Part shown: one piece after another, positions 1 to 64,000 of the stretch
Layout: every line of letters begins with the position of its first letter
How positions within the stretch are numbered: position 1 is the first letter of the stretch
Source of the DNA: Escherichia phage PSD2001
Direction: 5' to 3' (one strand)
Length of the DNA: 64,000 nt
Sequence record: OK254198.1
The notes under the pieces: generated by a model
The model's input: the letters and a program-made list of their open reading frames with translations, nothing else
Databases searched by the model: none
Told to the model about the DNA's origin: nothing
Position numbers and translations under genes: made by a program

Positions 1-20
1 TCTCCGTTTGTTTATTTGGT

Positions 21-68
21 AACTCAGTATGGGAACATTATACGTCTATCCCATACTGATGTACACTA
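21..68 (-). promoter_or_regulatory. PeSS-like early promoter cassette (-35 TGTACA, -10 TATAAT bracketed by 11-bp inverted repeat TCAGTATGGGA/TCCCATACTGA); drives a gene beyond the window start
   Basis: Read on minus strand: GTGTACA-17nt-TATAAT with perfect inverted repeat around -10; same module recurs >=13 times in window. Confidence 0.6.
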
Positions 69-71
69 CTT

Positions 72-102
72 TTTAAAATAAAAAAGGACCCCGAAAGGTC
101 CT
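72..102 (-). terminator. Intrinsic terminator (hairpin AGGACC-loop-GGTCCT followed by T-run on minus strand)
   Basis: GC stem 85-90/97-102, A-run on plus = U-run on minus, directly after stop of 109..1119. Confidence 0.7.
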
Positions 103-108
103 TAGAAT

Positions 109-1119
109 TTAACGATAATAGGAATTGTGGTTGTCAAGATATACCTCTTCAACAAACTTGTCCCAGAACTTCATGTCCACCTTCGCAGGCATACCATTCT
201 TAGCTGCCCAGATAGCATTAGTTTCGACTTCATCAACGATAGCTTCAAGTTCGGCCTGTACATCTTTAAAAGCATGAAGCCCTTGTTTGATTTCAAGGAT
301 AAATGGCGCTGTACGTAAAGGATATTGGAGGTCGCCAGTCATATAGATTTCCTTCAGCTGATATCCGGCTCGGTAAGCATGACTCAGGGCTTTCCAGTCA
401 ATACCTTCATTGGCTTCTGCCTTACGAGCACGTTCACCATATTCAGCATCAAGTTTATTCAGAGATTGCTTGAGCTCGATTAAAGACAGGGTAGTTTGGT
501 ACTTACGTCCAAGAACAGTATAGAACGTTTGAGGACCTGTTTTCTCGTGGTTATGGAATACCCATTCACAAAACTCGTTTTCAGGGAGTCTGTGTTTGAT
601 ATCTTCTACCTTAGTGCGACGTTGCTTAGTCGAACCGTCTTCTTGATAATCAACCCACTGTTCAGGAATCTGGTTAACGATTGCCAGTACACCACGTAGA
701 GCGGCCAGTCGAGAACCTTTAACACCATATTTGGAAGCTTGCTTACGGACATACCCCAAATAGGCTTTCATGTTAGTTGTATAGAACCGCGAACGGTTAT
801 CCTGAATAAACTTCCATACATCTGGTAAATCGGATTTGACAACCAGGTCAGCCGGTGTGTGAATCATGTCCAGGGCAACGGTTTCGCCATCGGCTGCCAG
901 TTTAAAGAAATATTTCAGGCTGTAAAGCTCATGGTCAACATCGTCTTTAGTGTTTTTAGAAGCAGTGTTATTCGTGTTCAGGTTGGTATGGTTCATCGCC
1001 GTCCCAAGTAGAATATCACGAGGATGTGGAACAAAGATTTCTTTAAAATCAACATCAGATTCCGGAGTACTTGTTCCATAAAGATGGCTACCGAAGTAGC
1101 CTTTCATAACTGTTCTCAT
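109..1119 (-). CDS. Predicted nucleotidyltransferase-fold protein (Pol-beta superfamily motif)
   Basis: 336 aa ORF; N-terminal 'GSHLYGTSTPESDVDF' fits hG[GS]x(9-13)DhD nucleotidyltransferase signature; family not resolved. Confidence 0.55.
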   Translation of the reverse strand: MRTVMKGYFGSHLYGTSTPESDVDFKEIFVPHPRDILLGTAMNHTNLNTNNTASKNTKDDVDHELYSLKYFFKLAADGETVALDMIHTPADLVVKSDLPDVWKFIQDNRSRFYTTNMKAYLGYVRKQASKYGVKGSRLAALRGVLAIVNQIPEQWVDYQEDGSTKQRRTKVEDIKHRLPENEFCEWVFHNHEKTGPQTFYTVLGRKYQTTLSLIELKQSLNKLDAEYGERARKAEANEGIDWKALSHAYRAGYQLKEIYMTGDLQYPLRTAPFILEIKQGLHAFKDVQAELEAIVDEVETNAIWAAKNGMPAKVDMKFWDKFVEEVYLDNHNSYYR

Positions 1120-1568
1120 TTCTTCGCCTCAAAATGGATTACCGGACACATCTTAGATTTACGAGCTTTAATGTATTGAATAACGATGTTTTCTTTAGTT
1201 TCCTTTCCTTCACGTTTGGCTAGAATACGTTGCCATTCCTTTTCTTCTTTACGTAAATCATACCATGCGTGTAAATTCATTGCACCTAATGCCAAACCAA
1301 TGGATAGCGCAATAATAAGAGCTATTGCAATCAACCCTAAAACAAACCCTAGACTCAACAGAACAGGAGTACTTAATACAAAGAAATGCTCTAATACACT
1401 AACCCCCGCGACAGTTAATCCAAAAACCGTACTACCTGCAACAACAGCACAAACAAAACAAGCCCAAACCATTTTCCAGAAGTAAGCACATAAAGAGTGT
1501 GGTCGAGAATTACGGTCATAAAAACGGTCGTGTAATTTAACGTGCCAAGAGTTTGCATTGATAATCAT
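1116..1568 (-). CDS. Hypothetical integral membrane protein
   Basis: 150 aa ORF with several long hydrophobic segments (e.g. VWACFVCAVVAGSTVFGLTVAGV, LGFVLGLIAIALIIALSIGLALGA); 4-nt start/stop overlap with upstream gene. Confidence 0.55.
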   Translation of the reverse strand: MIINANSWHVKLHDRFYDRNSRPHSLCAYFWKMVWACFVCAVVAGSTVFGLTVAGVSVLEHFFVLSTPVLLSLGFVLGLIAIALIIALSIGLALGAMNLHAWYDLRKEEKEWQRILAKREGKETKENIVIQYIKARKSKMCPVIHFEAKK

Positions 1569-1578
1569 AATATTTTCC

Positions 1579-2139
1579 TTAAGAGTTCATAGTTGGGATA
1601 ACAGAGTTCAGATAAGAGACTAAAACTTTTAGCTCGTCTTTAGTAAATACAACTTCACTTTCACCGTCATGTCTTTGGACAATGGACAACAAGTCACGGC
1701 CGTTATGTTGATGCACAGTCAGTTCAGTATTATAATCTAATTCCTCTTCATCGCCTTCAAACGTTTCGCTAGAGCGAATCAGTGCGTCTTGACCAGGGAC
1801 TTTCCATTCAACTTCTGGCTTGCATTCTTCCTGGAACAGTTTGAAAATACAATCAAAGAATTTATCAGAATCGCTGATGCTCAGACATTTTTCATCTGTT
1901 TCAATATTAAACCCAGCGTCGTGCTTATAAATGCGAGCGCATACATCGTCGGTAATATCAAATACACCACTAAAACTACCGTTAAGATATTCATCTTTAT
2001 CCAAAACCATTAAATCATAAAGTGGTTTAATATCAGCGATAGTCAGTACGATTTTATCGTCTTCTTGACAAAGCTCAATTGCGTTATTAACTACTTCAGC
2101 GGTCAGTTCGCCAAACAATTCAGTTGTTTCAATAATCAT
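1579..2139 (-). CDS. Hypothetical acidic protein
   Basis: 186 aa ORF, tightly packed in minus-strand operon. Confidence 0.55.
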   Translation of the reverse strand: MIIETTELFGELTAEVVNNAIELCQEDDKIVLTIADIKPLYDLMVLDKDEYLNGSFSGVFDITDDVCARIYKHDAGFNIETDEKCLSISDSDKFFDCIFKLFQEECKPEVEWKVPGQDALIRSSETFEGDEEELDYNTELTVHQHNGRDLLSIVQRHDGESEVVFTKDELKVLVSYLNSVIPTMNS

Positions 2140-2149
2140 TTTCTGTTCC

Positions 2150-2440
2150 TCAACGGTTATGTTTTAAAATACTATAAAGCGCTTCTACTTGGCTTGCATC
2201 CAGGTAAATAACATCATCATCTTGCTCAATGGAAATCCCGCCAGTATTACCTTTAACAAAATTACATTCGCACACTTCAACTGGGCGGTATACGTCACCA
2301 ACTGGATGCTCAGGCTCCAGAACAATCACACCATTTTCAGAATTACCACTTGGGTCATATAACATTACAGTTTCCTCGCTAACCATGAAAAGAATAAACC
2401 AATTAAAACAGGCCCTACAGCCATTGTTAACCAAGCCCAA
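2150..2440 (-). CDS. Hypothetical protein
   Basis: 96 aa ORF in operon context. Confidence 0.5.
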   Translation of the reverse strand: MGLVNNGCRACFNWFILFMVSEETVMLYDPSGNSENGVIVLEPEHPVGDVYRPVEVCECNFVKGNTGGISIEQDDDVIYLDASQVEALYSILKHNR

Positions 2441-2456
2441 GGTTCAAGATAGTAAA

Positions 2457-2714
2457 TCATCTCATGCTCCTATGCCAACAGTTTCTTGGCTCACGTTTAA
2501 AAATTTCATCATGCATTGATTGACAACCAACACAATATATCACGCCTTTAATCGCTTGTCTCCGCGCTTCAGGAATTTTTTCGTCGCAGTCAAAACAGAA
2601 TTCAGCAGACTCCCTTTCAACTGCAACTTGCGCTCTCGCATGGGTGATAGTGGCTTGGACAACCGCTTCCATCTCTAACTGTTCAGCACCATCTTTTGCA
2701 AATCCAACAGCCAT
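2457..2714 (-). CDS. TraR/DksA-family C4 zinc-finger protein
   Basis: 85 aa; 'CFDCDEKIPEARRQAIKGVIYCVGCQ' = CxxC-x17-CxxC with EARR spacing typical of TraR/DksA zinc fingers. Confidence 0.6.
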   Translation of the reverse strand: MAVGFAKDGAEQLEMEAVVQATITHARAQVAVERESAEFCFDCDEKIPEARRQAIKGVIYCVGCQSMHDEIFKREPRNCWHRSMR

Positions 2715-2896
2715 TATTCTTTCAACTCATTCAGATACTCAACCAAGGCTGCTTTAGAGTTAGCCAAATCTCGTTTACACTGTTCTATTCCAGAATATGA
2801 ATAACCTTCACAATATTCAACAGCCAGGTCATTGGATGCATTTTCAATGTGCCAGGCGAGTTTGATAATTTTTTCAATCTGTTCAGTAGTTAACAT
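2714..2896 (-). CDS. Hypothetical small protein
   Basis: 60 aa ORF, start/stop abutting neighbours. Confidence 0.45.
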   Translation of the reverse strand: MLTTEQIEKIIKLAWHIENASNDLAVEYCEGYSYSGIEQCKRDLANSKAALVEYLNELKE

Positions 2897-2900
2897 AATA

Positions 2901-3137
2901 TCACCAGTATTTTTTGATGATAGAAATTAATTCTTGGACTTGAGTGTTCTTCAGCTTGCACCCACAACCCTTTAAGGTGTCTTTAAGGAGCCATGGTTCC
3001 TTGAGCTCATCCTTTTCCAGGCGAATTCTATATCCTCTGTAATCAGCAAATATGCTTCCGTCATCAAATATCTTAATTTCAAGAATATGATTATTGGTTT
3101 CATATTCCAATGAAACCATGGTATTTGTAAGTTTCAT
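2901..3137 (-). CDS. Hypothetical small protein
   Basis: 78 aa ORF. Confidence 0.5.
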   Translation of the reverse strand: MKLTNTMVSLEYETNNHILEIKIFDDGSIFADYRGYRIRLEKDELKEPWLLKDTLKGCGCKLKNTQVQELISIIKKYW

Positions 3138-3340
3138 TATTCCACCACATATGATAATGAGAAAATTGCTGATGAAAGATGGGTAGCATCTTCTTCACAC
3201 AGTTCAAATGGAGCTTTCTGTAAGAGTTCAACCACTTCTTCATCAGTGGCACTGTCCATAAAGATTGCATAATCATTAAGATAGATAACAACCTCATCAC
3301 CAGTATTAACTGCATCAATCTTGATATTTTTAATTCTCAT
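3137..3340 (-). CDS. Hypothetical small acidic protein
   Basis: 67 aa ORF immediately downstream of a PeSS-like promoter with SD GAGGAG. Confidence 0.5.
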   Translation of the reverse strand: MRIKNIKIDAVNTGDEVVIYLNDYAIFMDSATDEEVVELLQKAPFELCEEDATHLSSAIFSLSYVVE

Positions 3341-3347
3341 TGTGTTC

Positions 3348-3398
3348 TCCTCAGTAGTTGATGGGATAATAGTACACCCTTTTTATGGTGTTGTAAAC
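3348..3398 (-). promoter_or_regulatory. PeSS-like early promoter cassette (-35 GTTTACA, -10 TACTAT, TATCCCATCAACTACTGAGGAG arm)
   Basis: Minus-strand read GTTTACA-17nt-TACTAT-TATCCCATCAACTACTGAGGAG; shares the GATGGGATA/TATCCCATC module with other copies. Confidence 0.55.
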
Positions 3399-3440
3399 CC
3401 CTAAATGAAAAAAGGTCCACCCGAAGGCAGACCTTTTGAA

Positions 3441-3824
3441 TTACTCTAATGTTAACAGATACTTAGTCTGAAAGAAAACTCCAACGATATCGTCCAGAGT
3501 CGATTGAATAGCCTTGGGTACAACTTTATAGACTCTTTCCGAGCTTTTAATCATTTCATCTAAAAACAAAATTGTATCTTTCGGCAAGTCCGAGGCGGAC
3601 GGTAATGCAGCTTTGTATTGTTTCCCGCTGTAACCTAACCATTGCTCACTGAACTGGTCGAGTGGACCTTGGATTTCTGTGAAGTAGAAATCATAAGCTT
3701 TATGGCGGGCGTAACTTTTGGTTTCAAGATGGGCGGACTTAAAATAAGCCAAAGAGACTAACAACCACCCAATATATGAATCCACCTCAGACCCACGACC
3801 CGTTACGAAATCATCAAATTTCAT
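3441..3824 (-). CDS. Hypothetical protein (position of T4 rI.-1)
   Basis: 127 aa ORF directly downstream of rI-like gene. Confidence 0.55.
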   Translation of the reverse strand: MKFDDFVTGRGSEVDSYIGWLLVSLAYFKSAHLETKSYARHKAYDFYFTEIQGPLDQFSEQWLGYSGKQYKAALPSASDLPKDTILFLDEMIKSSERVYKVVPKAIQSTLDDIVGVFFQTKYLLTLE

Positions 3825-4107
3825 CTTCCAATTTTACCTTCATTAATTTAGCGTACTCGACTGCAGCAGCCCGGCCATCAATTTGACATGTGATTTCATT
3901 TACACATTGACTCTTATTGTTCCATTCAGTTTTAATAAAAGCCCAAAATTGTTCGGACTGCTCGACGCTGGGTTCTTTGAATTGCGAATAGATTTGCATC
4001 GCACTATCTGCATACTGGGTAAATTTACCATCTGTAGCAGAGGACATATTTGGGCCTAAACAGCCCATTAGTAATAGACTTAGAGAAAGTCCTCGAATAA
4101 GGTCCAT
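3814..4107 (-). CDS. rI: Lysis-inhibition regulator RI-like (antiholin), signal-anchored
   Basis: 97 aa from internal ATG with SD AAGGAG; hydrophobic N-term; C-terminal 'SVEQSEQFWAF...EYAKLMKVKLE' resembles T4 RI as recalled; sits next to tk as in T4. Confidence 0.7.
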   Translation of the reverse strand: MDLIRGLSLSLLLMGCLGPNMSSATDGKFTQYADSAMQIYSQFKEPSVEQSEQFWAFIKTEWNNKSQCVNEITCQIDGRAAAVEYAKLMKVKLEDEI

Positions 4108-4181
4108 AAAGGACTCCTTATTGTTGGTCATGATTACGCTTTGCAGCCTTAACATAGCGGAATACTAGTTAGTAACTGTAT

Positions 4182-4457
4182 TTATAATCTTTTAAATTTG
4201 AAACAATACATTGCAAATAAATCAGAAAAATGTCTATCAACCCATATTCTTTGCACTGGACTAGTAACAGTCAGCATATAATGTGATTTTTGTAAATTTA
4301 TTCCATTTTTATTTGGGCATTCTTTATTAACAGAATGATACGTGCTTGCTACTATTTCAATTTCCCTTTCATATCTCTCGCTATCTGTTTGTGTGGGGAT
4401 AAATGCAATCCCGGCAATAACAAAAATAGAGATATACGCCCAAATCTTATATATCAT
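4182..4457 (-). CDS. Hypothetical membrane-anchored protein
   Basis: 91 aa; N-terminal TM segment 'IWAYISIFVIAGIAFIP'. Confidence 0.5.
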   Translation of the reverse strand: MIYKIWAYISIFVIAGIAFIPTQTDSERYEREIEIVASTYHSVNKECPNKNGINLQKSHYMLTVTSPVQRIWVDRHFSDLFAMYCFKFKRL

Positions 4458-4464
4458 AAGGACC

Positions 4465-5037
4465 TCAGCTTGTCAATTCGAGCCAATGTTTCCTGCATAA
4501 AGATACGTACGATTCATTCCCACCGACCAATACTTGCTCGCCGTCCTTCACAGCAGCACCGTCGATTACTCGAGTGGTCATGGTTGCTTTCCGGCCGCAA
4601 TGACAGACGCCCTTTAATTCAACCAGTTTATCCGAAATAGCCAGAAGTCTGGCCGAACCGGGAAATAATTGACCCCGAAAATCTGTTCTTAACCCGTAAC
4701 ACATAACGGGGATATTGTAATTATCGACCACTTGAGCTAACTGGTCAATTTGCTCTGGTAACAAAAATTGAGCTTCATCGACCAGGACACAATGGATATC
4801 CTTTTGAGACTCGGCCCATTTATAGAATTCAAACAGGTTCATGTCGGCCGTTACCAGGTTTGCTTCCTGGCTAATACCGATGCGTGATTTAATTTCGCCT
4901 TCCGAGTCCCGATTATCAATAACAGGTTTTAGCAAAAGCACACTCATTCCACGCTCTTTATAGGAATAAGCTGCAGTCAGCAATGAAGCTGTTTTGCCTG
5001 CATTCATTGCTGCGTAATGATAAATTAAACTCGCCAT
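4465..5037 (-). CDS. tk: Thymidine kinase
   Basis: 190 aa; P-loop 'AAMNAGKTASLL', 'VLVDEAQF', C-terminal Cys cluster 'CHCGRKAT...SLCRKH' typical of type II thymidine kinases. Confidence 0.95.
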   Translation of the reverse strand: MASLIYHYAAMNAGKTASLLTAAYSYKERGMSVLLLKPVIDNRDSEGEIKSRIGISQEANLVTADMNLFEFYKWAESQKDIHCVLVDEAQFLLPEQIDQLAQVVDNYNIPVMCYGLRTDFRGQLFPGSARLLAISDKLVELKGVCHCGRKATMTTRVIDGAAVKDGEQVLVGGNESYVSLCRKHWLELTS

Positions 5038-5046
5038 ATCACCTTC

Positions 5047-5232
5047 TTATTCTGTAATACTTTCCAGATAATTTTCTAAATCGTCTGAAGCCTTATTAAG
5101 GGCTTCTAGCGCTTTATAATAGTCTTCACGGGAGTAATATTCTGTATGAAGTTCTTCGTCGTATTCGCTTTTAGCATCAACAACAGTTTCAATCATATCC
5201 AGAATTTTATTTTTCTGTTCTTTAGTAATCAT
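5047..5232 (-). CDS. Hypothetical small acidic protein (tandem paralog 1)
   Basis: 61 aa; N-term 'TKEQKNKILDMIE' parallels 'SKEQKDKLFELIHE' of next gene. Confidence 0.5.
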   Translation of the reverse strand: MITKEQKNKILDMIETVVDAKSEYDEELHTEYYSREDYYKALEALNKASDDLENYLESITE

Positions 5233-5240
5233 AATATACC

Positions 5241-5426
5241 TTAAAGAGTATTCACATAAGCAATTAATTTGTTTTCTTTCTCATCAAACCGATTAGCAAA
5301 TTCTTCCTGATGTTCGGCATCTATCGGGCCATATTCATCATAAAAAGCGTTTGCTTCCGTATGCTCATCCAAAAGCTCATGAATAAGCTCAAACAATTTA
5401 TCTTTTTGTTCTTTACTTAGGCTCAT
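5241..5426 (-). CDS. Hypothetical small acidic protein (tandem paralog 2)
   Basis: 61 aa from internal ATG preceded by SD AAAGGTG. Confidence 0.5.
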   Translation of the reverse strand: MSLSKEQKDKLFELIHELLDEHTEANAFYDEYGPIDAEHQEEFANRFDEKENKLIAYVNTL

Positions 5427-5635
5427 AACCATTGCACCTTTAAACAATATTCATCTACGTGTTGGACACGTTTGTTTTTGTCAATAAAAGTATATTCAAC
5501 ATACTCGCCGATATACCACTTATCTACATTGTGAGGACTTTTTATAGGACACTTGGTTACCCGTGTTTCGGACCAGTGTCGAATAATTGTAGCTTTATTT
5601 TTAGGGTCAAACGGATGTGGGTAATGTGCTTTCAT
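5423..5635 (-). CDS. Hypothetical protein
   Basis: 70 aa ORF, overlaps neighbours by a few nt. Confidence 0.5.
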   Translation of the reverse strand: MKAHYPHPFDPKNKATIIRHWSETRVTKCPIKSPHNVDKWYIGEYVEYTFIDKNKRVQHVDEYCLKVQWL

Positions 5636-6086
5636 AATCCACCACTATCAAATCAATATCAGGAGTAAACATATCAATTAACCGGGAAACCTTATCCCAA
5701 TCACCACCTGCAATACCACATCCAATCCTGGGAATATAAATCACGGGCTTGAACAAAAGTGATTCTGCTTGTCGATTTAATTCTATCATGCAATTTACTA
5801 AAGCGCCATAATCCAGATTTGGACCCGGTTCATACTGTGTATAAAGGTTATAGCACATACCAAATCCAGTTGGCTTATGTTTAAAAACGATAGACATATC
5901 ACCGAGTTTTTCTCGGGAACCGTATTCAGTTGATGTCTTATCCATTTCTAAAATTTTTGGGTAAGCCTTTGCCAGTTGGCCAGCGACGCCTGAACCCATT
6001 GTGTGAAAGCAGTTGCAACCATGTGCAATAATATTGCCTTGAAGAAAGAGGGCGACGATATCGCCCTTAATATAGTTAACAATCAT
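5607..6086 (-). CDS. Macro-domain protein (putative ADP-ribose binding/processing)
   Basis: 159 aa; 'GDIVA...AHGCNCFHTMGSGVAGQLAKAYP' and 'IPRIGCGIAGGDW' match the two glycine-rich macro-domain motifs. Confidence 0.65.
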   Translation of the reverse strand: MIVNYIKGDIVALFLQGNIIAHGCNCFHTMGSGVAGQLAKAYPKILEMDKTSTEYGSREKLGDMSIVFKHKPTGFGMCYNLYTQYEPGPNLDYGALVNCMIELNRQAESLLFKPVIYIPRIGCGIAGGDWDKVSRLIDMFTPDIDLIVVDYESTLPTSV

Positions 6087-6442
6087 TTAGAGTTCAATCC
6101 TCTGTTATAGGAATCGACTAACCTGTCCACCATACTGGTGCAGGCCGCCTTATATTTTGCACTTGATAAAATGCAATCCATTTCAAATAATTTCTTTTCA
6201 TATTTGTTGGATAATACATTCTTTTTCAAAAGCGTATGTTCAACATCATTTTGACCATCTTTATAGGCTGCGGTGAGCTTGGCACTGAACTGGATTATAC
6301 AATCCACATTGCTTGCTGCACAATAATCTTTAGCCGTCCTCGTTGCATATTCTATGATGCTGTTGTTGTCGTCGCTCTGTACTGAAGCTATTCCTCCCAT
6401 GCTGAATACTAACCCTATGGCTAAAGTGATAACTCTTACCAT
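6083..6442 (-). CDS. Hypothetical secreted protein
   Basis: 119 aa; N-terminal signal peptide 'MVRVITLAIGLVFSMGGIASVQS'; four Cys. Confidence 0.55.
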   Translation of the reverse strand: MVRVITLAIGLVFSMGGIASVQSDDNNSIIEYATRTAKDYCAASNVDCIIQFSAKLTAAYKDGQNDVEHTLLKKNVLSNKYEKKLFEMDCILSSAKYKAACTSMVDRLVDSYNRGLNSK

Positions 6443-6444
6443 TT

Positions 6445-6987
6445 TTAATCCACCGTTTTTAATAGGCCTCGTGATTTTAAGTAGTTAGCTTTTTCTAGGA
6501 CCTGTGAAGCATACTTATTACCAGCTTTCACATTCCACCCTGCGTTATATGATGATAGTGTTTTCCTTATATCCCCCTTATGAATATTCAACCAGTATGA
6601 AAGCTCAATATAAGCCCAGCGTGCACTGTTCTCTCTCTTGCTTATCATCTTGATTATTTCTTTATCTGTCATTGTCCACCCAACCTGTTTCACGCGTTCG
6701 CGGACGGTTGGAAGATAATTTTGGAATATACCATATGCGTGATGCTTATCTTTATTTAATCCAGTATTAACCCCAGCAGAACTTTCCTGCCAGGTTAAAC
6801 CAGCCATGATATATCCCAAACCATTATGTTGGTGCGGATTTTCTTTGTACTTACCATTTTTCTGGAACTGTTCTCCAAACGCATAAGCATATTGGAGGTT
6901 CTCCATTTGTTCATTACTGAAAGTAGGCTCTACGCTATGGGCAGACATACTAACTGTCAATAGTAAGGTGGCGATTACTTTTTTCAT
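6445..6987 (-). CDS. Secreted lytic transglycosylase-like protein (SLT/lysozyme-like domain)
   Basis: 180 aa; signal peptide 'MKKVIATLLLTVSMSAHS'; 'TWQESSAG...AYGIFQ' matches SLT catalytic E-S ... A-x-G-hh-Q motif. Confidence 0.65.
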   Translation of the reverse strand: MKKVIATLLLTVSMSAHSVEPTFSNEQMENLQYAYAFGEQFQKNGKYKENPHQHNGLGYIMAGLTWQESSAGVNTGLNKDKHHAYGIFQNYLPTVRERVKQVGWTMTDKEIIKMISKRENSARWAYIELSYWLNIHKGDIRKTLSSYNAGWNVKAGNKYASQVLEKANYLKSRGLLKTVD

Positions 6988-6997
6988 GAATTCCCCA

Positions 6998-7456
6998 TTA
7001 GATATAAATCACTTTTGTGCTAATTTTTCCTTCCAGACGATTAGAGTTAACAAACGCCATACGGCAACACATGGTCGGAGACTTCCCAGGAAGAGCTGGG
7101 TTAACTGTCATTCCTAACCATAGGTTCTTGTCTGTGATTTCCAGACGAAGTGGACGATAGTTCACATTCGGGTCAATTTGTGCTTCAACTTCCGGGAGTG
7201 GTTTCATCTCCAGGAATTCAACGATTTCTTTTACATGTGGTGTGATTTTTCCAAACAAATCAAAAACATATTGTTCATCAATTTCACGTTGGATTGCACG
7301 GTCCAACAGGTGTGGACTGTACTTAATGAAGAATGCTTCAAGGCCTGCTTCTTTACAAGCCTTGTTGATAGCATTATTAATTTTGAGGAACTCCGTTTCA
7401 AAAATGCGACGAAGTTTATTGCGGCGAATGTAAACACTTGAATCGATAGTAGTCAT
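6998..7456 (-). CDS. regB: RegB-like endoribonuclease
   Basis: 152 aa from ATG with SD AAGGAG; 'IRRNKLRRIFETEF...KYSPHLLDRAIQREIDEQYVFDLF...LRLEITDKNLWLG' closely parallels T4 RegB as recalled. Confidence 0.85.
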   Translation of the reverse strand: MTTIDSSVYIRRNKLRRIFETEFLKINNAINKACKEAGLEAFFIKYSPHLLDRAIQREIDEQYVFDLFGKITPHVKEIVEFLEMKPLPEVEAQIDPNVNYRPLRLEITDKNLWLGMTVNPALPGKSPTMCCRMAFVNSNRLEGKISTKVIYI

Positions 7457-7461
7457 GATTA

Positions 7462-7512
7462 TCTCCTTTTGTTTGATGGGATAATCATAACTCATTTCAA
7501 TCTGCTTGTACA

Positions 7513-7514
<2 letters not shown>
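7462..7514 (-). promoter_or_regulatory. PeSS-like early promoter (-35 GTGTACA, -10 TATGAT, TATCCCATC arm)
   Basis: Minus-strand read GTGTACAAGCAGATTGAAATGAGTTATGATTATCCCATCAAAC upstream of regB start. Confidence 0.55.
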
Positions 7515-8092
<578 letters not shown>

Positions 8093-8096
<4 letters not shown>

Positions 8097-8326
8097 TTCA
8101 CTTCCTCGCCAGTTGCGATATCATATTCTACCAAACGAAGGCCTTCAGTCCAACCTTGCACGGAGATATAGGTAGACGGGTAAATCATTTCTTTACCATT
8201 CCACCGACCGCCATCCCAGACTTCCAGAAAGTCTTGTTCACCTGGTCCATTAAACCATTCAACAAATCTTTTCAGAGCTTCATCAGAGCCTTCAATTGTC
8301 AATTTAGACATATTTTTTCCAGTCAC
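8093..8326 (-). CDS. Hypothetical protein
   Basis: 77 aa ORF. Confidence 0.45.
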
Positions 8327-8600
8327 TAATTAATCGCACATCCTGGTCATAGGTCAGGAGGCTACGAGTGATAATACCCTTACACGGTCCAGAAATAAAT
8401 TCCAGAGTAAAGTAAGGAACCTGTTTCATTAATCGGATGCTTGGCGCATGGCATCTAAAACGAGAGCCCTTAAAGGGCCCTGTCATGAATACATATTCTA
8501 ATGGATAGAAATAAGCATATTCGAAATTTGTAGTAAGGTCCTCTCTTCGGACCTTACGTGAGAAATAACAGAACTCAAAAAGTTCTTCATCAGTCATCAT
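8304..8600 (-). CDS. Hypothetical protein
   Basis: 98 aa ORF. Confidence 0.5.
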   Translation of the reverse strand: MMTDEELFEFCYFSRKVRREDLTTNFEYAYFYPLEYVFMTGPFKGSRFRCHAPSIRLMKQVPYFTLEFISGPCKGIITRSLLTYDQDVRLISDWKKYV

Positions 8601-9142
8601 TGCATTCCTATCACAAAGAACAGAGGACGTGTGGTTTCATTGGTTTCTTCACATGATGCACGACAGCAATGTTGCACTACCTTTATATGGGCATCATAAA
8701 TCTTGTCCATATCAGGAGCTTTAATAGGTTCATCAATTATATACAATACGCGTGAAAGCGCAAGGCCACGGAATTTAGAACCTTCATTACCAATAAAGCT
8801 ACGTAATGAATCATGAAATAGGCGATGGCGAATATCTTCGTCATTAAAACGAATAAAATCATTTTTGATAGAATTGTATGAAACTCTGGCATATGCTGAA
8901 GTATTGGACAAGACAATTACCGTGCCACCGTTATAAAGCCAATTGTAAGCAAAATCAGTTACTGCGGTAGACTTACCTGATTGTCGCCCGCCATCCATAC
9001 GGAGTGTGCAGTATTCTTTGAGCAAGACTTCCATTGGAGGAATATAACAATCGGTCTTACAAAGTTCTTCTATTCGAGCATCAGAATGGTGGGTAAAAGC
9101 ATTCATCAGGGATAGATAAGGTCCAGTTAAAAAAGTTCTCAT
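8597..9142 (-). CDS. Predicted P-loop NTPase
   Basis: 181 aa; Walker A 'DGGRQSGKST', Walker B-like 'VLYIIDEP'. Confidence 0.55.
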   Translation of the reverse strand: MRTFLTGPYLSLMNAFTHHSDARIEELCKTDCYIPPMEVLLKEYCTLRMDGGRQSGKSTAVTDFAYNWLYNGGTVIVLSNTSAYARVSYNSIKNDFIRFNDEDIRHRLFHDSLRSFIGNEGSKFRGLALSRVLYIIDEPIKAPDMDKIYDAHIKVVQHCCRASCEETNETTRPLFFVIGMQ

Positions 9143-9304
9143 ATTGTTTCTCTTAAGGTTTTGGGCCATTCCTTGGCACATAATTCATCCGTGCATCCGT
9201 ATGTAAACCCTTTACCGCACTTGGGCTCGACCTTATTACAGGTAGGGAAAGGTCCATCACTCAGAGGACACGAAGTTCATGAGGAGAGGGTCGGCTTGCC
9301 TTTA

Positions 9305-9604
9305 TTAGAAAGAACCAGAACCTTTAATTGTGTTCTGGCGACCTTTATTTTCCAATTCAGAATGGTCAATTTCATATGCTTGTGCCACGCCAAAAGCCTT
9401 TTTAACTTTAGCTAAAGAACCTTTAGATGTAACAATATTAAAAGTATTACCTTTGGTAAAATCAACCAAATCCACTTGCACACCCTGTTTACCGAGGCTT
9501 GCTACAATGGCATCAACATATTGTTGGTCTAAATTGCCTTGAACCCCAATTTGAAATGCTTTAGGAGCTTTGGCTTCAGTAATAAATTCTTGATAAGTTT
9601 TCAT
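9305..9604 (-). CDS. Internal-protein-like, capsid-targeting N-terminus (MKTYQEFITE)
   Basis: 99 aa; first 10 aa match the T4 internal-protein CTS decapeptide ending in I-x-E (gp21 site); preceded by PeSS promoter. Confidence 0.7.
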   Translation of the reverse strand: MKTYQEFITEAKAPKAFQIGVQGNLDQQYVDAIVASLGKQGVQVDLVDFTKGNTFNIVTSKGSLAKVKKAFGVAQAYEIDHSELENKGRQNTIKGSGSF

Positions 9605-9609
9605 TTTAT

Positions 9610-9662
9610 TCTCTCTAAGTTGATGGGATAATTATGCACTATCCCATCAAAAAGTAAACAGT
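9610..9662 (-). promoter_or_regulatory. PeSS-like early promoter (-35 TGTTTAC, -10 CATAAT inside GATGGGATAG/TATCCCATC inverted repeat)
   Basis: Inverted repeat brackets -10; 17-nt spacer. Confidence 0.6.
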
Positions 9663-9925
9663 TATGCTTTACCGCCAGAAACAATACCAAAGGTCTCAAA
9701 GTCCCATTCAATATCGTCAACATCAACTTTCTTACCAGCAACCACGAATGCGATTTCGCGACGTTTTGCATAGGTGACAATTTCTTTACCATCGCCGCCA
9801 AAGAAAGAATAACCATTGCGCTTCATGGTGCCAAAGTCTTCAGCATCACCAGCGAATGCGCGGACTTTAAAGGAACCAGCAGGAGCTTTGGCAGATTCAG
9901 TAATAAATTCTTGATAAGTTTTCAT
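9662..9925 (-). CDS. Internal-protein-like, capsid-targeting N-terminus (MKTYQEFITE)
   Basis: 87 aa from internal ATG; 35 nt at the 5' end identical to 9305..9604 gene start; mature region differs. Confidence 0.7.
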   Translation of the reverse strand: MKTYQEFITESAKAPAGSFKVRAFAGDAEDFGTMKRNGYSFFGGDGKEIVTYAKRREIAFVVAGKKVDVDDIEWDFETFGIVSGGKA

Positions 9926-9973
9926 TTTATATTCCATTGTTTGGTTGATAAAATCATTATACAACCTTTTTAG

Positions 9974-10390
9974 TTAAGCGTACACAGCTTTCCCATAGTA
10001 TTTGTACCAGGTAGGTTTTTGAGAAATTTTCTCATTCAGTCTGGCTTGACTGATTTCAATTGACCAGATTGATGGTTGATAATCATTTTTCCATTCATCA
10101 GGAATATCACTTAAATCTTGGGTAGAAATATCTTTTATGTTAAACCCTCGCTTTAAACATTCTGCAATAAGTTCTTGATGACGGTTTTTAAGGAACAAAA
10201 GTTTATCATAAAAGAAGGTAACATGACCAGTCCCTAAAAGAAAAGATGATGGAATTTTAAAGTCAGAAACCTTTTTACCATTTTGTACATGCTTACGAAC
10301 AGCACCAAAAACGCGAGGAAGTTCACGATATTCAGCCATAAGATGTTGGTCAGCAAGTTCAGATACCAGGGTCAAATTAATGCGAGTCAT
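9974..10390 (-). CDS. denV: Endonuclease V (pyrimidine-dimer DNA glycosylase)
   Basis: 138 aa from '[31 protein letters not shown]...', near-identical to T4 EndoV N-terminus as recalled. Confidence 0.95.
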
Positions 10391-10418
10391 GTTTGTTCTC
10401 CTATGTTTGTAGGAGAAC

Positions 10419-10447
10419 ATTATATCACACGTATCGTGGAAGTAAAC
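10419..10447 (-). promoter_or_regulatory. T4-type early promoter upstream of denV (-35 GTTTAC, -10 TATAAT)
   Basis: Minus-strand GTTTAC-17nt-TATAAT about 30 nt upstream of ATG. Confidence 0.5.
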
Positions 10448-10449
10448 TG

Positions 10450-10752
10450 TTATTTACCTTTAATTGCTTTAGCTGCTTCGATAGCCGCTTGCTGAAGGTC
10501 ATCCATAGACATACCGAACTTAGAAGCAAAGTTATCAATTTTCTTTTCGACAGAATTCAAAGGCTTGGCCTGTTTACCTTCATTAGCGCCAGGGAGAGCT
10601 AGAATACGCTCTTTGTCAATATAAAGGCTTACAAGTTTCTTACGGTCTTTATCTGGTAAATCATGAAATGAATGGGCCTTTTTATTTACAGCGGCTTCTA
10701 ATTTACCTGCACTTACGCGCGCTTCGGTGATAAATTCTTTATACGTTTTCAT
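10450..10752 (-). CDS. Internal protein II-like ([23 protein letters not shown])
   Basis: 100 aa; CTS N-terminus; located between e and denV exactly where T4 carries ipIII/ipII. Confidence 0.75.
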
Positions 10753-10760
10753 ATTTTACC

Positions 10761-11252
10761 TTATTTGTATGCGCTAAAAGTTCCGGTACGGAACGTTTCT
10801 ATAACTCGTTTGGCTCGGTTCGGAGTCTGGACTTTATACCATCTCGAGTCAGCCAGTTCCTTGGCGGCGGCTTCCCACGATTTGGCCTTCAACAATCGCA
10901 TACCCTTAGGAAAACCAGCAACACCAGCAACACCCATCTGGAATACCATATTAATGAGTGCACAACGACGAACTTCATCTAGCACATCATAAACAGGTTT
11001 TAAGACAGGGTGTCTCAAGATTCCGGCTTTAGCTTTTTCGACCGAACGGTTAAACAATGTTTCAGCTTCGTGCTGGGTTATGCGACCATTACAGACGCGA
11101 CCCATGAGCTTGTCGAGCTCGGCACGAGCAACATCTTTTGATGGGTTCTTAGTTATCAGTTGCCCGATACCAATGGTCCAATAGCCTTCAGTATCTTTAT
11201 ACAAATCCAACTTACAACCTTCATCTATACGTAACATTTCGAATATATTCAT
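10761..11252 (-). CDS. e: Endolysin (T4 lysozyme family)
   Basis: '[35 protein letters not shown]...' matches T4 lysozyme incl. catalytic E11/D20/T26 context. Confidence 0.97.
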
Positions 11253-11254
11253 AA

Positions 11255-11274
11255 TACCCCCTTATATAGGGGTA
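11255..11274 (-). promoter_or_regulatory. RNA hairpin sequestering the gene e Shine-Dalgarno, with late-promoter-like AATAAATA just upstream
   Basis: Minus strand TACCCC-TATATAAG-GGGGTA-TT-ATG; SD AAGGGGG lies in the 3' arm. Confidence 0.5.
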
Positions 11275-11278
11275 TTTA

Positions 11279-11734
11279 TTATCCGAAAATTTGAGTCATT
11301 ACCTTGTACATCGATTTGCCCATCACATACTGCCATTGACTCGGTTTAATCAGAGCAAATGCATCGAACTCTGGAACTGTACTACCATCCGGAAAGGTAT
11401 GATAGGCAGAGCATTTACTATGTCTGAACTGCTCATGCTCGACCGGGACCGTGTACAAAAACAGGTGAAGGTTTTTATTATCTGAATAACGGAACTCACC
11501 CAGGTCTTTTAAGAATGCTGGGTCATATTGGGTAAATCCAGTTTCTTCTTCGGTTTCACGAATAGCAGCTTCAATCGGGGATTCACCAGCTTCAACGTGA
11601 CCCTTAGGGATGTCCCATTTGTGCGCAGGCGCACCTGGTTTACGAGAACCGGTCACACGACCCATGAATAACTCTTTATCTTCAGTCATGAAAATAATGC
11701 CAGCAGATAATTCCTTCACTTTCTTACTCATCAT
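11279..11734 (-). CDS. nudE: Nudix hydrolase
   Basis: Nudix box 'GHVEAGESPIEAAIRETEEETG'; adjacent to e as in T4. Confidence 0.85.
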   Translation of the reverse strand: MMSKKVKELSAGIIFMTEDKELFMGRVTGSRKPGAPAHKWDIPKGHVEAGESPIEAAIRETEEETGFTQYDPAFLKDLGEFRYSDNKNLHLFLYTVPVEHEQFRHSKCSAYHTFPDGSTVPEFDAFALIKPSQWQYVMGKSMYKVMTQIFG

Positions 11735-11960
11735 CGCGTTTCCATGATTGGTTAAAAATATCACTCATTAAAAATTCAAGTCTATTTTCCAATGAAGGAC
11801 TTTCACTATCGGATACTTGAATCATATAATCGGAAATAGGTCGGAACATATCCAAGTCGCTTTCCAAATCTTCTTTGATTTTCTCTTCTGATGTTCCGGT
11901 GTCATAGGAATACAGATAAGAATCACATGACTCGGATTTAATATAAATTGCAATACTCAT
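11724..11960 (-). CDS. Hypothetical acidic protein
   Basis: 78 aa ORF. Confidence 0.5.
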   Translation of the reverse strand: MSIAIYIKSESCDSYLYSYDTGTSEEKIKEDLESDLDMFRPISDYMIQVSDSESPSLENRLEFLMSDIFNQSWKRDDE

Positions 11961-12541
11961 TTACGGCATTCCTCAATAAAAGAATTTAATGTATTTTTCT
12001 TAGCGATATCGTCGTATACCTTTTTAACTTTAGAAATACGAAAAGGTACTTCAATAGCCATAGTCCATAAAAATGATGCAATAAGTCCAACAGCAGCAGA
12101 AGAAATGCACGCGCCCATTACAGCCACAGGTGCTTCATTTTTACCTGTCAAGAAAAACAACAGGATTGGTAAAAATAAGATTCCAGCCCACACATAAAAC
12201 CTGGAACAAATTAACTTATCAAATTCATCTTTCCAGGTACGAAATCCATATTTCTTGCTATAAGAAATTAATGGGTCGGGTGTCTGTTCTTTGAGTGGTT
12301 CCGGTTGATACCCATTAACAATATATCCCATTTTATATTCCTTAATTAAAAGCTCTTTCACATGACGATTGCATCGCGACCAATCAACGTTTTCCACCTT
12401 GATTCCTTCATCACCATCGTCAAGGTTCGCCCAATATTTTTTGGTAATCATAAATTCATCTCTTGATACAATTATACCTGCATTTTCTGCCCGACGGATG
12501 AAGTTTACATCAACACCCATACAACCAGGTTCATACAGCAT
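11957..12541 (-). CDS. Hypothetical membrane protein, C-terminal ...LNSFIEECRK tail family
   Basis: 194 aa; two C-proximal TM helices then basic tail shared with 15640..15993 and 15980..16339. Confidence 0.55.
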   Translation of the reverse strand: MLYEPGCMGVDVNFIRRAENAGIIVSRDEFMITKKYWANLDDGDEGIKVENVDWSRCNRHVKELLIKEYKMGYIVNGYQPEPLKEQTPDPLISYSKKYGFRTWKDEFDKLICSRFYVWAGILFLPILLFFLTGKNEAPVAVMGACISSAAVGLIASFLWTMAIEVPFRISKVKKVYDDIAKKNTLNSFIEECRK

Positions 12542-13227
12542 TACCAGCCCTCCATAGGAAATTCCAGATATACTTGAGCATTAACGCGGATTTCATTGGT
12601 GATTTTATTAACGCGGTCAGTTTTACGAGATACGCGACCAAACCAGCGCCAACCATTACCAACCGTTTTTGTTCCAGTATGCCAGGTCTGCCAGTTGAAT
12701 TCACACAACGTGCGGTCAGGAGCTTCTTGAACTAAAAGTTCACCCGCCTTGATTTTTTCCAGAACTTCCTGGTGCCACTGGCGATAGATAAGTTCGCCAT
12801 CAGGAATCTGACTGAATTCTGAAGTTCCCAGAGCAAAATGAGTAGGGCAAACAGAAGCGTTAACCAGACCCAGGATGTGTTCAGAATGGTAACGAGGGTT
12901 ATCATAATCAGGTTGTCCTGCTGTAATAAAATGTTGTCCTGCTGGAATATCTGGACGTGGTACATCATCATGGTGATACCCAGGGATAGCAGGATACCAA
13001 CCAGGCATCAACATATGGACGCGAGAGTCAAATACAACATCACGATTGGTCCAGTCCAGTGGTAATGCAGCAATAAAGCTACGGGTAATTAAACCGCCTT
13101 TATCCCAGGCAAAACTTAAATCACAATTAAAGAACATCGGTTCATTTTTGATTTCGTCATTACTGACATATTGAGCAAATTGACCAACTTCACGCATTTG
13201 ACTATTAAAAGTTTTTGAGCTATTCAT
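12541..13227 (-). CDS. Hypothetical protein, His/Trp-rich (GYHHDD motif)
   Basis: 228 aa from ATG with SD GAGGA; no confident family. Confidence 0.55.
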   Translation of the reverse strand: MNSSKTFNSQMREVGQFAQYVSNDEIKNEPMFFNCDLSFAWDKGGLITRSFIAALPLDWTNRDVVFDSRVHMLMPGWYPAIPGYHHDDVPRPDIPAGQHFITAGQPDYDNPRYHSEHILGLVNASVCPTHFALGTSEFSQIPDGELIYRQWHQEVLEKIKAGELLVQEAPDRTLCEFNWQTWHTGTKTVGNGWRWFGRVSRKTDRVNKITNEIRVNAQVYLEFPMEGW

Positions 13228-13237
13228 GATATTTTCC

Positions 13238-13474
13238 TCAGTATTCTTCATCATATTCAAAGTCTTCATCAAACTCGGGTTCCAGAGAAATTTCTTCTTC
13301 CGGGTGGAATTCACAAGGGAAGTATTCCACTTCACCACAATCGGCGTCATAGGACTGGAAATCAATTTGGATTACGGTTTCGGATACAACAATAACTTCA
13401 GCAACCAAGTCACCTGCAATTTCCATTCCAACTTTAACATCTTTAGCTTTGATAGTATTCATTTTATTCTCCAA
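13238..13474 (-). CDS. Hypothetical highly acidic small protein
   Basis: 78 aa; C-term 'EPEFDEDFEYDEEY'; PeSS promoter directly upstream. Confidence 0.55.
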   Translation of the reverse strand: MENKMNTIKAKDVKVGMEIAGDLVAEVIVVSETVIQIDFQSYDADCGEVEYFPCEFHPEEEISLEPEFDEDFEYDEEY

Positions 13475-13487
13475 TTTGGTAACTCAG

Positions 13488-13538
13488 TATGGAATCATTA
13501 TGCACTGACTCCATACTGATGTACACACTTATTTTGTG
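13488..13538 (-). promoter_or_regulatory. PeSS-like early promoter (-35 GTGTAC, -10 CATAAT, inverted repeat TCAGTATGGA/TCCATACTGA)
   Basis: Same architecture as copy at 21..68. Confidence 0.6.
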
Positions 13539-14488
13539 AAAGGACGAATTAAATGTTGGTTAGCCTTAAAGCGTTTAACATAGTCTTCGCGACCCAGGGT
13601 GTTGTACATATTAACCACTTCCTGGTAATGTTCCCAGGCATACTCGCGGAACCATCCAGAAGTAATGGAGGTACAGACTTTTTCCAGCGCAATATGGAAG
13701 CTCACAGATGGAGAGATATTGAACTCATTAGGAACCTGCGAACGCTCCAGAGCGAGCACACATGCTTCTTCATAAACCCCTGCCAGTTTAATAATCTCAG
13801 GGAGTGCTTCAAATTTTTCACGCGAGGTCATGACTTCTGAATCATCCTTCATATAAAACTTATATGCAGGCTTATCAGCAAGCGCCACAGCCTCGTGGAT
13901 GGAGTCATGGTCAAGGGTGTAGATTGTATCATTAAAGAAAGTTTTCTTGCCCACGTCTAGTTTAGGGTGACTGTATGACAGTGTTTCTGCCTGACGCTGC
14001 AGCATGATTTTCTGCAGTTCATCATTAAGAACAACACCCTTATTGCGAAGATAATTAATATGACTCATGGTCTTCAGGAAGAATGGGTTGTTCTTCAGGT
14101 AACGATGAGACAATTTAATCGCCAGACAAATATCAGGCGTCGCCCAATAGAAACCTGTAAGACGGTCTTTCTGAATATTTGCCTTCGCATATTTGAGCAG
14201 ACGATAACTTGAGGTGAAATCTTCGTCTTGAAGCTCACCAGTAATTTCTCGTACGTTGGTCAGGGCACGGACAATATAAGCTTCAAAATAGGTTTCTTTG
14301 CCATTGTACATACATTTAAAAGCTTGGACATCAGGGTTATCTACAGGAACATGAGCACCGAACATACGTGCTTTAAAGTGGTTCCAAGAACCCTGGTCAG
14401 CGATAAAGTCCCAATCAGAGTTTTCAATTTTCTGACTTTCAATCAGACCAGCGTTATGTAATGCACGAGAACCAATAACTAACATCAT
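13529..14488 (-). CDS. Hypothetical protein, possible nucleotidyltransferase-like N-terminus
   Basis: 319 aa; 'LVIGSRALHNAG...SDWDF' loosely resembles GS...DxD; weak. Confidence 0.55.
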   Translation of the reverse strand: MMLVIGSRALHNAGLIESQKIENSDWDFIADQGSWNHFKARMFGAHVPVDNPDVQAFKCMYNGKETYFEAYIVRALTNVREITGELQDEDFTSSYRLLKYAKANIQKDRLTGFYWATPDICLAIKLSHRYLKNNPFFLKTMSHINYLRNKGVVLNDELQKIMLQRQAETLSYSHPKLDVGKKTFFNDTIYTLDHDSIHEAVALADKPAYKFYMKDDSEVMTSREKFEALPEIIKLAGVYEEACVLALERSQVPNEFNISPSVSFHIALEKVCTSITSGWFREYAWEHYQEVVNMYNTLGREDYVKRFKANQHLIRPFTK

Positions 14489-14502
14489 AATATTTTCCTC
14501 AT

Positions 14503-14548
14503 TAGTTGACGGGATAATGATACTACGTTTCTTTAGACTTGTACACTA
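14503..14548 (-). promoter_or_regulatory. PeSS-like early promoter (-35 GTGTACA, -10 TATCAT, TATCCCGTCAAC arm)
   Basis: Minus-strand read upstream of 13529..14488. Confidence 0.5.
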
Positions 14549-14590
14549 AATTTCTGCACAAAGTCCTCCTATCACATCCTTGTGATAATT

Positions 14591-14824
14591 TTAGCAGCTA
14601 CTCGGATACCAGATTTTACCATCGGCACGAGCAACGAAGGTACGACCAGCTTCTTCACCATAACAAGAGCTGTTCAACCAGTCTTCAAGACGGACTTCGC
14701 CGTCATAATCATCAAGCTCAACACCAAAATCTTGAGCAGAAGCCATATCTTTTACTTTCTTATACAGTGCAGCCAGTTCAAGGGCAGCTTTTTCTAATTC
14801 AGCATGTTCAACAGCAGTAATCAT
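14591..14824 (-). CDS. Acidic small protein, W-x-SS-C tail paralog D
   Basis: 77 aa; '...EDWLNSSCYGEE...YPSSC'. Confidence 0.55.
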   Translation of the reverse strand: MITAVEHAELEKAALELAALYKKVKDMASAQDFGVELDDYDGEVRLEDWLNSSCYGEEAGRTFVARADGKIWYPSSC

Positions 14825-14833
14825 TTTATCACC

Positions 14834-15052
14834 TTAGCAAGACATAGAGGAGTTAAACCAGAAACCTTCACCTTCTGGAATACAATATTCATCACGAACC
14901 CATTCATAATCGTCATATTCCGGACTGGAAGCTGGAATATATTCTTCACCCCCGGCGTGAAAGTGTTCGCCGGTTTCATCCGCCGCAGTCAGACCTTCAC
15001 AGATTAGTGCACGGATTTGTTTTTCAATTTCTTTAACAGTTTTAGCAGTCAT
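14834..15052 (-). CDS. Acidic small protein, W-x-SS-C tail paralog C
   Basis: 72 aa; ends 'GFWFNSSMSC'. Confidence 0.55.
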   Translation of the reverse strand: MTAKTVKEIEKQIRALICEGLTAADETGEHFHAGGEEYIPASSPEYDDYEWVRDEYCIPEGEGFWFNSSMSC

Positions 15053-15061
15053 TTTATTTCC

Positions 15062-15343
15062 TTAGCATTCAGAAGAGGAAGACACCCAACCGCCTTTTTC
15101 CAGGCTGGTAGTGTAATCATGTTGGTTTACAATAGCGTACTGGGCTTCGCCGTATTCTTCCCAATGGGCAAGGTCAGCTTTCAGGGCGCCAGGAGAATAA
15201 TAGTCACCGCCCATACCGCGAGCAGGGTATATATTAAAATGAGTCTCATATTTGTCTGCAATTTCCTCGGCACGACGAATAGCTTTATGGATGTCATTTA
15301 CTGCGTTAGCCAGTTCTTTATTTTTACGGTAATCATTCATCAT
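15062..15343 (-). CDS. Acidic small protein, W-x-SS-C tail paralog B
   Basis: 93 aa; 'EEIADKYETHF...GGWVSSSSEC'. Confidence 0.55.
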   Translation of the reverse strand: MMNDYRKNKELANAVNDIHKAIRRAEEIADKYETHFNIYPARGMGGDYYSPGALKADLAHWEEYGEAQYAIVNQHDYTTSLEKGGWVSSSSEC

Positions 15344-15352
15344 AACGTTTCC

Positions 15353-15643
15353 TTAGCACATTGCCGAAGAGGAGACCCAAGCACCAACTGTAACGACACC
15401 GTTTTCAACTTCACCGCCGTTGTTTTCAATTTCATCTTTAAACCACTGGGAGCATTCATAACCGACAGGATAATATGTACGGCCTGAACCATAATCACCG
15501 GTACCAAATTGGATACCATATTCATCTGCGATTTCTTCACAGTGTTTTTCAATTTCAGAGGTCTTATTTAGAAGAGAATAGATAGCTTTTTCTGCAGATT
15601 TCTCATCATAATACTTGGGGATAGCAATTTCAATTTTATTCAT
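15353..15643 (-). CDS. Acidic small protein, W-x-SS-C tail paralog A
   Basis: 96 aa; 'EEIADEYGIQF...GAWVSSSAMC'. Confidence 0.55.
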   Translation of the reverse strand: MNKIEIAIPKYYDEKSAEKAIYSLLNKTSEIEKHCEEIADEYGIQFGTGDYGSGRTYYPVGYECSQWFKDEIENNGGEVENGVVTVGAWVSSSAMC

Positions 15644-15993
15644 GATTTACATTCCTTAATAAAGGTTTCAAGGTCATTACGTTTTGTTTTGTTCAGGAAC
15701 TTATTATACTCAGCCATTGCTGAAGCATATCTCTTCCGACTAGGAGCATTCACGGCGTTTGTGTGACAGATATCATACACAACAGGGATAAAATAAGACA
15801 CAACAGCCGGAGCGATTATCATAAAGAAACCCATCTCAATAGGCATCACTCCTTCGATTGCAGCCATAACCGTGGTCATTACCAGACCAACCAAACCACC
15901 AAGCATGGCAGTGACAATCCCGAATAATAAATTGGCACCAATATCATATTCAGCCAATTGATAAACATGCGAGGCAAGACTAGGCCGTTCCAT
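15640..15993 (-). CDS. Small two-TM membrane protein, ...LETFIKECKS tail
   Basis: 117 aa from ATG with SD AAGGAGG; two TM helices. Confidence 0.55.
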   Translation of the reverse strand: MERPSLASHVYQLAEYDIGANLLFGIVTAMLGGLVGLVMTTVMAAIEGVMPIEMGFFMIIAPAVVSYFIPVVYDICHTNAVNAPSRKRYASAMAEYNKFLNKTKRNDLETFIKECKS

Positions 15994-16339
15994 TACGAAC
16001 CTCCTTAATAAATTCTTCGGCACATTTAATTTTGTGCTCTTCTTGTAGGGAAACACATTTTTGTTCCCACTCTTTAACTCGCCCACGATATCCTTTATTC
16101 ATATGATTTTGATGCCACACGTTTATCAATATCATACCCAGGACTGTAATAAAAGGTGCTGCAATTATTAGTGACCAGGCGACTCCGACACTAATGATAT
16201 CCATATCCCCACAAAGCACCATCATTATAACCCCAACGATGCACATGGACAAAGCTCCAAATGGAGGCATCAAGTCTTTATCAATCTTGTTCGCGTATAC
16301 AAATTTTTCTGGTTTACTTGGCAGATATAACGTTCGCAT
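15980..16339 (-). CDS. Small two-TM membrane protein, ...EEFIKEVRNG tail
   Basis: 119 aa from internal ATG with SD AAGGGG; two TM helices. Confidence 0.55.
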   Translation of the reverse strand: MRTLYLPSKPEKFVYANKIDKDLMPPFGALSMCIVGVIMMVLCGDMDIISVGVAWSLIIAAPFITVLGMILINVWHQNHMNKGYRGRVKEWEQKCVSLQEEHKIKCAEEFIKEVRNGTA

Positions 16340-16868
16340 TTTGAACCCCTTTAGCATATTCACGACATTCAGCAATAAAACGATTAAGCTTTCGTTTTTG
16401 TTTATGACTTTCTAATGTGTACTCAGCCGTCAAATCAAGAAGCTCAGCTTTATCATAATTTTTAATATCAGTATAAGCTGGGCGGCGGTCAACCATTCCA
16501 AATACATCACCATTCTCTAGCGTCACATAACATACTAAATGGTAATCATCATCTGCCGCATTAAGGAGTACGCAATCATTGCTCTCGTTTAAAGCATACA
16601 CTGAATAACGTAGTCCAGCGAATTCTGCTTGTTGGATACCCAGATTTACGTCAATAATTTCCAAGGCATCTGCGAAAGAAAGGTCTTCAGCTAAAGCAAA
16701 AATAAAAGGCAATTTAGTAGTATCGCCGCGACTTGTTGTTCTTCTTAAGAAATCATTGGAATAACCCAAGTCACCACGGATTCTATAAAGAACTGTATTA
16801 GTTTCAGTAGCAAGACCACTACCGCCAAACCAGTCTACATTTGATATAAGGTCGGTATATAAGCTCAT
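16314..16868 (-). CDS. Hypothetical protein with ...LNRFIAECREY C-terminal motif
   Basis: 184 aa from ATG with SD GGAGAGGAG. Confidence 0.55.
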   Translation of the reverse strand: MSLYTDLISNVDWFGGSGLATETNTVLYRIRGDLGYSNDFLRRTTSRGDTTKLPFIFALAEDLSFADALEIIDVNLGIQQAEFAGLRYSVYALNESNDCVLLNAADDDYHLVCYVTLENGDVFGMVDRRPAYTDIKNYDKAELLDLTAEYTLESHKQKRKLNRFIAECREYAKGVQNANVISAK

Positions 16869-16911
16869 AATATTCTCCTCTCCCAATTAGGGGGCAAAGC
16901 CCCCTTTTATC

Positions 16912-17505
16912 TTACTTAAGTGAATTGATGTATTCTTCAATGTCAGCGGACGTGGTATCCACACCAACCTGTGGGCCTTTGAAGGTTTCAACACGCATCA
17001 GAGTGTCTTCAATATCAATCTTAGTCAATGCAGCGATTTCAACAACATCATCTGCGGTCGCAATACCCAGAGCAGATACTTTACGGGTTTCTCGGATGTA
17101 TTCCAGTTTAACAGCTAGTTCCTGACGAGAGTCATCTAGCTCTTTAACTTTCAATTTAATTTCATTACGCATTTCAACATAATCATCTGCCTTCTTACGA
17201 AGTTGTTTAGCAGTGCGACGATACAGGAGACCCAGTTTAGCATGGACCTGGACATCTGCACCATCAGCAATCAGTTTGCGGATTTCACGCTCTTTTGAAG
17301 CGGCGAGTTGGTCTTTTTCATTCGCTAACTCGCGGATGCGTTTTTCTTCATTAACAGACTTAACGTGGGCAGTCTGGAGCTCAGTAATCTTGTCAATCAG
17401 GGTAGAAGCCGCTTGAGTATATTGGTCTTCAATAGACAGGTTTTTTGTCATTGCAGTACCCAGTTTGGAGCGGATGAATTCAACAAGTTTCTTTAAAGTA
17501 TTCAT
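16912..17505 (-). CDS. Hypothetical coiled-coil protein
   Basis: 197 aa, heptad-rich charged sequence; family not established. Confidence 0.55.
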
Positions 17506-17577
17506 GGTATTTCCTTCAGTTGGTTAATGTTTTATTATCCAGGGAACATACTATCATGTTCCCATTAAAGCACTAAT

Positions 17578-17883
17578 TTAGATTTTGTTTTCCTGCACAC
17601 CATAGTAAAGTTCATCAGACACAATATCCAGGATGCGGCGAACATATTCATCATGGTATTGGCAGTCAAAATCAAATGCAACAGTAGTTTCCGCTTCACG
17701 AGTGAATTTAACTTGTACATTCAGGTGATTAACAATGTTAGTTAATTTATCAGTAAAGAACTCTTTTGCTACCGCCTGTTGGACTTGCACTTTGAACTTG
17801 GTGTTACGAATCATATTTTCAGCAGATGCGAAATTACCAGTTTTATCAAAGTCAACAAGTGCCAGGTTGATGATGAATTTCAT
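17578..17883 (-). CDS. Hypothetical protein
   Basis: 101 aa; downstream of partial PeSS. Confidence 0.5.
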   Translation of the reverse strand: MKFIINLALVDFDKTGNFASAENMIRNTKFKVQVQQAVAKEFFTDKLTNIVNHLNVQVKFTREAETTVAFDFDCQYHDEYVRRILDIVSDELYYGVQENKI

Positions 17884-17894
17884 TTTATTCTCCA

Positions 17895-17930
17895 GTGTTT
17901 TATTTGGTAACTCAGTATGGAATCATTATG
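17895..17930 (-). promoter_or_regulatory. Partial PeSS (-10 CATAAT + TCCATACTGAGTTACC arm; -35 half replaced by hairpin)
   Basis: 3' half of PeSS identical to other copies; upstream half is a G5/C5 hairpin 17941-17958. Confidence 0.45.
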
Positions 17931-17965
17931 CCTTAAAGCAGGGGGCTTGTATACCCCCTTTTTAA

Positions 17966-18409
17966 TTAAATTTCAAATTCTTTGCGGAAGTTGGAAGCAT
18001 AAGACTGAACTGATGCTTTGTTGAATCCAAACTCACGCACAATCATATCAATAACAGCTCTACGGGCAGCACCATTAGACATATTAACAGTTTTGAACAT
18101 ATCATAGCATAAATCTTTGTTGCTCATGCCGGAGCGTTTAGGTGCCTTACGTTCAGCTTTTGGTTCAGCTTTAGGAGTAGGTTTAACTTCTGGTTTAACC
18201 TGTCCATCATTCAGACCTTTAAAAATTTTACCTGCCAGCGTTGCCAGTTTAGCAGCTTCGCCACGAGTGATACCAAATACTGCCGGGTTAAATGAAATAC
18301 CTTCAGCTGTCAGACGTTTGAAGAACATACGTGCTGCGGATTGTGCTTCAGCTTCAGAAGAGTTGTTTAATGCCAGTTTAATGTACTTAACCAGTTTTGA
18401 AGTTTTCAT
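17966..18409 (-). CDS. Hypothetical protein, C-terminal 'AARRAVID...VQSYASNFRK' domain
   Basis: 147 aa; C-terminal ~40 aa shared with 18863..19288. Confidence 0.55.
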   Translation of the reverse strand: MKTSKLVKYIKLALNNSSEAEAQSAARMFFKRLTAEGISFNPAVFGITRGEAAKLATLAGKIFKGLNDGQVKPEVKPTPKAEPKAERKAPKRSGMSNKDLCYDMFKTVNMSNGAARRAVIDMIVREFGFNKASVQSYASNFRKEFEI

Positions 18410-18411
18410 TT

Positions 18412-18470
18412 TATTATCCCGTTTGTTTATTTGGTAACTCAGTATGGAATCATTATGTCTTAGTTAAATT
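18412..18470 (-). promoter_or_regulatory. PeSS-like early promoter (-35 GTGTAC, -10 CATAAT; left repeat arm absent)
   Basis: GTGTAC-18nt-CATAAT-GATTCCATACTGAGTTACC upstream of 17966..18409. Confidence 0.5.
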
Positions 18471-18482
18471 CCAAAGTACACA

Positions 18483-18779
18483 TTAATTTTCAGAAGTTGG
18501 GAAATAAACTTCAAAGTCATACATGTTTACTACCGCAGACGCGATTGCCTGGTACTGCATACCTAAGAAAGTTTTCTTATTCTTGCGCCACAAGTTAACC
18601 ATTTCTGTTTTGATGCATGCCAGGGAATAGTTGGATGCAGGATACTGTTTGATGATTGCAACAACTTCTTCAGAAGCAGTTTCGCACAATTCATTCAGTT
18701 GAGCTTCAATTTTAGCAGAAATGATTGCTTTGTTTTCTTTTTGAGCTTGGGTAGCGTGCCACGCAGGTGCGTTAAACAT
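18483..18779 (-). CDS. Hypothetical protein
   Basis: 98 aa; PeSS upstream. Confidence 0.5.
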   Translation of the reverse strand: MFNAPAWHATQAQKENKAIISAKIEAQLNELCETASEEVVAIIKQYPASNYSLACIKTEMVNLWRKNKKTFLGMQYQAIASAVVNMYDFEVYFPTSEN

Positions 18780-18789
18780 TTTTATTCTC

Positions 18790-18848
18790 CAGTGTTTTAT
18801 TTGTTAACTCAGTATGGGATAATTATACACTATCCCACCTGGAAGTAA
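18790..18848 (-). promoter_or_regulatory. PeSS-like early promoter (-10 TATAAT inside GGGATAG/TATCCC inverted repeat)
   Basis: Minus-strand read TTTACTTCC-AGGTGGGATAGTG-TATAAT-TATCCCATACTGAG. Confidence 0.55.
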
Positions 18849-18862
18849 AACACTTTTCTCAA

Positions 18863-19288
18863 TTATTTTTGAGCTTTGCGGAAGTTGGAAGCATATGACT
18901 GAACAACAGTCTTTTTGATATCATGGGTGTTAACCAGAACATCAATCAGAGCGCGGCGGGCAGCATTATCATTCATATCAATTTCTGCAAATGCCTGGAA
19001 GCAAATTTCACGAGCGTTACCAGATTTGGACTGGATTTTTTCTTCTTTAACTTCTTCAATTGGGAATTCAATCATTTCAGCTTTGATTAATTCAATGATG
19101 GATTCTTTTGACTGTTTGGTGTTTACCTTCAGTTCAGAATTAAGGGACTTAGCGATGGCAACAATCTGGGTTGAAGTCAGATGGATAAGTGCATCTTCAC
19201 GAATGCAGATTTCGCATACTTCGTCAGCAACCATTTTGTTGGTGATGCGGGTAACAGAGAATGCAGAGGTCAGGGTCAGAAAGTTCAT
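18863..19288 (-). CDS. Hypothetical protein, C-terminal 'AARRALID...VQSYASNFRK' domain
   Basis: 141 aa from internal ATG with SD GGAGAAA; paralogous C-terminus to 17966..18409. Confidence 0.55.
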   Translation of the reverse strand: MNFLTLTSAFSVTRITNKMVADEVCEICIREDALIHLTSTQIVAIAKSLNSELKVNTKQSKESIIELIKAEMIEFPIEEVKEEKIQSKSGNAREICFQAFAEIDMNDNAARRALIDVLVNTHDIKKTVVQSYASNFRKAQK

Positions 19289-19317
19289 TTTATTTCTCCA
19301 AAGTTTTGTTTGATTCA

Positions 19318-19372
19318 GTGTGTAACTCAGTATGGAATCATTATGCACCCGGTCAATTCGGATGTACACTAC
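19318..19372 (-). promoter_or_regulatory. PeSS-like early promoter (-35 GTGTACA, -10 CATAAT)
   Basis: GTAGTGTACA-...-CATAATGATTCCATACTGAGTTAC. Confidence 0.55.
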
Positions 19373-19404
19373 TTTTTGAAGAAAATTTCAAATTTATTCG
19401 GGGT

Positions 19405-19436
19405 ATAAAAAAGCCCCAACCTTTCGGGAGGGGCTA
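19405..19436 (-). terminator. Intrinsic terminator closing the tRNA-region transcript
   Basis: GC-rich hairpin AGCCCC...GGGGCT followed by T-run on minus strand. Confidence 0.6.
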
Positions 19437-19739
19437 TACCTTGTCGGGGTTCCACCTGCAAGGCAAGTGTTTGTACGAAACGCCGGGGTTCGAACCCGGT
19501 TATTAAGTAGTTGACGCTACCCAATATTTTTAAAAGGCCATATCTCGACCATATCCGAACGTTCCGTCAAAAACGCCACTCGGCTTACGGCAAAGATATT
19601 TCCTCGAATCGATAATTCGGTGCGCCGTTTCTGCTGTGATGTAAGGGGATATTAACAAATCGTAAAGATTTATTAAGACCAGTCCTTACGCAGGGAACAT
19701 CAGTCCGACGACTTACCGGTAGCGACCCGGTTTCTTGTT

Positions 19740-19815
19740 TGGTACCTCTAGAAGGACTCGAACCCTCACCTTTAACCTTAGAACGATTATATGCTATCCG
19801 TTACACTATAGAGGC
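19740..19815 (-). tRNA. tRNA-Arg (anticodon TCT), CCA encoded
   Basis: Manual fold: acceptor GCCTCTA/TAGAGGT (one G-U), D-arm, anticodon stem TAATC/GGTTA with loop GTTCTAA, T-arm GAGGG-TTCGAGT-CCTTC, then ACCA. Confidence 0.8.
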
Positions 19816-20466
19816 AATTAAATTATTTACAATATCATCTTTATAAACTTCGGCATAATGCAGTTCATAAATTTTCCAACCTGCGGCTTTTATGATATCA
19901 TGTCTTTCTTTATAATATGGGGCCAAAATCTTTTGTTTTGGATTGGAATAATGTTGATTTCCATTAACTTCAATAATTATTTTCTTATCTATTAAAGCAA
20001 TATCACAAGAATATGCTCGGTTTTCAACTGCCTGATATTCTTCGACAAATATAATACCAGCTTCAAGCAGTTTGGTTTTTAAAAATTCACACGGCACCGA
20101 TTTAAATTTAGTATTCTTTTTCCAAGGGTGTTTATCGGGATTTTCTTTTAACCATTTCTTTCTTCCATCAGAAATTCGTTTTATAGATTCGGGAGAGTGT
20201 TCTCTGCCTAGCGAAGCGACTGATAATTTTTCTCGAGTTTCCGCAGAAACGACAAACGGGACACCTGTCTTTTTAGCTACTACAAATTGATTTAAATTCC
20301 CAGATTCTATACGAGCTTTATTCATCGCAGCAACTGCAGTTTTAGAACCCTCTTTATAGGAATCTAACTTAGGGTTAGATGGACACCATCTTGTATGATT
20401 AGCCATCCAGCCTTTAGGCTTGTTAGAAGTATCAAATTCTTTATTACAATGTTTGCAGATGCTCAT
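19801..20466 (-). CDS. Putative homing endonuclease: N-terminal Zn-finger, NUMOD3-like motif, C-terminal Vsr-like (PD-(D/E)xK, DUF559-type) nuclease
   Basis: 221 aa; 'CKHCNKEF...HTRWC'; 'SAETREKLSVASLGREHSPESIKRIS'; C-term 'IIEVNGNQHY...ERHDIIKAAGWKIYEL'; lies between two tRNAs. Confidence 0.6.
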   Translation of the reverse strand: MSICKHCNKEFDTSNKPKGWMANHTRWCPSNPKLDSYKEGSKTAVAAMNKARIESGNLNQFVVAKKTGVPFVVSAETREKLSVASLGREHSPESIKRISDGRKKWLKENPDKHPWKKNTKFKSVPCEFLKTKLLEAGIIFVEEYQAVENRAYSCDIALIDKKIIIEVNGNQHYSNPKQKILAPYYKERHDIIKAAGWKIYELHYAEVYKDDIVNNLIASIV

Positions 20467-20492
20467 CAAAAATCTCCTATTAAGTATAGGAG

Positions 20493-20500
20493 TATTTATA
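20493..20500 (-). promoter_or_regulatory. Late-promoter TATAAATA upstream of the tRNA-region nuclease gene, followed by an SD-sequestering hairpin
   Basis: Minus strand TATAAATA-CTCCTATACTTAATAGGAG-ATTTTTG-ATG; SD AGGAG is in the 3' arm. Confidence 0.5.
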
Positions 20501-20527
20501 ATTGGACAGAGCACCATTCTAAAAATA

Positions 20528-20602
20528 TGACCCAGACCAGATTTGAACTGGTAACCTTTCCCTTATGAGGGGACTGCTGCTAACCAATTGAGCTACAGGG
20601 CC
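20528..20602 (-). tRNA. tRNA with anticodon CAT (Met or Ile2)
   Basis: Manual fold: acceptor GGCCCTG, anticodon loop CTCATAA, perfect T-arm ACCAG-TTCAAAT-CTGGT; one acceptor mismatch and a 3-bp D-stem. Confidence 0.7.
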
Positions 20603-20607
20603 TAAAA

Positions 20608-20883
20608 TTAAATTACAAATCCAGCAGGAGCATTATCATCTTTAACCATATGCTGAATTGTATGATAAGTCATTTCTTCTGGTGCAACCAGATAAGCCGC
20701 CGTATTAACCAACGGGATTAATTTGACTTTATTGAATGTTGAACAACCAATTGACATAAAGGTTTCGCCCGTTGGATGCTGAATTTCGCCAAATTGACAC
20801 TCATACGAAATAGAGCAACGTTTGGTAGTGGTTGTCTTTGTTTTAGGGTCATAAAAAGCTAATTTTAATACTAACATAAACAC
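20608..20883 (-). CDS. Hypothetical protein
   Basis: 91 aa ORF. Confidence 0.5.
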   Translation of the reverse strand: MFMLVLKLAFYDPKTKTTTTKRCSISYECQFGEIQHPTGETFMSIGCSTFNKVKLIPLVNTAAYLVAPEEMTYHTIQHMVKDDNAPAGFVI

Positions 20884-20998
20884 CTCATGTAAAATTAAGT
20901 AAAGTAAGTTTGATTAATAGCACATGCTATTATGAAAGGTTCTTTGAGGGAAGAACCTTTGGTAATAGAGGGTACTTATTAATAATAACGCGTTTTTA

Positions 20999-21475
20999 TT
21001 AAAGCATATCAAGCGCTTTAACAGATGGGATTTGGATTTCTTCTTCGATTATATATAGCTTAACATAAGAAATTACACGCATGAAATCGCCATCATATTC
21101 GCAAGCCATACCAAGGAGCTCAGTAAGGGCTTCATTCAAATAGTATGCTTCTTCATCATCATTCAGCAAGGCTTCTAAGTCTTGGATACCAAGAACTTTA
21201 TCCAAAAATTCATAAGTCAACTGGCCAGATTTTACACCAGATTCAATGTGGGCTATAACCAAGTGCTTAACCACATCCCATTCTGAATTACCACATTTAT
21301 TGCGGTTGTTACAATGCGAACCATGGAAAAGTTCTAGGATATATTTGTACTGTTGGATTTCTTGTTCTTCTACGCCAAATACCGTTTGGGTTTTATAGTT
21401 GTCACCATCATTTTCCCAGGTTTCAATTTCAATCACATAACCTTTAGGGATGGTCTGACCAAATTTGATATTCAT
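20999..21475 (-). CDS. Hypothetical acidic protein
   Basis: 158 aa ORF. Confidence 0.55.
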   Translation of the reverse strand: MNIKFGQTIPKGYVIEIETWENDGDNYKTQTVFGVEEQEIQQYKYILELFHGSHCNNRNKCGNSEWDVVKHLVIAHIESGVKSGQLTYEFLDKVLGIQDLEALLNDDEEAYYLNEALTELLGMACEYDGDFMRVISYVKLYIIEEEIQIPSVKALDML

Positions 21476-21477
21476 AA

Positions 21478-21858
21478 TCAGCCCTCATCAACAATAGTAT
21501 GGGTATTGGCATTAACAATCTGCCACCAGTCAAAACGGTTGGAACCGTAACAAGGCTTATTCTCGTTTTCTTTAATTATATCACGCAGTTCATCTTCAGT
21601 CGCAGCTTTTGCAATTAAATCAGCATAACCGCCACGAGGATAATAGTTATCACCAGCAAAGAGCAAAAAGTTTGTTTTGATATTCTTAAATTCTTCAAGA
21701 GTAATAACTGTTCCATTGGGTTGAACAATATCCACATAACTATATCCTAATTTCTGGGCTTCAGCTACCGCTTCAAGCAGGGTGTCATGCGCCCACCCAA
21801 TTTGACAATCTGGTTTTTCAGATGGATTTGCTTGATAATCCGCATACACTTTATACAT
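21478..21858 (-). CDS. Hypothetical protein
   Basis: 126 aa from internal ATG with SD AAGGTGAG. Confidence 0.5.
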   Translation of the reverse strand: MYKVYADYQANPSEKPDCQIGWAHDTLLEAVAEAQKLGYSYVDIVQPNGTVITLEEFKNIKTNFLLFAGDNYYPRGGYADLIAKAATEDELRDIIKENENKPCYGSNRFDWWQIVNANTHTIVDEG

Positions 21859-21859
21859 T

Positions 21860-22045
21860 TTACTCACCTTTGGAGATTTTATCCATAACGAAAGAGATTG
21901 AACCAATTAAAAATGCAACTACTAAAGAGATTATATTCTCAGAAGTTGAAAGCATATTCAACATAAAGCCAGCAAACATGCTAAAACCAAAAGCGGTAAC
22001 AGCAACAATGGCAGTAACATTTCTAATTAATTCGCAACGTTTCAT
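21860..22045 (-). CDS. Hypothetical small membrane protein
   Basis: 61 aa with two hydrophobic helices; PeSS upstream. Confidence 0.5.
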   Translation of the reverse strand: MKRCELIRNVTAIVAVTAFGFSMFAGFMLNMLSTSENIISLVVAFLIGSISFVMDKISKGE

Positions 22046-22047
22046 TT

Positions 22048-22100
22048 TATTCTCCTCAGTAGTTGATGGGATAATTATACTGCAACTATCCCATCACGTA
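22048..22100 (-). promoter_or_regulatory. PeSS-like early promoter (GTGTAC ... GATGGGATAG-TTGCAG-TATAAT-TATCCCATC)
   Basis: Near-identical to copy at 22384..22438. Confidence 0.6.
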
Positions 22101-22102
22101 CA

Positions 22103-22381
22103 CTAAATTTTTGTATATTGTCCAGCTTTAACTTTTTTCAGTTCACGAGGGCTTACCGCGTAAGTGAATGGAGCATTCCAGGAAGAACTGACTTTGTAAC
22201 CTTTAGTCAACATCATTGCTGAAACTTTCTTGTTATCAGGACCGTTTTCGCCTTTAACAAGAAACAACTCAAATGCGCCACCATCAACCGGTCTGGCCTT
22301 AACCATCAGATGTCCTTTCAGGTCTTCCAGCATATCCGGGTGATTAATTGATTCGTTAATAAATTCTTGATAAGTTTTCAT
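22103..22381 (-). CDS. Internal-protein-like, CTS N-terminus (MKTYQEFINE)
   Basis: 92 aa; CTS decapeptide with I-N-E cleavage motif; PeSS upstream. Confidence 0.7.
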   Translation of the reverse strand: MKTYQEFINESINHPDMLEDLKGHLMVKARPVDGGAFELFLVKGENGPDNKKVSAMMLTKGYKVSSSWNAPFTYAVSPRELKKVKAGQYTKI

Positions 22382-22383
22382 TA

Positions 22384-22438
22384 GTAGCTCCAGTAGTTGA
22401 TGGGATAATTATACTGCAACTATCCCATCGTGTACATT
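22384..22438 (-). promoter_or_regulatory. PeSS-like early promoter (duplicate of 22048..22100 copy)
   Basis: GTACAC-GATGGGATAGTTGCAG-TATAAT-TATCCCATCAACTACTGGAG. Confidence 0.6.
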
Positions 22439-22736
22439 ACATTTTTGAACCACGAATTACACCATAAGCGGCGAAGTCGTCAGAAATATCTTTAGGAGAG
22501 TTCTTACCAGTTTCAATGAAGGCAATGCTTGACTTCTGACTAAAAGAGGTAATTTTGTTATAGTTGGAGTCAAGGAAGGTATAACCATTTTTACGCAGCT
22601 GGTCAAAGTCTTCAGCGTCGCCTTTACCTTTGAAGTCAACCCATTTGTAGGTGTTTTTCTTCTGAAGACCCAGAGGCCAGGTTTTTGCTTCTGCCAGGTA
22701 ATTGTTTTCTACCAAAAATTCATGAAAAGTTTGCAT
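22437..22736 (-). CDS. Internal-protein-like, degenerate CTS (MQTFHEFLVE)
   Basis: 99 aa; N-terminus matches the CTS pattern M-x-T-[YF]-x-E-F-h-x-E. Confidence 0.6.
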   Translation of the reverse strand: MQTFHEFLVENNYLAEAKTWPLGLQKKNTYKWVDFKGKGDAEDFDQLRKNGYTFLDSNYNKITSFSQKSSIAFIETGKNSPKDISDDFAAYGVIRGSKM

Positions 22737-22744
22737 TTGAAATC

Positions 22745-23017
22745 CTATTTTAGATAAATTGCGTATTTTTTATAACCAGCCGTCTCATGACGGAGACCCT
22801 TGTCATTGGCAAAACGCTCAATGTTATTAATTTGGTTCTGGTCAAGTTCTGAAATGTCAAACGCGAAAAAGTTGCGTTTGTTGCCAATTGTTATATGGTC
22901 AGTTAAGTCAATGCTATACAGGTGATTGATATTGTCAATCATAGCTTTGACTGCTTTACTAATTTTTACTTCTTCATTCAGTTGTGACTCGTTGAAAAGT
23001 TCATTGAAAGTTTTCAT
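22745..23017 (-). CDS. Internal-protein-like, degenerate CTS (MKTFNELFNE)
   Basis: 90 aa. Confidence 0.55.
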   Translation of the reverse strand: MKTFNELFNESQLNEEVKISKAVKAMIDNINHLYSIDLTDHITIGNKRNFFAFDISELDQNQINNIERFANDKGLRHETAGYKKYAIYLK

Positions 23018-23025
23018 AAGAAACC

Positions 23026-23358
23026 TTATTTATAAAGTTTTGCCAGTTCTTTACGTCCGCGAGCAGACATAATAAATTGTTCATCGCCAATTTTAAAATA
23101 AGCCATACCACCGTCAACAGCGATACCAATTTCTTTAGTACCTTCTTTGCCTTTCCACTTGCCACCAGATTTCAGGACAGCTTCAACTGCAGCTTTGGAA
23201 TATTTGGACGTTTGAAAACGTTCATTACCAATCTGAAAGAAAACACCATCTGCGTTTTTGGTTAAACCAAATTTCAGAGAGCCTTCACTATCATCAATTG
23301 ATTTGGTCTCATTGATGGCGGATTCGGCTAAAAACTCGTTATAAGTTTTGATGTTCAT
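23026..23358 (-). CDS. Internal-protein-like, CTS variant (MNIKTYNEFLAE)
   Basis: 110 aa from internal ATG; adjacent to 57B where T4 has ipI. Confidence 0.6.
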   Translation of the reverse strand: MNIKTYNEFLAESAINETKSIDDSEGSLKFGLTKNADGVFFQIGNERFQTSKYSKAAVEAVLKSGGKWKGKEGTKEIGIAVDGGMAYFKIGDEQFIMSARGRKELAKLYK

Positions 23359-23359
23359 T

Positions 23360-23415
23360 TTAACTCCGTTTGTTCGTTGGTGTAGGAGCATAATACTGCA
23401 CCTACACTCATTTGT
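23360..23415 (-). promoter_or_regulatory. PeSS-like early promoter (-35 GTGTACA, -10 TATTAT bracketed by TGTAGGTG/CCTACACC inverted repeat)
   Basis: Same promoter-in-hairpin architecture with a different stem sequence. Confidence 0.55.
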
Positions 23416-23418
23416 ACA

Positions 23419-24109
<691 letters not shown>

Positions 24110-24110
<1 letters not shown>

Positions 24111-24787
24111 TATATTACCTTATTAATTTTATCAAAAAGTTCTTCGAGTGTGCCATCGTTTTTAATAACAATGTCACTAGCTAGTGGTGGAAGTCCAGCT
24201 TCCGTAATGTGTGTATCAGTAGAATGATTTGCTTCATCGCGTTCTACAAAGATTATTGTAGCACCCATCGCCCGAAGCGAATCAAGTTCGTTCTTTTGGC
24301 GAACATCTGGGACAACGTAATATTTATATCCAGAATAGAGGTTGTCAAGATAGTCGCAGGCAAAAGTTTTAATCCAAAACATGCTGTCGAACTCTGTACA
24401 AACAATATCAGTTCCAAGGGTCTGCATGAAACGTCTAACTGTCCAGGGCTCAACATTATTTAGTGTGTGAAATTCAATAATTTTACGAACCATATCCGGA
24501 TTCGGAAGGTCAAGATTGTATTGTTGTTTCAACCATTCAAGAGCATCAACCAGAAGAATATAAGCTTCGGTGTTGTTCATTATTAAGGTTTTTTCACGGT
24601 CGTAACCTTGTCCATCAAAATTTTCCAGGGTCAAATTGTGTGGCAGGTCTTGACGAATCCACGCGTTATAAAGCGCTTCTTTAATCGGACCTGCAAGCTG
24701 CCACTTTGTTCCATTTTGACTAATAACATAATCAGCAGTCGTATCTTTACCACTGCGTTTTTTACCCACAATCGCAATTAATTTCAT
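24110..24787 (-). CDS. 1: Deoxynucleoside monophosphate kinase (gp1)
   Basis: P-loop 'GKKRSGKDTTADY'; 'YQLAGPIKEAL', 'TDTHITEAGLP' as in T4 gp1. Confidence 0.93.
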
Positions 24788-25383
24788 ACGTTTCTCATAG
24801 ATGGATGCATTGACTTAGACCGGATTTCCTGTTGCATTGCTGCATTACTATCAATCTGTGGTCTACCTTCTATTATTATACCATCAATTTCTACAGCAAA
24901 AGACTTAAAGTTAAAAGTCGCTGTTGCATTGATAGCCGGGTCAGAATCTTCTTTATATGAATACTGAATCTCTGACAAGTCGGACGGCCATGCCCCATAG
25001 TAATGGATTGACATGACAATTTTGTCCTTGTTGTTATCTAAGATATGAAGCGTGACCGCTTCGGGACGACCCTTTGGATGCCATGCTTTTGATTCGTGTG
25101 TGATGTAGTTGTTGAGCGAGAGCATCCATTTATAGATATCAAGCCATGCTCTTAGGTCTTTGTCACACAGAAAGTTAACAATCAGCGGGTCGAATTCTAT
25201 TGTACTACCAGGAAGACTGGAGCGATTTATACCTTGTGTTCCCCCAGGGACATCCGTCACAGGAATGTGAACTCCTGGGAGGGTAACGTCTTGAACGTTG
25301 AGTTTAAAGGTCTGTGTGAGGTTTGAATCGCTTACCTCTAATATAAAGTTAGTCGTGTTAGTTTGATTATATAAACCTGACAT
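24784..25383 (-). CDS. 3: Tail tube terminator / sheath stabiliser gp3
   Basis: 'MSGLYNQTNTTNFILEV...' matches T4 gp3 N-terminus; ORF-track N-extension rejected. Confidence 0.85.
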   Translation of the reverse strand: MSGLYNQTNTTNFILEVSDSNLTQTFKLNVQDVTLPGVHIPVTDVPGGTQGINRSSLPGSTIEFDPLIVNFLCDKDLRAWLDIYKWMLSLNNYITHESKAWHPKGRPEAVTLHILDNNKDKIVMSIHYYGAWPSDLSEIQYSYKEDSDPAINATATFNFKSFAVEIDGIIIEGRPQIDSNAAMQQEIRSKSMHPSMRNV

Positions 25384-25468
25384 AGTGCGCCTTGTTTGCT
25401 TTAAAACAATCAGTGTTATAATGGTTCTAGACCTTTTGTCCATACCAATAACACTGACCGATAATAGA

Positions 25469-26293
25469 TTATGAATTTCTCCATACTTTCTGGGAAGAGA
25501 ATCTTTTGCCTTTCGACATAAATTGTTGCAACGGAAGCATAACAACGTTTGCCCAGTCGCTGGGCTTGATTTCAGTAATAGTACCTTTTATATTGCCAGG
25601 TATATATGCTTTAATCATCTGGTCAGCCCCTTTAAATCCCTTCACTTTTGACCAATCAATCTTCAGATGAGTCTTGTTCGTAATCGTAGGAGTATTAGCA
25701 TATTGCTTAAGAAGTTCCTCAAGGAACTCTTGACGTGCCTTCGGTGGAATATAGTGCAAGTTCAAACCATACATCAAATTATGCTTACCTAGCCCAAGAT
25801 AAATGATTAACGGATATTTGTCCCAGTACGGAAGAGTATCCTTATGCTTTGCATCATAGATATAAGCATAAATCTTACCTGGTTGAGGTTTAGCCGTTAC
25901 GTGGCCACGAACTGATTTCTTAATTGTCTCAGCGAACCATCTGGCAGATTTGGTGTTGCTTGCAGCGCCTTCGTTAGCAATCTTATCTCTTATGCTCTTT
26001 CTAAAGCTATTCACCATTATCAGCTGGCGTTCAGCCTTCGTAAGTTTACCAGCAGGTTTCTTTTTGAGCTTGGATACTTTATAAGCAGTCTGAATTCTCG
26101 AATGGTATCTTGACATGCTTTTGGTAAAGGTCGAATAGTTGATTCCTTTCTCTTCAGCAAACTTCTTCGAGGTCATTCCCTTTTCTTTTGCTGTATAAAA
26201 TTCAACCCCTATCTCAACCCATTGTTGTTCGGATTTACTGGGTTTCGGACCTGGTTTATCTGCAGATTCATTGATAAATGTAAAAATACTCAT
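25469..26293 (-). CDS. 2: DNA end-protector protein gp2
   Basis: 274 aa from 'MSIFTF'; position between 3 and 4 and length as in T4. Confidence 0.8.
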
Positions 26294-26937
26294 CCTTTCC
26301 TCGCTTTGCAATTATCGCCATGCCATCTTTTAAATGGGGCTGGTTTGCATTCTAATCCACAGTGTGGGCATATTTTGGTAGGTGTATTTAGAAAACCAAT
26401 TCTCATATTATTTTTATGTTCTTCTTTACGAGGAACTCCTAATAAATGTTGCCTAACCGCTTCATTTGCACTTTCAGGGCGCTTTTTACCACGGCCCGCA
26501 TTGCCAATTTTTATCTTATGTTCTTCGGATAATTTTTTACCCTTGTGGGCTAAACTCATTTTTAAACGAGATTCTTTTGACGGTTTTTTACCGGGTTTTC
26601 CTCGCTGGGCATCACCAATACGTTTTCTAACAGAAGCGGAACGGCCGCGACCTCCTCTGCCTCCCAAATCAATGTTGTATGTGTCAGGTCGATTAACAAA
26701 TTCTTGGTCGACCAAATCAGCCTCTTTAGCAAAGGCTAAATTTTCGTTCTCTGATTCATTGATGGAATCAAAAACAAATAAAATATCCTTTTGAAAATTT
26801 TCAATACCGTATTTTTTATGAGCTTTTAATATCAATTTCCCTGTACCCATATACTTGTCATCGATATTGTCGGTTTTGTGCACACCGATGTAAATTTTGT
26901 TATTAATTTTATTTGTTATTTGATATACCGTGTACAT
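26290..26937 (-). CDS. GIY-YIG homing endonuclease (Seg-like) with NUMOD3 repeats and C-terminal Zn finger
   Basis: '[17 protein letters not shown]...YMGTGKL'; basic '[28 protein letters not shown]' repeats; inserted between genes 4 and 2. Confidence 0.85.
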
Positions 26938-27389
26938 TATAAACCCTTATAACCCATTTTTCTAAGTGCATCTTCAGTAATCAATCTAAACTGGATGCCC
27001 ATTTTATCAGCCACAGCTTGAGCAGCTTTCCATTTATCCGAATTAACAGCCCAAACATACATTTCGTTCATGAATCTCTTCTTGCTCGCGGCAGTCGTAT
27101 TAACTGGTTTTGCTGGAGGTCTTGTTTCCTTTTTGGGTTTAACCTCAAAGAAAAATTGTTGACCATTTGAAAATTTTACCCACATATCCATGTAATACCT
27201 GCGTTTTTTACCATCCGCATTACTAAAATACGGAATGATAACGGTCTCTGACCCCCATTGCACCACATCTGGATGATTATCCAACCAGTTAAATACAAAT
27301 TTTTCCCAGTTTGACCTGTAGGTGATTTTCTTCCAGTCTCCTTTGTACTTTGCAACGTTTTTCGGTTGCCATTTCCCGGAGTATGCCAT
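26937..27389 (-). CDS. 4: Head completion protein gp4
   Basis: 150 aa; 'MAYSGKWQPKN...ITYRSNWEKF...IPYFSNADGKKRRYYMD' as in T4 gp4. Confidence 0.92.
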   Translation of the reverse strand: MAYSGKWQPKNVAKYKGDWKKITYRSNWEKFVFNWLDNHPDVVQWGSETVIIPYFSNADGKKRRYYMDMWVKFSNGQQFFFEVKPKKETRPPAKPVNTTAASKKRFMNEMYVWAVNSDKWKAAQAVADKMGIQFRLITEDALRKMGYKGL

Positions 27390-27405
27390 ATAGCCTCCTA
27401 ATAAA

Positions 27406-27413
27406 TATTGATA
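27406..27413 (-). promoter_or_regulatory. Late promoter TATAAATA for gene 4 (near-consensus TATAAATG for gene 53 overlaps on plus strand)
   Basis: Exact TATAAATA on minus strand ~20 nt upstream of gp4 ATG. Confidence 0.6.
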
Positions 27414-27437
27414 TACTTATTTATAAATGGAGGCTTT

Positions 27438-28040
27438 ATGCTTTTTTCATTTTTTAACCCAATTGATTATGATGCTAAAACAATCAGAAAAAACTCGGCA
27501 TCATTAACGAAAGAAGACGTCTTAAGCATCCCAATGACTGACATCTTCAGAAACTATCGCGCCTATTTTGATAAGGTTGCGGTTAATTATACACCGAAAA
27601 CATATTACATCGCTGGAGCTCCAAGACCTGAAGAACTTGCATATCAGCTCTATGGTAATACTCAACTCTATTGGGTTCTCCTTATGCTTAATGATATCTA
27701 TGACCCGTATTATGGTTGGCTCGGCTCTCAGGAATCATCCTATCAGGCATCTATTCAGAAATATTCGAATGTCGGAGGTAACCAGGTCCTTTATCATGTG
27801 AATGAAGATGGTGAGAAGTTCTGGAACCTTGTATCTTATCCTGATAATCCATACACCTGGTACGATAAAGGTGACCGCAACAGATTATATCCGCAATACG
27901 AAGGCCCATTGGCTGCAGTGGATATCTATGAAGATGCTATCCGTAAAAATGAATACAAACGCGAAATAAAAATAATTGACCCAGAAGATATTGAGTCATT
28001 TATTTCTGCGCTTATCCGTGAAATGGAAAAGGCACTCTAA
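27438..28040 (+). CDS. 53: Baseplate wedge protein gp53
   Basis: 'MLFSFFNPIDYDAKTI...IPMTDIFRNY...QLYWVLLM...DPYYGW' as in T4 gp53. Confidence 0.9.
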   Translation: MLFSFFNPIDYDAKTIRKNSASLTKEDVLSIPMTDIFRNYRAYFDKVAVNYTPKTYYIAGAPRPEELAYQLYGNTQLYWVLLMLNDIYDPYYGWLGSQESSYQASIQKYSNVGGNQVLYHVNEDGEKFWNLVSYPDNPYTWYDKGDRNRLYPQYEGPLAAVDIYEDAIRKNEYKREIKIIDPEDIESFISALIREMEKAL

Positions 28041-28675
28041 TGTTTTATTATGTATATAAAATAACCAATAATATTAACGGCAAATTTTATATCGGGGCGC
28101 ATAGTACATCAAATATGGATGATGGATATATGGGCTCAGGTAAATTAATTAAACGTGCCATACTAAAATATGGCATTGAAAATTTCAAAAAAGAAATATT
28201 AAAATTTGTTGATTCCAAACAAGAAATGTATGAACTTGAAAAGGAACTTGTTGTTCTTAATGAAAACTCATACAATTTAAAACCAGGCGGCTCCGGTGGA
28301 TTTTTAAAACATGATAACTTTAAAGGTCGAAAACATAGCCAGAAAACTAAAGATATTATGAGTGCAAATAACTCAGGTAAAAATAATCCCATGTATGGAA
28401 AAAAGCGAGACCAGCATGGAGTAAATGCACCAAATTATGGCAAAAAATGTTCAGAAGAGAAAAAGAAGATTCTTTCTGATAAGCTTAAAAAGCATTTTGA
28501 AAATGAGCAGACAATAACTAAGAACATGGGGTTTATACCAACGTCGGTTGAAACCCGTTATGTGTCTCGACATATTAAAAAGTTAGGATTTGATTTTTAC
28601 CAATTCAATCGAAATATATGTGAGCATAATATTTCCATAGTTAAAAATATTTTAAAACAGAGGAAGGCTCTATGA
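28040..28675 (+). CDS. GIY-YIG homing endonuclease (Seg-like), paralog of 26290..26937
   Basis: 'VYKITNNINGKFYIGAH...YMGSGKL'; start overlaps gp53 stop (TAATG) and stop overlaps gene 5 start (ATGA). Confidence 0.85.
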   Translation: MFYYVYKITNNINGKFYIGAHSTSNMDDGYMGSGKLIKRAILKYGIENFKKEILKFVDSKQEMYELEKELVVLNENSYNLKPGGSGGFLKHDNFKGRKHSQKTKDIMSANNSGKNNPMYGKKRDQHGVNAPNYGKKCSEEKKKILSDKLKKHFENEQTITKNMGFIPTSVETRYVSRHIKKLGFDFYQFNRNICEHNISIVKNILKQRKAL

Positions 28676-30414
28676 TTAACATGTCAGATAATGTAAGTTG
28701 GTTCGTCGGGGTTGTCGAAGACCGAATGGACCCACTTCAGCAAGGTCGTGTTCGTGTTCGTGTATGGGGTATGCATCCATATGAGAAAGCACAAGGGCCC
28801 GTTAAAGGTATCAGAACCGAAGACCTTCCTTGGATGTCTGTATTGATGCCGACATCATCTGCATCAGTTTCTGGGATTCAAACTGCCATGACTGGTATGG
28901 TCCCAGGTACTCAAGTATATGGTCACTTTTTAGACAAGTGGAAGCTCAACGGTCTTGTTATTGGTACGTATGGTTCAGCCTCAAGACAAAAAGCAAATCC
29001 TAACGAAGGTTTCTCTGACCCCACAGGGCAATACCCACTTTATGTTGGTAATGATGCTGCGGCGCTTAACCGTGGTGGTGAAGTCGGTTATGATGCAACT
29101 TCGAACGTAATTCAGGATGCAAACCTTGACCTTGGTATTAACCCCGATGGCCTTGATTTGAGTCAGGTTAAACCAGATGATAATCCTAATTTCACAATTG
29201 AAAATATGCTCCACCGTGATGAAGGTCTTCGACTGAAGGTATATTGGGACACCGAAGGTTATCCTACTATAGGTATAGGGCACTTAATTGCACCACAACC
29301 TATTAGAGATATGAATCAGATAAACAAAATATTATCTAATCAAATAGGCCGCGAAGTTAAAGGTAACCCTGGTGCAATATCAATGGACGAGGCTTCTAAG
29401 TTATTCCAAGAAGACCTTAAAAAAGTCCAAAACGATATAGGTAAGCATAGTGTTGTGGGTCCGGTTTATAATAAAGAAAACCGTTCGAGACAAATGGCTC
29501 TTGAAAACATGGCTTTCCAAATGGGATTAGGCGGATTGGCTAAATTCCGTGGAATGCTTAGCGCAATGTTAGCCGGAGATTATAAGAAAGCATTTGATGC
29601 CGCTCGTGATTCTGTATGGTTTAACCAAACTAAAGGCCGTGCATCAAGGGTGTCAATGATTATCCTCACAGGTAACATGGAATCATATGGTATTATGGCC
29701 CCTAAAGAAAGGTCATTTAAAGGGCGTTCATATAGGATGATTCAAACCTTTGCAGCTCCTGCAAATTCTGACCCAGCCGACCCGTGGACCCCAGAAGATA
29801 CAAGGATTCTATTTAAAGAGCCAGAATCAAGTTACAAGGGCGAATATCCTTACGTGCAGACAATGCAAACTGAAGGCGGTCATATTCAGGAATTCGATAA
29901 TACCCCTGGACAAGAACGTTATCGACTGATTCACCCGACCGGTTCCTACGAGGAAGTTGCACCAGATGGTCGTAAGACTTCGAAGACTGTAGCTGATGGT
30001 TATTATATGACCCAGGGCGATTCGAGTACTTACGTTGGTGGTAATAATAAAGTCAACGTTGGTGGTGATGAAACCTATTATAATATGGCTAACGTTCGCC
30101 GTCAGACCGATGGAAACGAAACCATCCATATTCGTGGTAACGAAGAGAAAACTGTAGAAGGTAATGGGACTCTTCGTGTTAAAGGCAACGTTACTGTTAT
30201 TGTTGAAGGAAATGCTGATGTTACTGTTAAGGGGGATGCGACTACAATGGTAGAAGGCAACGAAACTCGCACAACTAATGGTAATTTAAATTGGACTGTA
30301 AATGGTACCGTATCGTGGACTTGTGCAGGTGCTTGGTCCGAGACTATGGCTTCAATGAGTTCTATTGCATCGGGTCAATATACTATTGATGGTTCGAGGA
30401 TTGACATTGGCTAA
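28672..30414 (+). CDS. 5: Baseplate hub / tail lysozyme gp5
   Basis: 580 aa; internal T4-lysozyme-like domain 'LKVYWDTEGYPTIGIGHL'; beta-helix repeats at C-term. Confidence 0.95.
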   Translation: MINMSDNVSWFVGVVEDRMDPLQQGRVRVRVWGMHPYEKAQGPVKGIRTEDLPWMSVLMPTSSASVSGIQTAMTGMVPGTQVYGHFLDKWKLNGLVIGTYGSASRQKANPNEGFSDPTGQYPLYVGNDAAALNRGGEVGYDATSNVIQDANLDLGINPDGLDLSQVKPDDNPNFTIENMLHRDEGLRLKVYWDTEGYPTIGIGHLIAPQPIRDMNQINKILSNQIGREVKGNPGAISMDEASKLFQEDLKKVQNDIGKHSVVGPVYNKENRSRQMALENMAFQMGLGGLAKFRGMLSAMLAGDYKKAFDAARDSVWFNQTKGRASRVSMIILTGNMESYGIMAPKERSFKGRSYRMIQTFAAPANSDPADPWTPEDTRILFKEPESSYKGEYPYVQTMQTEGGHIQEFDNTPGQERYRLIHPTGSYEEVAPDGRKTSKTVADGYYMTQGDSSTYVGGNNKVNVGGDETYYNMANVRRQTDGNETIHIRGNEEKTVEGNGTLRVKGNVTVIVEGNADVTVKGDATTMVEGNETRTTNGNLNWTVNGTVSWTCAGAWSETMASMSSIASGQYTIDGSRIDIG

Positions 30415-30448
30415 TATACTTCCAATGAGCACTGACTTAGGAGACTCC

Positions 30449-30946
30449 ATGGAAGGAGCTTCAATCGATGTTACGTTTACAGCTCAATTAGAAACAAACG
30501 AAACATTAGTCGAAATAAATATAACTGAATATGAGGCCACCCCTGGCGTTAATGTTGAGGGTAATCATCTTTATGGTGTTTATGAATCCGTGTTCGGATT
30601 TGCAGATGATGCGCTTAAATACCGACTTAACGATGAATTTGAAACTGCCGGTTCATGGGAAGACCTTCCTGCAGATAAGAGTACTCAATTGTATCTCTGG
30701 AGGGCTCCAGCGAGCCTCCAGAAGGTCTTTTCATACACGGTAACCCTAACCTATGACTTTCAAGAAGAGAGCTCTGGTGGAGACACAGGGAGCTCTGGCG
30801 GAAGTAATAGCCGTGCAGGTAATGAGACCGACCCACCTCCTGCTCCAGTAAGAAAGACAATGACAAAAGTTTACACAAAAACTATCGTTGGTAACTGGTC
30901 AAGATGGGCAGATAAATTGCGTTCATACGTATACGCGAGGGATTAA
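30449..30946 (+). CDS. Hypothetical baseplate-region protein (position of T4 5.1)
   Basis: 165 aa from ATG with SD AGGAG after gene 5 stop. Confidence 0.6.
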
Positions 30947-31239
30947 TGGCTGGATTAAGTTTTAATCAATGTGTTACAGCAGGCCACGAAGCATGGCCAC
31001 CGACTGTAATTAATGCAACTCAAGGTAAAGTATTCACCGGGGGAATTCCAGTATTAGTTGCCGGAGACCCTATTACCGAACATACCGAAATTAAAAAACC
31101 ATATGAAACTCACGGCGGAGTAACACAACCGCGCACATCAAAAGTATTCGTTACCGGTAAGAAAGCTGTTCAAATGGCAGACCCGATTTCATGTGGTGAT
31201 ACTGTGGCTCAAGCCTCATCAAAAGTCTTTATAAAATAG
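30946..31239 (+). CDS. 5.4: Baseplate spike-tip PAAR-like protein gp5.4
   Basis: 97 aa; '[19 protein letters not shown]...[17 protein letters not shown]'. Confidence 0.85.
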
Positions 31240-31247
31240 GAAATAAA

Positions 31248-33194
31248 ATGGCTACTCCTACGAATTACCAATTAACAAGAACCGTTAACGCTATCCCAAA
31301 AGTATTTGTGGGAGCTACGTTTGAAGAAATTAAAAAGAACATCATCGACTGGTTATCAAGCCAGGATGAATTTAAGGATTATGATTTCGTAGGTTCGCGA
31401 ATGAATATCCTGATTGATATGCTTGCATACAATACATTGTATATGCAACAGTTTGCTAACACGGCAGTTTACGAATCATTTATCGGAACTGCAAACCTAA
31501 GGTCTTCGGTTGTTCAGGCTGCACAGGATAATGGTTATCTTCCATCTTCACGTTCGGCCGCAAAGACTTCGGTTATGCTGACATGTTCTCATGCTCTGCA
31601 ACCATCGAATATTGAAATCCCACGAGGAACTAAATTCCTGGCATATGCTCGTGATACATCAGCTGACCCTTATGTTTTTGTTACCACGGAAAACGTTATC
31701 GCGGTTAAAGACATTAACAATCAATACCTTCCGATTGTATCCCTAGCACAGGGTCGTATTATTCGTACAGAACTTTTATATGACCCGAAACAACCTATTC
31801 TTATTCGCGACCCGGATATCGACCGCAAAGAAGTTAAGCTTTTTGTGAACGGCATCGAGTGGACTGACTGGACAAACAAATCAATGGTTCATGCTGGTTC
31901 AACGTCCACTATTTTCTATATGCGTGAAACTGTTGATGGTAATACCGAATTCTTCTTCGGTGAAGGTGAATCGACCAAATCTGTTGCCGGTGGCGTATTG
32001 GAAGCAAACTATATTGGTGGGCTGAAACCTGTACAGGATTCGACAATTGTTATCGAATATCTTCGTACATCAGGGGCTGATGCAAATGGTGCAGTTGATT
32101 TCAGCTATGCTGACTCCTTGTCTTATATCACAGTGGATAAAATTACTGAAAACTACAACGACGACCCTGATTATGTCGGTGCTGATGGTGGTGGTGACCC
32201 GGAAGATATCGAACGAATCCGTGAACTGGCTGTTGTTAAACGTGAAGCACAGATGCGTGCTGTCACCGGGACGGATTATGATACCTTCGTATCCGAAAGA
32301 TTTGGCTCAATCGTGCAAGCCGTACAGACGTTTACAGACGCAAATAAACCTGGGTATGCGTTTATATCAGTTAAGCCTAAATCGGGCTTGTATCTCACCG
32401 CAGTGCAACGTGAGGACATCCAGAACTACCTTAGCGAGTTCAACGTATCAACAATTACACCATCGGTTATTTCTCCGGATTATTTGTTCCTTAAACATAA
32501 TATCAAAGTATCTTATGCGCTGAACAAATTACAAGAATCTGAACAATGGTTGCAAGCACAAATCATTAATCAGATTGACCGTTATTATATCGATGAAGTT
32601 GAAATCTTTAACAGAAGTTTTGCTAAGTCAAAAATGCTTACGTATGTGGATAATACTGACCATAGTATTCTTGGTTCATCTGCAACCATTTCGATGGTGC
32701 GTGAAGTCCTGAACTTCTTTAAGACTCCAGAATCCGGCATTAAATACTATAACCAGTATGGCAACCGTTCAGTCGAATCAAGTGAATTTGAATTTGTTCC
32801 GACCACGGGTGAAGCCTATAACGTTCGCATTGTTGCAACTGATAAAGATTCTCGTGGTGATGGTAAAATGGTAATTGGTCCATTCCGTCCAGGCGATGTT
32901 ATTGAAAATGTAAACATCCAGCCTTACCTGCAAGATGACTTTAATAAAATGGAAGCTCCGGCTGACCAAACAGTTTATTACGCAATTGGCGAAATTGACT
33001 ATTACTCTGATTATATTTTTTGGGATATCGCTGCGATTGGATTGACCTCCGACCGCTTTGAAGTTCAATCAATCGAACTTTATGCAAGTCCCAACCAAGA
33101 TAATATATACACGCAAGATGGTTCACTGATTGTATTTGAGAATGACCTTCGTCCGCAATATACAAAGATTGACCTTGAACCAATTACACTATAA
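31248..33194 (+). CDS. 6: Baseplate wedge protein gp6
   Basis: 648 aa; size and order as in T4. Confidence 0.9.
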   Translation: MATPTNYQLTRTVNAIPKVFVGATFEEIKKNIIDWLSSQDEFKDYDFVGSRMNILIDMLAYNTLYMQQFANTAVYESFIGTANLRSSVVQAAQDNGYLPSSRSAAKTSVMLTCSHALQPSNIEIPRGTKFLAYARDTSADPYVFVTTENVIAVKDINNQYLPIVSLAQGRIIRTELLYDPKQPILIRDPDIDRKEVKLFVNGIEWTDWTNKSMVHAGSTSTIFYMRETVDGNTEFFFGEGESTKSVAGGVLEANYIGGLKPVQDSTIVIEYLRTSGADANGAVDFSYADSLSYITVDKITENYNDDPDYVGADGGGDPEDIERIRELAVVKREAQMRAVTGTDYDTFVSERFGSIVQAVQTFTDANKPGYAFISVKPKSGLYLTAVQREDIQNYLSEFNVSTITPSVISPDYLFLKHNIKVSYALNKLQESEQWLQAQIINQIDRYYIDEVEIFNRSFAKSKMLTYVDNTDHSILGSSATISMVREVLNFFKTPESGIKYYNQYGNRSVESSEFEFVPTTGEAYNVRIVATDKDSRGDGKMVIGPFRPGDVIENVNIQPYLQDDFNKMEAPADQTVYYAIGEIDYYSDYIFWDIAAIGLTSDRFEVQSIELYASPNQDNIYTQDGSLIVFENDLRPQYTKIDLEPITL

Positions 33195-33214
33195 GCCTCT
33201 TCGGAGGCTTTTTA
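33194..33214 (+). terminator. Hairpin AGCCTCTTCGGAGGCT + T-run between genes 6 and 7 (possible attenuator)
   Basis: Perfect 6-bp GC-rich stem with TTCG loop then TTTTT. Confidence 0.45.
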
Positions 33215-33222
33215 AGGAAACC

Positions 33223-36200
33223 ATGATGAGTGTTAAAGCCCCTTATGTAACCAGCTTACGGATTGATAAACTATCTGCTAACCAGGTTAGCATAAAATGG
33301 GATAATGTTGGCGCCAACTTTTATTATTTTGTTGAGATTGCTACGACAAAAGAAAATGGTGTTGCTATTCCAGAAGAAAATCTGTTATGGAGGAATTTAG
33401 GTTATACTCCAGACAATGAATGGTTCGAACAAGATTTTATTCGTCCAGTATCATTTTACAAAATGCGTGTTGCTGTTGCAGCAATGGGTTTTGAACAATC
33501 TGATTGGGTTTATACCGAAGAATTTGAAACCTTTGCAACTAACGCATACACATTTGAACACATGCGTGAGTTTACATTAACAAATAAATTCATCGAAGAA
33601 AAATTTACAAACAATAACCAAGCTTATATCAACTTTAATAATGATGCAATTATGGCATCGCTGATGTCTGAAGATTTTAGCTTTACTCCTGCATATTCTC
33701 ATTTGTCTTCAATTTCAAACTATGTATTAAAAGAAGACCAATACCACGAAATCCAGGGTAGCATTCAGCCAGTATGTAACGATGTTAATCGTACGATGAT
33801 TGCTGAACTCGGTGGTGTACTGTATTTGTTTGAACGATTCCAGACAACTGTCAAAGTCTCCAATGATAAAGGGCAGAACTGGTATTATGTAAAATTGTTT
33901 AATGACCGCATCGGCAACCCAGTATCGCGCACAATTTATTATCAATCAGATACGACAACTTATGTACTCGGATATGACCGAATTTTTTACGGCCGCAAAT
34001 CAAGTGACATAAGATGGTCTGCTGATGATGTTCGATTCAGTTCTCAGGATATAACATTTGCAAAAATTGGTTCGGATATCAATCTCGGATTTGATATTGA
34101 AATATTTGGCACATACGCAAGACTCCCGGCATACATCTCGACAATCGCTGAAGCAATTACTACGACCGATTCCATGATTTATGTTGCTGGTCGTGACCGC
34201 GTATACAAGGCTAAATCTTCTGATGCTCCAATTGATAACGACCCTAACTCCCCAACATTCGGTGAAAAATTATTTGAAGCTGGATATAGCACAATAAGCG
34301 GCAACCCAAAAGCTGTTTGTTACAAGATGGATTCAATTGACGGTGAAGTGTTTGCATTAATCACGGGTGAAGTAAAGGAAGAACGTCAAGACCCGACTAA
34401 GCCTGAAAACGTTGTCGATTCATTATCAAAGGGCGTTTATAAATTAAATACCGATACCGATACATGGACACGAGTTTTTGGCAATACAGAGGATGAACGC
34501 CGTCGTATTGAACATGGTTACACAAGCATGTCAACTGATGGAATTGAACTTTTTATCAGTTCAAGTAACTTTCGCTATTCCGTTGAGCCAGATACCGAAC
34601 TCCCTGCTAAGTATCCTGAAGAAGTTAACGAAGCAGTCAAATATGTGTATGATGAACAATGGATACATGACAAGCATTATTTGATGATGAGTTTTAGGTC
34701 GAATAAAGATTCAGGTTGGGAAGAGTTTAAACCTGGACGTATGTCATATTACGCTGAACCGTTCTTTAACTGGTCTCGCCGTGATGATACTCGTTGTTGG
34801 ATTACCACATCAGACAGAGCTCTGGTTGTATATAATGACATGCTGTATCAAAAGATTATCGATACCTTTGGTGGTTCATCCCCTGAACGTATTGTGCACG
34901 AATACTGGAATAAAGGTCAAGTAAAAGTTACTTCTCCTAACATCGAATTCAATGGCTTTAAAAAATATGCCTCGGGTATTATGTTACATAAAAATACTGG
35001 TGAGCTTATTGGTTATTTTGAATTTGACTATCGTATGCGTGATGAAGTTAGATTAATCTGGAAACCGAAAGAAGTTATGTTCACTGCAGAATTACAGAAC
35101 CAGGAACATGATATTCCATGGACCCCGGATAATGATGAACAAGAGAAAGACCCGGACTTGCGTCCTCTTTTAACAAAGATGGTTCCGGATAGTTATTTGC
35201 TCCAGGATAGCAACTTCGAAAAATTCTGTGAATATTATTTACAGTTTATCAGTGATGGTTCTGGCACATATTATAACAACCTTTTGAACTTGATTCGCAA
35301 CCAGTACCCACGCGAGGAAGATGCATGGGAATACCTTTGGAGTGAAATGTACAAAAGAAATATATATTTGTCAAAGACCAAGCGTGACGAAGTAGTTCGT
35401 TTCTTTGAAGCAAGACAGTCTGATTTTTGGGCAACCAAGGGGACTGAAGCATCCTATAAGTTTTTATTCAAATTGTTATATAATGAAGACGTTGAAATCG
35501 ATATTGAATCCAAGAACGGAACCGAGTATGACATAATCGTCGAATCTGATAATATCAGCGAAGATATTGTTGGGCAAACAATTTACACACCAACTGGCCG
35601 CAGTAACGTTACCTATATGGAGCGTGACTACAAACAGGGTAAATTGAGATGGCGTATCACAATTCATAACTTGCTTGGTCGCTTTATTGTTGGGCAAGAA
35701 ATTAAATCCGAAAGGACTTCCTTTGAAGGCATGATTGTTCAGGGCGTTCGCGGGAAAGAATTACTTAGCAATAACATCGATTATATCAACCGAAATCGTT
35801 CTTACTATGTAATGACCATTAAATCAAGTCTCCCAACATCTCGTTATCGTAATGACGTATTGCGATTTGTTCATCCGGTTGGATTTGGATTCGTTGGAAT
35901 TACATTATTGACAATGTTTGTTAATGCTGGTCTGTCATTAAAACACACAGAAACCATTATCAATAAACTGAACAACTATCGTTGGTCGTCGGGTATTCCG
36001 TCAGAATGGTGTGACCGTATCGCAGTTATTGGAGCCGATGGAAACATTGAGCATAATGCTGTTACAGGCGAAGCAGTATATAATATTGCTCCTAACGCAG
36101 GTTTACCGTTCCCATTACCGGCAGATTATGATGCCGAAAACGATTTTTCAGATTTTCATGGGACTCTCCCGTCTGAACGTCGTAAAAAATACAGTCCATT

Positions 36201-36321
36201 GTTTGACCAGTCCGCCGTGACTTTTGCTAACTGGCGCAATTTGGTTAATCAACGTCTTAAGGATGATATTGGTAATCCACGCGACCCGAAAGACCCAACA
36301 CAGGTAAAGGTAAATGAATAA
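33223..36321 (+). CDS. 7: Baseplate wedge protein gp7
   Basis: 1032 aa from ATGATG with SD AAGGAAA (T4 gp7 is 1032 aa); ORF-track N-extension rejected. Confidence 0.9.
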   Translation: MMSVKAPYVTSLRIDKLSANQVSIKWDNVGANFYYFVEIATTKENGVAIPEENLLWRNLGYTPDNEWFEQDFIRPVSFYKMRVAVAAMGFEQSDWVYTEEFETFATNAYTFEHMREFTLTNKFIEEKFTNNNQAYINFNNDAIMASLMSEDFSFTPAYSHLSSISNYVLKEDQYHEIQGSIQPVCNDVNRTMIAELGGVLYLFERFQTTVKVSNDKGQNWYYVKLFNDRIGNPVSRTIYYQSDTTTYVLGYDRIFYGRKSSDIRWSADDVRFSSQDITFAKIGSDINLGFDIEIFGTYARLPAYISTIAEAITTTDSMIYVAGRDRVYKAKSSDAPIDNDPNSPTFGEKLFEAGYSTISGNPKAVCYKMDSIDGEVFALITGEVKEERQDPTKPENVVDSLSKGVYKLNTDTDTWTRVFGNTEDERRRIEHGYTSMSTDGIELFISSSNFRYSVEPDTELPAKYPEEVNEAVKYVYDEQWIHDKHYLMMSFRSNKDSGWEEFKPGRMSYYAEPFFNWSRRDDTRCWITTSDRALVVYNDMLYQKIIDTFGGSSPERIVHEYWNKGQVKVTSPNIEFNGFKKYASGIMLHKNTGELIGYFEFDYRMRDEVRLIWKPKEVMFTAELQNQEHDIPWTPDNDEQEKDPDLRPLLTKMVPDSYLLQDSNFEKFCEYYLQFISDGSGTYYNNLLNLIRNQYPREEDAWEYLWSEMYKRNIYLSKTKRDEVVRFFEARQSDFWATKGTEASYKFLFKLLYNEDVEIDIESKNGTEYDIIVESDNISEDIVGQTIYTPTGRSNVTYMERDYKQGKLRWRITIHNLLGRFIVGQEIKSERTSFEGMIVQGVRGKELLSNNIDYINRNRSYYVMTIKSSLPTSRYRNDVLRFVHPVGFGFVGITLLTMFVNAGLSLKHTETIINKLNNYRWSSGIPSEWCDRIAVIGADGNIEHNAVTGEAVYNIAPNAGLPFPLPADYDAENDFSDFHGTLPSERRKKYSPLFDQSAVTFANWRNLVNQRLKDDIGNPRDPKDPTQVKVNE

Positions 36322-37318
36322 TTCATCTGTAGTTTATCGTTCGATAATTACCTCGAAATTTCGAACTGAAAAAATGTATAACTTTTATAAAATGATTGGT
36401 AATGAGCCCGACCAGAATACGATGTATGTAACGTTCGGTCGTGCTGAACCCTGGGCTTCGAATGAGAATGACCCGGGGTTCGCCCCTCCTTATCCGGTTG
36501 ACACAGCACAAGGTGTTGAAGATACTTGGACAAATATGATGGGTGCAGTCAAAGTTTATAAGTCAATGCTTGATTGTGTTGTCCCACGTAAAGACTGGGG
36601 CGATATCAGATATCCTAATCCGCTTAACTTCCAGGTAGGGGAAATTGTTGTAGCTAACAGTGCTCCATATAACCGAACTGATGTTGGTAAAGGTTGGATG
36701 GTTTATCGTTGTGTAGACGTTCCTGATGTTGGGACTTGCTCCATTTATTCTATTATCAATAAAGAAGAGTGTTTAAAACTCGGTGGTAAATGGACTGCAG
36801 AATATAACTCGACGAGAGCTCCAGCTGGGACTGGTGATACAGAAGGACGAGTAGATATGGGCGATGGTTATCTCTGGGAATATTTGTATGAGATTCCACC
36901 TGATGTATCCATCAACCGTTGTACTAACGAATATATTGTTGTTCCATGGCCTGAAGAAATCGAAGAAGACCCATCACGTTGGGGCTACAAAGACAATATC
37001 AGCTGGCAACAAGATGATTTCGGTTTAATATACAGAATCAAAGGATATACAATCAGATTTAAAGCATTTATGGATTCCATTTATTTCCCAGAGTTCAGCC
37101 TCCCGGGGAACAAAGGCTTCCGCCAGCTGTCGATTATATCCAACCCACTTGAAGTTAAAGTACATCCTAATGACCCAAATATCAAAGCAATCAAAGAATA
37201 CTACGATGCAATTGATTTGGACCGTCATTCCGGGGAAATGATTTATATGGAAAACCGTCCACCGATTATTCGTGCAATGGACCAGACAGAAGAAGTTAAC
37301 ATTATTTTTGAATTCTAA
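36314..37318 (+). CDS. 8: Baseplate wedge protein gp8
   Basis: 334 aa; order and size as in T4. Confidence 0.9.
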   Translation: MNNSSVVYRSIITSKFRTEKMYNFYKMIGNEPDQNTMYVTFGRAEPWASNENDPGFAPPYPVDTAQGVEDTWTNMMGAVKVYKSMLDCVVPRKDWGDIRYPNPLNFQVGEIVVANSAPYNRTDVGKGWMVYRCVDVPDVGTCSIYSIINKEECLKLGGKWTAEYNSTRAPAGTGDTEGRVDMGDGYLWEYLYEIPPDVSINRCTNEYIVVPWPEEIEEDPSRWGYKDNISWQQDDFGLIYRIKGYTIRFKAFMDSIYFPEFSLPGNKGFRQLSIISNPLEVKVHPNDPNIKAIKEYYDAIDLDRHSGEMIYMENRPPIIRAMDQTEEVNIIFEF

Positions 37319-37321
37319 CAA

Positions 37322-37344
37322 GGGACCTTCGGGTCCCTTTTTTA
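37322..37344 (+). terminator. Intrinsic terminator after gene 8
   Basis: GGGACCTTCGGGTCCC hairpin + TTTTTTAT. Confidence 0.8.
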
Positions 37345-37347
37345 TTC

Positions 37348-37355
37348 TATAAATA
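37348..37355 (+). promoter_or_regulatory. Late promoter TATAAATA (gene 9)
   Basis: Exact T4 late consensus ~28 nt upstream of ATG. Confidence 0.7.
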
Positions 37356-37382
37356 TAGCTATATCAATAACGAGGCTTACCT

Positions 37383-38252
37383 ATGATTAATCAAACCCCA
37401 AAATTATTAGTAGACATCGGCGAGATTGGTAACGCCAGCACCGGTGATATTCTATATGAAGGCGGTCGTAAACTGAACGTGGATTTAGACAGTTTGTATA
37501 ATACATTCGGCGACCAGCGTCTGTACTCTGTGAACAATGGAGAAAACTCCCAGGTACTTCATGCGACTGGCTACTATCAAAAAGCCACAAATATCATCGA
37601 ATGGAACTCGACTGTTGCTCTCGGTTCTATGCGAGATGTCAATACTGCCGAAGGTGTTATCACTGCAAGAATTGCAAAAGGTAAAGCAGGCGAAGGTGTT
37701 ATCTTTATTAACTCCAATGGTTCATTATCCACCTCGATGCCTCTGGAAGTTGAATTACAAGGCACGGATTCATTCCTGACTGCTGCAACGAACAAAATGA
37801 AATTTACTCAGCCTTATACAAAAATTACATTGTGGTGTATTGACGATGCTAACGGTGTAGGGACCTGGGACTACAAAATTGAAAGTATGTTTGGCAACCA
37901 ATCTGTATTGCTCGACAAAACATACAATATGAGCTCGGTTGTTCGTGATATTCCACTTGCTTTCCGCGCAGATTATAAAACTATCAAATTGATGCTGACA
38001 GCTATTTCAACAGACGAAACTAAATACAAAGCATCAGAAATATTACTTTACATCGACCTTAAGGACCGCAAGGTATATAGCACAGAATACGCTGTAATCA
38101 GACGTGGACAAACTAATGAAGAAGATGAGATATATGCCATCGATTTTAGAATTGATAACCAGGATATCATTCAGGCGGCTATAAGCTCACCCACTGCCAT
38201 GAAGCTCGCTATTAAAGTAATTTCCGCCCAAACAATCGGAGTACCGGTATAA
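37383..38252 (+). CDS. 9: Baseplate wedge / long tail-fiber socket gp9
   Basis: 289 aa; order and size. Confidence 0.9.
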   Translation: MINQTPKLLVDIGEIGNASTGDILYEGGRKLNVDLDSLYNTFGDQRLYSVNNGENSQVLHATGYYQKATNIIEWNSTVALGSMRDVNTAEGVITARIAKGKAGEGVIFINSNGSLSTSMPLEVELQGTDSFLTAATNKMKFTQPYTKITLWCIDDANGVGTWDYKIESMFGNQSVLLDKTYNMSSVVRDIPLAFRADYKTIKLMLTAISTDETKYKASEILLYIDLKDRKVYSTEYAVIRRGQTNEEDEIYAIDFRIDNQDIIQAAISSPTAMKLAIKVISAQTIGVPV

Positions 38253-40063
38253 TGAAACAGAATTTAAAAATTGGCAATATGGTTGATGATGGTACTGGTG
38301 ATTACCTTCGTCTCGGCGGTCAAAAAATAAACAATAACTTTGACGACCTTTATTATCAGCTGGGTGACGGTGAAAATCCTCATGCGGCTGGTGCATGGAA
38401 AACTTGGACTACACAAGAAGGCACCGAGTTGTCTGCTGTTATGGGTCGAAGCTATACTATCGATACATCAGCCGGTGCGGTTCGAGTCGTCCTCCCGAAA
38501 GGAACAACTCAAGAATACAATTATGTAATTCGATTGCGTGATGTGTTTGCTACCTGGCAAATCAACCCGGTGACAATTGTTCCTGCAGTCGGGGATACGA
38601 TTAAAGGCTCACCAAATCCAGTAGAAATTAAACGCAACTTAGCTGACCTTGAACTTGTATATTGTTCACCAGGTCGTTGGGAATATATCGATAATAAACA
38701 AGTCGATAAAATTTCAAATAACGACGTTGCTACGGTTGCATCCCAACAGTTTATTGCTACCGAAGGGCAAACTGACTTTATCAATGTGTTTGGTGCTATT
38801 CCGTATAGCGTATCGAACTTAGAAGTCAAACATCGTGGTAACGACCTGTTTTATGGTAAAGATGATATTTTCGACCCGGTGAATGCTGAATTTGGTTCCC
38901 CTGGTGCAAACCCTGGTGAAATCGTTGCGCTTGATGGTAAAAGCATCCGTCTGAAAATGCCATGTGCTGAAGGTGATACTGTTATCATCCGAACATTTAA
39001 TGATGGTATTGCTCAATGGCGTAGTTCGTATAATCGTCGTGATATACTTGTTCGTAGTCAAGACAGGGCCAAAGAAACAACAATTAATGGCTCTTTGATT
39101 GTTACGGATTTGACAACCAAACACACCTTTACAATTGAAGAACTTGGTATTTCTCCGGGTAGCCCAATTAACCCAAACGCATGTCAGGTATTCATTAACA
39201 GTATTTTACAACACCAAGCCGGGACCGCAGGAACTCCAGTATTTTATTGCGAAGGTGCACAAGGTTCTACTGCTGCAGAATGTAGTGCAAATGGTGGTAG
39301 CTGGTCTGAATCGACCCAGGATTATTTGCTGCAATTTGATGATGATAACCGTATCGAAGGCATTAGCATTTATCGTGAATTTGAAGACGGTGATATTCTG
39401 TCGGTCATTTGGTACAATAACGATATCGGCACAACTATGACCATGGATGAAATCCGTGATGAGACTGATACTCTTTATGTTTCTCAGGGAAATACATTGA
39501 GCCTAACCGGTCGTGTGCGTATCACAGATTTTGATAATCCGTTTGCACCAAACGTTGAACCAGTCGGTCTTCAGGAAGTTGTTCCATCTTCTGTTGGCGC
39601 TATCTTTGAATTATTCTATCCGGTTGGCACAATTTACGAAAATACGGTTAACCCGAATAACCCGGTTACTTATATGGGATTCGGTTCATGGAAACGTTTG
39701 AAAGAACGTGTAATCGTTGCCTGGTCTGATGACCCTGCCTCAAACTTCCATACAAACAATAATGACCTGGATTCTGGTGGTAACCCACAAGCGACAGCGG
39801 GTGGCACAGGTGGTAGTGTTGAAGTTCATATTAAAGATATAAATGTACCTAAACTTGAAACCGATGAGAAAGTATTAGTTGTTGATGATAATGGTCCGAT
39901 TGTTGTCGGCGGTTGTCAGGTAGACCCAGATGCACAAGGTCCAGCCTATACCAAATACAGAGAAGACAAAGTCACTATTAATCAGGCACAAGACCCTCAA
40001 GCTCAACCGGTTTATACAATGCCTCCATATTTGATTGCTCATCGCTGGGTAAGGATTGCTTAA
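38252..40063 (+). CDS. 10: Baseplate wedge protein gp10
   Basis: 603 aa; order and size. Confidence 0.9.
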   Translation: MKQNLKIGNMVDDGTGDYLRLGGQKINNNFDDLYYQLGDGENPHAAGAWKTWTTQEGTELSAVMGRSYTIDTSAGAVRVVLPKGTTQEYNYVIRLRDVFATWQINPVTIVPAVGDTIKGSPNPVEIKRNLADLELVYCSPGRWEYIDNKQVDKISNNDVATVASQQFIATEGQTDFINVFGAIPYSVSNLEVKHRGNDLFYGKDDIFDPVNAEFGSPGANPGEIVALDGKSIRLKMPCAEGDTVIIRTFNDGIAQWRSSYNRRDILVRSQDRAKETTINGSLIVTDLTTKHTFTIEELGISPGSPINPNACQVFINSILQHQAGTAGTPVFYCEGAQGSTAAECSANGGSWSESTQDYLLQFDDDNRIEGISIYREFEDGDILSVIWYNNDIGTTMTMDEIRDETDTLYVSQGNTLSLTGRVRITDFDNPFAPNVEPVGLQEVVPSSVGAIFELFYPVGTIYENTVNPNNPVTYMGFGSWKRLKERVIVAWSDDPASNFHTNNNDLDSGGNPQATAGGTGGSVEVHIKDINVPKLETDEKVLVVDDNGPIVVGGCQVDPDAQGPAYTKYREDKVTINQAQDPQAQPVYTMPPYLIAHRWVRIA

Positions 40064-40728
40064 TGAAAACATTAACGAATAAAAAGGCTGGAGTAATTTC
40101 CCGCCTTGCTAGTTACTTAGAATTTCAAAATACATCAAAAAATATTACGGCTGTCATGGGTCAACGAGCAATCGGCGGCCCATCCGCAACACAAACAACC
40201 GAGGGTATTTTTTATCCAACAGTTCAGAGCGCAATAGATGATATTGCGTTTCGATATGAGCTTCCGGTTGGCAGTGTAATTACTAATACGAATAACCTTT
40301 CTCCTGCAGCAATCAGCCAGTCGGATAAAATTAAATTTACCGGGTCTATTTCTGGTGCTGGGGTTGGTGATACTGTTTTGTTTTTCATTTTTGGTATTCC
40401 AGTTGAGGTTATTGTCGGGGATTCGGCTGTATTAGTTGCTTCCAAGGTTAACGATGCTTTGCTGACGGCTGTTGCTGATAGCTTAATCGTGTCAAGCTCT
40501 GCAATTGATAGTGTGGACCAGTCTATATTAAATATTACATATAACGACTACCAAAACCATAATTTTGCACCTTTTGCTCAATATGGTTGTACGCTTAGCC
40601 AGACTATTACACAGCAACCGCGCGGTGGTTATGGTTCCTGGGAATATCTTGGAACTTCAACCCAGACATTATCAGGTGGCACAGCAAATGGCGCAATTTC
40701 ACTTTACCATTATAAGCGAGTATCGTAA
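40063..40728 (+). CDS. 11: Baseplate wedge protein gp11 (short tail-fiber attachment)
   Basis: 221 aa; 'KAGVISRLA' N-terminus as in T4 gp11. Confidence 0.9.
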   Translation: MKTLTNKKAGVISRLASYLEFQNTSKNITAVMGQRAIGGPSATQTTEGIFYPTVQSAIDDIAFRYELPVGSVITNTNNLSPAAISQSDKIKFTGSISGAGVGDTVLFFIFGIPVEVIVGDSAVLVASKVNDALLTAVADSLIVSSSAIDSVDQSILNITYNDYQNHNFAPFAQYGCTLSQTITQQPRGGYGSWEYLGTSTQTLSGGTANGAISLYHYKRVS

Positions 40729-42278
40729 TGACAACGACTAACACGCTAAAACACATTAGCGATAAATCCGAATATAAAACATTCGACCCGACGGGAACAG
40801 CTTTCCCGTCGACTGTTACCAACGTACAAGAGGCTTTAGGGTCTCTTAATAAAATTGCGTTAGATGGATATATCCCAGCCTCTTCCGAAACGACCGCAGG
40901 GCTCATCAGACTAGCCACCACACAAGAAGTTATTGATGGTATTAGTCCAGACTCTGCAGTTACTCCAGCGACCTTAAAAGCTCGTTTAGACATCCCTACG
41001 CAAGCCACAGAAACTTATGTCGGTATTACCCGTTATGCAACTAATGCCGAAGCAATTGCCGGAACAGTAACCGATGCGGCTATTGTTCCATCTTCATTAA
41101 AAGCAACAATTGATGATGTTTTTACTGTTCGTGTCGGTACTGAAAATAACCTGGGTGTTCTTCGTATTAGTACCGAGGATGCAGCTTTAGCTGGTACAGA
41201 TGATACAACCGCTATGTCTCCGTTGAAAGTTGCTCTGGCAATTGGCAAAGCAACAGCAGCTCTTCCGACTTATTCAACTGCCACACAAACTGTTTCTGGT
41301 TTAGTACGAATTGCTACAAATGCTGAAGTGCAAGCAGGAACCCTGGGCGACGGTGTAGCAATTTCTCCGGCAGGTTTAAATGCTCGCACAGCAACACAAG
41401 ACCGCACAGGGATTATTCGTCTGGGCAACCAGTCAGAGATTAATAACAGTGCTGATGGTGTTGCAGTAACTGGCGCAACTCTTAATGGTCGTGGTGCTAC
41501 AACCGATATTCGTGGCGTTGTTAGATTAACTACTCAGGCTGGGGTTGCTCCTGGTGGTGATGGTGCCGGTGCACTGGCTTGGAACGCAGATGTAATCAAC
41601 ACTCGCGGTGGTCAACGAATTAATGGAAGTCTTTCTTTAGATTATATTTCCACCGGCAATTTTGATTCCAATACAGCTCATATGGGCGGTCAATTACTTT
41701 CGACACAGCGTTATGCTTCTGAACGGGTTCCAGTTGGAACGGTGATGATGTTCGCAGGTGATAGTGCTCCTCCTGGCTGGATTATGTGTCATGGTGGCAC
41801 CGTTAATGGTGACCAATTCCCTGACTATCGAAATACTGTTGGAACTCGTTTCGGTGGCGATTGGACCAACGTCGGTATTCCTGATATGCGTGGTTTGTTT
41901 GTTCGTGGTGCTGGTACCGGTGGACATATTCTGAATAACCGCGGTCAAGATGGTTATGGCAAAGACCGTTTGGGTGTTGGTTGTGATGGTTCATGGGTCG
42001 GTGGTGTACAAGCTCAGCAAATGTCATATCATAAACACGCGGGTGGTTGGGGTGAATACCAACGTAACGAAGCCCCATTTGGTGCATCAGTTTATCAGGG
42101 TTATCTGGGCACAAGAAAATATGCAGACTGGGATAACGCTTCATATTTTACTAACGATGGATTTGAACTCGGTGGCGGCAGAGATGCTTTAGGTACGTTA
42201 AACCGTGAAGGTCTTATTGGTTATGAAACTCGCCCATGGAATATGTCTTTAAACTATATTATCAAAATTCATTACTAA
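40728..42278 (+). CDS. 12: Short tail fiber gp12
   Basis: 516 aa; 'IGYETRPWNMSLNYIIKI' C-terminus and repeated ...AIAG... units as in T4 gp12. Confidence 0.92.
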   Translation: MTTTNTLKHISDKSEYKTFDPTGTAFPSTVTNVQEALGSLNKIALDGYIPASSETTAGLIRLATTQEVIDGISPDSAVTPATLKARLDIPTQATETYVGITRYATNAEAIAGTVTDAAIVPSSLKATIDDVFTVRVGTENNLGVLRISTEDAALAGTDDTTAMSPLKVALAIGKATAALPTYSTATQTVSGLVRIATNAEVQAGTLGDGVAISPAGLNARTATQDRTGIIRLGNQSEINNSADGVAVTGATLNGRGATTDIRGVVRLTTQAGVAPGGDGAGALAWNADVINTRGGQRINGSLSLDYISTGNFDSNTAHMGGQLLSTQRYASERVPVGTVMMFAGDSAPPGWIMCHGGTVNGDQFPDYRNTVGTRFGGDWTNVGIPDMRGLFVRGAGTGGHILNNRGQDGYGKDRLGVGCDGSWVGGVQAQQMSYHKHAGGWGEYQRNEAPFGASVYQGYLGTRKYADWDNASYFTNDGFELGGGRDALGTLNREGLIGYETRPWNMSLNYIIKIHY

Positions 42279-42286
42279 GGACCAAA

Positions 42287-43912
42287 ATGATTAATAAACT
42301 CAGTCTCAAAGAACTGCCGTATAGCATCGGTATTCCAGACGAAGGTCAACAGAGAATTCGTTGGATACAAAACGGCGATTGTATGACTGCGGCCAGTACC
42401 AAATATGGTTATGATGGTAATTTGAACGCCGCTGCAGTTGGCGTTCAAACAAACGTAGATACACTCGACGACAACTCAAATGCATCTAAAGAAAAAATCA
42501 ACGAAATTATTGATAATGTCAATAATATTCAGGAAGCTTTGGATATAACAACTAACACAGAAGTTGTTAAACAAATTGAAAAAAACCGTACGGACATTCT
42601 TGACCTTGATGAACGTCAATTTAATACCGAATTGCTGTCAAGTGAAACATCCGAAGGTCTTAAAACGTTAAAAGAAGATGTTGGTGCTTATGACCCGTTA
42701 ACCGATTCATATTATCGCACAGTTCGTAATGACCTCGTATGGATTAAAAATGAATTAGGCCAGTATGTTGACCAAGATATAAATGGTCTCCAGGTTATCG
42801 ACAATCCGTCAAAAGGCATGAAACGCCGCATCATCGATAACAGTTCGGCTATTGTTGCTCATGGAGTTCGTATTAAGACTCTTGAAGATAACTATCATGA
42901 TTCTGATGTTGGTTCTCTTAACATAAAAGTAATTAAAATTCGTGAAGAATTAGGTGAGTCTACTTTAGCAACAGGTAAACCGGCTGTATTTGTTAGACTG
43001 AATACTCTTGATGGTAAAGCGGTCGAAATTGATGAAGATATTACCAACATTCAAGAAGCTATTGGTTTTGGTACAGGGATTGCAATCACAACTCGCGTTG
43101 AAAATCTTGGTGGACGTGTTTCGGTCAATGAAACAGATATTGCGAATATCAAACCAAGACTTGCTAAGGTTGAAGCTGATATCGGCACCGCTCTGGAACC
43201 ATTAACAATTAATGGTCGAATCAGTGCTTTGCGCTCGGATGTTAATGGCTTACAGGTTGTTGTTGGTCAGGATTCAAGCTCTGGTTTACGCGGAACCACT
43301 GCATGGCTTTCTCAGAGAATTGGTACAGAGCAATCTCCGGAGCCAAACACTATCACGTATAAGTTGAATGCGACCACTACACTGGCTAATGAAACCGCAT
43401 CAGGTCTTCAGGATGTACAAGCCGAAATCGGTACAAATAACACTGGTATGAAAGGTTCTATTTTGACTTTAACTAGTCAGATGAACGGAACTAACCCTAA
43501 CGGTGCTACCGTGGCTGAACGTGGTGTTCTTCCGGTTGTAATTAACTTGGATATGCTGATGGCGTCCAAGCTGAACGATGCACCATTGGACAATAAGTTA
43601 TATGGTCGCAAGCAAGGAACCTGGACTGAAATTATCGATACCAAAACCGAGATTGATGCAATTAAACTCGATACTGCGAAAATTGCACCATTAACCACTC
43701 GCGTGACAACCCTTGAAGGTACAGTAACTCCGCTCCCTGGTCGCCTGGATGCGGCCGAGGCGAAGATAACTACTTTAGAAGGTAAAGTATCAGCCTTAGA
43801 AACAGAGCTCGCCAAAAGGCCTCCTGTCGCTCCTGCAGCTGATGGTCTCCCTTATGTGCTCGTTGATAATGCATGGGTTCTTTTGTCTACATTCGTGACT
43901 GTTGGACCATAA
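42287..43912 (+). CDS. wac: Fibritin (whisker) Wac
   Basis: 541 aa from ATG with SD AAGGACC; coiled-coil repeats; C-terminal foldon-like 'GLPYVLVDNAWVLLSTFV'. Confidence 0.88.
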   Translation: MINKLSLKELPYSIGIPDEGQQRIRWIQNGDCMTAASTKYGYDGNLNAAAVGVQTNVDTLDDNSNASKEKINEIIDNVNNIQEALDITTNTEVVKQIEKNRTDILDLDERQFNTELLSSETSEGLKTLKEDVGAYDPLTDSYYRTVRNDLVWIKNELGQYVDQDINGLQVIDNPSKGMKRRIIDNSSAIVAHGVRIKTLEDNYHDSDVGSLNIKVIKIREELGESTLATGKPAVFVRLNTLDGKAVEIDEDITNIQEAIGFGTGIAITTRVENLGGRVSVNETDIANIKPRLAKVEADIGTALEPLTINGRISALRSDVNGLQVVVGQDSSSGLRGTTAWLSQRIGTEQSPEPNTITYKLNATTTLANETASGLQDVQAEIGTNNTGMKGSILTLTSQMNGTNPNGATVAERGVLPVVINLDMLMASKLNDAPLDNKLYGRKQGTWTEIIDTKTEIDAIKLDTAKIAPLTTRVTTLEGTVTPLPGRLDAAEAKITTLEGKVSALETELAKRPPVAPAADGLPYVLVDNAWVLLSTFVTVGP

Positions 43913-43914
43913 CA

Positions 43915-43935
43915 AAAGGGCTTCGGCCCTTTTTT
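43915..43935 (+). terminator. Intrinsic terminator after wac
   Basis: AAGGGCTTCGGCCCTT hairpin + TTTTT. Confidence 0.8.
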
Positions 43936-43937
43936 CG

Positions 43938-43945
43938 TATAAATA
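43938..43945 (+). promoter_or_regulatory. Late promoter TATAAATA (gene 13)
   Basis: Exact consensus 19 nt upstream of ATG. Confidence 0.7.
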
Positions 43946-43963
43946 CAGTAAAGAGGAAAACAT

Positions 43964-44902
43964 ATGGCAACTGAATCATACAACCCGAAACAATTAAAAG
44001 ATGCAATCCTTCGTCGTCTTGGTGCTCCAATCACGAATATCGAAGTTACAACCGAACAGGTTTATGATTGCATCCAGCGCGCATTAGAATTATATGGTGA
44101 ATATCATTATAATGGTTATAACAAAGGTTATCAGGCTTTTTATATCGGTCATGATGAAGTTTCACAACAGAAATTCCGTGATGGTGTTTTCGATTTAAAA
44201 GGACGTAATATTTTTGCAGTAACGCAGATTATTCGTACTAACGTCGGTTCATTAACTTCGATGGACGGACAAGCCACATATCCGTGGTTCACAGATTTTG
44301 TTCTGGGGCTGGCCGGGATTAACGGTGGAATGGGTAGCTCATGTAACAGCTTTGGTCCAAATGCTTTTGGTGCGGACCTTGGTTATTTTACACAGCTTAT
44401 GCAATACCGTTCAATGATGCAAGACCTGATGGTTCCGCTGCCAGATTACTGGTATAATGACGATACCGAACAACTTAAAATTATGGGCAACTTCCGCCAG
44501 GGAGATGTGATTGTAATTGAAGTTTATACCAAATCGTATAACGGTGTGGATTCAATGGTAGGCAATACAGCTGGCTATGGTTTTGCTTCAGCCGATTGTG
44601 ATAATCCGTGGAATGCTGGCGCACAGTGGGATAACCCAGCGCGCAGAATAAGCGGTATGAGAGCCGGTGAGGACCTTGGACTTCAAGATGGTGCATACAA
44701 CAACCGTTGGGTGAAAGACTATGCCACAGCGCTCGTTAAGGAAGTTAACGGCAACGTATTGGCTAAACACCAGGGAATGATGATGCCAGGTGGCGTCACA
44801 GTTGATGGTGTTCGTTTAATTGAAGAAGCTCGTATGGAAAAAGAACGTCTTCGTGAAGAACTTGACCTGCTGGATGCACCGACTCCTATATTGGTGGGCT
44901 AA
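43964..44902 (+). CDS. 13: Neck protein gp13
   Basis: 312 aa; order and size. Confidence 0.9.
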
Positions 44903-45687
44903 TGGCTACTTATGACTCAAGATTATTCGCCCGGCTCGAAGACGGGACCGGGTATGACAATACTAATGCTACAGAGATATTAAACCCTTATGTAAACTTT
45001 ATGCATCATGAAAATACCCAGACTTTAGCTGATGCTATTGTTGCCGAAAGTATTCAGATGCGCGGAATGTCTCTCTATTATATCCCAAGACAATTCGTTA
45101 AGCCGGATTTGTTATTCGGTGAAGACCTCCAGAGTAAATTTGATAAAGCATGGAAATTTGCAGGTTATCTGGATACGTTTGATGCATATCAGGGTGATGG
45201 TTCTATCTTTAGTAAATGGGGTATGTCTGTGAACGATGAAATCACAATATCGATTAACCCTAATCTGTTTAAACATCAATGCAACGGAACCGAACCTATT
45301 GCCGGGGATTTGATTTATTTCCCTCTTGATAACAGTCTGTTCGAAATTACATGGGTGCAACCTTACGACCCATTCTATCAGGTAGGTCAAAACGCCATTC
45401 GTAAAATCACCGCGAGCAAATACATTTACTCCGGGGAAGAACTTAAACCTGAATTGCAACGGAATGAAGGTATTAATATTTCAGAATTCAGCGAGCTCGA
45501 TTTACAACCAATCCACAATATCGATGGCCTTACAGATATCAGCGATATCCCTTATGCAGAATCTGATGAGATTAACGCAGAAGCAGCTGAATATGTTAAA
45601 CCATATTTTGTGCAGAATGGCCGTGGACTTGAGGCTCCTCCGAAGGCAAAACAGGATAGCTTTGACGATAGTTTCTTTGATGAATAA
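44902..45687 (+). CDS. 14: Neck protein gp14
   Basis: 261 aa; order and size. Confidence 0.9.
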
Positions 45688-45730
45688 ATACATTTATTAA
45701 TGCGCCCGAATTGGGCGCCTGGAGGTTACT

Positions 45731-46602
45731 TTGTTTGGGCATTTTTATAATTCGTCTCTGCGTCGCTATATCGTTTTAATGGGCGATTTATTTTCCCATG
45801 TACAAGTGGCCAGAACCAGAGAAGACACTGGACTTAAATATATTAAGGTCCCTATTTCTTATGCTTCAAAAGAAAAATTCATGATGCAGCTTGGAAAATG
45901 GACCGCTATTCAGAATACACCTACTCCTGACATGACACCGCAAGAACGTGCTGCTCAGAAGGCTAAAATCGAGACCGTATTGCCCCGTATGAACCTACAT
46001 ATGGTTGACTTGATGTATAACGGGCAATATAAAACGGCTCTCCAGAATCACACACAGGCGCGATTTGCTAATAACGACCCTCGCAAGCAGATATCTCAAT
46101 ATTCTCCGGTGCCGGTCAAAATGATTTTCGAGCTTGGAATATATACAAGGCATCAAGATGATATGTTCCAGATTATCGAACAAATCATGCCTTACTTCCA
46201 GCCACATTTTAATACAACCATCACCGAACTTTATACGAATGAAATTACGTTCGAACGTGATATAAGAATCGTGCTTCAGTCCATTGCTATGGATGAGCAA
46301 ATTGAAGGTGATGCAATGACTCGCCGTAGACTCGAATGGTCCATTATGTTCGAAGTCAACGGTTGGTTGTATCCACCGGTTAAGGAAGTGGCCGGGGAAA
46401 TCCGTACTATCTATCTTGACTTCTTTGCAAATTCCAGAGAGCTTGCACCGGAAGGTAATTTCGAATCTGTTGACTCGGAAGCCGTTCCACGAGACGTCGA
46501 CCAAGAAGACTGGCAAGGTGAATCTGTTCAAACCTACTCGCAGGATATTCCTGTACCGGTTGACCCAGCACCGTCAGCCCCAAGAAAAAATAGGGTACCA
46601 CT

Positions 46603-46606
<4 letters not shown>
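45731..46606 (+). CDS. 15: Tail sheath stabiliser / completion protein gp15
   Basis: '[13 protein letters not shown]...[19 protein letters not shown]' as in T4 gp15. Confidence 0.9.
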
Positions 46607-48913
<2,307 letters not shown>

Positions 48914-48942
48914 AAGTAAAGCAAACTATTAGAGGACTCAAA

Positions 48943-50922
48943 ATGGCTTTATTATCTCCGGGCATTGAGCTCAAAGAAACAACGGTCCAAAGCACTGTTG
49001 TTCGTAACGCGACGGGTCGTGCGGCGCTGGTTGGTAAATTCCAGTGGGGCCCAGCTTTCCAGGTAACTCAGATTACAAACGAAGTTGAACTTGTTGATTT
49101 GTTTGGTGGCCCGAATAATGAAACAGCAGATTACTTTATGAGTGGGATGAACTTCCTGCAATATGGTAATGACCTCCGTACTGTACGTGTTGTTAACCGT
49201 GACGAAGCTAAAAACGCATCCCCTATTGCTGGCAATATTGAAACTACCATCGTAACTGCTGGTACAAACTATGCTGTCGGTGATGTTATTCAGGTTAAAC
49301 ACAACCAGACTGTTGTTGAACCGGCTGGCCGTGTGACCAAGGTCGACGTTGATGGTAAAATTCAGGCAATCTTTATTCCTACCGATAAGATTATTGCATT
49401 TGCCAAAACTATTAACCAGTATCCTAATTTAGGTAGTGCATGGACCGCAGAAGTTACGACCACTTCTTCCGGTGTATCTGGTACCATCACTGTCGGAAAA
49501 ATTGTTACTGATTCTGGCATTCTGTTGACTGAAGCAGAAAACAGTGAAGAAGCAATTACTTCTCTGGAATTCCAGGCATCATTGGCAAAATATGCAATGC
49601 CAGGTGTTGTTGCTCTTTATCCTGGTGAAATTGGTTCGACTCTTGAAGTTGAAATCGTATCCAAAGCTGAATTTGAAAAAGGCGCAACTGCAAATCTGGA
49701 TATTTTCCCCGGTGGTGGTTCCCGTGCTTCTATAGCTCGTGCAGTGTTTAACTATGGTCCTCAGACCGAAAACCAATATGCAATTATCGTTCGCCGCGAT
49801 GGTGCAATCGTCGAAAACGTTGTTTTGTCTACCAAGCAGGGCGAAAAAGATGTTTATGGTAATAACATTTACCTGGATGACTACTTTGCAAAAGGTACTT
49901 CCAACTACATCTATGCAACATCTCGCAACTGGCCTGTAGGCTTCAGTGGTATCATCAATCTGTCTGGTGGTATTTCTGCAAACGATAAGATTACCGCTGG
50001 TGATTTGATGCAAGGTTGGGACCTGTTCGCTGACCGTGAAGCTCTGCATATCAACCTGCTTATCGCTGGTGCAGTAGCTGGTGAAGGCGATGCGACCGCT
50101 TCCACTGTTCAGAAGCACGTAGTTTCTATCGCTGATGAACGTCAGGATTGCCTGGCATTTATCTCTCCACCGAAAGGTCTGTTGGTTAACGTTCCTCTGA
50201 CCCGTGCAGTGGATAACCTGATTGACTGGCGTACAGGTGCTGGTGCATTTGATACTGATAATATGAATATCAGCACGACTTATGCAGCAATTGATGGCAA
50301 CTATAAATATCAGTATGATAAATATAACGACGTTAACCGTTGGGTTCCTCTGGCAGCTGATATGGCTGGGCTGTGTGCTCGTACTGATGATGTTTCTCAG
50401 CCTTGGATGTCTCCGGCCGGCTATAACCGTGGTCAGATTCTGAACGTTCTGAAATTGGCTGTTGAACCACGTCAGACCCAGCGTGACCGCATGTATCAGG
50501 AAGCTATCAACCCGGTTGTTGGTTTCGCAGGTGGTGATGGTTTTGTTCTGTATGGTGATAAGACTGCAACTAAAGTTCCATCTCCGATGGACCATATCAA
50601 CGTTCGCCGTCTTACGAATATGCTGAAGAAAAATATCGGTGACGCATCCAAATATAAACTGTTTGAGCTTAACGATAACTTCACTCGTGCATCATTCCGT
50701 ATGGAAACTTCTCAATACTTGGATGGTATTCGTGCGCTCGGTGGCATTTATGAAGGTCGTGTGGTTTGTGATACTACTAACAACACCCCGTCGGTCATAG
50801 ACCGAAATGAGTTTGTTGCGAGCATTTATTTCAAACCTGCACGCAGCATCAACTACATCACGCTTAATTTCGTAGCAACAAGCACCGGTGCTAATTTCGA
50901 TGAGCTGATTGGGCCACAATAA
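48943..50922 (+). CDS. 18: Tail sheath protein gp18
   Basis: 659 aa (T4 gp18 659 aa); order. Confidence 0.95.
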   Translation: MALLSPGIELKETTVQSTVVRNATGRAALVGKFQWGPAFQVTQITNEVELVDLFGGPNNETADYFMSGMNFLQYGNDLRTVRVVNRDEAKNASPIAGNIETTIVTAGTNYAVGDVIQVKHNQTVVEPAGRVTKVDVDGKIQAIFIPTDKIIAFAKTINQYPNLGSAWTAEVTTTSSGVSGTITVGKIVTDSGILLTEAENSEEAITSLEFQASLAKYAMPGVVALYPGEIGSTLEVEIVSKAEFEKGATANLDIFPGGGSRASIARAVFNYGPQTENQYAIIVRRDGAIVENVVLSTKQGEKDVYGNNIYLDDYFAKGTSNYIYATSRNWPVGFSGIINLSGGISANDKITAGDLMQGWDLFADREALHINLLIAGAVAGEGDATASTVQKHVVSIADERQDCLAFISPPKGLLVNVPLTRAVDNLIDWRTGAGAFDTDNMNISTTYAAIDGNYKYQYDKYNDVNRWVPLAADMAGLCARTDDVSQPWMSPAGYNRGQILNVLKLAVEPRQTQRDRMYQEAINPVVGFAGGDGFVLYGDKTATKVPSPMDHINVRRLTNMLKKNIGDASKYKLFELNDNFTRASFRMETSQYLDGIRALGGIYEGRVVCDTTNNTPSVIDRNEFVASIYFKPARSINYITLNFVATSTGANFDELIGPQ

Positions 50923-50975
50923 TTATCATCGCTTAGAATTAATCAGTTAGAAACCGTAGAACCATTATACAGTGT

Positions 50976-50983
50976 TATAAATA
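50976..50983 (+). promoter_or_regulatory. Late promoter TATAAATA (distal, gene 19)
   Basis: Exact consensus in 18-19 intergenic region. Confidence 0.55.
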
Positions 50984-51062
50984 AAAGCATAATCGGTTCT
51001 ACGGACTCCTGTGATTGATTCTGGGAAGCCATTATCTTGAGATGATGAATCATATTACCTAG

Positions 51063-51070
51063 TATAAATA
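51063..51070 (+). promoter_or_regulatory. Late promoter TATAAATA (proximal, gene 19)
   Basis: Exact consensus ~50 nt upstream of gene 19 ATG. Confidence 0.6.
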
Positions 51071-51122
51071 CATGCATCAGGGACGCGTTCACGCGACCTG
51101 TGTCTATAAAGAGGATTCCTTA

Positions 51123-51614
51123 ATGGAGTTGACCGATATCACACGTGCTTTCGAATCCGGCGACTTTGCTCGCCCTAACCTGTTCGAAGTCGAAATCCCA
51201 TTCCTGGGTAAAAACTTTGCTTTCCATTGTAAAGCAGCCCCGATGCCTGCTGGCATTGTAGAAAAAGTTCCTGTCGGTTACATGAACCGTAAAATCAACG
51301 TTGCGGGCGACCGTACATTTGATGACTGGACTATTACGATTTATAACGACGATGCTCATAAAGTTCGTCAAGCAATTGTTGATTGGCAAAATCTGTGTCA
51401 CGGTATGACTAACGAAATCACCGGTGCAGCTCCTGCTGATTATAAGAAAACTGCTACTGTCCGCCAGTTCCATCGTGATGGCAAGACCGTTACGAAAGAA
51501 GTTGTTATTACCGGCATGTGGCCAACCAACGTTGGGGAAGTCCAGATGGATTGGGACAGTAATAATGAGATTGAGACGTTCGAAGCGACGTTCGCAATTG
51601 ACTGGTGGGAATAA
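51123..51614 (+). CDS. 19: Tail tube protein gp19
   Basis: 163 aa from 'MELTDITRAFESGDFARPNLFEVEI' (T4 gp19 163 aa); ORF-track N-extension rejected. Confidence 0.93.
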   Translation: MELTDITRAFESGDFARPNLFEVEIPFLGKNFAFHCKAAPMPAGIVEKVPVGYMNRKINVAGDRTFDDWTITIYNDDAHKVRQAIVDWQNLCHGMTNEITGAAPADYKKTATVRQFHRDGKTVTKEVVITGMWPTNVGEVQMDWDSNNEIETFEATFAIDWWE

Positions 51615-51615
51615 G

Positions 51616-51623
51616 TATAAATA
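51616..51623 (+). promoter_or_regulatory. Late promoter TATAAATA (gene 20)
   Basis: Exact consensus; followed by GAGGCTTCGGCCTC hairpin. Confidence 0.6.
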
Positions 51624-51671
51624 AAGTTATTATGAGGCTTCGGCCTCATTTCCCAAACTTCGGAGACTCTA

Positions 51672-53246
51672 ATGGCAGGTTTTAACACAATACTAAATTT
51701 TCTTAAGCCTTGGGCTAAAGAAGATGAACAAGAATATAAGCAACAAGAAAAAAATAATTTAGAGTCAATGACCGGGCCGAAGTTTGATGATGGGGCTCGC
51801 GAAATTGAGTCACAAGAACAAAACGTCCCGTATAATGCATTGATGCAACAGATGTTCGGGAGCAATGAACCTGAAGTAAAAAATACCAGGGAATTAATTG
51901 ACACTTACCGCAACCTACTAAATAATTATGAAGTTGATAACGCGGTGCAAGAAATTGTGTCTGATGCTATCGTTTTTGAAGACGGTAAAGATGTTGTAGC
52001 TCTTAACCTTGATGCTACCGAATTTAGTCAGAAAATTAAAGACCGAATCCTCGAAGAATTCGCGGAAGTTAATAACCTCCTTAATTTCGAGCGTAAAGGT
52101 TCTGACCACTTTAAACGTTGGTATGTGGATTCTCGAATTTTCTTCCACAAAATTATCAACCCATCAAAACTTAAAGATGGAGTTCAAGAACTTCGTCGCC
52201 TTGACCCAAGACAAATCCAGTTCATCCGTGAAATCGTTACACGCATGGAAAATGGTACAAAAATTGTCGATGGTTACAGAGAATATTTTGTATACGATAC
52301 GGGCCATGAAAGTTATTGTGCCGATGGTCGTATATATGAAGCAGGTACTAAAATAAAAATTCCTCGTGCGGCAATTGTATATGCGCATTCTGGATTACTT
52401 GATTGCTGCGGCAAGAATATCATCGGATACTTGCAACGAGCAATTAAACCTGCAAACCAATTAAAACTATTAGAAGATGCTTTAGTCATTTATCGTATAA
52501 CTCGTGCTCCAGACCGCCGAGTCTTTTATATCGATACCGGGAATATGCCGTCTCGTAAAGCAGCAGCACACATGCAACATATTATGAACACGATGAAAAA
52601 CCGTGTCGTATATGATGCAACTACGGGTAAAATCAAAAACCAACAGCACAACATGTCAATGACAGAAGACTATTGGTTGCAACGTCGTGATGGTAAAGCA
52701 GTCACTGAAGTTGATACCCTCCCGGGTGCACAAGGCATGTCGGATATGGACGATGTTCGCTGGTTTAAGAACAACCTATATCAGGCTCTCCGAATTCCAT
52801 TATCTCGTATCCCTAATGACCAAAACAGTGGCGTTATGTTTGATGCGGGCGCGACAATTACTCGCGATGAATTGAATTTCTCTAAATGGATTCGACAGCT
52901 ACAGAATAAATTTGAAGAAGTTTTCCTCGACCCGCTTAAAACCAACCTTATCCTGAAAAAAATTATTTCAGAAGAGGAATGGGAAAAGGAACTAAATAAT
53001 ATTAAAGTTACGTTCAACCGTGATAGCTATTTCACCGAAATGAAAGATGCAGAAATCATGGAACGCAGAATCAATATGCTAACGATGGCTGAACCGTTTA
53101 TCGGTAAATATATTTCGCATCAAACGGCTATGAAGGATTTCCTCCAGATGTCTGATGAAGAAATTAATCAAGAAGCTAAGCAAATTGAATTGGAGTCCAA
53201 AGAGGCTCGTTTCCAAAACCCTGAAGAAGAAGAAGAGGATTTCTAA
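51672..53246 (+). CDS. 20: Portal protein gp20
   Basis: 524 aa (T4 gp20 524 aa); order. Confidence 0.95.
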
Positions 53247-53500
53247 TGGATGATTTATTTGAAGCCATTAAATCAAACGACCTCGTAGCCGTTCGCAAAT
53301 ATTTTGCTGAAAACATTGGCCCAGTATGCGGTAGTTTGATTGAAGAACGTAAGATTGAAATTGCACGTTCCATCATGATTGAAGGCGAAGAGCCTAAAGA
53401 TGATGAAGATGAAGACGACGGTAAAGCAGAAAAGAAAGACAAAAAAGAATCTGATGACGCTGACGAAGGCGACGATGATGAAGATGAGGACGATGAATAA
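53246..53500 (+). CDS. 67: Prohead core protein gp67
   Basis: 84 aa with poly-acidic C-tail; order. Confidence 0.85.
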
Positions 53501-53928
53501 TGTTTATTATCCCTGATGATTACGAATTAACTCTTGAAAACATCGAAAGTGTTTCCGAAGAAGCTCAGGGACAATTTGATTCATTATCTGAAGCCTTAGA
53601 AAAAGACGATATAAATATTATTGTAGAAAACATGTTTGCAGCCGGTGAATACGAAAAAGCAACGGTTATCGGCGCTCTGAATGAAGGTGTTCAGCTTAAC
53701 GAATTTATCGTTAAACATGTATCGTCTCGCGGTGAGTTAACCCGCACAAAAGACCGAGCTACTCGTAAGCGTAATGCTTTCCAAACAACTGGTCTTTCTA
53801 AAGCTAAACGTCGTCAAATTGCCCGTCTGGCTACTAAAACGAAAAGAGCAAACCCATCTACGCAAATTAGAGCAGAGCGCAAGCGCAAAAAAGCTCGAGC
53901 TAAGCGTAAAGCATTCGGACTTGATTAA
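53500..53928 (+). CDS. 68: Prohead core protein gp68
   Basis: 142 aa, basic C-terminus; order. Confidence 0.85.
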
Positions 53929-54566
53929 TGGAACAGAAACCAGAGTTACTAATCGAACACTGGGGTCAACCGGGCGAAATTAAAGATGGTGTACCGATGT
54001 TGGAATCTCATGATGGTTCCAGCAGCGGTTTAAAGCCAGGACTTTATATTGAAGGTATTTTCCTACAAGCTGAAGTTGTTAACCGTAATAAACGACTTTA
54101 TCCTAAACATATTTTGGAAAAAGCTGTTGCGGACTATATCGCCGAACAGGTTGAAACCAAGCAGTCTCTTGGAGAATTAAACCATCCACCTCGTGCAAAC
54201 GTTGACCCTATGCAGGCGGCAATTATTATCGAGGAAATGTGGTGGAAAGGGAATGATGTATATGGCCGCGCGCGTATTATCGAAGGCGACCATGGCCCAG
54301 GTGATAAACTTGCTGCGAATATAAGAGCAGGTTGGATTCCTGGCGTATCTAGTCGTGGACTTGGTTCCCTGACTAAATCAGCAAAAGGTTATAGCATCGT
54401 TAATGAAGGTTTTAAATTGACGGTTGGAGTAGACGCAGTATGGGGGCCAAGTGCTCCGGACGCTTGGGTCAAACCAAAGCAGATTACAGAATCACAAACG
54501 GCTGTTGCCGATACCAGTGCCGATGACGCCTTTATGGCTCTCGCAGAGGCTTTAAAGACGTTATAA
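53928..54566 (+). CDS. 21: Prohead core protease gp21
   Basis: 212 aa (T4 gp21 212 aa); order. Confidence 0.92.
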   Translation: MEQKPELLIEHWGQPGEIKDGVPMLESHDGSSSGLKPGLYIEGIFLQAEVVNRNKRLYPKHILEKAVADYIAEQVETKQSLGELNHPPRANVDPMQAAIIIEEMWWKGNDVYGRARIIEGDHGPGDKLAANIRAGWIPGVSSRGLGSLTKSAKGYSIVNEGFKLTVGVDAVWGPSAPDAWVKPKQITESQTAVADTSADDAFMALAEALKTL

Positions 54567-54569
54567 ATA
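54562..54569 (+). promoter_or_regulatory. Late promoter TATAAATA (gene 22)
   Basis: Exact consensus 30 nt upstream of ATG. Confidence 0.65.
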
Positions 54570-54598
54570 AATGTATATCTTAACAACAGGACTACAAA

Positions 54599-55417
54599 AT
54601 GCTTAAAGAACAACTCATTTCTGAAGCTCAGAATATCGATGCTTCCGTTGCTCTCGATAGTATTTTCGAATCAGTTAATTTGTCCCCGGAAGCGAAAGCT
54701 ACCTTCGGCACTGTATTCGAAGCTACCGTCAAGCAACACGCCATCAAACTGGCAGAATCTCACATTCACGCCATCGCTGAAAAAGCTGAAGAAGAAGTCG
54801 AAAAGAATAAAGAAGAATCCGACGAAAAAGCAGAGAAAAAACTGAAAGAATCTGCAGCTAAATTCCTGGACCACGTTGCTAAAGAATGGCTCGCTGAAAA
54901 TAAACTGGCTGTCGACCGCGGCATTAAAGCTGACCTGTTCGAATCCATGTTCACCGGCATGAAAGAACTGTTCGTTGAGCACAACGTTGTTGTTCCAGAA
55001 GAATCTGTCGATGTTGTTGCAGAAATGCAGGAAGAACTGGCTGAACAGAAAGAAGAAACCGCTAATCTGTTCGAAGAAGTTGCTAAGCGTGATGCTTATA
55101 TCAATTATGTCCAACGTGAAGTTGCGTTGACTGAAGCGACTAAAGACCTGACTGAATCCCAAAAAGAAAAAGTTGGTTCTCTGGTAGAAGGCATGGAATA
55201 CTCTGATGCATTCGGTACCAAAATTGGCGCTATCGTTGAAATGGTTAAAGGTCAGGTAGAACCCACCAACAAACCAATCACCGAAGCCGCTATAAATAAA
55301 AATGTAGACGATGCTGCGGCACTGAATTACATTTCAGAAGCAGTTGAAGAAAAAGGCGCCAAGCCTACCCTGTCCTTCGCGGACTTGTCTGCTCTCGCAG
55401 CATCACGAATTTCTTAA
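54599..55417 (+). CDS. 22: Prohead core scaffold protein gp22
   Basis: 272 aa, highly acidic coiled-coil; order. Confidence 0.92.
   Translation: MLKEQLISEAQNIDASVALDSIFESVNLSPEAKATFGTVFEATVKQHAIKLAESHIHAIAEKAEEEVEKNKEESDEKAEKKLKESAAKFLDHVAKEWLAENKLAVDRGIKADLFESMFTGMKELFVEHNVVVPEESVDVVAEMQEELAEQKEETANLFEEVAKRDAYINYVQREVALTEATKDLTESQKEKVGSLVEGMEYSDAFGTKIGAIVEMVKGQVEPTNKPITEAAINKNVDDAAALNYISEAVEEKGAKPTLSFADLSALAASRIS
55291..55298 (+). promoter_or_regulatory. Late promoter TATAAATA inside gene 22 (gene 23)
   Basis: Exact consensus ~140 nt upstream of gene 23 ATG. Confidence 0.55.
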
Positions 55418-55438
55418 TTTAATAAGGTTATACAACAC

Positions 55439-56998
55439 ATGAAAAAGAATGCATTAGTTCAAAAATGGTCCGCTCTGTTGGAAAACGAAGCTCTTCCGGA
55501 AATCGTTGGTGCTTCTAAACAAGCTATCATCGCTAAAATCTTTGAAAACCAGGAACAAGATATTCTGACCGCTCCTGAATACCGTGACGAAAAAATCTCC
55601 GAGGCATTTGGTTCTTTCCTGACCGAAGCTGAAATCGGTGGTGACCATGGTTATGATGCTACCAATATTGCTGCTGGCCAGACCTCTGGTGCAGTAACTC
55701 AGATTGGGCCGGCAGTTATGGGCATGGTTCGTCGTGCTATCCCGCATCTGATTGCGTTTGATATTTGCGGCGTACAGCCTCTGAACAACCCGACTGGCCA
55801 GGTATTTGCACTGCGTGCAGTATACGGTAAAGACCCTGTCGCTGCTGGTGCTAAAGAAGCTTTCCATCCGATGTATGCTCCGAACGCTATGTTCTCTGGT
55901 CAGGGCGCTGCTAAGACTTTTGAAGCACTGGCTGCAAGCAAAGTTCTGGAAGTTGGTAAAATTTATTCTCACTTCTTCGAAGCAACTGGTTCCGCGCACT
56001 TCCAGGCTGTTGAAGCTGTAACCGTTGATGCTGCTGCTACTGATGCTGCTAAACTTGACGCTGAAGTTACCAAACTGCTCGAAGCTGGTAAGCTGGCTGA
56101 ATTGGCTGAAGGTATGGCTACCTCCATCGCCGAACTGCAAGAAGGTTTTAACGGTTCCTCTGATAACCCGTGGAACGAAATGGGCTTCCGCATCGACAAA
56201 CAAGTTATCGAAGCTAAATCCCGTCAGCTGAAAGCAAGCTACTCCATCGAACTGGCACAGGACCTCCGCGCTGTTCATGGTATGGATGCTGATGCCGAAT
56301 TGAGTGGTATTCTGGCTACCGAAATTATGCTGGAAATCAACCGCGAAGTTATCGATTGGATTAACTACTCCGCACAGGTTGGTAAATCTGGTATGACCAA
56401 CACCGTTGGCGCTAAAGCTGGTGTGTTTGACTTCCAGGACCCGATTGATATCCGTGGTGCTCGTTGGGCTGGTGAAAGCTTCAAAGCTTTACTGTTCCAG
56501 ATTGATAAAGAAGCCGCTGAAATCGCTCGTCAGACCGGTCGTGGTGCAGGTAACTTCATCATCGCTTCCCGTAACGTAGTTAACGTGCTGGCTGCTGTTG
56601 ATACTTCTGTTAGTTATGCTGCTCAGGGTCTGGGTAAAGGTTTCAACGTTGACACCACTAAAGCTGTGTTCGCTGGTGTTCTGGGTGGCAAATACCGTGT
56701 CTATATCGACCAGTATGCTCGTGCAGATTACTTCACCATCGGTTACAAAGGCGCTAACGAAATGGATGCTGGTATCTACTACGCACCATATGTTGCACTG
56801 ACCCCGCTGCGTGGTTCTGACCCGAAAAACTTCCAGCCGGTTATGGGCTTCAAAACCCGTTACGGTATCGGTATCAACCCGTTTGCTGACCCTGCTGCTC
56901 AGGCTCCGACCAAGCGCATTCAGAACGGCATGCCGGACATCGTTAACAGCCTTGGCTTGAACGGTTACTTCCGCCGCGTATATGTTAAAGGAATTTAA
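55439..56998 (+). CDS. 23: Major capsid protein gp23
   Basis: 519 aa; long identical stretches to T4 gp23 (e.g. 'AIIAKIFENQE', 'GYDATNIAAGQTSGAVTQIGPAVMGMVRRAIP'). Confidence 0.97.
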   Translation: MKKNALVQKWSALLENEALPEIVGASKQAIIAKIFENQEQDILTAPEYRDEKISEAFGSFLTEAEIGGDHGYDATNIAAGQTSGAVTQIGPAVMGMVRRAIPHLIAFDICGVQPLNNPTGQVFALRAVYGKDPVAAGAKEAFHPMYAPNAMFSGQGAAKTFEALAASKVLEVGKIYSHFFEATGSAHFQAVEAVTVDAAATDAAKLDAEVTKLLEAGKLAELAEGMATSIAELQEGFNGSSDNPWNEMGFRIDKQVIEAKSRQLKASYSIELAQDLRAVHGMDADAELSGILATEIMLEINREVIDWINYSAQVGKSGMTNTVGAKAGVFDFQDPIDIRGARWAGESFKALLFQIDKEAAEIARQTGRGAGNFIIASRNVVNVLAAVDTSVSYAAQGLGKGFNVDTTKAVFAGVLGGKYRVYIDQYARADYFTIGYKGANEMDAGIYYAPYVALTPLRGSDPKNFQPVMGFKTRYGIGINPFADPAAQAPTKRIQNGMPDIVNSLGLNGYFRRVYVKGI

Positions 56999-57020
56999 TC
57001 CTAGATTAAGTTAAATAAAA

Positions 57021-57049
57021 AGGGACCCTTGAGGTCCCTTTCTTGTTTT
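57021..57049. terminator. Bidirectional intrinsic terminator between gene 23 and the minus-strand small gene
   Basis: AGGGACC-CTTGA-GGTCCCT hairpin flanked by A-run and T-run. Confidence 0.8.
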
Positions 57050-57330
57050 CATACCATACCATTTAAATGAACTTCTACCCGGCGCTTGATGAGGTCTCTG
57101 AAGTTAACATTGTTTTCTTGAAGTTTCAACCAGTTACCATTTTTATCTTTAGTGTGAGTAGAATAATTACCATTCCACCAGAAATCAGTGTCATATGCTA
57201 AGTTTTCATATTTTTTAACTAATTTGTTCAGAGCATTACCATTAACACCATTTGGGTATTTGTTGACCAATGCAATAACTTCAATTTCCAATTTTTTAAA
57301 GGTGTTCAGAAGGAAAGTTGATTTGTTCAT
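57049..57330 (-). CDS. Hypothetical early protein inserted between genes 23 and 24
   Basis: 93 aa ORF; PeSS upstream, terminator downstream; T4 has segD here. Confidence 0.55.
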   Translation of the reverse strand: MNKSTFLLNTFKKLEIEVIALVNKYPNGVNGNALNKLVKKYENLAYDTDFWWNGNYSTHTKDKNGNWLKLQENNVNFRDLIKRRVEVHLNGMV

Positions 57331-57336
57331 TTTAAA

Positions 57337-57390
57337 CTCCAGGTTTTGTTTGTTAACTCAGTATGGAATCATTATGTCTTATCTTAATCT
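57337..57390 (-). promoter_or_regulatory. PeSS-like early promoter (-35 GTTTACA, -10 CATAAT, TCCATACTGAGTTAAC arm)
   Basis: GTTTACA-17nt-CATAAT-GATTCCATACTGAG. Confidence 0.6.
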
Positions 57391-57396
57391 GGTTGT

Positions 57397-57404
57397 AAAC
57401 AACT
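57397..57404 (+). promoter_or_regulatory. Late promoter TATAAATA (gene 24)
   Basis: Exact consensus 37 nt upstream of ATG. Confidence 0.7.
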
Positions 57405-57440
57405 TTTATAAATAAAGTATATCACAAAAGGAAAGCGCAA

Positions 57441-58721
57441 ATGGCAAAGATTAACAAATTACTGCGCGAGTCAACTACCACTACCAGCAACTCCTTGGGC
57501 CGCCCGAATCTTGTTGCTTTGACCCGCGCTACAACCAAATTGATTTACCGCGATATTATCGCTGAACAACGTACGAACCAGCCAGTTGCGGCTCTGTACG
57601 GTGTTAAATATCTTACTCCTGATAATGAATTCAGTTTCCAAACTGGTGCCGTTTATGGTGGTGAAGTTGGTTCTAAAGACCGTGAAACTATCCCGGAATT
57701 TACAACCCCAACTCAAGCCGTAGCTAAAGGTGGATACATTAAATTCCAGAATATCGTTTATAAAGCTCTGGTTGATAATCCATTTGCATCGACTACCGAA
57801 ACTGTATTATCCGATGTTCTGCAAGAAGGTCTTATTGCATTAACTATTCGTTTGGTTCCTGATGCGGCGCACACCGAGAAATTTGAAGCCGGGGATGTTG
57901 AGATTAGTAATGCTGTATTCCAGGTCAACAAATGGAATGCTCCGGTTAAAACACGTAAATTGAAAACTGCATTAACTGTTGAGCTTGCTCAGGATATGGA
58001 AGCAAATGGGTTTAATGCTCCTGCTTTCCTGGAAGACTTGCTTGCCACTATTATGGCAGATGAAATTAACAAAGATGTTCTTCAGTCTCTTATTACCGTT
58101 TCCAAGCGTTATAAAGTAACTGGTGTTTCTGACAATGGCGTCATCGATTTAACATATGATGCAGCTCCAGAAGGCGCACGTAAACTGTACGAACTAGTTT
58201 GTGAAATGAACTCCGAGATTCAGAAAACTACATCTTATTCCGGTACCTTTGTTGTTGCCTCTAGCCGTGTTGCTGCTATGTTGGCTGGCTCTGGCTGGCT
58301 GAAACATAAACCAGAAGATGAACAATGGCTTCCTGAAACAGCGTACGGTTATTTGATTAATGGCCTCCCTGTATTCTGTGATGTTAACAGTCCATTAGAT
58401 TATGTAACCGTTGGCGTTAAAGAAAATTACGGCGGAAACGAAGTCGTAGGCTCAATCTTCTATGCTCCTTATACCGAAGGTCTGGACTTAGATGATGAAG
58501 AGCATGTAGGCGCGTTTAAGGTCATTGTGGACCCTGACAGTTTGCAACCAGCTATCTCTTTGATGGTTCGTTATGCACTTTCAGCTAACCCGTACACCGT
58601 TGCTAAAGACGATAAAGAAGCTCGTATTATCGACGCAACCAATATGGATTTAATGGCCGGTCAGAGCAATATGTCTTATCTGCTCGGTGTTAAACTTCCG
58701 CCAATCATTTATGAGGCGTAA
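57441..58721 (+). CDS. 24: Capsid vertex protein gp24
   Basis: 426 aa; 'MAKINKLLRESTTTTSNSLGRPNLVALTRATTKLIY' matches T4 gp24; gp23-like fold. Confidence 0.95.
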   Translation: MAKINKLLRESTTTTSNSLGRPNLVALTRATTKLIYRDIIAEQRTNQPVAALYGVKYLTPDNEFSFQTGAVYGGEVGSKDRETIPEFTTPTQAVAKGGYIKFQNIVYKALVDNPFASTTETVLSDVLQEGLIALTIRLVPDAAHTEKFEAGDVEISNAVFQVNKWNAPVKTRKLKTALTVELAQDMEANGFNAPAFLEDLLATIMADEINKDVLQSLITVSKRYKVTGVSDNGVIDLTYDAAPEGARKLYELVCEMNSEIQKTTSYSGTFVVASSRVAAMLAGSGWLKHKPEDEQWLPETAYGYLINGLPVFCDVNSPLDYVTVGVKENYGGNEVVGSIFYAPYTEGLDLDDEEHVGAFKVIVDPDSLQPAISLMVRYALSANPYTVAKDDKEARIIDATNMDLMAGQSNMSYLLGVKLPPIIYEA

Positions 58722-60005
58722 ATGCAAAAGATTAACGCACTAATTCACGAATCAACATTAACGGCGGCCAACCAGGTCGCCCGTCCTAATTTACTTTCTT
58801 ATACTCAGGCTACGAATAAACGAATTTTTAAAGCGCTCGTGGCTGAACAGAAAACTACCCAGCCTGTTGCTGCGTTGTATGGTGTTCGTGTTCTGAACCC
58901 AGATGATAAAATGACTTATCTTGGCGGAGCAACATTTGCAGGTCAGATTGGTATGTTCGAGCGTAAGAATATCCCAGAATTTACGAACAAAGACGAAGAT
59001 TATGCAGTCGGTGATATGTTCCAGTTTGAAAGTGTTGTGTTCAAAGTTTTGGAAGCATCACCATTCGCCGGGACTCTCGAAACTGATTTGGGTGAAGTTA
59101 TTTCTGAAGCCATTGCGGCTGGCCATATAAGAATGATGTCAGATGCAGCTTTCACTGATAAATTTGAAAAAGGTCATCCTGAAATTGCTGAAGCTGGTTT
59201 TCGTATTGATAAATGGCAGACTGAAGTTAAATCCAGAAAGCTGAAAACTTCTTTAACTGTTGAGCTTGCTCAAGACCTGGAAGCAAACGGTTTCGATGCA
59301 ACAGACTTCATCGATAATATTCTCGGCATTCAAATGGCAGAGGAAATTAATAAGGATGTACTGCAATCCCTTATTACTGTCAGTTCTCGCTTCAAGGTGC
59401 AAGGTGTTTCTGAAAAAGGTGTATTGAATCTAACTGACCCGAAATATGATAATGCTCAGGACCGTGCGCGAACCCTGTATTATTATATGTGTGAAATGAA
59501 CTCTGCAGTTCAACGTCAGACTTCGTTTGCTGGCACATATGCAGTCGCTTCTTCCCGTTGTGCAGCTATTTTAGCAGCTTCTGGTTGGGTTGAGAAAAAG
59601 GAAGACCAGGATGAATTAGCCTATGGCGTTCTGAAGAACGGTTTACCACTTTATGCAGATATGAATAGTCCATGTGATTATGTTATTGTCGGTGTAAATG
59701 CTGATATGGGTGAAGGTCAGACGGTCGCATCTTTGTATTATGCGCCTTATACGGAAGGTCTTAGCGAAGTTGATGATGAGGGTGATACCTCGGTCGGGGA
59801 ATTCAAGGTTATTGTTGACCCTGAAAGCTTGCAGCCTACTGTTGCGCTATTAGCTCGTTATGCATTGACAGCGAACCCTTATACGGTTGCGAAAGATGAT
59901 AAAGAAGCTCGCATTATTGATGGTGCTGATATGGATAAGATGGCTAACCAAAGCCAATTGAGTTCTTATCTTGGTGTTAAACTTCCACCACTGGAAAAAG
60001 AATAA
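58722..60005 (+). CDS. Capsid vertex protein gp24 paralog (tandem duplicate)
   Basis: 427 aa; colinear with upstream gp24 but diverged; starts 1 nt after its stop. Confidence 0.9.
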   Translation: MQKINALIHESTLTAANQVARPNLLSYTQATNKRIFKALVAEQKTTQPVAALYGVRVLNPDDKMTYLGGATFAGQIGMFERKNIPEFTNKDEDYAVGDMFQFESVVFKVLEASPFAGTLETDLGEVISEAIAAGHIRMMSDAAFTDKFEKGHPEIAEAGFRIDKWQTEVKSRKLKTSLTVELAQDLEANGFDATDFIDNILGIQMAEEINKDVLQSLITVSSRFKVQGVSEKGVLNLTDPKYDNAQDRARTLYYYMCEMNSAVQRQTSFAGTYAVASSRCAAILAASGWVEKKEDQDELAYGVLKNGLPLYADMNSPCDYVIVGVNADMGEGQTVASLYYAPYTEGLSEVDDEGDTSVGEFKVIVDPESLQPTVALLARYALTANPYTVAKDDKEARIIDGADMDKMANQSQLSSYLGVKLPPLEKE

Positions 60006-60027
60006 GGGCCTTGCGGCCCTTTTTTTT
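60006..60027 (+). terminator. Intrinsic terminator after second gene 24
   Basis: GGGCCTTGCGGCCC hairpin + TTTTTTTT. Confidence 0.8.
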
Positions 60028-61033
60028 ATTCACTAACTAATGCAATCCAAACGTGTCTTAATGTTTCTCTTACATTTGCGATGAGTTGCTTTTTAACTTC
60101 AACAGGATTTTCCGCCAGGGTCAATTCAAGGCCTTCGCGCCCGGCTTCTTCCAGAATATCTTGAACTGTTAGCCCCATTACCTTTCCAAAATCCTTCGGT
60201 GTTACTTCCCCAATTTTACTGATAACATTGTTGATACGGTTAACAGTCACATAATCAGTGAAATTCCACAGTAAATCCATATCATTTTGGCTCAGAACCA
60301 CTGCAGCCTTAATAGGCTTATCAGACTTTTTCTTTTCACTGAATTTAGAGTTCTTACATTTAATCGCTACACGCTCGCCGTTAGGTAACCATGCAGGAAC
60401 ATCAGGTTTTAATACAAATCCTTCAGCAGTGAATACTTTACCTTCCACCTTTGCATCAAAATCAGTGGTATTTGCTGTAGTCAATCCTGCGTTATCCACT
60501 GTAAAATTGTAATCAGGGACCACAGAATCCAGGTCATTAGGTAGCTTAATTAATTCTTCAAAACTACCTGTAGCCAGGCGCGGGGCAACTTTAAACTTAT
60601 GAATAATACAAAAGGCTTCCATAAGTGTGTCAGTCAGGACGGATTCAGAGCCATCTTCCTTAGTAACGCGGATATCAAACACATAGAAATCTTTATCGCC
60701 GTAATTCACATTCTTCTGAATACCTGTACCAGCAAACTCACCATAAATCTGATATGCCTGATAATTAATATCCTGCAAAAGTTTCTGCACAGATTTAATA
60801 GAATCTGCATAGTTCTTTAATACAATTTCATAACCATAGAAATCTTCTGCAGGTAGGATAGGTCCAGTGCGTTTCGCACATGTCACATTGTCTTGTTCAA
60901 TGATTAATGAAAAGTTGGTACCATGAATCTTCTCGCGAGCTACCCATTCACCGCTGGTGAAGCCTTGCAGGCGAATCTTTTCAATGAACTTGTTGTTATA
61001 GTGATTTTCAAGGCTGTTGTATTTCTTAAACAT
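60026..61033 (-). CDS. rnlB: RNA ligase 2
   Basis: 335 aa; '[19 protein letters not shown]...[12 protein letters not shown]' incl. ligase motif I K-x-H-G. Confidence 0.95.
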
Positions 61034-61163
61034 AATCTCTCACTTTTGATGTTATAAATATCATTATAAATTAGACCCACTATACTTTCTTTCTTTGAAA
61101 GGAATTAATAGTCGCAAAGGGGTCTAGAACCATTATACCACAATTTTATTTGAAGCAAAAAGG

Positions 61164-61427
61164 TCAGAATTTTACATACAATGTTGGCTTGTTTTCTTGC
61201 CAGTCATAATTCCAGGTAAATGATGTAAATTTTTCTGCTCGCAGAAATTCAGATATCTTTGCGCGGTTTCCTTCTTCATACTCTTTTTCAGAAACTGCCA
61301 TATTAACAGCATCTTTGCCATTTTCAGCGGCGGCAATAGCCACTTTGCGAAATATAGCAATAAAGTCATTTGCAACTTTATCTTGTGACTCTTTGGCTAT
61401 TTGGCGTAGTTCTTCTGCAAATGTCAT
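61164..61427 (-). CDS. Hypothetical protein (position of T4 24.2)
   Basis: 87 aa ORF. Confidence 0.5.
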   Translation of the reverse strand: MTFAEELRQIAKESQDKVANDFIAIFRKVAIAAAENGKDAVNMAVSEKEYEEGNRAKISEFLRAEKFTSFTWNYDWQENKPTLYVKF

Positions 61428-61627
61428 TTCTTCACCTTTTTGTTATTCAAACGTTTACGATAAACAATCTTTTCTTTCGCTTTAAATTTAGCTTTGGCTT
61501 GTTCTACATCAACCCAGGCTTTTGCCATCTCTTTAGCAGTCCCGCCTAATACCTTGGCGATTTCAATAAATGTCATACCAGATTCATGCAGAAAATGTAC
61601 TTTAACCTTATCCATAATGATTCTCAT
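61424..61627 (-). CDS. Hypothetical small basic protein with HTH-like segment (position of T4 24.3)
   Basis: 67 aa; 'MTFIEIAKVLGGTAKEMAKAW'. Confidence 0.5.
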   Translation of the reverse strand: MRIIMDKVKVHFLHESGMTFIEIAKVLGGTAKEMAKAWVDVEQAKAKFKAKEKIVYRKRLNNKKVKK

Positions 61628-61644
61628 GTTGAGTTAGTGAAGCT

Positions 61645-61674
61645 ATCTTAACATGGAATTTTTAACTTGTAAAC
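61645..61674 (-). promoter_or_regulatory. T4-type early promoter (-35 GTTTACA, -10 TAAGAT)
   Basis: 17-nt spacing, ~20 nt upstream of the 61627 start. Confidence 0.5.
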
Positions 61675-61772
61675 AGGAGTTTTATGCCAGATGGACAATT
61701 GTTATGGTATGACCACAAAGACTCACTGGAGAAAGGGCCCAAGACAACGTTTGCTCAGTACCATAAAAACAA

Positions 61773-61799
61773 AGGGACCCGAAGGTCCCTTTTTAATTA
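61773..61799. terminator. Bidirectional intrinsic terminator downstream of hoc
   Basis: AGGGACC-CGAA-GGTCCCT hairpin flanked by A-run and T-run. Confidence 0.8.
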
Positions 61800-62930
61800 A
61801 TAAACGTAATCGTATATAATACCAGCTTCTAAAGCGGTGCGATGAATAATTCGACCATTACGAGATTCTTGTACATCAACCTCTGGATAGTCGGTAATCA
61901 TTTTTTGAAGGGTATATCGGTGCAAATAATACGGGCTATCTGGAGCATCAGTTTTCCAGTCTTGTCCAGCAAGAGTCATTTTCTGAATTTCGTCCATAAC
62001 CCACCAACCACACCAGATATAAGCTGAATTACGAACTGGCAGCGGATGAACGTAAGGTAATTCGCCATCTGGAACAGGTGCTACTTTAGCTGTGATAGTT
62101 ACATTACCAGTTTTTGTGACAGTCGCCGGGTTATAATCTGTAGCAGATACAACAACAGAAACTTCAATTACCTGTGAACCTTCAGCGCTTGTATCGATTG
62201 CTAGAGTATCCGTGGTGCCAACTACAGGAGAACCGTCTTTCTTCCAAGAATAGGCAAAAGTAGCTCCACTCGGTGCGCCAACTACATCTGCTTTAAATGA
62301 AGCTAGGGTGTCTTCCGGAACATTAATCGAAGCTGGGGTTAATGTCACAGAAACACCTGTCATAGTTTTCTTAACAAAAGTTACCGCAGCTCCTTTAGTT
62401 GCGGTGCCATTATTATAATCGGGTGCAGAAACAGTAACTTCACAGTTCAATGTATAATTTGCTTCTGCTGATTCGGTAACAGTAATAGTTTTACCGGTTT
62501 GACCTGGGATTACGCTAGTGTTACGTTTCCAAACATAAGCGATTGTTGCACCAGAAGGAGCGCCTGTCACGTTAGCAGTAACAACTTGAGATTGCCCCAC
62601 TTCTTTAGTAACAGAGGCCGGGTCTAAAGTCAATGTAATAGCAGGCATTGTTTTATTCTGGATAGTTAAAGTTGTCTCAGCTTCAGCTGTTTCTGGTTCG
62701 CCGTCCGCTGGTGTAGTTGTTGCAACAACTTTAATAGTCTTACTGCCTGCTGGACCAACAGCAATATAATCCATTGCAGCAGTCACAGAAGATTGAGGAA
62801 CGCCATCAACGGTCCAGACAAATGATTCGGTACCTTCAGCTGCAGCACCAGAACCGGTCGCAGTGAAATTGGTTGTTGCTCCAATAACGGCCGTAGCCGC
62901 CAAAGGAGCAATAGTTACGGTATAAGCCAT
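61797..62930 (-). CDS. hoc: Highly immunogenic outer capsid protein Hoc
   Basis: 377 aa; Ig-like repeats; C-terminal capsid-binding 'ELPYVHPLP...YIWCGWWVMDEIQKMT...YYLHRYTLQKM' as in T4 Hoc. Confidence 0.9.
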   Translation of the reverse strand: MAYTVTIAPLAATAVIGATTNFTATGSGAAAEGTESFVWTVDGVPQSSVTAAMDYIAVGPAGSKTIKVVATTTPADGEPETAEAETTLTIQNKTMPAITLTLDPASVTKEVGQSQVVTANVTGAPSGATIAYVWKRNTSVIPGQTGKTITVTESAEANYTLNCEVTVSAPDYNNGTATKGAAVTFVKKTMTGVSVTLTPASINVPEDTLASFKADVVGAPSGATFAYSWKKDGSPVVGTTDTLAIDTSAEGSQVIEVSVVVSATDYNPATVTKTGNVTITAKVAPVPDGELPYVHPLPVRNSAYIWCGWWVMDEIQKMTLAGQDWKTDAPDSPYYLHRYTLQKMITDYPEVDVQESRNGRIIHRTALEAGIIYDYVY

Positions 62931-62939
62931 AATAAACCC

Positions 62940-63605
62940 TTATTTTAAAGTGACAAAAGATGAGTTACGAGTTTCTCGTACTAGAACAGACCCATTACGA
63001 TTGATGTAATAAATCAAACTGAATAGGGTTTGATGCGCGGTAGGATGTGGGAAAGCAGTTGGACGTTCTTTCCAATCTGGAGTCTCGGCAATCCACTGAT
63101 AAATCCACCATGGAACAGTACAGAATCCAGGGTTCTTACCAATAAGCATTAAATTAGGGCTAAAGTTTTTTGGCAAAGTAAATACAGGTTTTTCAGATTC
63201 GATAACCTTAGCAACAGCTGCTTCGAACTTTTCTTCGACAAAAGGAACATCTTCTTCAACCACAACAACTGGTTCTTCGATTTCTACAACTTCAACCTTT
63301 GCTTCGGTTGGAGCATCAAATAATAGTTTGGCTTCTTCTTTAGCAGACTCATCGCCATCAAATTTAGCACCTGACAATTCATCATCGGCATCGATAAGGT
63401 CAGTGATGCTCAGGCCTTCATTATCATCAGGCATAGGCATGTCAGCAAATGCTTTAAGTCCTGCTTCCAGGTCAGCCAACATATTATCAAAGGTTTTTGT
63501 TTTCTTAACATCAACACCAAGTGATGCTGCATATTCGGCTAATTTTTCTTTGGCTTCTTTTTTCTCGAGGACACGAATTTCCTCAATATAGTTCTTGTCA
63601 ATCAT
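62940..63605 (-). CDS. inh: Inh-like protein (prohead protease inhibitor) by position
   Basis: 221 aa acidic ORF immediately after hoc as in T4; sequence not verified. Confidence 0.55.
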   Translation of the reverse strand: MIDKNYIEEIRVLEKKEAKEKLAEYAASLGVDVKKTKTFDNMLADLEAGLKAFADMPMPDDNEGLSITDLIDADDELSGAKFDGDESAKEEAKLLFDAPTEAKVEVVEIEEPVVVVEEDVPFVEEKFEAAVAKVIESEKPVFTLPKNFSPNLMLIGKNPGFCTVPWWIYQWIAETPDWKERPTAFPHPTAHQTLFSLIYYINRNGSVLVRETRNSSFVTLK

Positions 63606-63623
63606 GATGAACCTCGGTTAGTG

Positions 63624-63631
63624 TATAAATA
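63624..63631 (+). promoter_or_regulatory. Late promoter TATAAATA (uvsW)
   Basis: Exact consensus 19 nt upstream of ATG at 63650. Confidence 0.65.
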
Positions 63632-63649
63632 TAGATATATTTATTACCT

Positions 63650-64000
63650 TGGAATCATCATGGATATTAAAATCAACTTTCTAAATTTTAGTCACGTGCA
63701 TGTTGAATGTGAAGATGGAATCTTCTACGAACTCCGTGATTACTTCAGCTTCGAAGCTGAAAACTATCGCTTCAATCCAAAGTTCAAGCAGGGAGTTTGG
63801 GACGGACGAATCCGCCTCCTGGATTACAATCGTAAATTACCATACGGTTTGGTTAATCAAATTAAAAAGTTCGCTGACCAGTTTGGTTATTCATTCTGGA
63901 TTGACCCGCAAATCACCGAGAAAGAAGAAATCTCTCGCGAAGAATTCGACAAATGGGTCGAGTCAAAAGAAATCTATTCAGGCAATACCAAGATAACGCC
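63650..64000 (+). CDS. uvsW: UvsW helicase, N-terminal fragment (truncated by window end)
   Basis: 'MDIKINFLNFSHVHVECEDGIFYELRDYFSFEAENYRFNPKFKQGVWDGRIRLLDYNR' matches T4 UvsW N-terminus as recalled; absent from ORF track because it runs off the window. Confidence 0.85.

Follow-up and report, generated by a model that had tools for sequence, protein, structure and literature searches.

Orthologues of the T4 small RNAs rnaD and rnaC probably form the distal end of a tRNA operon in Escherichia phage PSD2001

What does Escherichia phage PSD2001 encode between its tRNA-Arg(UCU) gene and the strong intrinsic terminator that follows on the minus strand? In the window, i.e., the whole 64,000-nt stretch of record OK254198.1 analyzed here, the interval 19437-19739 lies exactly between these two elements. 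An earlier note, made from the sequence alone, had placed it there and suggested that it might hold either small stable RNA(s) like those that T4 carries among its tRNA genes or a degenerate or unusual tRNA. The first idea was right, as the interval corresponds to orthologues of T4 rnaD and rnaC. There was also something in the second, because rnaC contains a tRNA-like module of acceptor stem and T-arm. We consider it probable that the interval as a whole represents rnaD and rnaC orthologues, encoded on the minus strand at the distal end of a phage tRNA operon. Minus is also the functional strand of the interval.

In T4, the species 1 RNA (rnaC) and the species 2 RNA (rnaD) have been known since the 1970s. 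The T4 RefSeq record lists "species 2 RNA" and "species 1 RNA" as misc_RNA features directly downstream of tRNA-Arg, and the window aligns base for base with both. On its minus strand, tRNA-Arg(UCU) with an encoded CCA (19740-19815; called by ARAGORN and by Rfam RF00005 with 53.5 bits) is the upstream neighbor of rnaD, probably in one transcription unit. Alignment to T4 places the 120-nt rnaD orthologue at 19738-19619 (T4 reference: L001 5172-5054) and the 139-nt rnaC orthologue at 19612-19474, with a GAAUUA spacer (19618-19613) between them. The mature ends of the window RNAs were taken from the T4 annotation. Over these lengths, rnaC is 97% identical to T4 and 96% to RB69, and rnaD 87.5% and 95%, respectively. 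Identity of the adjacent tRNA-Arg is lower, with 72% to T4 and 66% to RB69. The comparison thus shows orthology, synteny and strong purifying selection for both rnaD and rnaC. In T4, a Northern blot detected RNAC, and both RNAC and RNAD were assigned to the late class (PMC9697503). As discrete stable RNAs of about 140 nt (rnaC) and 120 nt (rnaD) both are known in T4, by annotation and, for RNAC, by the blot; the window copies are predicted to accumulate likewise.

Downstream of the T4-annotated mature rnaC end follows a conserved 3' trailer with a hairpin, CAAACACUUGCCUUGCAGGUGGAACCCCGACAAGGUAUA (19473-19435, minus strand), 97% identical to both T4 and RB69, which is presumably removed during rnaC maturation. 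The intrinsic terminator GCCCCUCCC-GAAA-GGUUGGGGC (19434-19413), with its U6 tract (19412-19407), also lies on the minus strand, and T4 and relatives have the same terminator. For T4, the end of the tRNA-cluster transcript has been placed behind the species I RNA gene (PMC2330249). On the other side, a match to the T4-type late-promoter consensus, TATAAATA (20493-20500, minus strand; a sequence match only), precedes an endonuclease-like ORF, tRNA-Arg, rnaD and rnaC. It is a candidate start for a late transcript spanning both RNAs, consistent with the late classing of T4 RNAC and RNAD.

The claim that the interval is free of ORFs of 60 aa or more does not hold to the letter. A mechanical ORF of 81 aa can be read from 19261 to 19506 on the plus strand, with 70 nt of it inside the interval, and further ORFs of 51, 42 and 34 aa overlap the interval. 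Judged from the homologous sequences, none of these is credible, because 1-nt indels among homologues break the frames and substitutions track RNA pairing instead of codons. Still, several records carry hypothetical-protein CDSs here, as might be expected if the interval encoded short proteins. Alternatively, it could consist of tRNA genes in decay or of other remnants without function; rnaC combines a tRNA-like acceptor stem and T-arm with the lack of an anticodon arm, and one of the two RNAs was lost in some phages. We regard such explanations as highly improbable. rnaC is better conserved toward T4 than the functional tRNA-Arg, dozens of compensatory substitutions preserve helices across genera, and the hairpin P2 described below changed nearly wholly in sequence without changing in length. 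Among homologues the indels leave no frame intact, and the T4 products are RNAs.

Database models were silent on the interval. At gathering thresholds, an Rfam scan reported only tRNA-Arg, and at E <= 10 the region 19300-19900 returned just tRNA-Arg and chance-level matches, i.e., NsiR1 over the terminator, isrK in the wrong orientation and Plastid-ycf2 antisense to the tRNA. ARAGORN made no call on the interval either. The earlier note would have taken empty covariance searches as refuting its proposal, a misleading yardstick, as Rfam is silent on rnaC and rnaD because no family has been built and not because there is no RNA. With a custom family covariance model, R1, the window rnaC scored 162.3 bits; true tRNAs align end to end with the rnaC model at 13-27 bits. 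The missing Rfam family also explains why both RNAs go unannotated. The RB69 RefSeq record has neither, and one GenBank record calls part of an rnaC homologue "tRNA-Lys" (H124).

For the rnaC fold, we compared 27 distinct homologues; they come from T-even-like phages that infect Enterobacterales and belong to several genera. The comparison shows a predicted tRNA-like four-way junction that is supported by covariation. RNAalifold returned this junction without a supplied structure, with compensatory changes in 28 of 44 pairs. In the consensus structure, 93% of the cells pair, compared with 38-45% in slid controls; double changes occur in 28 of 46 pairs, and none of 500 shuffles reached the observed values. 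The minimum free energy structure of the window rnaC as a single sequence has the same fold as the consensus (z = -2.92). As the homologues represent no more than about five clades, shared ancestry inflates the covariation of single column pairs, so that an all-against-all scan made 306 rnaC column pairs appear covarying. We hence used a helix-level scan in place of this noisy single-pair covariation.

The T-arm-like hairpin of the earlier note exists, one base away from where it had been put. CCGGG-UUCGAAC-CCCGG (19499-19483, minus strand) has a 5-bp stem and a canonical 7-nt T-loop, is 100% paired among the homologues with two covarying pairs (helix 7), and is unique in the 64-kb window, where 0.01 chance matches are expected. 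Its supposed lack of a matching acceptor stem was a misreading. The partner strand is found some 120 nt further upstream. On the minus strand, CGAUUCG (19611-19605) pairs with CGUUUCG (19482-19476) in a 7-bp acceptor-like stem that is stacked on the T-arm and shows compensatory changes in other phages. This stem is easily missed because pairs 4 and 5 are U.U mismatches, which occur in 17 of 19 sequences. In the Yersinia-phage type the stem is fully paired (CGGUCCG/CGGACUG), and pair 3 is A-U in seven sequences and G-C in twelve. The 3' tail that follows (19475-19471) reads U-ACAA instead of N-CCA; it is U-ACA in the T4 type, U-UCA in Yersinia types and U-CCA in Klebsiella Marfavirus types. A different acceptor pairing, in which the 3' strand pairs with the P2e 3' strand CGGAACG, underlies an ARAGORN call of "tRNA-Phe" on part of one rnaC homologue, that of Erwinia phage COW86c. 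It was dropped because the complementarity is missing in Yersinia- and Klebsiella-type sequences.

The other two arms depart from a tRNA. In the D-arm position, P2 forms a rod-like hairpin of 71 nt (19604-19534, minus strand) with the apical loop UUGACG (19570-19565). Double changes occur in 17 of its 24 pairs (helices 2-5), and the Klebsiella, Melville and fGh-Ecl01 types have an almost entirely different sequence here, with pairing and length retained. P3 in the anticodon-arm position is a 10-bp hairpin (19526-19501, minus strand; helix 6, double changes in eight of ten pairs) with the 6-nt loop CGUCAA (19516-19511).

The two 6-nt loops of P2 and P3 are perfectly complementary in all 27 genuine homologues, and their pairing holds throughout all 114 cells, two double changes included. 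A search that left two variable loop positions free on each side recovered only complementary combinations, namely UUGACG/CGUCAA, UUGAUG/CAUCAA and UUGGCG/CGCCAA. Among 5,985 non-nested stacks of six columns, the two loops form the sole stack with 100% Watson-Crick pairing. Loops that are always complementary and changed together twice indicate a kissing-loop contact, whose basis is perfect conservation plus just two independent double substitutions. From this covariation it seems likely that P2 and P3 form a 6-bp kissing helix, which would lock the non-tRNA half of rnaC as a folded-back domain. If the loops do kiss, the contact would rather be made within one molecule than between the partners of a dimer, an assignment that we hold with less assurance than the contact itself.

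rnaC and rnaD have been termed small regulatory RNAs (PMC9697503), and regulatory roles were suggested for them (PMC12685909). As base-pairing sRNAs they would use conserved loops to bind host or phage mRNAs, possibly via Hfq or ProQ, and the rnaD loop GUCGCUA and the A-rich rnaC linker are indeed invariant single-stranded motifs. The two best-conserved rnaC loops, however, are complementary and co-change, and hence are most simply occupied by each other. Moreover, the mature 3' ends annotated in T4 lie upstream of the terminator, so that the mature RNAs would have neither the hairpin of a terminator nor a U-tail, as is typical for Hfq-dependent sRNAs to have, and no Rfam sRNA family scored above chance. 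A function by base pairing is thus improbable, and we do not think that rnaC is such a regulator.

Could rnaC instead be a functional unusual tRNA or a tmRNA-like RNA that is aminoacylated and enters the ribosome? Its canonical T-loop and 7-bp acceptor-like stem would fit, as would the U-CCA encoded after the stem in the Klebsiella Marfavirus copies and the occasional partial calls by tRNA finders. A 7-nt anticodon loop is missing, however, as the P3 loop has 6 nt and is paired to the P2 loop. In most lineages ACA or UCA stands in the place of CCA, a tag reading frame is absent, and at 3:70 there is an A-U or G-C pair and not the G.U needed for tmRNA alanylation. In the window, neither ARAGORN nor the Rfam tRNA and tmRNA models call the interval. 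We therefore give this explanation hardly any weight.

The rnaD fold was obtained with RNAalifold from 22 distinct homologues. The alignment shows a predicted architecture of a 5' hairpin and a long stem with an exchangeable tip, and both the 5' and the 3' core are conserved. The hairpin, ACCGG-GUCGCUA-CCGGU, lies at 19731-19715 on the minus strand, and its closing pair covaries between A-U and G-C. The long, irregular stem on the same strand is closed by GUCGUCG/CGGCGCAC and carries the variable apical module; columns 40-112 and 51-103 covary, and the fold has a z-score of -2.26. The core helix is predicted from an invariant sequence, which precludes a covariation test of its pairing. Within this stem, the segment CCCUG-NN-UAAGG with its hypervariable NN might be taken for an anticodon loop, but the consensus pairs it with CCUUAC in a stem, with partial covariation, and does not place it in a 7-nt loop. 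We also dismissed a tRNA-like reading of rnaD in which it would end in CCA. The T4 terminus ...ACCA varies, being ACCG in the window and ACAG, AAAG or ACCU elsewhere, and the homologue alignment holds no acceptor-type pairing for rnaD. Whole-length RNAduplex predictions of rnaD against rnaC were uninformative because they ignore intramolecular structure.

How widespread are the two RNAs? The interval is present in 806 phage records and nearly complete in 679. In phylogenetic range, the RNAs are restricted to T-even-like phages of Enterobacterales. A scan of bacterial and archaeal genomes with the rnaC pattern gave no matches. With filters off, the rnaC model found no homologue in Aeromonas phage 25, Acinetobacter phage Acj61 or Proteus phage SJ_PmiM, where it hit only tRNAs, at 19 bits or less. 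A loose IMG/VR pattern of 5' motif and T-loop gave 24 loci, 11 of which (L018-L025, L027, L029, L030) are GC-rich coding sequence and chance matches; metagenome match L053 was likewise a chance hit. Within the T-even-like phages, rnaC is absent from JS98- and VR5-like phages, and rnaD from Karamvirus, Gelderlandvirus and others. These natural losses mean that neither RNA is essential. At the same time, rnaC and rnaD are retained in the window and in RB69 despite just two tRNA genes each (in RB69, two annotated ones); T4 has eight.

The position of the RNAs suggests another explanation. They could merely be the cis-acting 3' end of the tRNA operon, serving in exonuclease protection or in processing and termination, without any function as free RNAs. 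T4-type RNAs, those of the window included, do lie at the distal operon end before conserved trailer and terminator, and the trailer is kept in every T4-type locus, even in phages without rnaC. In Karamvirus, Gelderlandvirus and Erwinia phage COW86c, however, rnaC is fitted closely into the middle of the tRNA array, with tRNA-Trp and tRNA-Gly as its neighbors, and hence is not at a 3' end. A spacer similar to GAAUUA lies on its 5' side even where tRNA-Trp replaces rnaD. Besides, both RNAs are discrete stable species in T4, and the elaborate fold with its covarying tertiary contact exceeds the needs of exonuclease protection. A purely cis-acting role is hence unlikely.

How might the two RNAs be made? 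Probably, rnaD and rnaC are co-transcribed with tRNA-Arg as far as the terminator. The tRNA-maturation machinery would then probably excise rnaC, because a minihelix of acceptor and T-arm, as rnaC has it, is what RNase P recognizes. RNase P would, by the same reckoning, cut the rnaC 5' end, and the 3' end would be generated from the trailer by an endonuclease cut and exonuclease trimming. The 5' cut would probably also provide the 3' end of the rnaD precursor, to be trimmed to the closing helix of rnaD. Finally, the compact folds are expected, with similar confidence, to confer metabolic stability on both RNAs. With the 3' tail UACAA in place of RCCA, rnaC resembles an ideal RNase P substrate less closely, and the rnaC start annotated in T4, one base (a U) before the acceptor stem, is not a canonical RNase P product.

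As to function, none is stated in the literature that we found, although the RNAs were described some 50 years ago. Lacking an anticodon loop and, in most lineages, CCA, mature rnaC is probably not a substrate for aminoacylation. We may tentatively speculate that it instead mimics tRNA and serves, in trans, as decoy or scaffold for a factor that recognizes acceptor stem and T-arm, with a host-dependent effect on fitness; speculatively, this factor could be of host or phage origin. When a T4-like phage was evolved on E. coli ECOR34, the same rnaD SNP appeared in every line (PMC12685909). Together with the retention of both RNAs in tRNA-poor phages, this gives a hint, and only a hint, of a host-dependent role. 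A bolder and unlikely version would have tRNA-framed rnaC, either with its locked domain or as head-to-tail dimers or oligomers, act as a decoy or sponge for a host factor of this kind, and rnaD serve as a second, independently exchangeable host-range RNA, a part that the convergent ECOR34 SNP fits. The host factor could, for example, be a tRNA-targeting anti-phage nuclease or transferase.

The rnaC/rnaD pair as such was already known from T4, and its presence in a T-even-type genome is expected given the well-known T4 species 1 and 2 RNAs. New are the covariation-supported tRNA-like rnaC fold with its proposed kissing-loop contact, the defined phylogenetic range, and natural single knock-outs, i.e., JS98- and VR5-like phages without rnaC and Karamvirus and Gelderlandvirus without rnaD. 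A structural model and natural presence/absence variants make the old question of function more testable.

Among known systems, T4 itself is closest, with the same order of tRNA-Arg, rnaD, rnaC, trailer and terminator. Lengths are 120 nt in the window versus 119 nt in T4 for rnaD, and 139 nt in both for rnaC. The three substitutions in rnaC are all structure-neutral, as one falls in an internal loop, another turns an A-U pair into G.U, and the third affects a variable position of the T-loop. By contrast, the apical module of rnaD is unlike that of T4, and its 3' end reads ...ACCG instead of ...ACCA. T4 also has a mini-hairpin between trailer and terminator that the window lacks, and segB as the upstream gene, where the window has a RAP/DUF559-type ORF.

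With canonical tRNA (RF00005), rnaC shares the 7-bp end stem, the adjoining 5-bp T-stem, the UUCGAAY T-loop and the four-way junction. Both are found inside tRNA arrays, and for rnaC excision by tRNA-processing enzymes is presumed as well. In contrast to tRNA, rnaC has the 71-nt rod for a D-arm, a 10-bp "anticodon" arm with a 6-nt loop, an A-rich linker of 7-10 nt for position 26 and tandem U.U in its acceptor stem. It mostly lacks CCA, the window copy included, with U-CCA found only in the Marfavirus copies, and it escapes the tRNA models of ARAGORN and Rfam. In tmRNA, the tRNA-like domain is a minihelix of acceptor and T-arm that lacks an anticodon arm and is part of a larger structured RNA, an arrangement that rnaC shares. 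rnaC has, however, no G3.U70, tag ORF or pseudoknot ring, and the ARAGORN tmRNA search and Rfam were negative.

Elsewhere, tRNA-likeness serves processing. In the TMERs of murid herpesvirus 68, a non-aminoacylated tRNA-like element recruits host tRNA-processing enzymes, which release and stabilize the attached non-tRNA domain. TMERs differ from rnaC in host domain and enzymes, and rnaC has its extra domain inserted in the tRNA-like frame and not appended to it. Like ROOL and GOLLD RNAs, rnaC is phage-borne, highly structured and located beside tRNA genes; at 139 nt it is far smaller, and the ROOL and GOLLD models of Rfam gave no match at E <= 10 in 19300-19900. Recent cryo-EM work showed that ROOL and GOLLD assemble through intermolecular loop contacts. 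By analogy, rnaC might in principle assemble between molecules as well, through its self-complementary pair of loops.

On the minus strand of this T-even phage genome, the interval 19437-19739 fills the gap between the 3' end of tRNA-Arg and a strong intrinsic terminator. The earlier note had proposed small stable RNAs as in the T4 tRNA cluster, and rightly so: the interval is the already known rnaD/rnaC pair of T4. The T4 reference record lists two misc_RNA genes directly 3' of tRNA-Arg on the same strand, rnaD ('small, stable RNA; species 2 RNA', 119 nt) and rnaC ('species 1 RNA', 139 nt), and the window aligns with T4 base for base across both and for ~37 nt past the annotated rnaC 3' end. 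With the annotated T4 ends carried over by alignment, rnaD occupies 19738-19619 (120 nt) and rnaC 19612-19474 (139 nt), separated by a GAAUUA spacer (19618-19613). A 39-nt trailer (19473-19435) leads to the terminator (19434-19407), which is as strong as had been described, with the stem-loop GCCCCUCCC-GAAA-GGUUGGGGC (19434-19413) directly followed by U6 (19412-19407). The supposed lack of ORFs of 60 aa or more holds only in part: a mechanical 81-aa plus-strand ORF (19261-19506) covers the last 70 nt of the interval, and further overlapping ORFs have 51, 42 and 34 aa. Identity to T4 and RB69, respectively, is 97% and 96% for rnaC, 97% and 97% for the trailer and 87.5% and 95% for rnaD, but 72% and 66% for tRNA-Arg. 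From this it follows that rnaC and rnaD are more constrained than the adjoining tRNA gene.

The ARAGORN and Rfam scan that the earlier note had suggested detected two tRNA genes in the window, both on the minus strand, tRNA-Arg(UCU) (19740-19815) and tRNA-Met(CAU) (20528-20602), and no other match at Rfam curated thresholds. Rfam holds no family for rnaC or rnaD. The negative tRNA and tmRNA tests fit less well with a chargeable tRNA or tmRNA-like RNA. By BLAST, the interval is present in 806 phage records, nearly complete in 679; among the records listed, just a handful annotate rnaC or rnaD, and many lay 'hypothetical protein' CDSs over the interval. Part of rnaC is annotated as tRNA-Lys in MK327946 (G4507), and ARAGORN places a 96-nt 'tRNA-Phe' on part of rnaC of Erwinia phage COW86c (locus L003, 1254-1349). 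In the RB69 RefSeq record (NC_004928; locus L057, 12157-12425, minus strand) both genes lie unannotated within a 430-nt gap, and RB69 rnaC scores 163 bits with our rnaC covariance model.

Homologues of rnaC from a phage collection, IMG/VR and metagenomes gave 27 distinct sequences (alignment A5) from Tequatrovirus-type, Karamvirus, Tegunavirus, Kanagawavirus and Marfavirus phages and an Erwinia phage; covariance-model search later added copies in Mosigvirus (RB69) and Gelderlandvirus (Melville). RNAalifold, run on 19 of the sequences with no structure supplied, returned a four-way junction. Its two ends form a 7-bp acceptor-like stem (19611-19605 with 19482-19476), followed by P2, a 71-nt rod of five short helices in the D-arm position (19604-19534), an A-rich single-stranded linker, P3, a 10-bp hairpin with a 6-nt loop in the anticodon-arm position (19526-19501), and, one nucleotide later, the T-arm (19499-19483). 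The T-arm-like hairpin of the earlier note, CCGGG-UUCGAAC-CCCGG, is real and unique in 64 kb (chance expectation 0.01); the acceptor stem that it was said to lack has its partner strand ~120 nt upstream. Exactly as in tRNA, the T-arm adjoins the acceptor 3' strand, whereas the tail reads U-ACAA where tRNA has N-CCA.

Standard pairs fill 93% of cells in the consensus structure, versus 38-45% when partners were slid by 1-3 columns, and two-sided changes occur at 28 of 46 pairs (5-9 in the slid controls); none of 500 shuffles matched these values. The window rnaC adopts the same four-way fold as its own minimum free energy structure (z = -2.92), and none of its three differences from T4 affects the structure. 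In the acceptor-like stem, most lineages have U.U at pairs 4 and 5, and pair 3 is A-U in some sequences and G-C in others; the stem of the Yersinia-phage type pairs throughout. P2 retains pairing and length in the Klebsiella, Melville and fGh-Ecl01 types, although its sequence is almost wholly replaced. Such compensatory substitutions agree less well with decaying tRNAs or small proteins. In the tail only position 74 varies, C75 and A76 being invariant in all homologues: T4-type copies have U-ACA-A, the Yersinia type U-UCA-A, and the Klebsiella Marfavirus type (L032, L033, L043, L044, L046, L056) U-CCA-A after the acceptor-like stem, a genuine tRNA-style 3' end.

The P2 and P3 loops are perfect reverse complements of each other, with UUGACG at the apex of P2 (19570-19565) and CGUCAA in P3 (19516-19511). 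They pair in 114 of 114 alignment cells. Only two loop positions vary, and each time the partner changed as well, once in the Yersinia type (UUGAUG/CAUCAA) and once in the Klebsiella Marfavirus type (UUGGCG/CGCCAA), which are separate lineages. When IMG/VR and metagenomes were searched with these positions left free on both sides, as an unbiased test, all genuine matches were complementary. An all-versus-all scan of single column pairs was uninformative, since the homologues represent only ~5 clades and 306 pairs seemed to covary. At the helix level, 3 of 5,985 possible six-column antiparallel stacks were at least 98% paired, namely a nested P2 helix, a match between the T-loop and 5' UUCGAG, and the loop-loop stack, the only one that was 100% Watson-Crick. 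In the second (columns 6-11 with 123-128, window ~19608-19603 with 19494-19489), the UUCGAG segment that ends the acceptor 5' strand matches the T-loop palindrome UUCGAA; the stack is paired in 98% of cells with zero covariation and probably arises simply because both motifs are conserved.

Judged from sequence, the two loops hence probably form a 6-bp kissing helix. This contact is more likely intramolecular, with the molecule folded back and the A-rich linker as a bridge, in agreement with rough lengths of ~70 A for P2a-d and ~59 A for P2e, kissing helix and P3 together. A geometric constraint would also fit the near-constant length of rnaC, which varies by just ~3 nt among homologues. Alternatively, rnaC may dimerise via the same loops. 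Loops that are conserved to pair with each other accord less well with base-pairing sRNAs. In the literature, the original 1970s sequencing papers aside, we found no mention of this contact.

Outside the T4-type arrangement, rnaC is placed like a tRNA gene. It is tightly flanked by tRNA-Trp and tRNA-Gly within the array in Karamvirus, Gelderlandvirus and the Erwinia phage, lies immediately 5' of tRNA-Trp in a Yersinia phage and ~70 nt downstream of tRNA-Met in Klebsiella Marfavirus Clarke_MM3. A purely cis-acting operon end fits less well with rnaC in mid-array, and indeed this placement, the compensatory substitutions, the mutually pairing loops and the negative tRNA/tmRNA tests each fit all four rival readings less well. 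Searches with the rnaC family model yield a single copy in each phage, scoring 129-166 bits for the loci used to build the model and 124.5 bits for the more divergent Melville; true tRNAs align end to end at just 13-27 bits. The model found no copy in Aeromonas phage 25, Acinetobacter Acj61 or Proteus SJ_PmiM, and the rnaC sequence pattern had no match in 185,579 bacterial and archaeal genomes.

JS98- and VR5-like phages retain rnaD, trailer and terminator, with rnaC precisely gone, and could serve as natural knock-outs for comparative phenotyping. At such loci (L035, L038, L039, L040, L041) ...GGCGCACCGA runs straight into ACACUUGCC...; at L034, unrelated sequence follows rnaD. Conversely, rnaD is missing in genera with rnaC among the tRNAs. 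These patterns imply independent modules, gained and lost like tRNA genes. Trailer and terminator are conserved across all T4-type loci. The trailer (19435-19473, minus strand; ACACUUGCC..GCAGGUGGAACCCCGACAAGG) is near-invariant, also at loci without rnaC. It can fold into either of two mutually exclusive hairpins and may be a processing site or an element of its own. In most relatives a mini-hairpin, UUGCCGCAAGGCUUA, precedes the terminator and a late promoter, TATAAATA, follows it immediately, whereas the window has neither at these places.

Comparison of 22 distinct rnaD homologues revealed invariant 5' and 3' cores around a middle module of which there are at least three unrelated versions. 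The 5' core has the hairpin (A/G)CCGG-GUCGCUA-CCGG(U/C), with covariation at its closing pair. The consensus combines this hairpin with a long stem and has a few covarying pairs; the putative closing helix of the stem, GUCGUCG/CGGCGCAC, is itself invariant. The thermodynamic signal in the window is modest (z = -2.26), and the tRNA-like ...ACCA end of T4 rnaD is unconserved. In CCCUG-NN-UAAGG, NN (window ~19690-19689, minus strand) is hypervariable among close relatives within invariant surroundings (CG in the window; AG, UU, GG, AA elsewhere) and covaries partially with the opposite strand.

A 238-aa ORF (19801-20517, minus strand) occupies the place that segB has in T4, between the tRNA-Met and tRNA-Arg genes, and has its stop codon 15 nt within tRNA-Arg. 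It matches Pfam RAP (25.4 bits) and DUF559, restriction-endonuclease-like domains and not GIY-YIG, and is possibly a homing-endonuclease-like mobile gene. Since its first 15 codons hold a match to the T4 late-promoter consensus TATAAATA (20500-20493, minus strand) and a hairpin (20492-20474), its true start is probably an internal Met near 20466. Downstream of the terminator, minus-strand ORFs 17966-18409 and 18863-19288 share the C-terminal motif ...ARRA(V/L)ID...VQSYASNFRK. These two and ORF 18483-18779 are each preceded by a near-identical intergenic ~25-nt repeat (18429-18457, 18800-18830, 19316-19350; plus strand GT(A/T)AACTCAGTATGG(A/G)AT(C/A)ATTAT), which on the minus strand contains a sigma-70-like promoter, e.g. 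TTGACC-16-CATACT at 19356-19329. The small ORFs beside the repeats had no Pfam match.

The T4 tRNA cluster is transcribed as a single ~1.75 kb precursor that includes the species I and II RNAs and ends after species I (PMC2330249). RNA-seq classed T4 RNAC and RNAD as late RNAs 'of yet unknown functions', with a Northern blot for RNAC (PMC9697503). The tRNA-processing machinery probably frees rnaC by way of its acceptor/T-arm minihelix, the same cut would also define the 3' end of the rnaD precursor, and compact folds probably confer stability on both RNAs. We may speculate, with considerable doubt, that mature rnaC mimics tRNA without being chargeable and titrates, or serves as a scaffold for, a factor that recognises the acceptor/T-arm, with a benefit that depends on the host; a tRNA-framed RNA that self-assembles or acts as a decoy, linked to host range, appears more improbable still. 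In a 2025 evolution experiment, every line of a T4-like phage adapted to E. coli ECOR34 acquired the same rnaD SNP (PMC12685909). Relative to the known T4 species, comparison adds a model of the structure, a defined host range and natural knock-outs.

Follow-up and report, generated by a model that had tools for sequence, protein, structure and literature searches.

A probable Vsr-like homing endonuclease gene in the segB slot of a T4-like tRNA operon, with a predicted late-promoter/hairpin control and a stop codon inside tRNA-Arg(UCU)

The tRNA operon of Escherichia phage PSD2001 (record OK254198.1), of which we analysed a stretch of 64,000 nucleotides (hereafter the window), has probably been invaded by a Vsr-like homing endonuclease gene. 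The gene would have entered a T4-like (Gaprivervirus-type) operon between tRNA-Ile and tRNA-Arg(UCU), the slot that segB occupies in T4. The order of the locus, all on the minus strand, is the tRNA-Ile homologue, the late-promoter box TATAAATA, a hairpin, an ORF of 221 aa and tRNA-Arg(UCU) (Table 1). An earlier note on this DNA had described a nuclease gene between two tRNAs, and ARAGORN and Rfam/Infernal each locate both tRNA genes there, on the same strand.

Table 1. Features of the locus (window positions; codons, arms and motifs in transcript order where the larger number stands first)
Feature	Position	Strand	Details
Upstream tRNA, homologue of T4 tRNA-Ile	20528..20602	-	ARAGORN tRNA-Met(cat); Rfam/Infernal
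Spacer TATTTTTAGAAT	20516..20527	-	T4 counterpart TATTTTGAGAAC between tRNA-Ile and segB
Outer helix 5' arm GGUGCUC	20509..20515	-	MFE structure
T4 late-promoter box TATAAATA	20493..20500	-	exact
Inner hairpin	20474..20492	-	CTCCTAT (20492-20486), loop ACTTA, ATAGGAG (20480-20474)
SD AGGAG	20478-20474	-	inside hairpin 3' arm
ORF, 221 aa, predicted free-standing Vsr-like homing endonuclease gene	19801..20466	-	MSICKHC...NNLIASIV, then stop
Start codon ATG	20466-20464	-	
Outer helix 3' arm GAGCAUC	20464-20458	-	overlaps start codon
CCHC zinc finger, N-terminal (C4, C7, H24, C28), beta-beta-alpha	20383..20457	-	alignment; model pLDDT ~95
Two NUMOD3-like helical repeats, residues 72-105	20152..20253	-	VSAETREKLSVASLGREHSPESIKRISDGRKKW
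Vsr/DUF559/RAP-type PD-(D/E)xK nuclease domain, residues 120-221	19804..20109	-	
Stop codon TAA	19803-19801	-	
ORF/tRNA-Arg overlap	19801..19815	-	tRNA-Arg nt 1-15 encode A-S-I-V-stop
tRNA-Arg(UCU), allele linked to endonuclease gene	19740..19815	-	ARAGORN tct; Rfam/Infernal
T4 rnaD homologue (species 2 stable RNA)	19619..19735	-	104/116 positions identical to T4 rnaD
T4 rnaC homologue (species 1 stable RNA)	19474..19612	-	135/139 positions identical to T4 rnaC
Terminator-like hairpin downstream of rnaC homologue	19429-19414		terminator scan

ARAGORN finds two tRNA genes only in the window, and the independent Rfam/Infernal call agrees with it on their 5' ends, at 19815 (53.5 bits) and 20602 (52.9 bits). 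We set aside the ARAGORN label of tRNA-Met(cat) for the upstream one, which is a homologue of T4 tRNA-Ile: the two are 97.7% identical over 87 nt, including 12 nt past the tRNA, and neither encodes CCA. The rnaD and rnaC homologues form the end of the tRNA operon. Searched with Rfam, the locus returned the two tRNAs only, and the leader hairpin and the rnaC/rnaD block matched no family. Four points go beyond the earlier note, namely the segB slot, the identity of tRNA-Ile, the mobility of the gene and the stop codon supplied by a tRNA.

With respect to this stop codon, the earlier note had the 3' end of the ORF overlapping about the first 15 nt of tRNA-Arg, and had named a mis-assigned tRNA boundary or stop as the way in which this could fail. 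The overlap is exactly 15 nt, with both programs setting the tRNA 5' end at 19815, and it is real because the final codons of the ORF, GCC TCT ATA GTG TAA, are nucleotides 1-15 of tRNA-Arg. The same arrangement is present in Mizar, in Klebsiella phages and in L039. A longer ORF of 238 aa, from an ATG at 20517, was rejected, as an SD is absent, the upstream ATG is unconserved and every homologue begins MSICKHC. The dN/dS of the ORF is 0.05-0.25, with dS above 1, which argues that the gene is functional and under strong purifying selection. More generally, tRNA nucleotides U8-A9-G10 and U13-A14-R15 yield stops in two of three frames, and ORFs that end inside the tRNA behind them could arise passively from tight packing.

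The closest parallel to this locus is T4 segB, which is flanked in the same way (tRNA-Ile, gene, tRNA-Arg, rnaD, rnaC), is also 221 aa long and likewise follows a tRNA-Ile without CCA and the same 12-nt spacer. Its 5'UTR is identical at 26 of 29 positions to that of the Vsr-like gene (a likeness matched by 0 of 2000 shuffles), with SD and AUG in a hairpin. Both mRNAs lie within the tRNA operon transcript, exposed to tRNA-Arg maturation cleavage, and the Seg family, like the Vsr-like one, is associated with phage tRNA genes. Homology to SegB itself was considered and rejected: BLASTP against T4 SegB gave E 0.52, no GIY-YIG Pfam match was found, and only locus and 5'UTR are common to the two. 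SegB is a GIY-YIG enzyme, whereas the window protein has a Vsr-like fold; segB ends with its own stop 5 nt before the tRNA, whereas the Vsr-like gene ends within it; T4 segB has CATAAATA and no mapped promoter where the Vsr-like gene has an exact box; and SegB relatives show no isotype preference, unlike the Vsr-like family with its preference for tRNA-Arg(UCU). For segB, an RBS hairpin and mRNA inactivation by tRNA-Arg maturation cleavage have been proposed (PMC2330249).

The insertion can be seen as a presence/absence polymorphism at the homologous site. In CJ20 and MN01, the closest relatives by their flanks (95-98% identical), tRNA-Met/Ile and tRNA-Arg abut with 0 nt between them, and in Jiaodavirus Merci and KpV477 read CCAAA directly joined to GCCCTTATAG, with Lion carrying a 689-bp insert precisely there. 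This Klebsiella-phage insertion is clean, lies at tRNA-Arg position -1/+1 and does not itself contribute a stop codon. Co-conversion of flanks is visible as footprints only: tRNA-Met is chimeric in contig L083 (in the window tRNA-Met/Ile is wholly T4-type), tRNA-Arg of DCP548 is chimeric and uncallable, and tRNA-Arg has been replaced by the linked allele. We read the chimeric tRNAs as marks of recombination tracts. Among 50,697 phage records, 34 encode relatives of the protein, and window-type tRNA-Arg alleles (at least 89.5% identity) occur only in the 11 that bear the ORF; over 700 records come from related E. coli phages, these 11 among them. Polymorphism and recombination footprints together point to a mobile DNA element. 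Since the resident tRNA-Arg of Gaprivervirus is very dissimilar to the incoming allele, entry into that lineage would have needed recombination at short tRNA homologies.

The wider family appears to share this habit of living beside tRNA genes. In a sample of 64 non-duplicate viral-metagenome loci with relatives from IMG/VR, tRNA genes were found within 1.5 kb in 61, and tRNA-Arg(tct) accounted for 21 of 58 immediate neighbours versus 8 of the 200 other tRNAs of these loci (odds ratio 13.6; p 1e-9, a value that overstates the evidence because the loci are phylogenetically non-independent). From these counts, tRNA-Arg(UCU) appears to be the preferred immediate neighbour of the family. Relatives in Rhizobium phages are likewise located between tRNAs. 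The tRNA-Arg genes beside distant relatives are too diverse to yield a target-site consensus.

Much of the above could also be expected of a domesticated nuclease that benefits its phage, cutting in or near tRNA genes to promote rearrangement, amplification and exchange of the array, with tRNA-Arg(UCU) as cargo. SegB, whose gene fills this slot in T4, brings about the amplification of segments with tRNA and anti-defence genes, and in 2026 was shown to amplify tRNA-Tyr, thereby escaping the Septu defence (PMC13096335); strong purifying selection, the strict tie of the ORF to one tRNA-Arg allele and the embedding of the family in tRNA arrays would agree with such a role. We nevertheless hold it to be rather improbable as the main explanation, as the sporadic distribution of the gene fits a selfish element better and the window, with its two tRNAs only, contains no amplified or duplicated tRNA segment. 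Moreover, a benefit of this kind is compatible with homing and not exclusive of it.

The predicted protein appears to have the make-up of a homing endonuclease. The N-terminal Zn finger of the earlier note is borne out by four conserved residues (C4, C7, H24 and C28) and by a model that gives a beta-beta-alpha fold with confidence; one BFVD relative carries the name "C2H2-type zinc finger". The NUMOD3-like motif stands in part: Pfam does return a match (E 0.011), but at 16.1 bits it falls below the cut-off of 20.4. PF07460 is present in relatives, and NUMOD3 is mentioned in the annotation of Mizar. As for the C-terminal DUF559/Vsr-type module, the predicted structure (AF2 model, pLDDT 88.6) confirms a Vsr-type PD-(D/E)xK fold, its best fold match being a DNA homing endonuclease, with DUF559 and Vsr next. 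The sole Pfam match above a curated cut-off is RAP (PF08373; 25.6 bits versus a gathering threshold of 24.2, residues 166-210 only), which, along with the constant position of the gene among tRNA genes, would suit a protein acting on RNA, either a RAP/FASTK-like endoribonuclease or an RNA-binding protein aiding the processing of the tRNA operon. That is very unlikely in view of the ranking of fold matches, of a zinc finger and NUMOD3-like repeats typical of DNA binding by phage homing endonucleases (PMC3239194), of the polymorphism and footprints that indicate a mobile DNA element, and of close relatives that process the same tRNAs without the gene. The RAP match would then mirror a fold common to both, and the context speaks for an enzyme that acts on DNA.

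The EDxHD (Vsr-like) homing endonuclease family takes in I-Bth0305I and the T-even Hef proteins. Its members combine an N-terminal DNA-binding module with a C-terminal nuclease, occur in phages and are sometimes free-standing, and the window protein appears to be built likewise, with an IEVNG block identical to that of I-Bth0305I. The earlier note had named missing catalytic residues as a weak point of a nuclease assignment, and the answer is divided. In a profile alignment to 3r3p, a marginal match (E 0.049), the putative active site of E127, D155, E166, N168 and H172 (the His with a one-residue register shift) finds its counterparts in E170, D196, E206, N208 and H213 of I-Bth0305I. In 43 relatives, which come from very different phages, D155, E166, N168 and H172 are invariant and E127 nearly so. 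The D222 position of I-Bth0305I, where mutation abolishes cleavage, aligns in the same marginal match with the invariant Y184/Y185, so that the chemistry may differ. D190, tried as a fifth catalytic residue, is unconserved in the alignment. Searches of PDB sequences with the full protein and with a full-length profile gave nothing useful, and the domain-only profile alone reached 3r3p. There are other differences from known enzymes. The His lies four residues after the Asn (the DUF559 spacing) rather than five as in I-Bth0305I; the N-terminal part consists of a CCHC zinc finger and NUMOD3-like repeats, where I-Bth0305I has NUMOD2/HTH repeats; and the gene stands beside tRNA genes, outside any intron or intein, unlike EDxHD genes inside protein-coding genes. 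With DUF559, Vsr and RAP domains the protein shares the E-x-[DN]-G-x-Q-H and R...GW spacing, whereas the Asp of ExDG is replaced by Asn and the Asp that precedes the Arg by three residues is replaced by Tyr and, unlike them, it is fused to homing-endonuclease-type DNA-binding modules in the gene context of a mobile element. Neither NCBIfam nor PADLOC returned a family for the protein. That the gene is an inactive relic, no longer cutting DNA and kept by linkage to a useful tRNA-Arg, is an idea suggested by the missing counterpart of the essential D222, and we give it very little credence: the Tyr-Tyr is invariant across very different relatives along with the other putative active-site residues (E127 nearly), which indicates a family trait and not decay, dN/dS is low and repeated transfers are evident.

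The leader of the gene holds, as the earlier note had it, an exact late-promoter box followed by a hairpin containing the SD, and this pair is kept in 10 of 10 homologues, although their stems differ in sequence. Box, hairpin and ORF are found together in homologues from phages of E. coli, Klebsiella, Providencia and Acinetobacter, and the box is exact in 9 of the 10 leaders, at 23-33 nt from the ATG. In the window it was seen 19 times, in every case in the orientation of the genes around it, versus 5.2 +/- 2.2 expected, and the late transcription start predicted here (~20487) falls within the hairpin's 5' arm. For the 88-nt leader the folding energy is -20.8 kcal/mol versus -11.5 +/- 2.7 for shuffles (z -3.46), with a fold that lengthens the 7-bp stem into a larger structure covering the AUG too. 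The 5' arm of its outer helix belongs to the conserved GTGCTCTRTCCAAT motif, which by the comparison of Merci and Lion marks the left boundary of the mobile cassette. RNAalifold retains only four outer pairs, two of them with compensatory changes, because the MAFFT alignment sets the leader's 3' arm out of register; the folding and the opening energy of each single sequence were therefore used instead. If late RNA is taken to begin 6 nt downstream of the box, the RBS of the window leader has a predicted opening cost of 13.2 kcal/mol in read-through RNA versus 2.7 in late RNA, and across homologues the values are 10-19 versus 1-5. Control genes in the window have a mean cost of 6.2 +/- 3.2, and its lysozyme gene e, the classic example of such control, scores near the endonuclease leader at 14.8. 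A MotA-type middle promoter in GGTGCTCTGTCC was rejected on inspection against the consensus, its distance to any -10 element being too short.

The earlier note had compared this leader to the controls of T4 e and I-TevI; the geometry of such late-promoter/RBS-hairpin control is present, and the regulation is a prediction. [quoted passage not shown] As in those genes, the SD of the window leader would be sequestered in read-through RNA, here together with the AUG, and the late promoter is set so that late RNA would begin inside the 5' arm. The leader of the window differs in that its control is predicted, in that the promoter box itself lies within the 5' arm and in that the upstream transcript is a tRNA operon and not an mRNA. 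The promoter is not intact everywhere, given AATAAATA in the Mosigvirus copies and CATAAATA in T4 segB. This mutated Mosigvirus box, the listing of the stem and the AUUUUUG after it as terminator-like in a terminator scan, and the need of a tRNA-Ile without encoded CCA for 3' trimming would all fit an intrinsic terminator or a 3'-processing signal of the upstream tRNA, with TATAAATA a chance or vestigial match. This is most improbable: the terminator is rejected because the U-tract is unconserved (Mizar has ATAATTGG, the Klebsiella copies ATTGGA), whereas the SD in the stem is conserved; the stem has just 3 G-C pairs; box sequence and distance are maintained in nearly all leaders; and the entire module is within the mobile insert, and so would serve the ORF and not the tRNA.

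Based on sequence and comparison, from which all of its steps are inferred, a course of events can be proposed for the Vsr-like homing endonuclease. Early and in the middle period, the tRNA operon transcript would read through the gene, and the leader structure, pairing the promoter-box region with the SD/AUG region, would shut the RBS. Late, gp55-directed RNA polymerase would start ~6 nt after TATAAATA, in the 5' arm, leaving the RBS open so that some enzyme is made. Its zinc finger and NUMOD3 repeats would bind DNA, and the Vsr-type domain would cut a co-infecting relative without the gene, at or near the junction before tRNA-Arg; recombinational repair would then give the recipient a copy of the cassette, together with the tRNA-Arg allele linked to it and flanks of variable length. 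Translation of the cassette, which lacks its own stop, would end at nucleotides 13-15 of tRNA-Arg and, because the stop lies within the tRNA, an mRNA cut by RNase P at the 5' end of tRNA-Arg would be stop-less, which probably further throttles endonuclease output. Endonuclease ORFs among phage tRNA genes are also represented by T5 F-TflI, F-TflII and F-TflIV and by the HNH genes of mycobacteriophage tRNA arrays, for which down-regulation by tRNA processing has been proposed. Those have an HNH fold, and neither stop-codon borrowing nor a tRNA-Arg preference is reported for them.

Literature searches returned no description of this endonuclease clade or of its association with tRNA-Arg. We tentatively raise the possibility, on balance a doubtful one, that the proteins form a clade of Vsr-like homing endonucleases not described before, whose speciality would be phage tRNA arrays, chiefly tRNA-Arg(UCU), with a stop-less cassette, a late-promoter/hairpin switch, a non-stop throttle and a role as vehicle of tRNA shuffling. 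If so, the cassette would insert exactly at tRNA -1/+1 and be completed by D-arm nucleotides 13-15; completion of endonuclease translation and tRNA maturation by RNase P would be mutually exclusive on each transcript, and a toxic enzyme would thus be held back by a non-stop (tmRNA) throttle inherent in its gene; and the element would drag its own tRNA-Arg allele along, using conserved tRNA segments as recombination homology and shuffling tRNA genes between divergent phages.

In conclusion, our results suggest that two unrelated nuclease families have settled at one landing site in T4-like phages, the tRNA-Ile/tRNA-Arg junction. The GIY-YIG segB and the Vsr-like gene have homologous 5' control modules there, and would clearly exemplify the replacement of one selfish gene by another at a single site. 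The Vsr-like gene would represent a second endonuclease family, of unrelated structure, that strongly tends to live in phage tRNA arrays and in addition prefers one isotype. About 30 phage genes labelled "hypothetical protein" or "HNH endonuclease" in GenBank could be re-annotated on this basis. The placement of a stop codon in a tRNA offers a directly testable model in which the dose of a toxic nuclease is coupled to the processing of a tRNA. Finally, since SegB remodels tRNA loci against tRNA-targeting defences, such genes may help to explain the changing tRNA repertoires of phages.

The ORF is flanked by the only two tRNA genes that ARAGORN finds in the 64-kb window. The gene order matches that of T4 (tRNA-Ile, segB encoding a 221-aa GIY-YIG protein, tRNA-Arg, rnaD, rnaC), and the ORF therefore sits exactly in the segB slot. 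The window gene called tRNA-Met(cat) is the homologue of T4 tRNA-Ile (97.7% identical, including 12 nt past the tRNA end), and CCA is absent from this tRNA in both phages. The earlier note had proposed that the ORF runs about 15 nt into tRNA-Arg; this overlap is real, since the final five codons (GCC TCT ATA GTG TAA) are tRNA-Arg nucleotides 1-15. Conservation of the rnaC/rnaD block, whose T4 counterparts are small stable RNAs, is 92-98% among Gapriver-, Mosig- and Dhakaviruses, far above that of adjoining genes; neither of the two homologues has a family in Rfam.

Features of the ORF locus and of the sequences compared with it (window coordinates unless a locus is named)
Feature	Coordinates	Strand	Remarks
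tRNA-Arg(tct)	19740-19815	minus	ARAGORN; 5' end matched by Infernal/Rfam
tRNA-Met(cat)	20528-20602	minus	ARAGORN; 5' end matched by Infernal/Rfam
ORF, 221 aa	20466-19801	minus	from conserved start MSICKHC; between the two tRNA genes
Exact TATAAATA	20500-20493	minus	upstream of ORF
Hairpin CTCCTAT, loop ACTTA, ATAGGAG	20492-20474	minus	directly 3' of TATAAATA; Shine-Dalgarno (SD) in 3' arm
Motif GTGCTCTRTCCAAT	20501-20515	minus	directly 5' of promoter box
T4 rnaD counterpart	19619-19735	minus	104/116 identical
T4 rnaC counterpart	19474-19612	minus	135/139 identical
Terminator-like hairpin	19429-19414	minus	beside rnaC/rnaD block
5'UTRs compared	20467-20500; T4 (L089) 2920-2949		T4 segB: CATAAATACTCTTAGAAATAGGAGATATTT-ATG
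Segment replaced relative to CJ20	19736-20536
CJ20 extra beside rnaC, ~590 bp	L001 1618-2205; window 19416/19404		232-aa ORF
CJ20 extra 3' of tRNA-Arg, 254 bp	L001 2538-2791; window 19735/19740		small ORF
Gene e homologue	~11252	minus	lysozyme
Gene 4/53 start region	27389-27438		gene 4 minus, gene 53 plus
TATAAATA in gene 4/53 region	27418-27425	minus
DCP548 tRNA-Arg	L010 ~1355-1430		chimeric
KpV477 177-aa ORF	L087 1091-1624		between tRNA-Arg and tRNA-Thr

Pfam matches of the ORF protein are weak (RAP 1.3e-5, DUF559 6e-4, NUMOD3 0.011), its PHROGs matches are to 'homing endonuclease' and to families without an assigned function, and BLASTP found no relationship to SegB (E 0.52). A search of 5.8 billion proteins recovered 190 relatives, many named 'very-short-patch-repair endonuclease' by JGI, in which variable N-terminal DNA-binding modules precede a conserved C-terminal module of ~105 residues. 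The AlphaFold model (pLDDT 88.6) contains a beta-beta-alpha zinc finger, helical NUMOD3-like repeats and an alpha/beta nuclease domain. The model bears out the proposed zinc finger, as do C4, C7, H24 and C28, common to the full-length members among 43 aligned relatives; the DUF559/Vsr-type module is confirmed by the modelled structure, and the suggested NUMOD3 stands as modelled repeats with the weak Pfam match. Invariant positions in the alignment include D155, E166, N168, G169, H172, Y184, Y185, R188 and W197, and E127 is nearly invariant. Mapping onto I-Bth0305I (numbering as in PMC3239194) equates its E170 with E127, D196 with D155, E206 with E166, N208 with N168, H213 with H172 (shifted by one residue) and D222 with the invariant Y184/Y185, so that four of five EDxHD positions are retained, with the remaining one altered family-wide. 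The putative nuclease is not visibly dead, but is only a candidate EDxHD member in the strict sense. The ORF is under purifying selection because dN/dS between alleles is 0.05-0.25, with dS saturated. Its fold places the protein in the Vsr-like/EDxHD lineage, in which T-even Hef proteins were already counted (PMC3239194).

The late-promoter box and the SD-bearing hairpin that had been claimed upstream of the ORF are both present. The window contains 19 copies of TATAAATA, where 5.2 would be expected, and each copy is on the strand that carries the neighbouring genes. The ATG lies seven nt beyond the ATAGGAG arm; RNAfold lengthens the stem by AAAU/AUUU and AUUA/UGAU pairing, an outer helix (GGUGCUC/GAGCAUC) masks the AUG, and the leader folds at -20.8 kcal/mol versus -11.5 +/- 2.7 for shuffles (z -3.46). 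The comparison covered ten non-redundant leaders, taken from three metagenomic contigs and from phages of E. coli, Klebsiella, Providencia and Acinetobacter. The box stands 23-33 nt upstream of ATG in all ten and is exact in nine (the Mosigvirus group has AATAAATA), and the SD sits in the hairpin 3' arm in 10/10, with varying stem sequences (CTCCTAT/ATAGGAG; ATACTCCTATAA/TTATAGGAGTAT; ATCTC/GAGAT with GAAGTAT/ATACTTC; TTATAAATACTCAT/ATGAGTATTTGTAA). The hairpin also fits a loose terminator pattern, but its homologues have no U-tract and this reading was rejected.

Opening cost was taken as the free energy to unpair -14 to +5 around the AUG, in read-through RNA (80 nt upstream included) and in late RNA, whose first nucleotide was set as the sixth past the box. 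Across the leaders it is 10.3-18.8 kcal/mol in read-through versus 1.2-4.9 in late RNA (13.2 versus 2.7 in the window), and the mean of 51 other SD-bearing window genes is 6.2 +/- 3.2 kcal/mol. The few high-scoring controls include late genes 4 and 53 and the homologue of gene e, the classical T4 case of RBS sequestration in read-through RNA, which served as internal positive control. Its RBS is strongly sequestered in read-through RNA, at 14.8 kcal/mol, a score like that of the ORF leader. The divergent genes 4 and 53 start from one palindromic region whose arms, GCCTCC...GGAGGC, contain both SDs (each RBS ~16 kcal/mol). In front of T4 segB the box reads CATAAATA, and in Mizar and the other Mosigvirus copies of the ORF AATAAATA; in some lineages decay of the late promoter may be under way, with the hairpin retained. 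The left boundary of the mobile insert is marked by the motif GTGCTCTRTCCAAT, which is conserved between the E. coli and Klebsiella copies. Its pairing partner is GAGCAU, at the start codon; alternatively, the motif could be a protein-binding or recombination site.

Comparison with other phages gives evidence that the ORF is mobile. Relatives are encoded in only 34 of 50,697 phage records, and a tRNA cluster surrounds every one examined. Eleven records are E. coli (Mosigvirus-type) phages at 80-83% identity; the others are from phages of Klebsiella/Enterobacter (~62%), Providencia (61%), Acinetobacter (54%) and Rhizobium (28%). CJ20 and MN01, both Gapriverviruses, match the window flanks at 95-98% identity, and in these phages tRNA-Met(cat) directly abuts tRNA-Arg with zero spacer. 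The ORF comes with a tRNA-Arg allele unlike that of CJ20; in the phage collection this allele (at least 89.5% identity) is confined to the 11 E. coli phage records that bear the ORF. The Jiaodavirus empty site in Merci and KpV477 reads tRNA-Leu-CCA-AA|GCCCTTATAGTGTAATGG, and precisely at the bar Lion carries a 689-bp insert, from TTGTGCTCTATCC to AAATTAATT, comprising promoter box, hairpin and an ORF without stop codon, whose translation terminates at tRNA-Arg nt 13-15.

Several sequences carry footprints of recombination. One metagenomic contig (L083) has a chimeric tRNA-Met (5' end CJ20-type, last 16 nt T4-type), and on this contig and another (L082) CJ20-type downstream sequence joins the cassette and tRNA-Arg straight after ACCA. 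The DCP548 tRNA-Arg combines a 5' part of the linked allele with a CJ20-type T-loop and 3' end. The acceptor stem of this chimera no longer pairs, ARAGORN does not call it, and the recombination may have cost the phage a functional tRNA-Arg. Providencia and Acinetobacter copies, no longer followed by tRNA-Arg, end in a degenerate tRNA-Arg 5' end (...CTTATAG..., ...GTAATGG), which suggests that the tRNA-Arg fusion is ancestral in the T4-like clade. Both CJ20 extras are absent from the window, and L082 and L083 retain the 254-bp one; the tRNA/rnaC region is thus a mosaic of small indels.

An IMG/VR scan gave 71 loci (64 after duplicate removal) with relatives at 31-56% identity. In 61/64 a tRNA gene lies within 1.5 kb, and in 48/64 one is no more than 150 nt from an ORF end. 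tRNA-Arg(tct) makes up 21/58 immediate neighbours versus 8/200 other tRNAs of these loci (odds ratio 13.6 and p 1e-9 by Fisher's test, for loci that are phylogenetically non-independent). Among ORFs with a same-strand tRNA at most 15 nt downstream, several obtain their stop codon from it, at nt 13-15 of another tRNA-Arg(tct) in locus L039 and at nt 8-10 in L055. Such borrowing may be partly passive, because tRNA U8-A9-G10 and U13-A14-R15 provide stops in two frames. A second, unrelated stop-borrowing gene in the same hot spot is the KpV477 ORF, which resembles a GIY-YIG/T5orf172 protein and whose TAG is tRNA-Thr nt 8-10.

A literature search found no description of the clade, of its cassette lacking a stop codon, or of its linkage to tRNA-Arg. 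SegB relatives are tRNA-associated too, without isotype preference (PMC13096335). For segB itself an equivalent RBS hairpin has been described, with no promoter mapping nearby, and tRNA-Arg maturation has been proposed to cut the stop codon off its mRNA, directly after the last codon (PMC2330249). This logic would be stronger in the window, where an RNase P cut at 19815/19816 would remove four codons plus the stop from the ORF mRNA. The ORF resembles segB in locus and operon context, and I-TevI and gene e in its predicted late-switch type of control. The reading of the earlier note is supported, and analogy and comparative evidence give the proposed mechanism a good foundation. The 5'UTRs of the ORF and T4 segB are identical at 26/29 positions, a score reached by 0/2000 shuffles; two different endonuclease ORFs apparently have a common control module at this locus.

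Follow-up and report, generated by a model that had tools for sequence, protein, structure and literature searches.

Four small tandem genes (B1-B4) of Escherichia phage PSD2001 most probably encode packaged internal proteins that are targeted by an N-terminal capsid-targeting leader (CTS) and have been shuffled by recombination at PeSL elements and CTS-coding sequences, a reading to which we assign a probability of about 0.75. That the four proteins serve as anti-defence inhibitors seems slightly better than an even bet. For B1-B4 we infer packaging, cleavage and injection as well as anti-defence targets. In kind the locus is ordinary, the familiar variable locus for internal proteins in T4-like phages, and the shuffled arsenal of injected proteins is a supported but already established picture (Arbiol 2010; Silas 2025; and, as cited in the latter, Repoila 1994). 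The window analysed here, a stretch of 64,000 nt of sequence record OK254198.1, belongs to Gaprivervirus (VR7/VR20/SP18/P479 group) and is 98% identical to P479. It contains the following features at this locus (a slash marks the predicted cleavage position).

21860-22045, minus strand: trna.4 homologue, a predicted membrane protein of 61 aa and the conserved downstream anchor
22046-22110, minus strand: PeSL-like element 1, in the gap between B1 and trna.4
22103-22381, minus strand: B1, 92 aa, MKTYQEFINE/S; mature protein about 9.1 kDa, pI 9.6
22382-22444, minus strand: PeSL-like element 2, in the gap between B2 and B1
22437-22736, minus strand: B2, 99 aa, MQTFHEFLVE/N
22745-23017, minus strand: B3, 90 aa, MKTFNELFNE/S
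23026-23358, minus strand: B4, 110 aa, MNIKTYNEFLAE; MNI-KTYNEFLAE/S, with the CTS shifted by 2 residues
23027-23034, minus strand: T4-type late-promoter consensus TATAAATA, 17 nt 5' of the B3 ATG
23359-23425, minus strand: PeSL-like element 3, in the gap between 57B and B4
23419-23874, minus strand: 57B/Acb1, an anti-CBASS 2H phosphoesterase (Pfam Acb1, E = 1.3e-59) and the conserved upstream anchor

A first-pass annotation of this DNA had placed four consecutive CTS-bearing ORFs at the T4 ipI position, next to an Acb1-type 2H phosphoesterase, and this description is borne out. All four lie in tandem on the minus strand at the same coordinates, bounded by trna.4 and 57B/Acb1, and the gene order agrees with trna.4-ipI-57B-57A-1 of T4. 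B4, B3 and B2 form a tight operon with gaps of 8 nt between B4 and B3 and 8 nt between B3 and B2. An SD-like purine-rich stretch (GGAG, AAGG or AGGA) stands 6-9 nt 5' of each of the four ATGs, and a 36-nt direct-repeat family (D1) spans the starts of all four ORFs. A longer start for B4 (ORF to 23391) was considered and rejected; its ATG lies within the promoter -10 and is missing in VR20, and GGAG stands 8 nt before the short start. Behind the leaders, the mature bodies (80-98 aa, 9.1-10.7 kDa) are as unrelated as had been proposed: BLASTP found no similarity among them, the top probability in a profile comparison (hhalign, 78 family pairs) was 11.6%, and a Pfam search with B1-B4 gave nothing above the curated cut-offs.

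The leaders carry the first part of the argument. In the six-frame translation of the window, the core motif [KQR]T[YF]xE[FL][LIF]xE occurs exactly seven times, always at an ORF N-terminus, and it was found 0 times in 100 shuffles of the sequence. Four of these occurrences fall in the array and three in another ip locus, adjacent to e and denV (locus A), so the seven-member set counted in the first pass is recovered in full.

9305-10752, minus strand: locus A, second ip locus
9305-9604, minus strand: A1, CTS-bearing ORF
9662-9925, minus strand: A2, paralogue of B2
10450-10752, minus strand: A3, IPII orthologue (Ip2); mature region 95.6% identical to that of T4 IPII

Across 32 distinct N-termini at the ipI locus the CTS logo reads M-K-T-[YF]-x-E-F-[IL]-x-E-[SA]. 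Mutagenesis of the T4 CTS assigned residues 4 and 7 to targeting and residues 8 and 10 to processing, all of which the logo retains, and in T4 the first 10 residues alone suffice for packaging (PMC9026906). At the targeting positions B1 has Y4/F7, B2 F4/F7 and B3 F4/L7 (F7 in the B3 of P479), and the B4 leader presents Y/F at the same spacing after its 2-residue extension; all four keep the Glu at the cleavage position and the aromatic residue at position 4. The context for gp21 cleavage is canonical in B1 (INE/S) and B4 (LAE/S). B2 (LVE/N) departs from it by N at P1', and B3 (FNE/S) by F instead of L/I at P3 together with L at position 7, which with F at position 8 makes its CTS the most divergent of the four. 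B2 has a second canonical cleavage site, LAE/A (residues 14-16), six residues past LVE/N. The same window encodes the components on which a CTS depends for targeting and cleavage:

53928-54566, plus strand: gp21 prohead protease (Peptidase_S77, E = 8e-102)
54599-55417, plus strand: gp22 scaffold (T4_CASP, E = 6e-91)

Alongside these, gp67, gp20, gp23 and gp24 are encoded within the window, and LxE/[AS] motifs are conserved in gp23 (FLTE/A) and gp24 (LLRE/S). A literature search turned up no proteomic analysis of virions, no mapping of N-termini and no injection data concerning B1-B4 or their orthologues in VR7-group phages. In the mechanism proposed here, the precursor would dock via its N-terminal CTS on the gp22/gp21 scaffolding core and be built into the prohead, gp21 would cut off the CTS after its terminal Glu to leave a mature protein of 9-11 kDa inside the head, and this protein would exit with the DNA at infection. 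Entering with the DNA, it would be able to act on the host ahead of all phage gene expression, as injected internal proteins do. The unrelated bodies would each be directed at a different target, and the array would be made and remade by homologous recombination, with the PeSL promoter/stem-loop and the 30 nt coding for the CTS, which flank the bodies, as crossover sites.

The array resembles the T4 internal proteins in genomic position, size class and N-terminal CTS (MKTYQEFIAE in IPII and IPIII, MKTFKEF in IPI), and T4 ipI likewise has a promoter within a hairpin upstream (GTTTAC...GATGAGGTAG-TGATACTAT-TACCTCATC). It differs in that T4 has one gene at this position where the window has four, and beyond the CTS B1-B4 are unlike IPI, IPII and IPIII (BLASTP E > 0.1). 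The closest annotated counterparts are the Ip5/Ip6/Ip9 genes of VR7, VR20, VR25 and related Gaprivervirus, recorded there as putative internal head proteins, to which the locus in the window is 93-98% identical. Ip1, Ip2 and Ip3 each inhibit a different GmrSD (PMC12373910), and Bas37_0260 of phage Bas37/KarlGJung, a CTS gene at the same locus that likewise adjoins trna.4, blocks type IV restriction by inhibiting McrBC (bioRxiv 10.1101/2025.11.20.689424), so that the IP targets known so far are all type IV restriction systems (PMC12373910; bioRxiv 10.1101/2025.11.20.689424). However, Bas37_0260 is a member of the Ip6/F1 family (78% identity with VR20 Ip6), which is absent from the window, and it is unrelated to B1-B4; hhalign probabilities of B1-B4 against the F1/Ip6 and F10/IPI profiles stayed below 12%, and neither BLASTP nor hhalign found similarity of the four bodies to any IP with a known target. 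Silas et al. assayed another ten ip genes with variants of GmrSD and observed no new inhibition. Some Gaprivervirus members are without recognisable hmC-synthesis enzymes (PMC8056088), hence nucleases specific for glucosyl-hmC may not be the adversary that matters.

Packaged proteins could also have a role inside the capsid, where they might fill or condense as basic proteins associated with the DNA, or might assist the assembly of the prohead. With a pI of 9.1-9.6, three of the four are basic in their mature form. A T4 head contains IPs at about 360 copies, these bind DNA at low salt, and without IPIII head assembly is slower (PMC9026906). For the body of B4, a Whirly/PUR-like fold is predicted, which is typical of single-stranded nucleic-acid binders. 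Such a role is nevertheless unlikely to account for the array, given that B3 is not basic (pI 6.8) and that every IP with an assigned function is a defence inhibitor. It would moreover leave unexplained the number of unrelated body families, the presence/absence differences between near-identical phages and a B3 homologue in siphoviruses that has no CTS. In 31 related loci, the interval between 57B and trna.4 holds one to five CTS genes each, with at least 13 unrelated body families in differing combinations and order; 62 of the 64 ORFs of at least 55 aa in this interval bear a CTS, and the remaining two (in L010 and L021) resemble artefacts of start-codon choice or of truncation. The B3 body occurs without a CTS among the small accessory genes of Kagunavirus and Seuratvirus siphoviruses, which argues that it works alone in the cell and is not a component of head structure; the 'internal head protein' labels that have spread to siphovirus genomes are therefore probably wrong.

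The B4 fold comes from a model of moderate confidence (pLDDT 76.7), in which a beta4-alpha unit is duplicated within the body to give two beta4-alpha repeats. Sequence identity to Whirly/PUR-repeat proteins (MRP1/MRP2, PBF-2 p24, StWhy2, Pur-alpha, SsgA-like) is only 8-13%, searches for membership in the Pfam families Whirly, PurA or SsgA gave no Pfam match at E <= 1, the B4 profile matched none of the PDB sequences, and Foldseek against viral models recovered only its own family with confidence. For B2, the AF2 model shows an alpha/beta fold for which a PDB search gave no significant match; B1 and B3 had no match among PDB sequences.

Transcription of the array bears on a second alternative. 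The first-pass annotation had described three interleaved promoter cassettes under the name 'PeSS', for which the correct term is PeSL (promoter-early stem-loop); three elements do exist, but only element 2 lies between ORFs and the other two flank the array. All three fit the PeSL type: they lie between genes of a hyperplastic region and pair a strong early promoter of sigma70-like type with a stable stem-loop. In element 3 a hairpin (-16.5 kcal/mol, z = -2.5) surrounds the -10 of a sigma70-type promoter (TGTACA-17-TATTAT, 23418-23390), and the element is likely the early promoter of the B4-B3-B2 operon. In element 2, which belongs to repeat family D2, the promoter is TGTACA-17-TATAAT (22436-22408) and the hairpin GATGGGATAG/TATCCCATC encloses the -10 (-17.3 kcal/mol, z = -2.6). 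Element 1 is 93% identical to element 2 and has a hairpin of -21.9 kcal/mol (z = -5.1); it is a chimera whose left part matches the PeSL before ip6 in VR20 and whose right part is the trna.4 leader. Two of the three elements pass the promoter scan (10/12 and 9/12 matches), and the remaining one differs by 1 base in the -35. No T-run follows the PeSL hairpins, and the terminator scan reported none of them. RNAalifold yielded no consensus structure for 14 PeSLs anchored at the -10, because the 5' arms of the PeSLs are out of register, and conservation of the hairpin is thus argued from the individual folds. The T4-type late-promoter consensus has 19 matches in the window, compared with 5.2 +/- 2.2 expected. 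Among the four genes, B3 alone is directly preceded by a perfect late promoter, the sequence of which is supplied by the final codons and stop codon of B4. For B4 and B1, expression late enough for packaging is assumed, and would proceed via read-through or continued use of the early promoters.

Since the three promoters beside the array are all of the early sigma70 type, B1-B4, or at least the drifted B2 and B3, might be ordinary early cytoplasmic accessory proteins whose decapeptide leader and preceding sequence are kept as a cassette for translation initiation and recombination rather than for capsid targeting. The CTSs of B2 and B3 have indeed drifted from the MKTYQEF of distant orthologues (more distant B2 orthologues have the canonical MKTYQEFINE), and other phages carry the B3 body without a CTS. 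Yet T4 IPI is itself an MKTF variant, and the amino acids of the CTS are conserved although its codons differ synonymously (ACT/ACG, ATT/ATC, GAA/GAG), from which it follows that selection acts on the peptide. Together with the cleavage-site Glu and position-4 aromatic kept in all four leaders, the sufficiency of ten N-terminal residues for packaging in T4 and the late-promoter consensus directly 5' of B3, this makes a purely cytoplasmic existence very unlikely.

Selection and distribution point to functional genes. B2, B3 and B4 are under strong purifying selection, with dN/dS of 0.02-0.11 where dS is unsaturated (0.05 for B2; 0.26 in the most divergent B4 pair) and a span of 0.00-0.11 given for B3; B1 has no selection estimate because its substitutions are too few. 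Intact orthologues of B2-B4 are found in 55-192 phage records (172 for the B3 family), and B1 is present in 17 of 50,697 records, all of one genus and all labelled 'hypothetical'. That the genes are decaying remnants, or fragments of a single ancestral gene as the first-pass annotation had allowed for, would suit the tandem layout, the common N-termini and the D1 repeats over the four starts, but has next to no probability given bodies that are unrelated by BLASTP and profile-profile comparison, this purifying selection, the intact orthologues and two distinct predicted folds.

Comparison with close relatives suggests how the genes came to be arranged in this way. Over B1 and the downstream PeSL the window is identical to VR20 as far as TATAATTATCCCATCAACTACTG and divergent beyond, which is the pattern expected if a crossover between two PeSLs deleted ip6; the breakpoint of ip6 presence/absence lies inside the shared core TATAATTATCCCATCAACTA. 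Identity to VR20 is mosaic (B1 99.3%, B2 90.0%, B3 96.0%, B4 96.4%, in an ungapped comparison that leaves out the region upstream of 57B, where there is an indel). In VR25, ip6 stands in place of B1, and homology extends through the PeSL and the CTS and stops at codon 11. In locus L005, B2 is replaced by another body with the switch immediately after the CTS, and locus L024 has chimeric PeSL arms. B1 is missing from both VR25 and L005, and the ip6 cassette of VR20 and VR25 is missing from the window. The combinatorial content of the 31 loci and the breakpoints at PeSL and CTS boundaries agree with the shuffled arsenal proposed in the first pass. As for cassettes of PeSL, CTS and body that move independently across T4-like genomes, the combinatorial part of that idea stands, but neither B3 nor B2 comes with its own PeSL, and exchanges at these genes have their breaks at the CTS itself, so that the moving unit is not always PeSL, CTS and body together.

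PeSLs have been described in RB49/phi1 and other T4-like phages (Arbiol 2010, PMC2839356; Comeau 2014, PMC4122927), and the elements found here share with them the sigma70-like early promoter and stem-loop between small non-essential genes, the indels between close relatives that end at the elements, and crossover in a shared core as in the mini-circle model. In contrast to those phages, the hairpin here encloses the -10 instead of forming a separate G-rich/C-rich stem, there is no T-run, and some cassettes are without their own PeSL, with the 30 nt coding for the CTS as a second homology patch.

The established model is left unchanged by these observations and its catalogue is extended. B3 is already public as Ip9 of VR7/VR20 (phrog_7673 'internal head protein'; 100% identical in VR7), and B2 as VR7ORF154c, which carries the label 'internal head protein' in RefSeq and in phrog_2667. 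A search of the literature for 'Ip9' returned nothing. New here are B1 (VR7ORF153c family, phrog_15565) and B4 (VR7ORF156c, phrog_3966) as family members that are not annotated as IPs in the public records examined or in PHROGs; both PHROGs read 'unknown function', and the public records examined read 'hypothetical protein' apart from one 'profilin' label for B4. Also new are the predicted Whirly/PUR-like fold of B4, the B3 body homologues without a CTS and the missing Ip6-type cassette. Judging from sequence searches, B1 is an ORFan confined to Gaprivervirus: it forms one 90% cluster only among 5.8e9 proteins and has no full-length relatives among 1.84e9 representatives. An exhaustive HMMER search with its body returned, besides its own cluster, two short matches in giant MBG-repeat proteins, which were rejected as motif-level noise. 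Most ip families are still without a known target, and the locus offers four intact candidates, three of them under purifying selection, of which B1 and B4, lacking an IP label, are directly testable against defence libraries.

The siphovirus homologues of B3 without a CTS point to a simple way of recruiting such effectors. Tentatively, the CTS might serve T4-like phages as a portable loading tag, with which early accessory or anti-defence proteins that stand alone in other phages become ready-made injected effectors; the arsenal may also reach beyond nuclease inhibitors, with B4 as a possible injected Whirly/PUR-like binder of single-stranded nucleic acid and B1 as an ORFan effector that is confined to the genus and acts on a new target.

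B2 is not unique in the window, as it has a paralogue in locus A (A2; BLASTP E = 5e-15). The distribution of relatives indicates that a body family can pass from one ip locus to the other. The F7 family, located at the ipI locus elsewhere, appears to correspond to A1 when the N-terminal sequences are judged by eye, and in STP4-a the interval from e to denV holds the B4 family. In the window the IPII orthologue A3 lies between these two genes, and the gene order of locus A thus differs from that of T4.

The window is a Gaprivervirus sequence, from a T4-like phage, and the 2.4 kb around locus B (the 57B-trna.4 interval) share 98.2% identity with Escherichia phage P479, against 93-97% with VR20, VR7, SP18 and others. 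The first-pass annotation had placed four tandem open reading frames (B1-B4), each beginning with a capsid-targeting sequence (CTS), beside 57B/Acb1, and they are present there on the minus strand, together with three promoter-early stem-loops (PeSLs).

Features of locus B
23419-23874, upstream of B4: 57B/Acb1 (Pfam Acb1, E = 1.3e-59)
23359-23425, between 57B and B4: PeSL, hairpin -16.5 kcal/mol, z = -2.5
23026-23358, minus: B4, 110 aa, MNIKTYNEFLAE
22745-23017, minus: B3, 90 aa, MKTFNELFNE
22437-22736, minus: B2, 99 aa, MQTFHEFLVE
22382-22444, between B2 and B1: PeSL, hairpin -17.3 kcal/mol, z = -2.6
22103-22381, minus: B1, 92 aa, MKTYQEFINE
22046-22110, between B1 and trna.4: PeSL, hairpin -21.9 kcal/mol, z = -5.1
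21860-22045, downstream of B1: trna.4, then trna.3

The assignment to the T4 ipI position agrees with the gene order trna.4-ipI-57B-57A-1, which the window shares with T4 (57A and then gene 1 lie further upstream of 57B) and with which the VR20 annotation is in accord. The locus is already in GenBank, where two of the four genes are annotated as internal head protein.

When all six frames of the 64 kb window were scanned, the core motif [KQR]T[YF]xE[FL][LIF]xE matched exactly seven times, each time at the N-terminus of an ORF of 87-110 aa, and not once in 100 shuffles, so that the array at locus B is far from chance. Four copies lie at locus B and three at locus A, a second internal protein (ip) locus adjoining lysozyme e and denV, which bears out the seven-member set proposed earlier.

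CTS-bearing ORFs of locus A
9305-9604, minus: A1
9662-9925, minus: A2
10450-10752, minus: IPII orthologue, 95.6% identical to T4 IPII in the mature region

Locus A (9305-11252, minus) reads e - IPII orthologue - denV - A2 - A1, where T4 has denV - ipII - ipIII - e; it contains no IPIII homologue.

Over 32 distinct N-termini at the ipI-position locus, the CTS logo is M-K-T-[Y/F]-x-E-F-[I/L]-x-E-[S/A]. The CTS of B1 is canonical, as is that of B4 once a two-residue N-terminal extension is allowed for; B2 has F4, shared with T4 IPI, and L8, with N at P1' and a second canonical site, LAE|A, at residues 14-16 (the bar marks cleavage), while B3, with L7 and F8, is the most divergent of the four. The peptides had been called graded variants: the variation is there, and its nature is in-place drift of a standard CTS, since B4 homologues from other genera begin MKTY and B3 orthologues elsewhere begin MKTYQEFIAE. 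Synonymous differences within the CTS codons show that the peptide is under selection. The window encodes the packaging machinery, namely gp20, gp67, the prohead protease gp21 (53928-54566; Peptidase_S77, E = 8e-102), the gp22 scaffold, gp23 and gp24; the motifs FLTE|A (gp23, residue 63) and LLRE|S (gp24, residue 10) correspond to the known T4 cleavage sites. In IPIII the first 10 residues are enough for packaging, CTS residues 4 and 7 being important in targeting and 8 and 10 in gp21 processing (review of Black's work, PMC9026906).

Nei-Gojobori comparison against orthologues gave dN/dS values of 0.05 for B2, 0.00-0.11 for B3 and 0.02 for B4 (0.26 in its most diverged pair); B1 orthologues differ too little for an estimate. 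B2 occurs in 192 phage records, B3 in 172, labelled Ip9 or 'internal head protein', and B4 in 55. A longer B4 ORF starting at 23391 is adopted in the P479 record (MW269952 158304-158669) and is also picked by the longest-ORF rule; this start, 33 nt too early, was rejected, as its ATG falls within the -10 region of the adjoining promoter and is absent from VR20, whose record has the short start, with GGAG 8 nt upstream.

All three PeSLs, the proper term for these elements (PMC2839356) in place of the 'PeSS' used before, carry a promoter TGTAC[A/G]-17-TAT[A/T]AT with the -10 box within the hairpin loop, and those at 22382-22444 and 22046-22110 are 93% identical over 57 nt. The number of elements stands, their interleaving does not: one lies between ORFs (B2/B1), and the 8-nt gaps B4/B3 and B3/B2 have none, which makes [B4-B3-B2], [B1] and [trna.4...] the transcription units. 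A promoter set in a hairpin is also the arrangement at T4 ipI, ipII and ipIII, where the stem sequences differ, and at most ip cassettes of other loci. The 3' end of B4, stop codon included, forms a T4-type late promoter consensus, TATAAATA, 17 nt upstream of the B3 ATG, and a second, at 24321-24328 upstream of 57A, could supply late read-through. In locus A, the PeSL ahead of A1 shares its stem, GATGGGATAG/TATCCCATC, with two locus-B PeSLs.

That the bodies are unrelated, as proposed, was borne out. Without the CTS, no pair among B1-B4 is similar by BLASTP, and none of the four resembles T4 IPI, IPII or IPIII (all E > 0.1); B2 is a paralogue of the locus-A ORF at 9662-9925 (38% identity, E = 5e-15). 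Across 31 loci (the 57B-trna.4 interval of 28 IMG/VR contigs plus T4, VR20 and P479) the ORFs cluster into 13 body families, and the top profile-profile probability over all 78 family pairs is 11.6%; descent of the four as fragments of one ancestral gene is therefore rejected. B1 is a true ORFan, forming a single 90% cluster among 5.8e9 proteins, with no full-length relative found among 1.84e9 representatives, and turns up in 17 of the 50,697 phage records, each of them a Gaprivervirus entry labelled 'hypothetical'. Its C-terminal 25-30 residues (22106-22200, minus; residues ~61-89) resemble a motif of which two giant MBG-repeat proteins (P0018, E = 5.6e-12; P0019, E = 1.7e-5) carry 6-10 copies, probably a short beta-hairpin resemblance and not homology.

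Comparison with other T4-like loci, the check that had been suggested, shows independent movement of cassettes, in differing family orders and in breakpoints at the PeSL or CTS.

Order of body families, read from 57B to trna.4 (F3 = B4, F2 = B3, F5 = B2, F6 = B1, F1 = Ip6)
Window and P479: F3-F2-F5-F6
VR20: F3-F2-F5-F6-F1
VR25: F3-F2-F5-F1
Contig locus L005: F3-F2-F8-F1
Tequatrovirus-type loci: F4-F2, F1-F4-F2, F8-F1, F7, F2-F7, F10 (T4 IPI) and others

An Ip6-type cassette, absent from the window, lies between B1 or B2 and trna.4 in VR20 (L006, region compared 6772-7120) and VR25. Identity between the window and VR20 runs across B1 and the next PeSL up to ...TATAATTATCCCATCAACTACTG, past which the window has the trna.4 leader and VR20 has ip6. 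As the left arm of the VR20 PeSL ahead of trna.4 is unlike the window's, the PeSL at 22046-22110 is the chimera expected of a PeSL x PeSL crossover deleting ip6. In VR25, where ip6 directly follows B2, homology to the window spans the PeSL and CTS (ATGAAAACTTATCAAGAATTTATTAA) and ends at codon 11; in L005 a different body replaces B2 right past the CTS, the PeSL not being involved. Identity between the window and VR20 is itself a mosaic (B1 99.3%, B2 90.0%, B3 96.0%, B4 96.4%). Contig locus L024 has PeSLs with mismatched arms (5454-5530 and 5802-5862), the 5' arm being GGGGTTTTAG or ATAGGGTAG and the 3' arm of another type, TACCTCATC; they look like recombination footprints within the shared -10/loop sequence. 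Families also move between both ip loci: in Salmonella phage STP4-a the B4 family lies between e and denV, the place of IPII in the window, and F7, which other phages have at the ipI locus, seems from inspection of unaligned N-terminal sequences to be the counterpart of A1. The proposal of a shuffled set of putative injected proteins is correct in substance.

The literature on internal proteins provides a strong prior on what B1-B4 may do. T4 Ip1, Ip2 and Ip3 are inhibitors of type IV restriction, each acting on a GmrSD enzyme of its own (PMC12373910); ten further ip genes were inactive against the GmrSD panel of Silas et al. (PMC12373910); and phage Bas37 has, at its ipI locus, a CTS gene that inhibits McrBC (bioRxiv 10.1101/2025.11.20.689424). 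We located the latter as bas37_0260 in MZ501089; since it is 78% identical to VR20 Ip6, the McrBC-inhibitor type is the cassette missing from the window. None of B1-B4 falls within a family of known target, and their bodies gave no Pfam match above curated cut-offs and no PDB sequence match. According to a Tevenvirinae survey (PMC8056088), enzymes for non-canonical bases are not recognisable in some Gaprivervirus, so the host nucleases relevant to this genus may differ.

An AF2 model of B4, from an input alignment of 12 sequences (mean pLDDT 76.7; body 82-89), has two tandem beta4-alpha units. The halves are significantly alike in sequence (score 48 against 20.9 +/- 4.1, reached in 0 of 2000 shuffles), and the body is an internal tandem duplication. 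A Whirly/PUR-like fold is predicted, the proteins listed with this fold being MRP2 (9.1), MRP1 (8.9), SsgA-like (7.7), PBF-2/p24 (7.7), Pur-alpha (7.4) and StWhy2 (6.5). The EAWsc9 record (PQ341120) calls a protein identical to B4 'profilin', a name that looks structure-derived and spurious. The B2 model is alpha/beta (pLDDT 71.7), and no informative fold match was found for it.

Homologues of the B3 body without CTS and linker (~50% identity over the full body length; 72-74 aa, beginning near body residue 19) sit among small accessory genes in Kagunavirus (at least 12 records; JSSK01, L032:2507-2725) and one Seuratvirus (SHIN8, L033:2492-2716). These siphovirus proteins indicate that the B3 body may be an autonomous module given a loading tag by T4-like phages. 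Several siphovirus records call them 'internal head protein', a name probably carried over wrongly in annotation transfer, as neither the CTS nor the gp21 system is present in these phages.

The ip-locus phenomenon has been known since the 1990s and is under active study in 2025. What is new here is modest: the unannotated putative members B1 and B4, the predicted B4 fold, the CTS-less relatives of B3 and the mapped, likely PeSL-mediated deletion of an Ip6-type cassette whose Bas37 homologue is the reported McrBC inhibitor.

Past the tRNA genes, upstream of small ORFs, the window carries an additional PeSL-type element (18814-18838, minus; GGTGGGATAG-TGTATAAT-TATCCCA), its stem almost identical to the PeSLs of the ip loci. 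An ORF of 221-238 aa (19801-20466, minus), whose C-terminal part matches RAP/DUF559 (Vsr-like endonuclease), lies between tRNA-Arg (19740-19815) and tRNA-Met (20528-20602), the counterparts of which are just 2 nt apart in VR20. The ORF probably encodes a mobile or homing endonuclease, comparable to segB of the T4 tRNA cluster.
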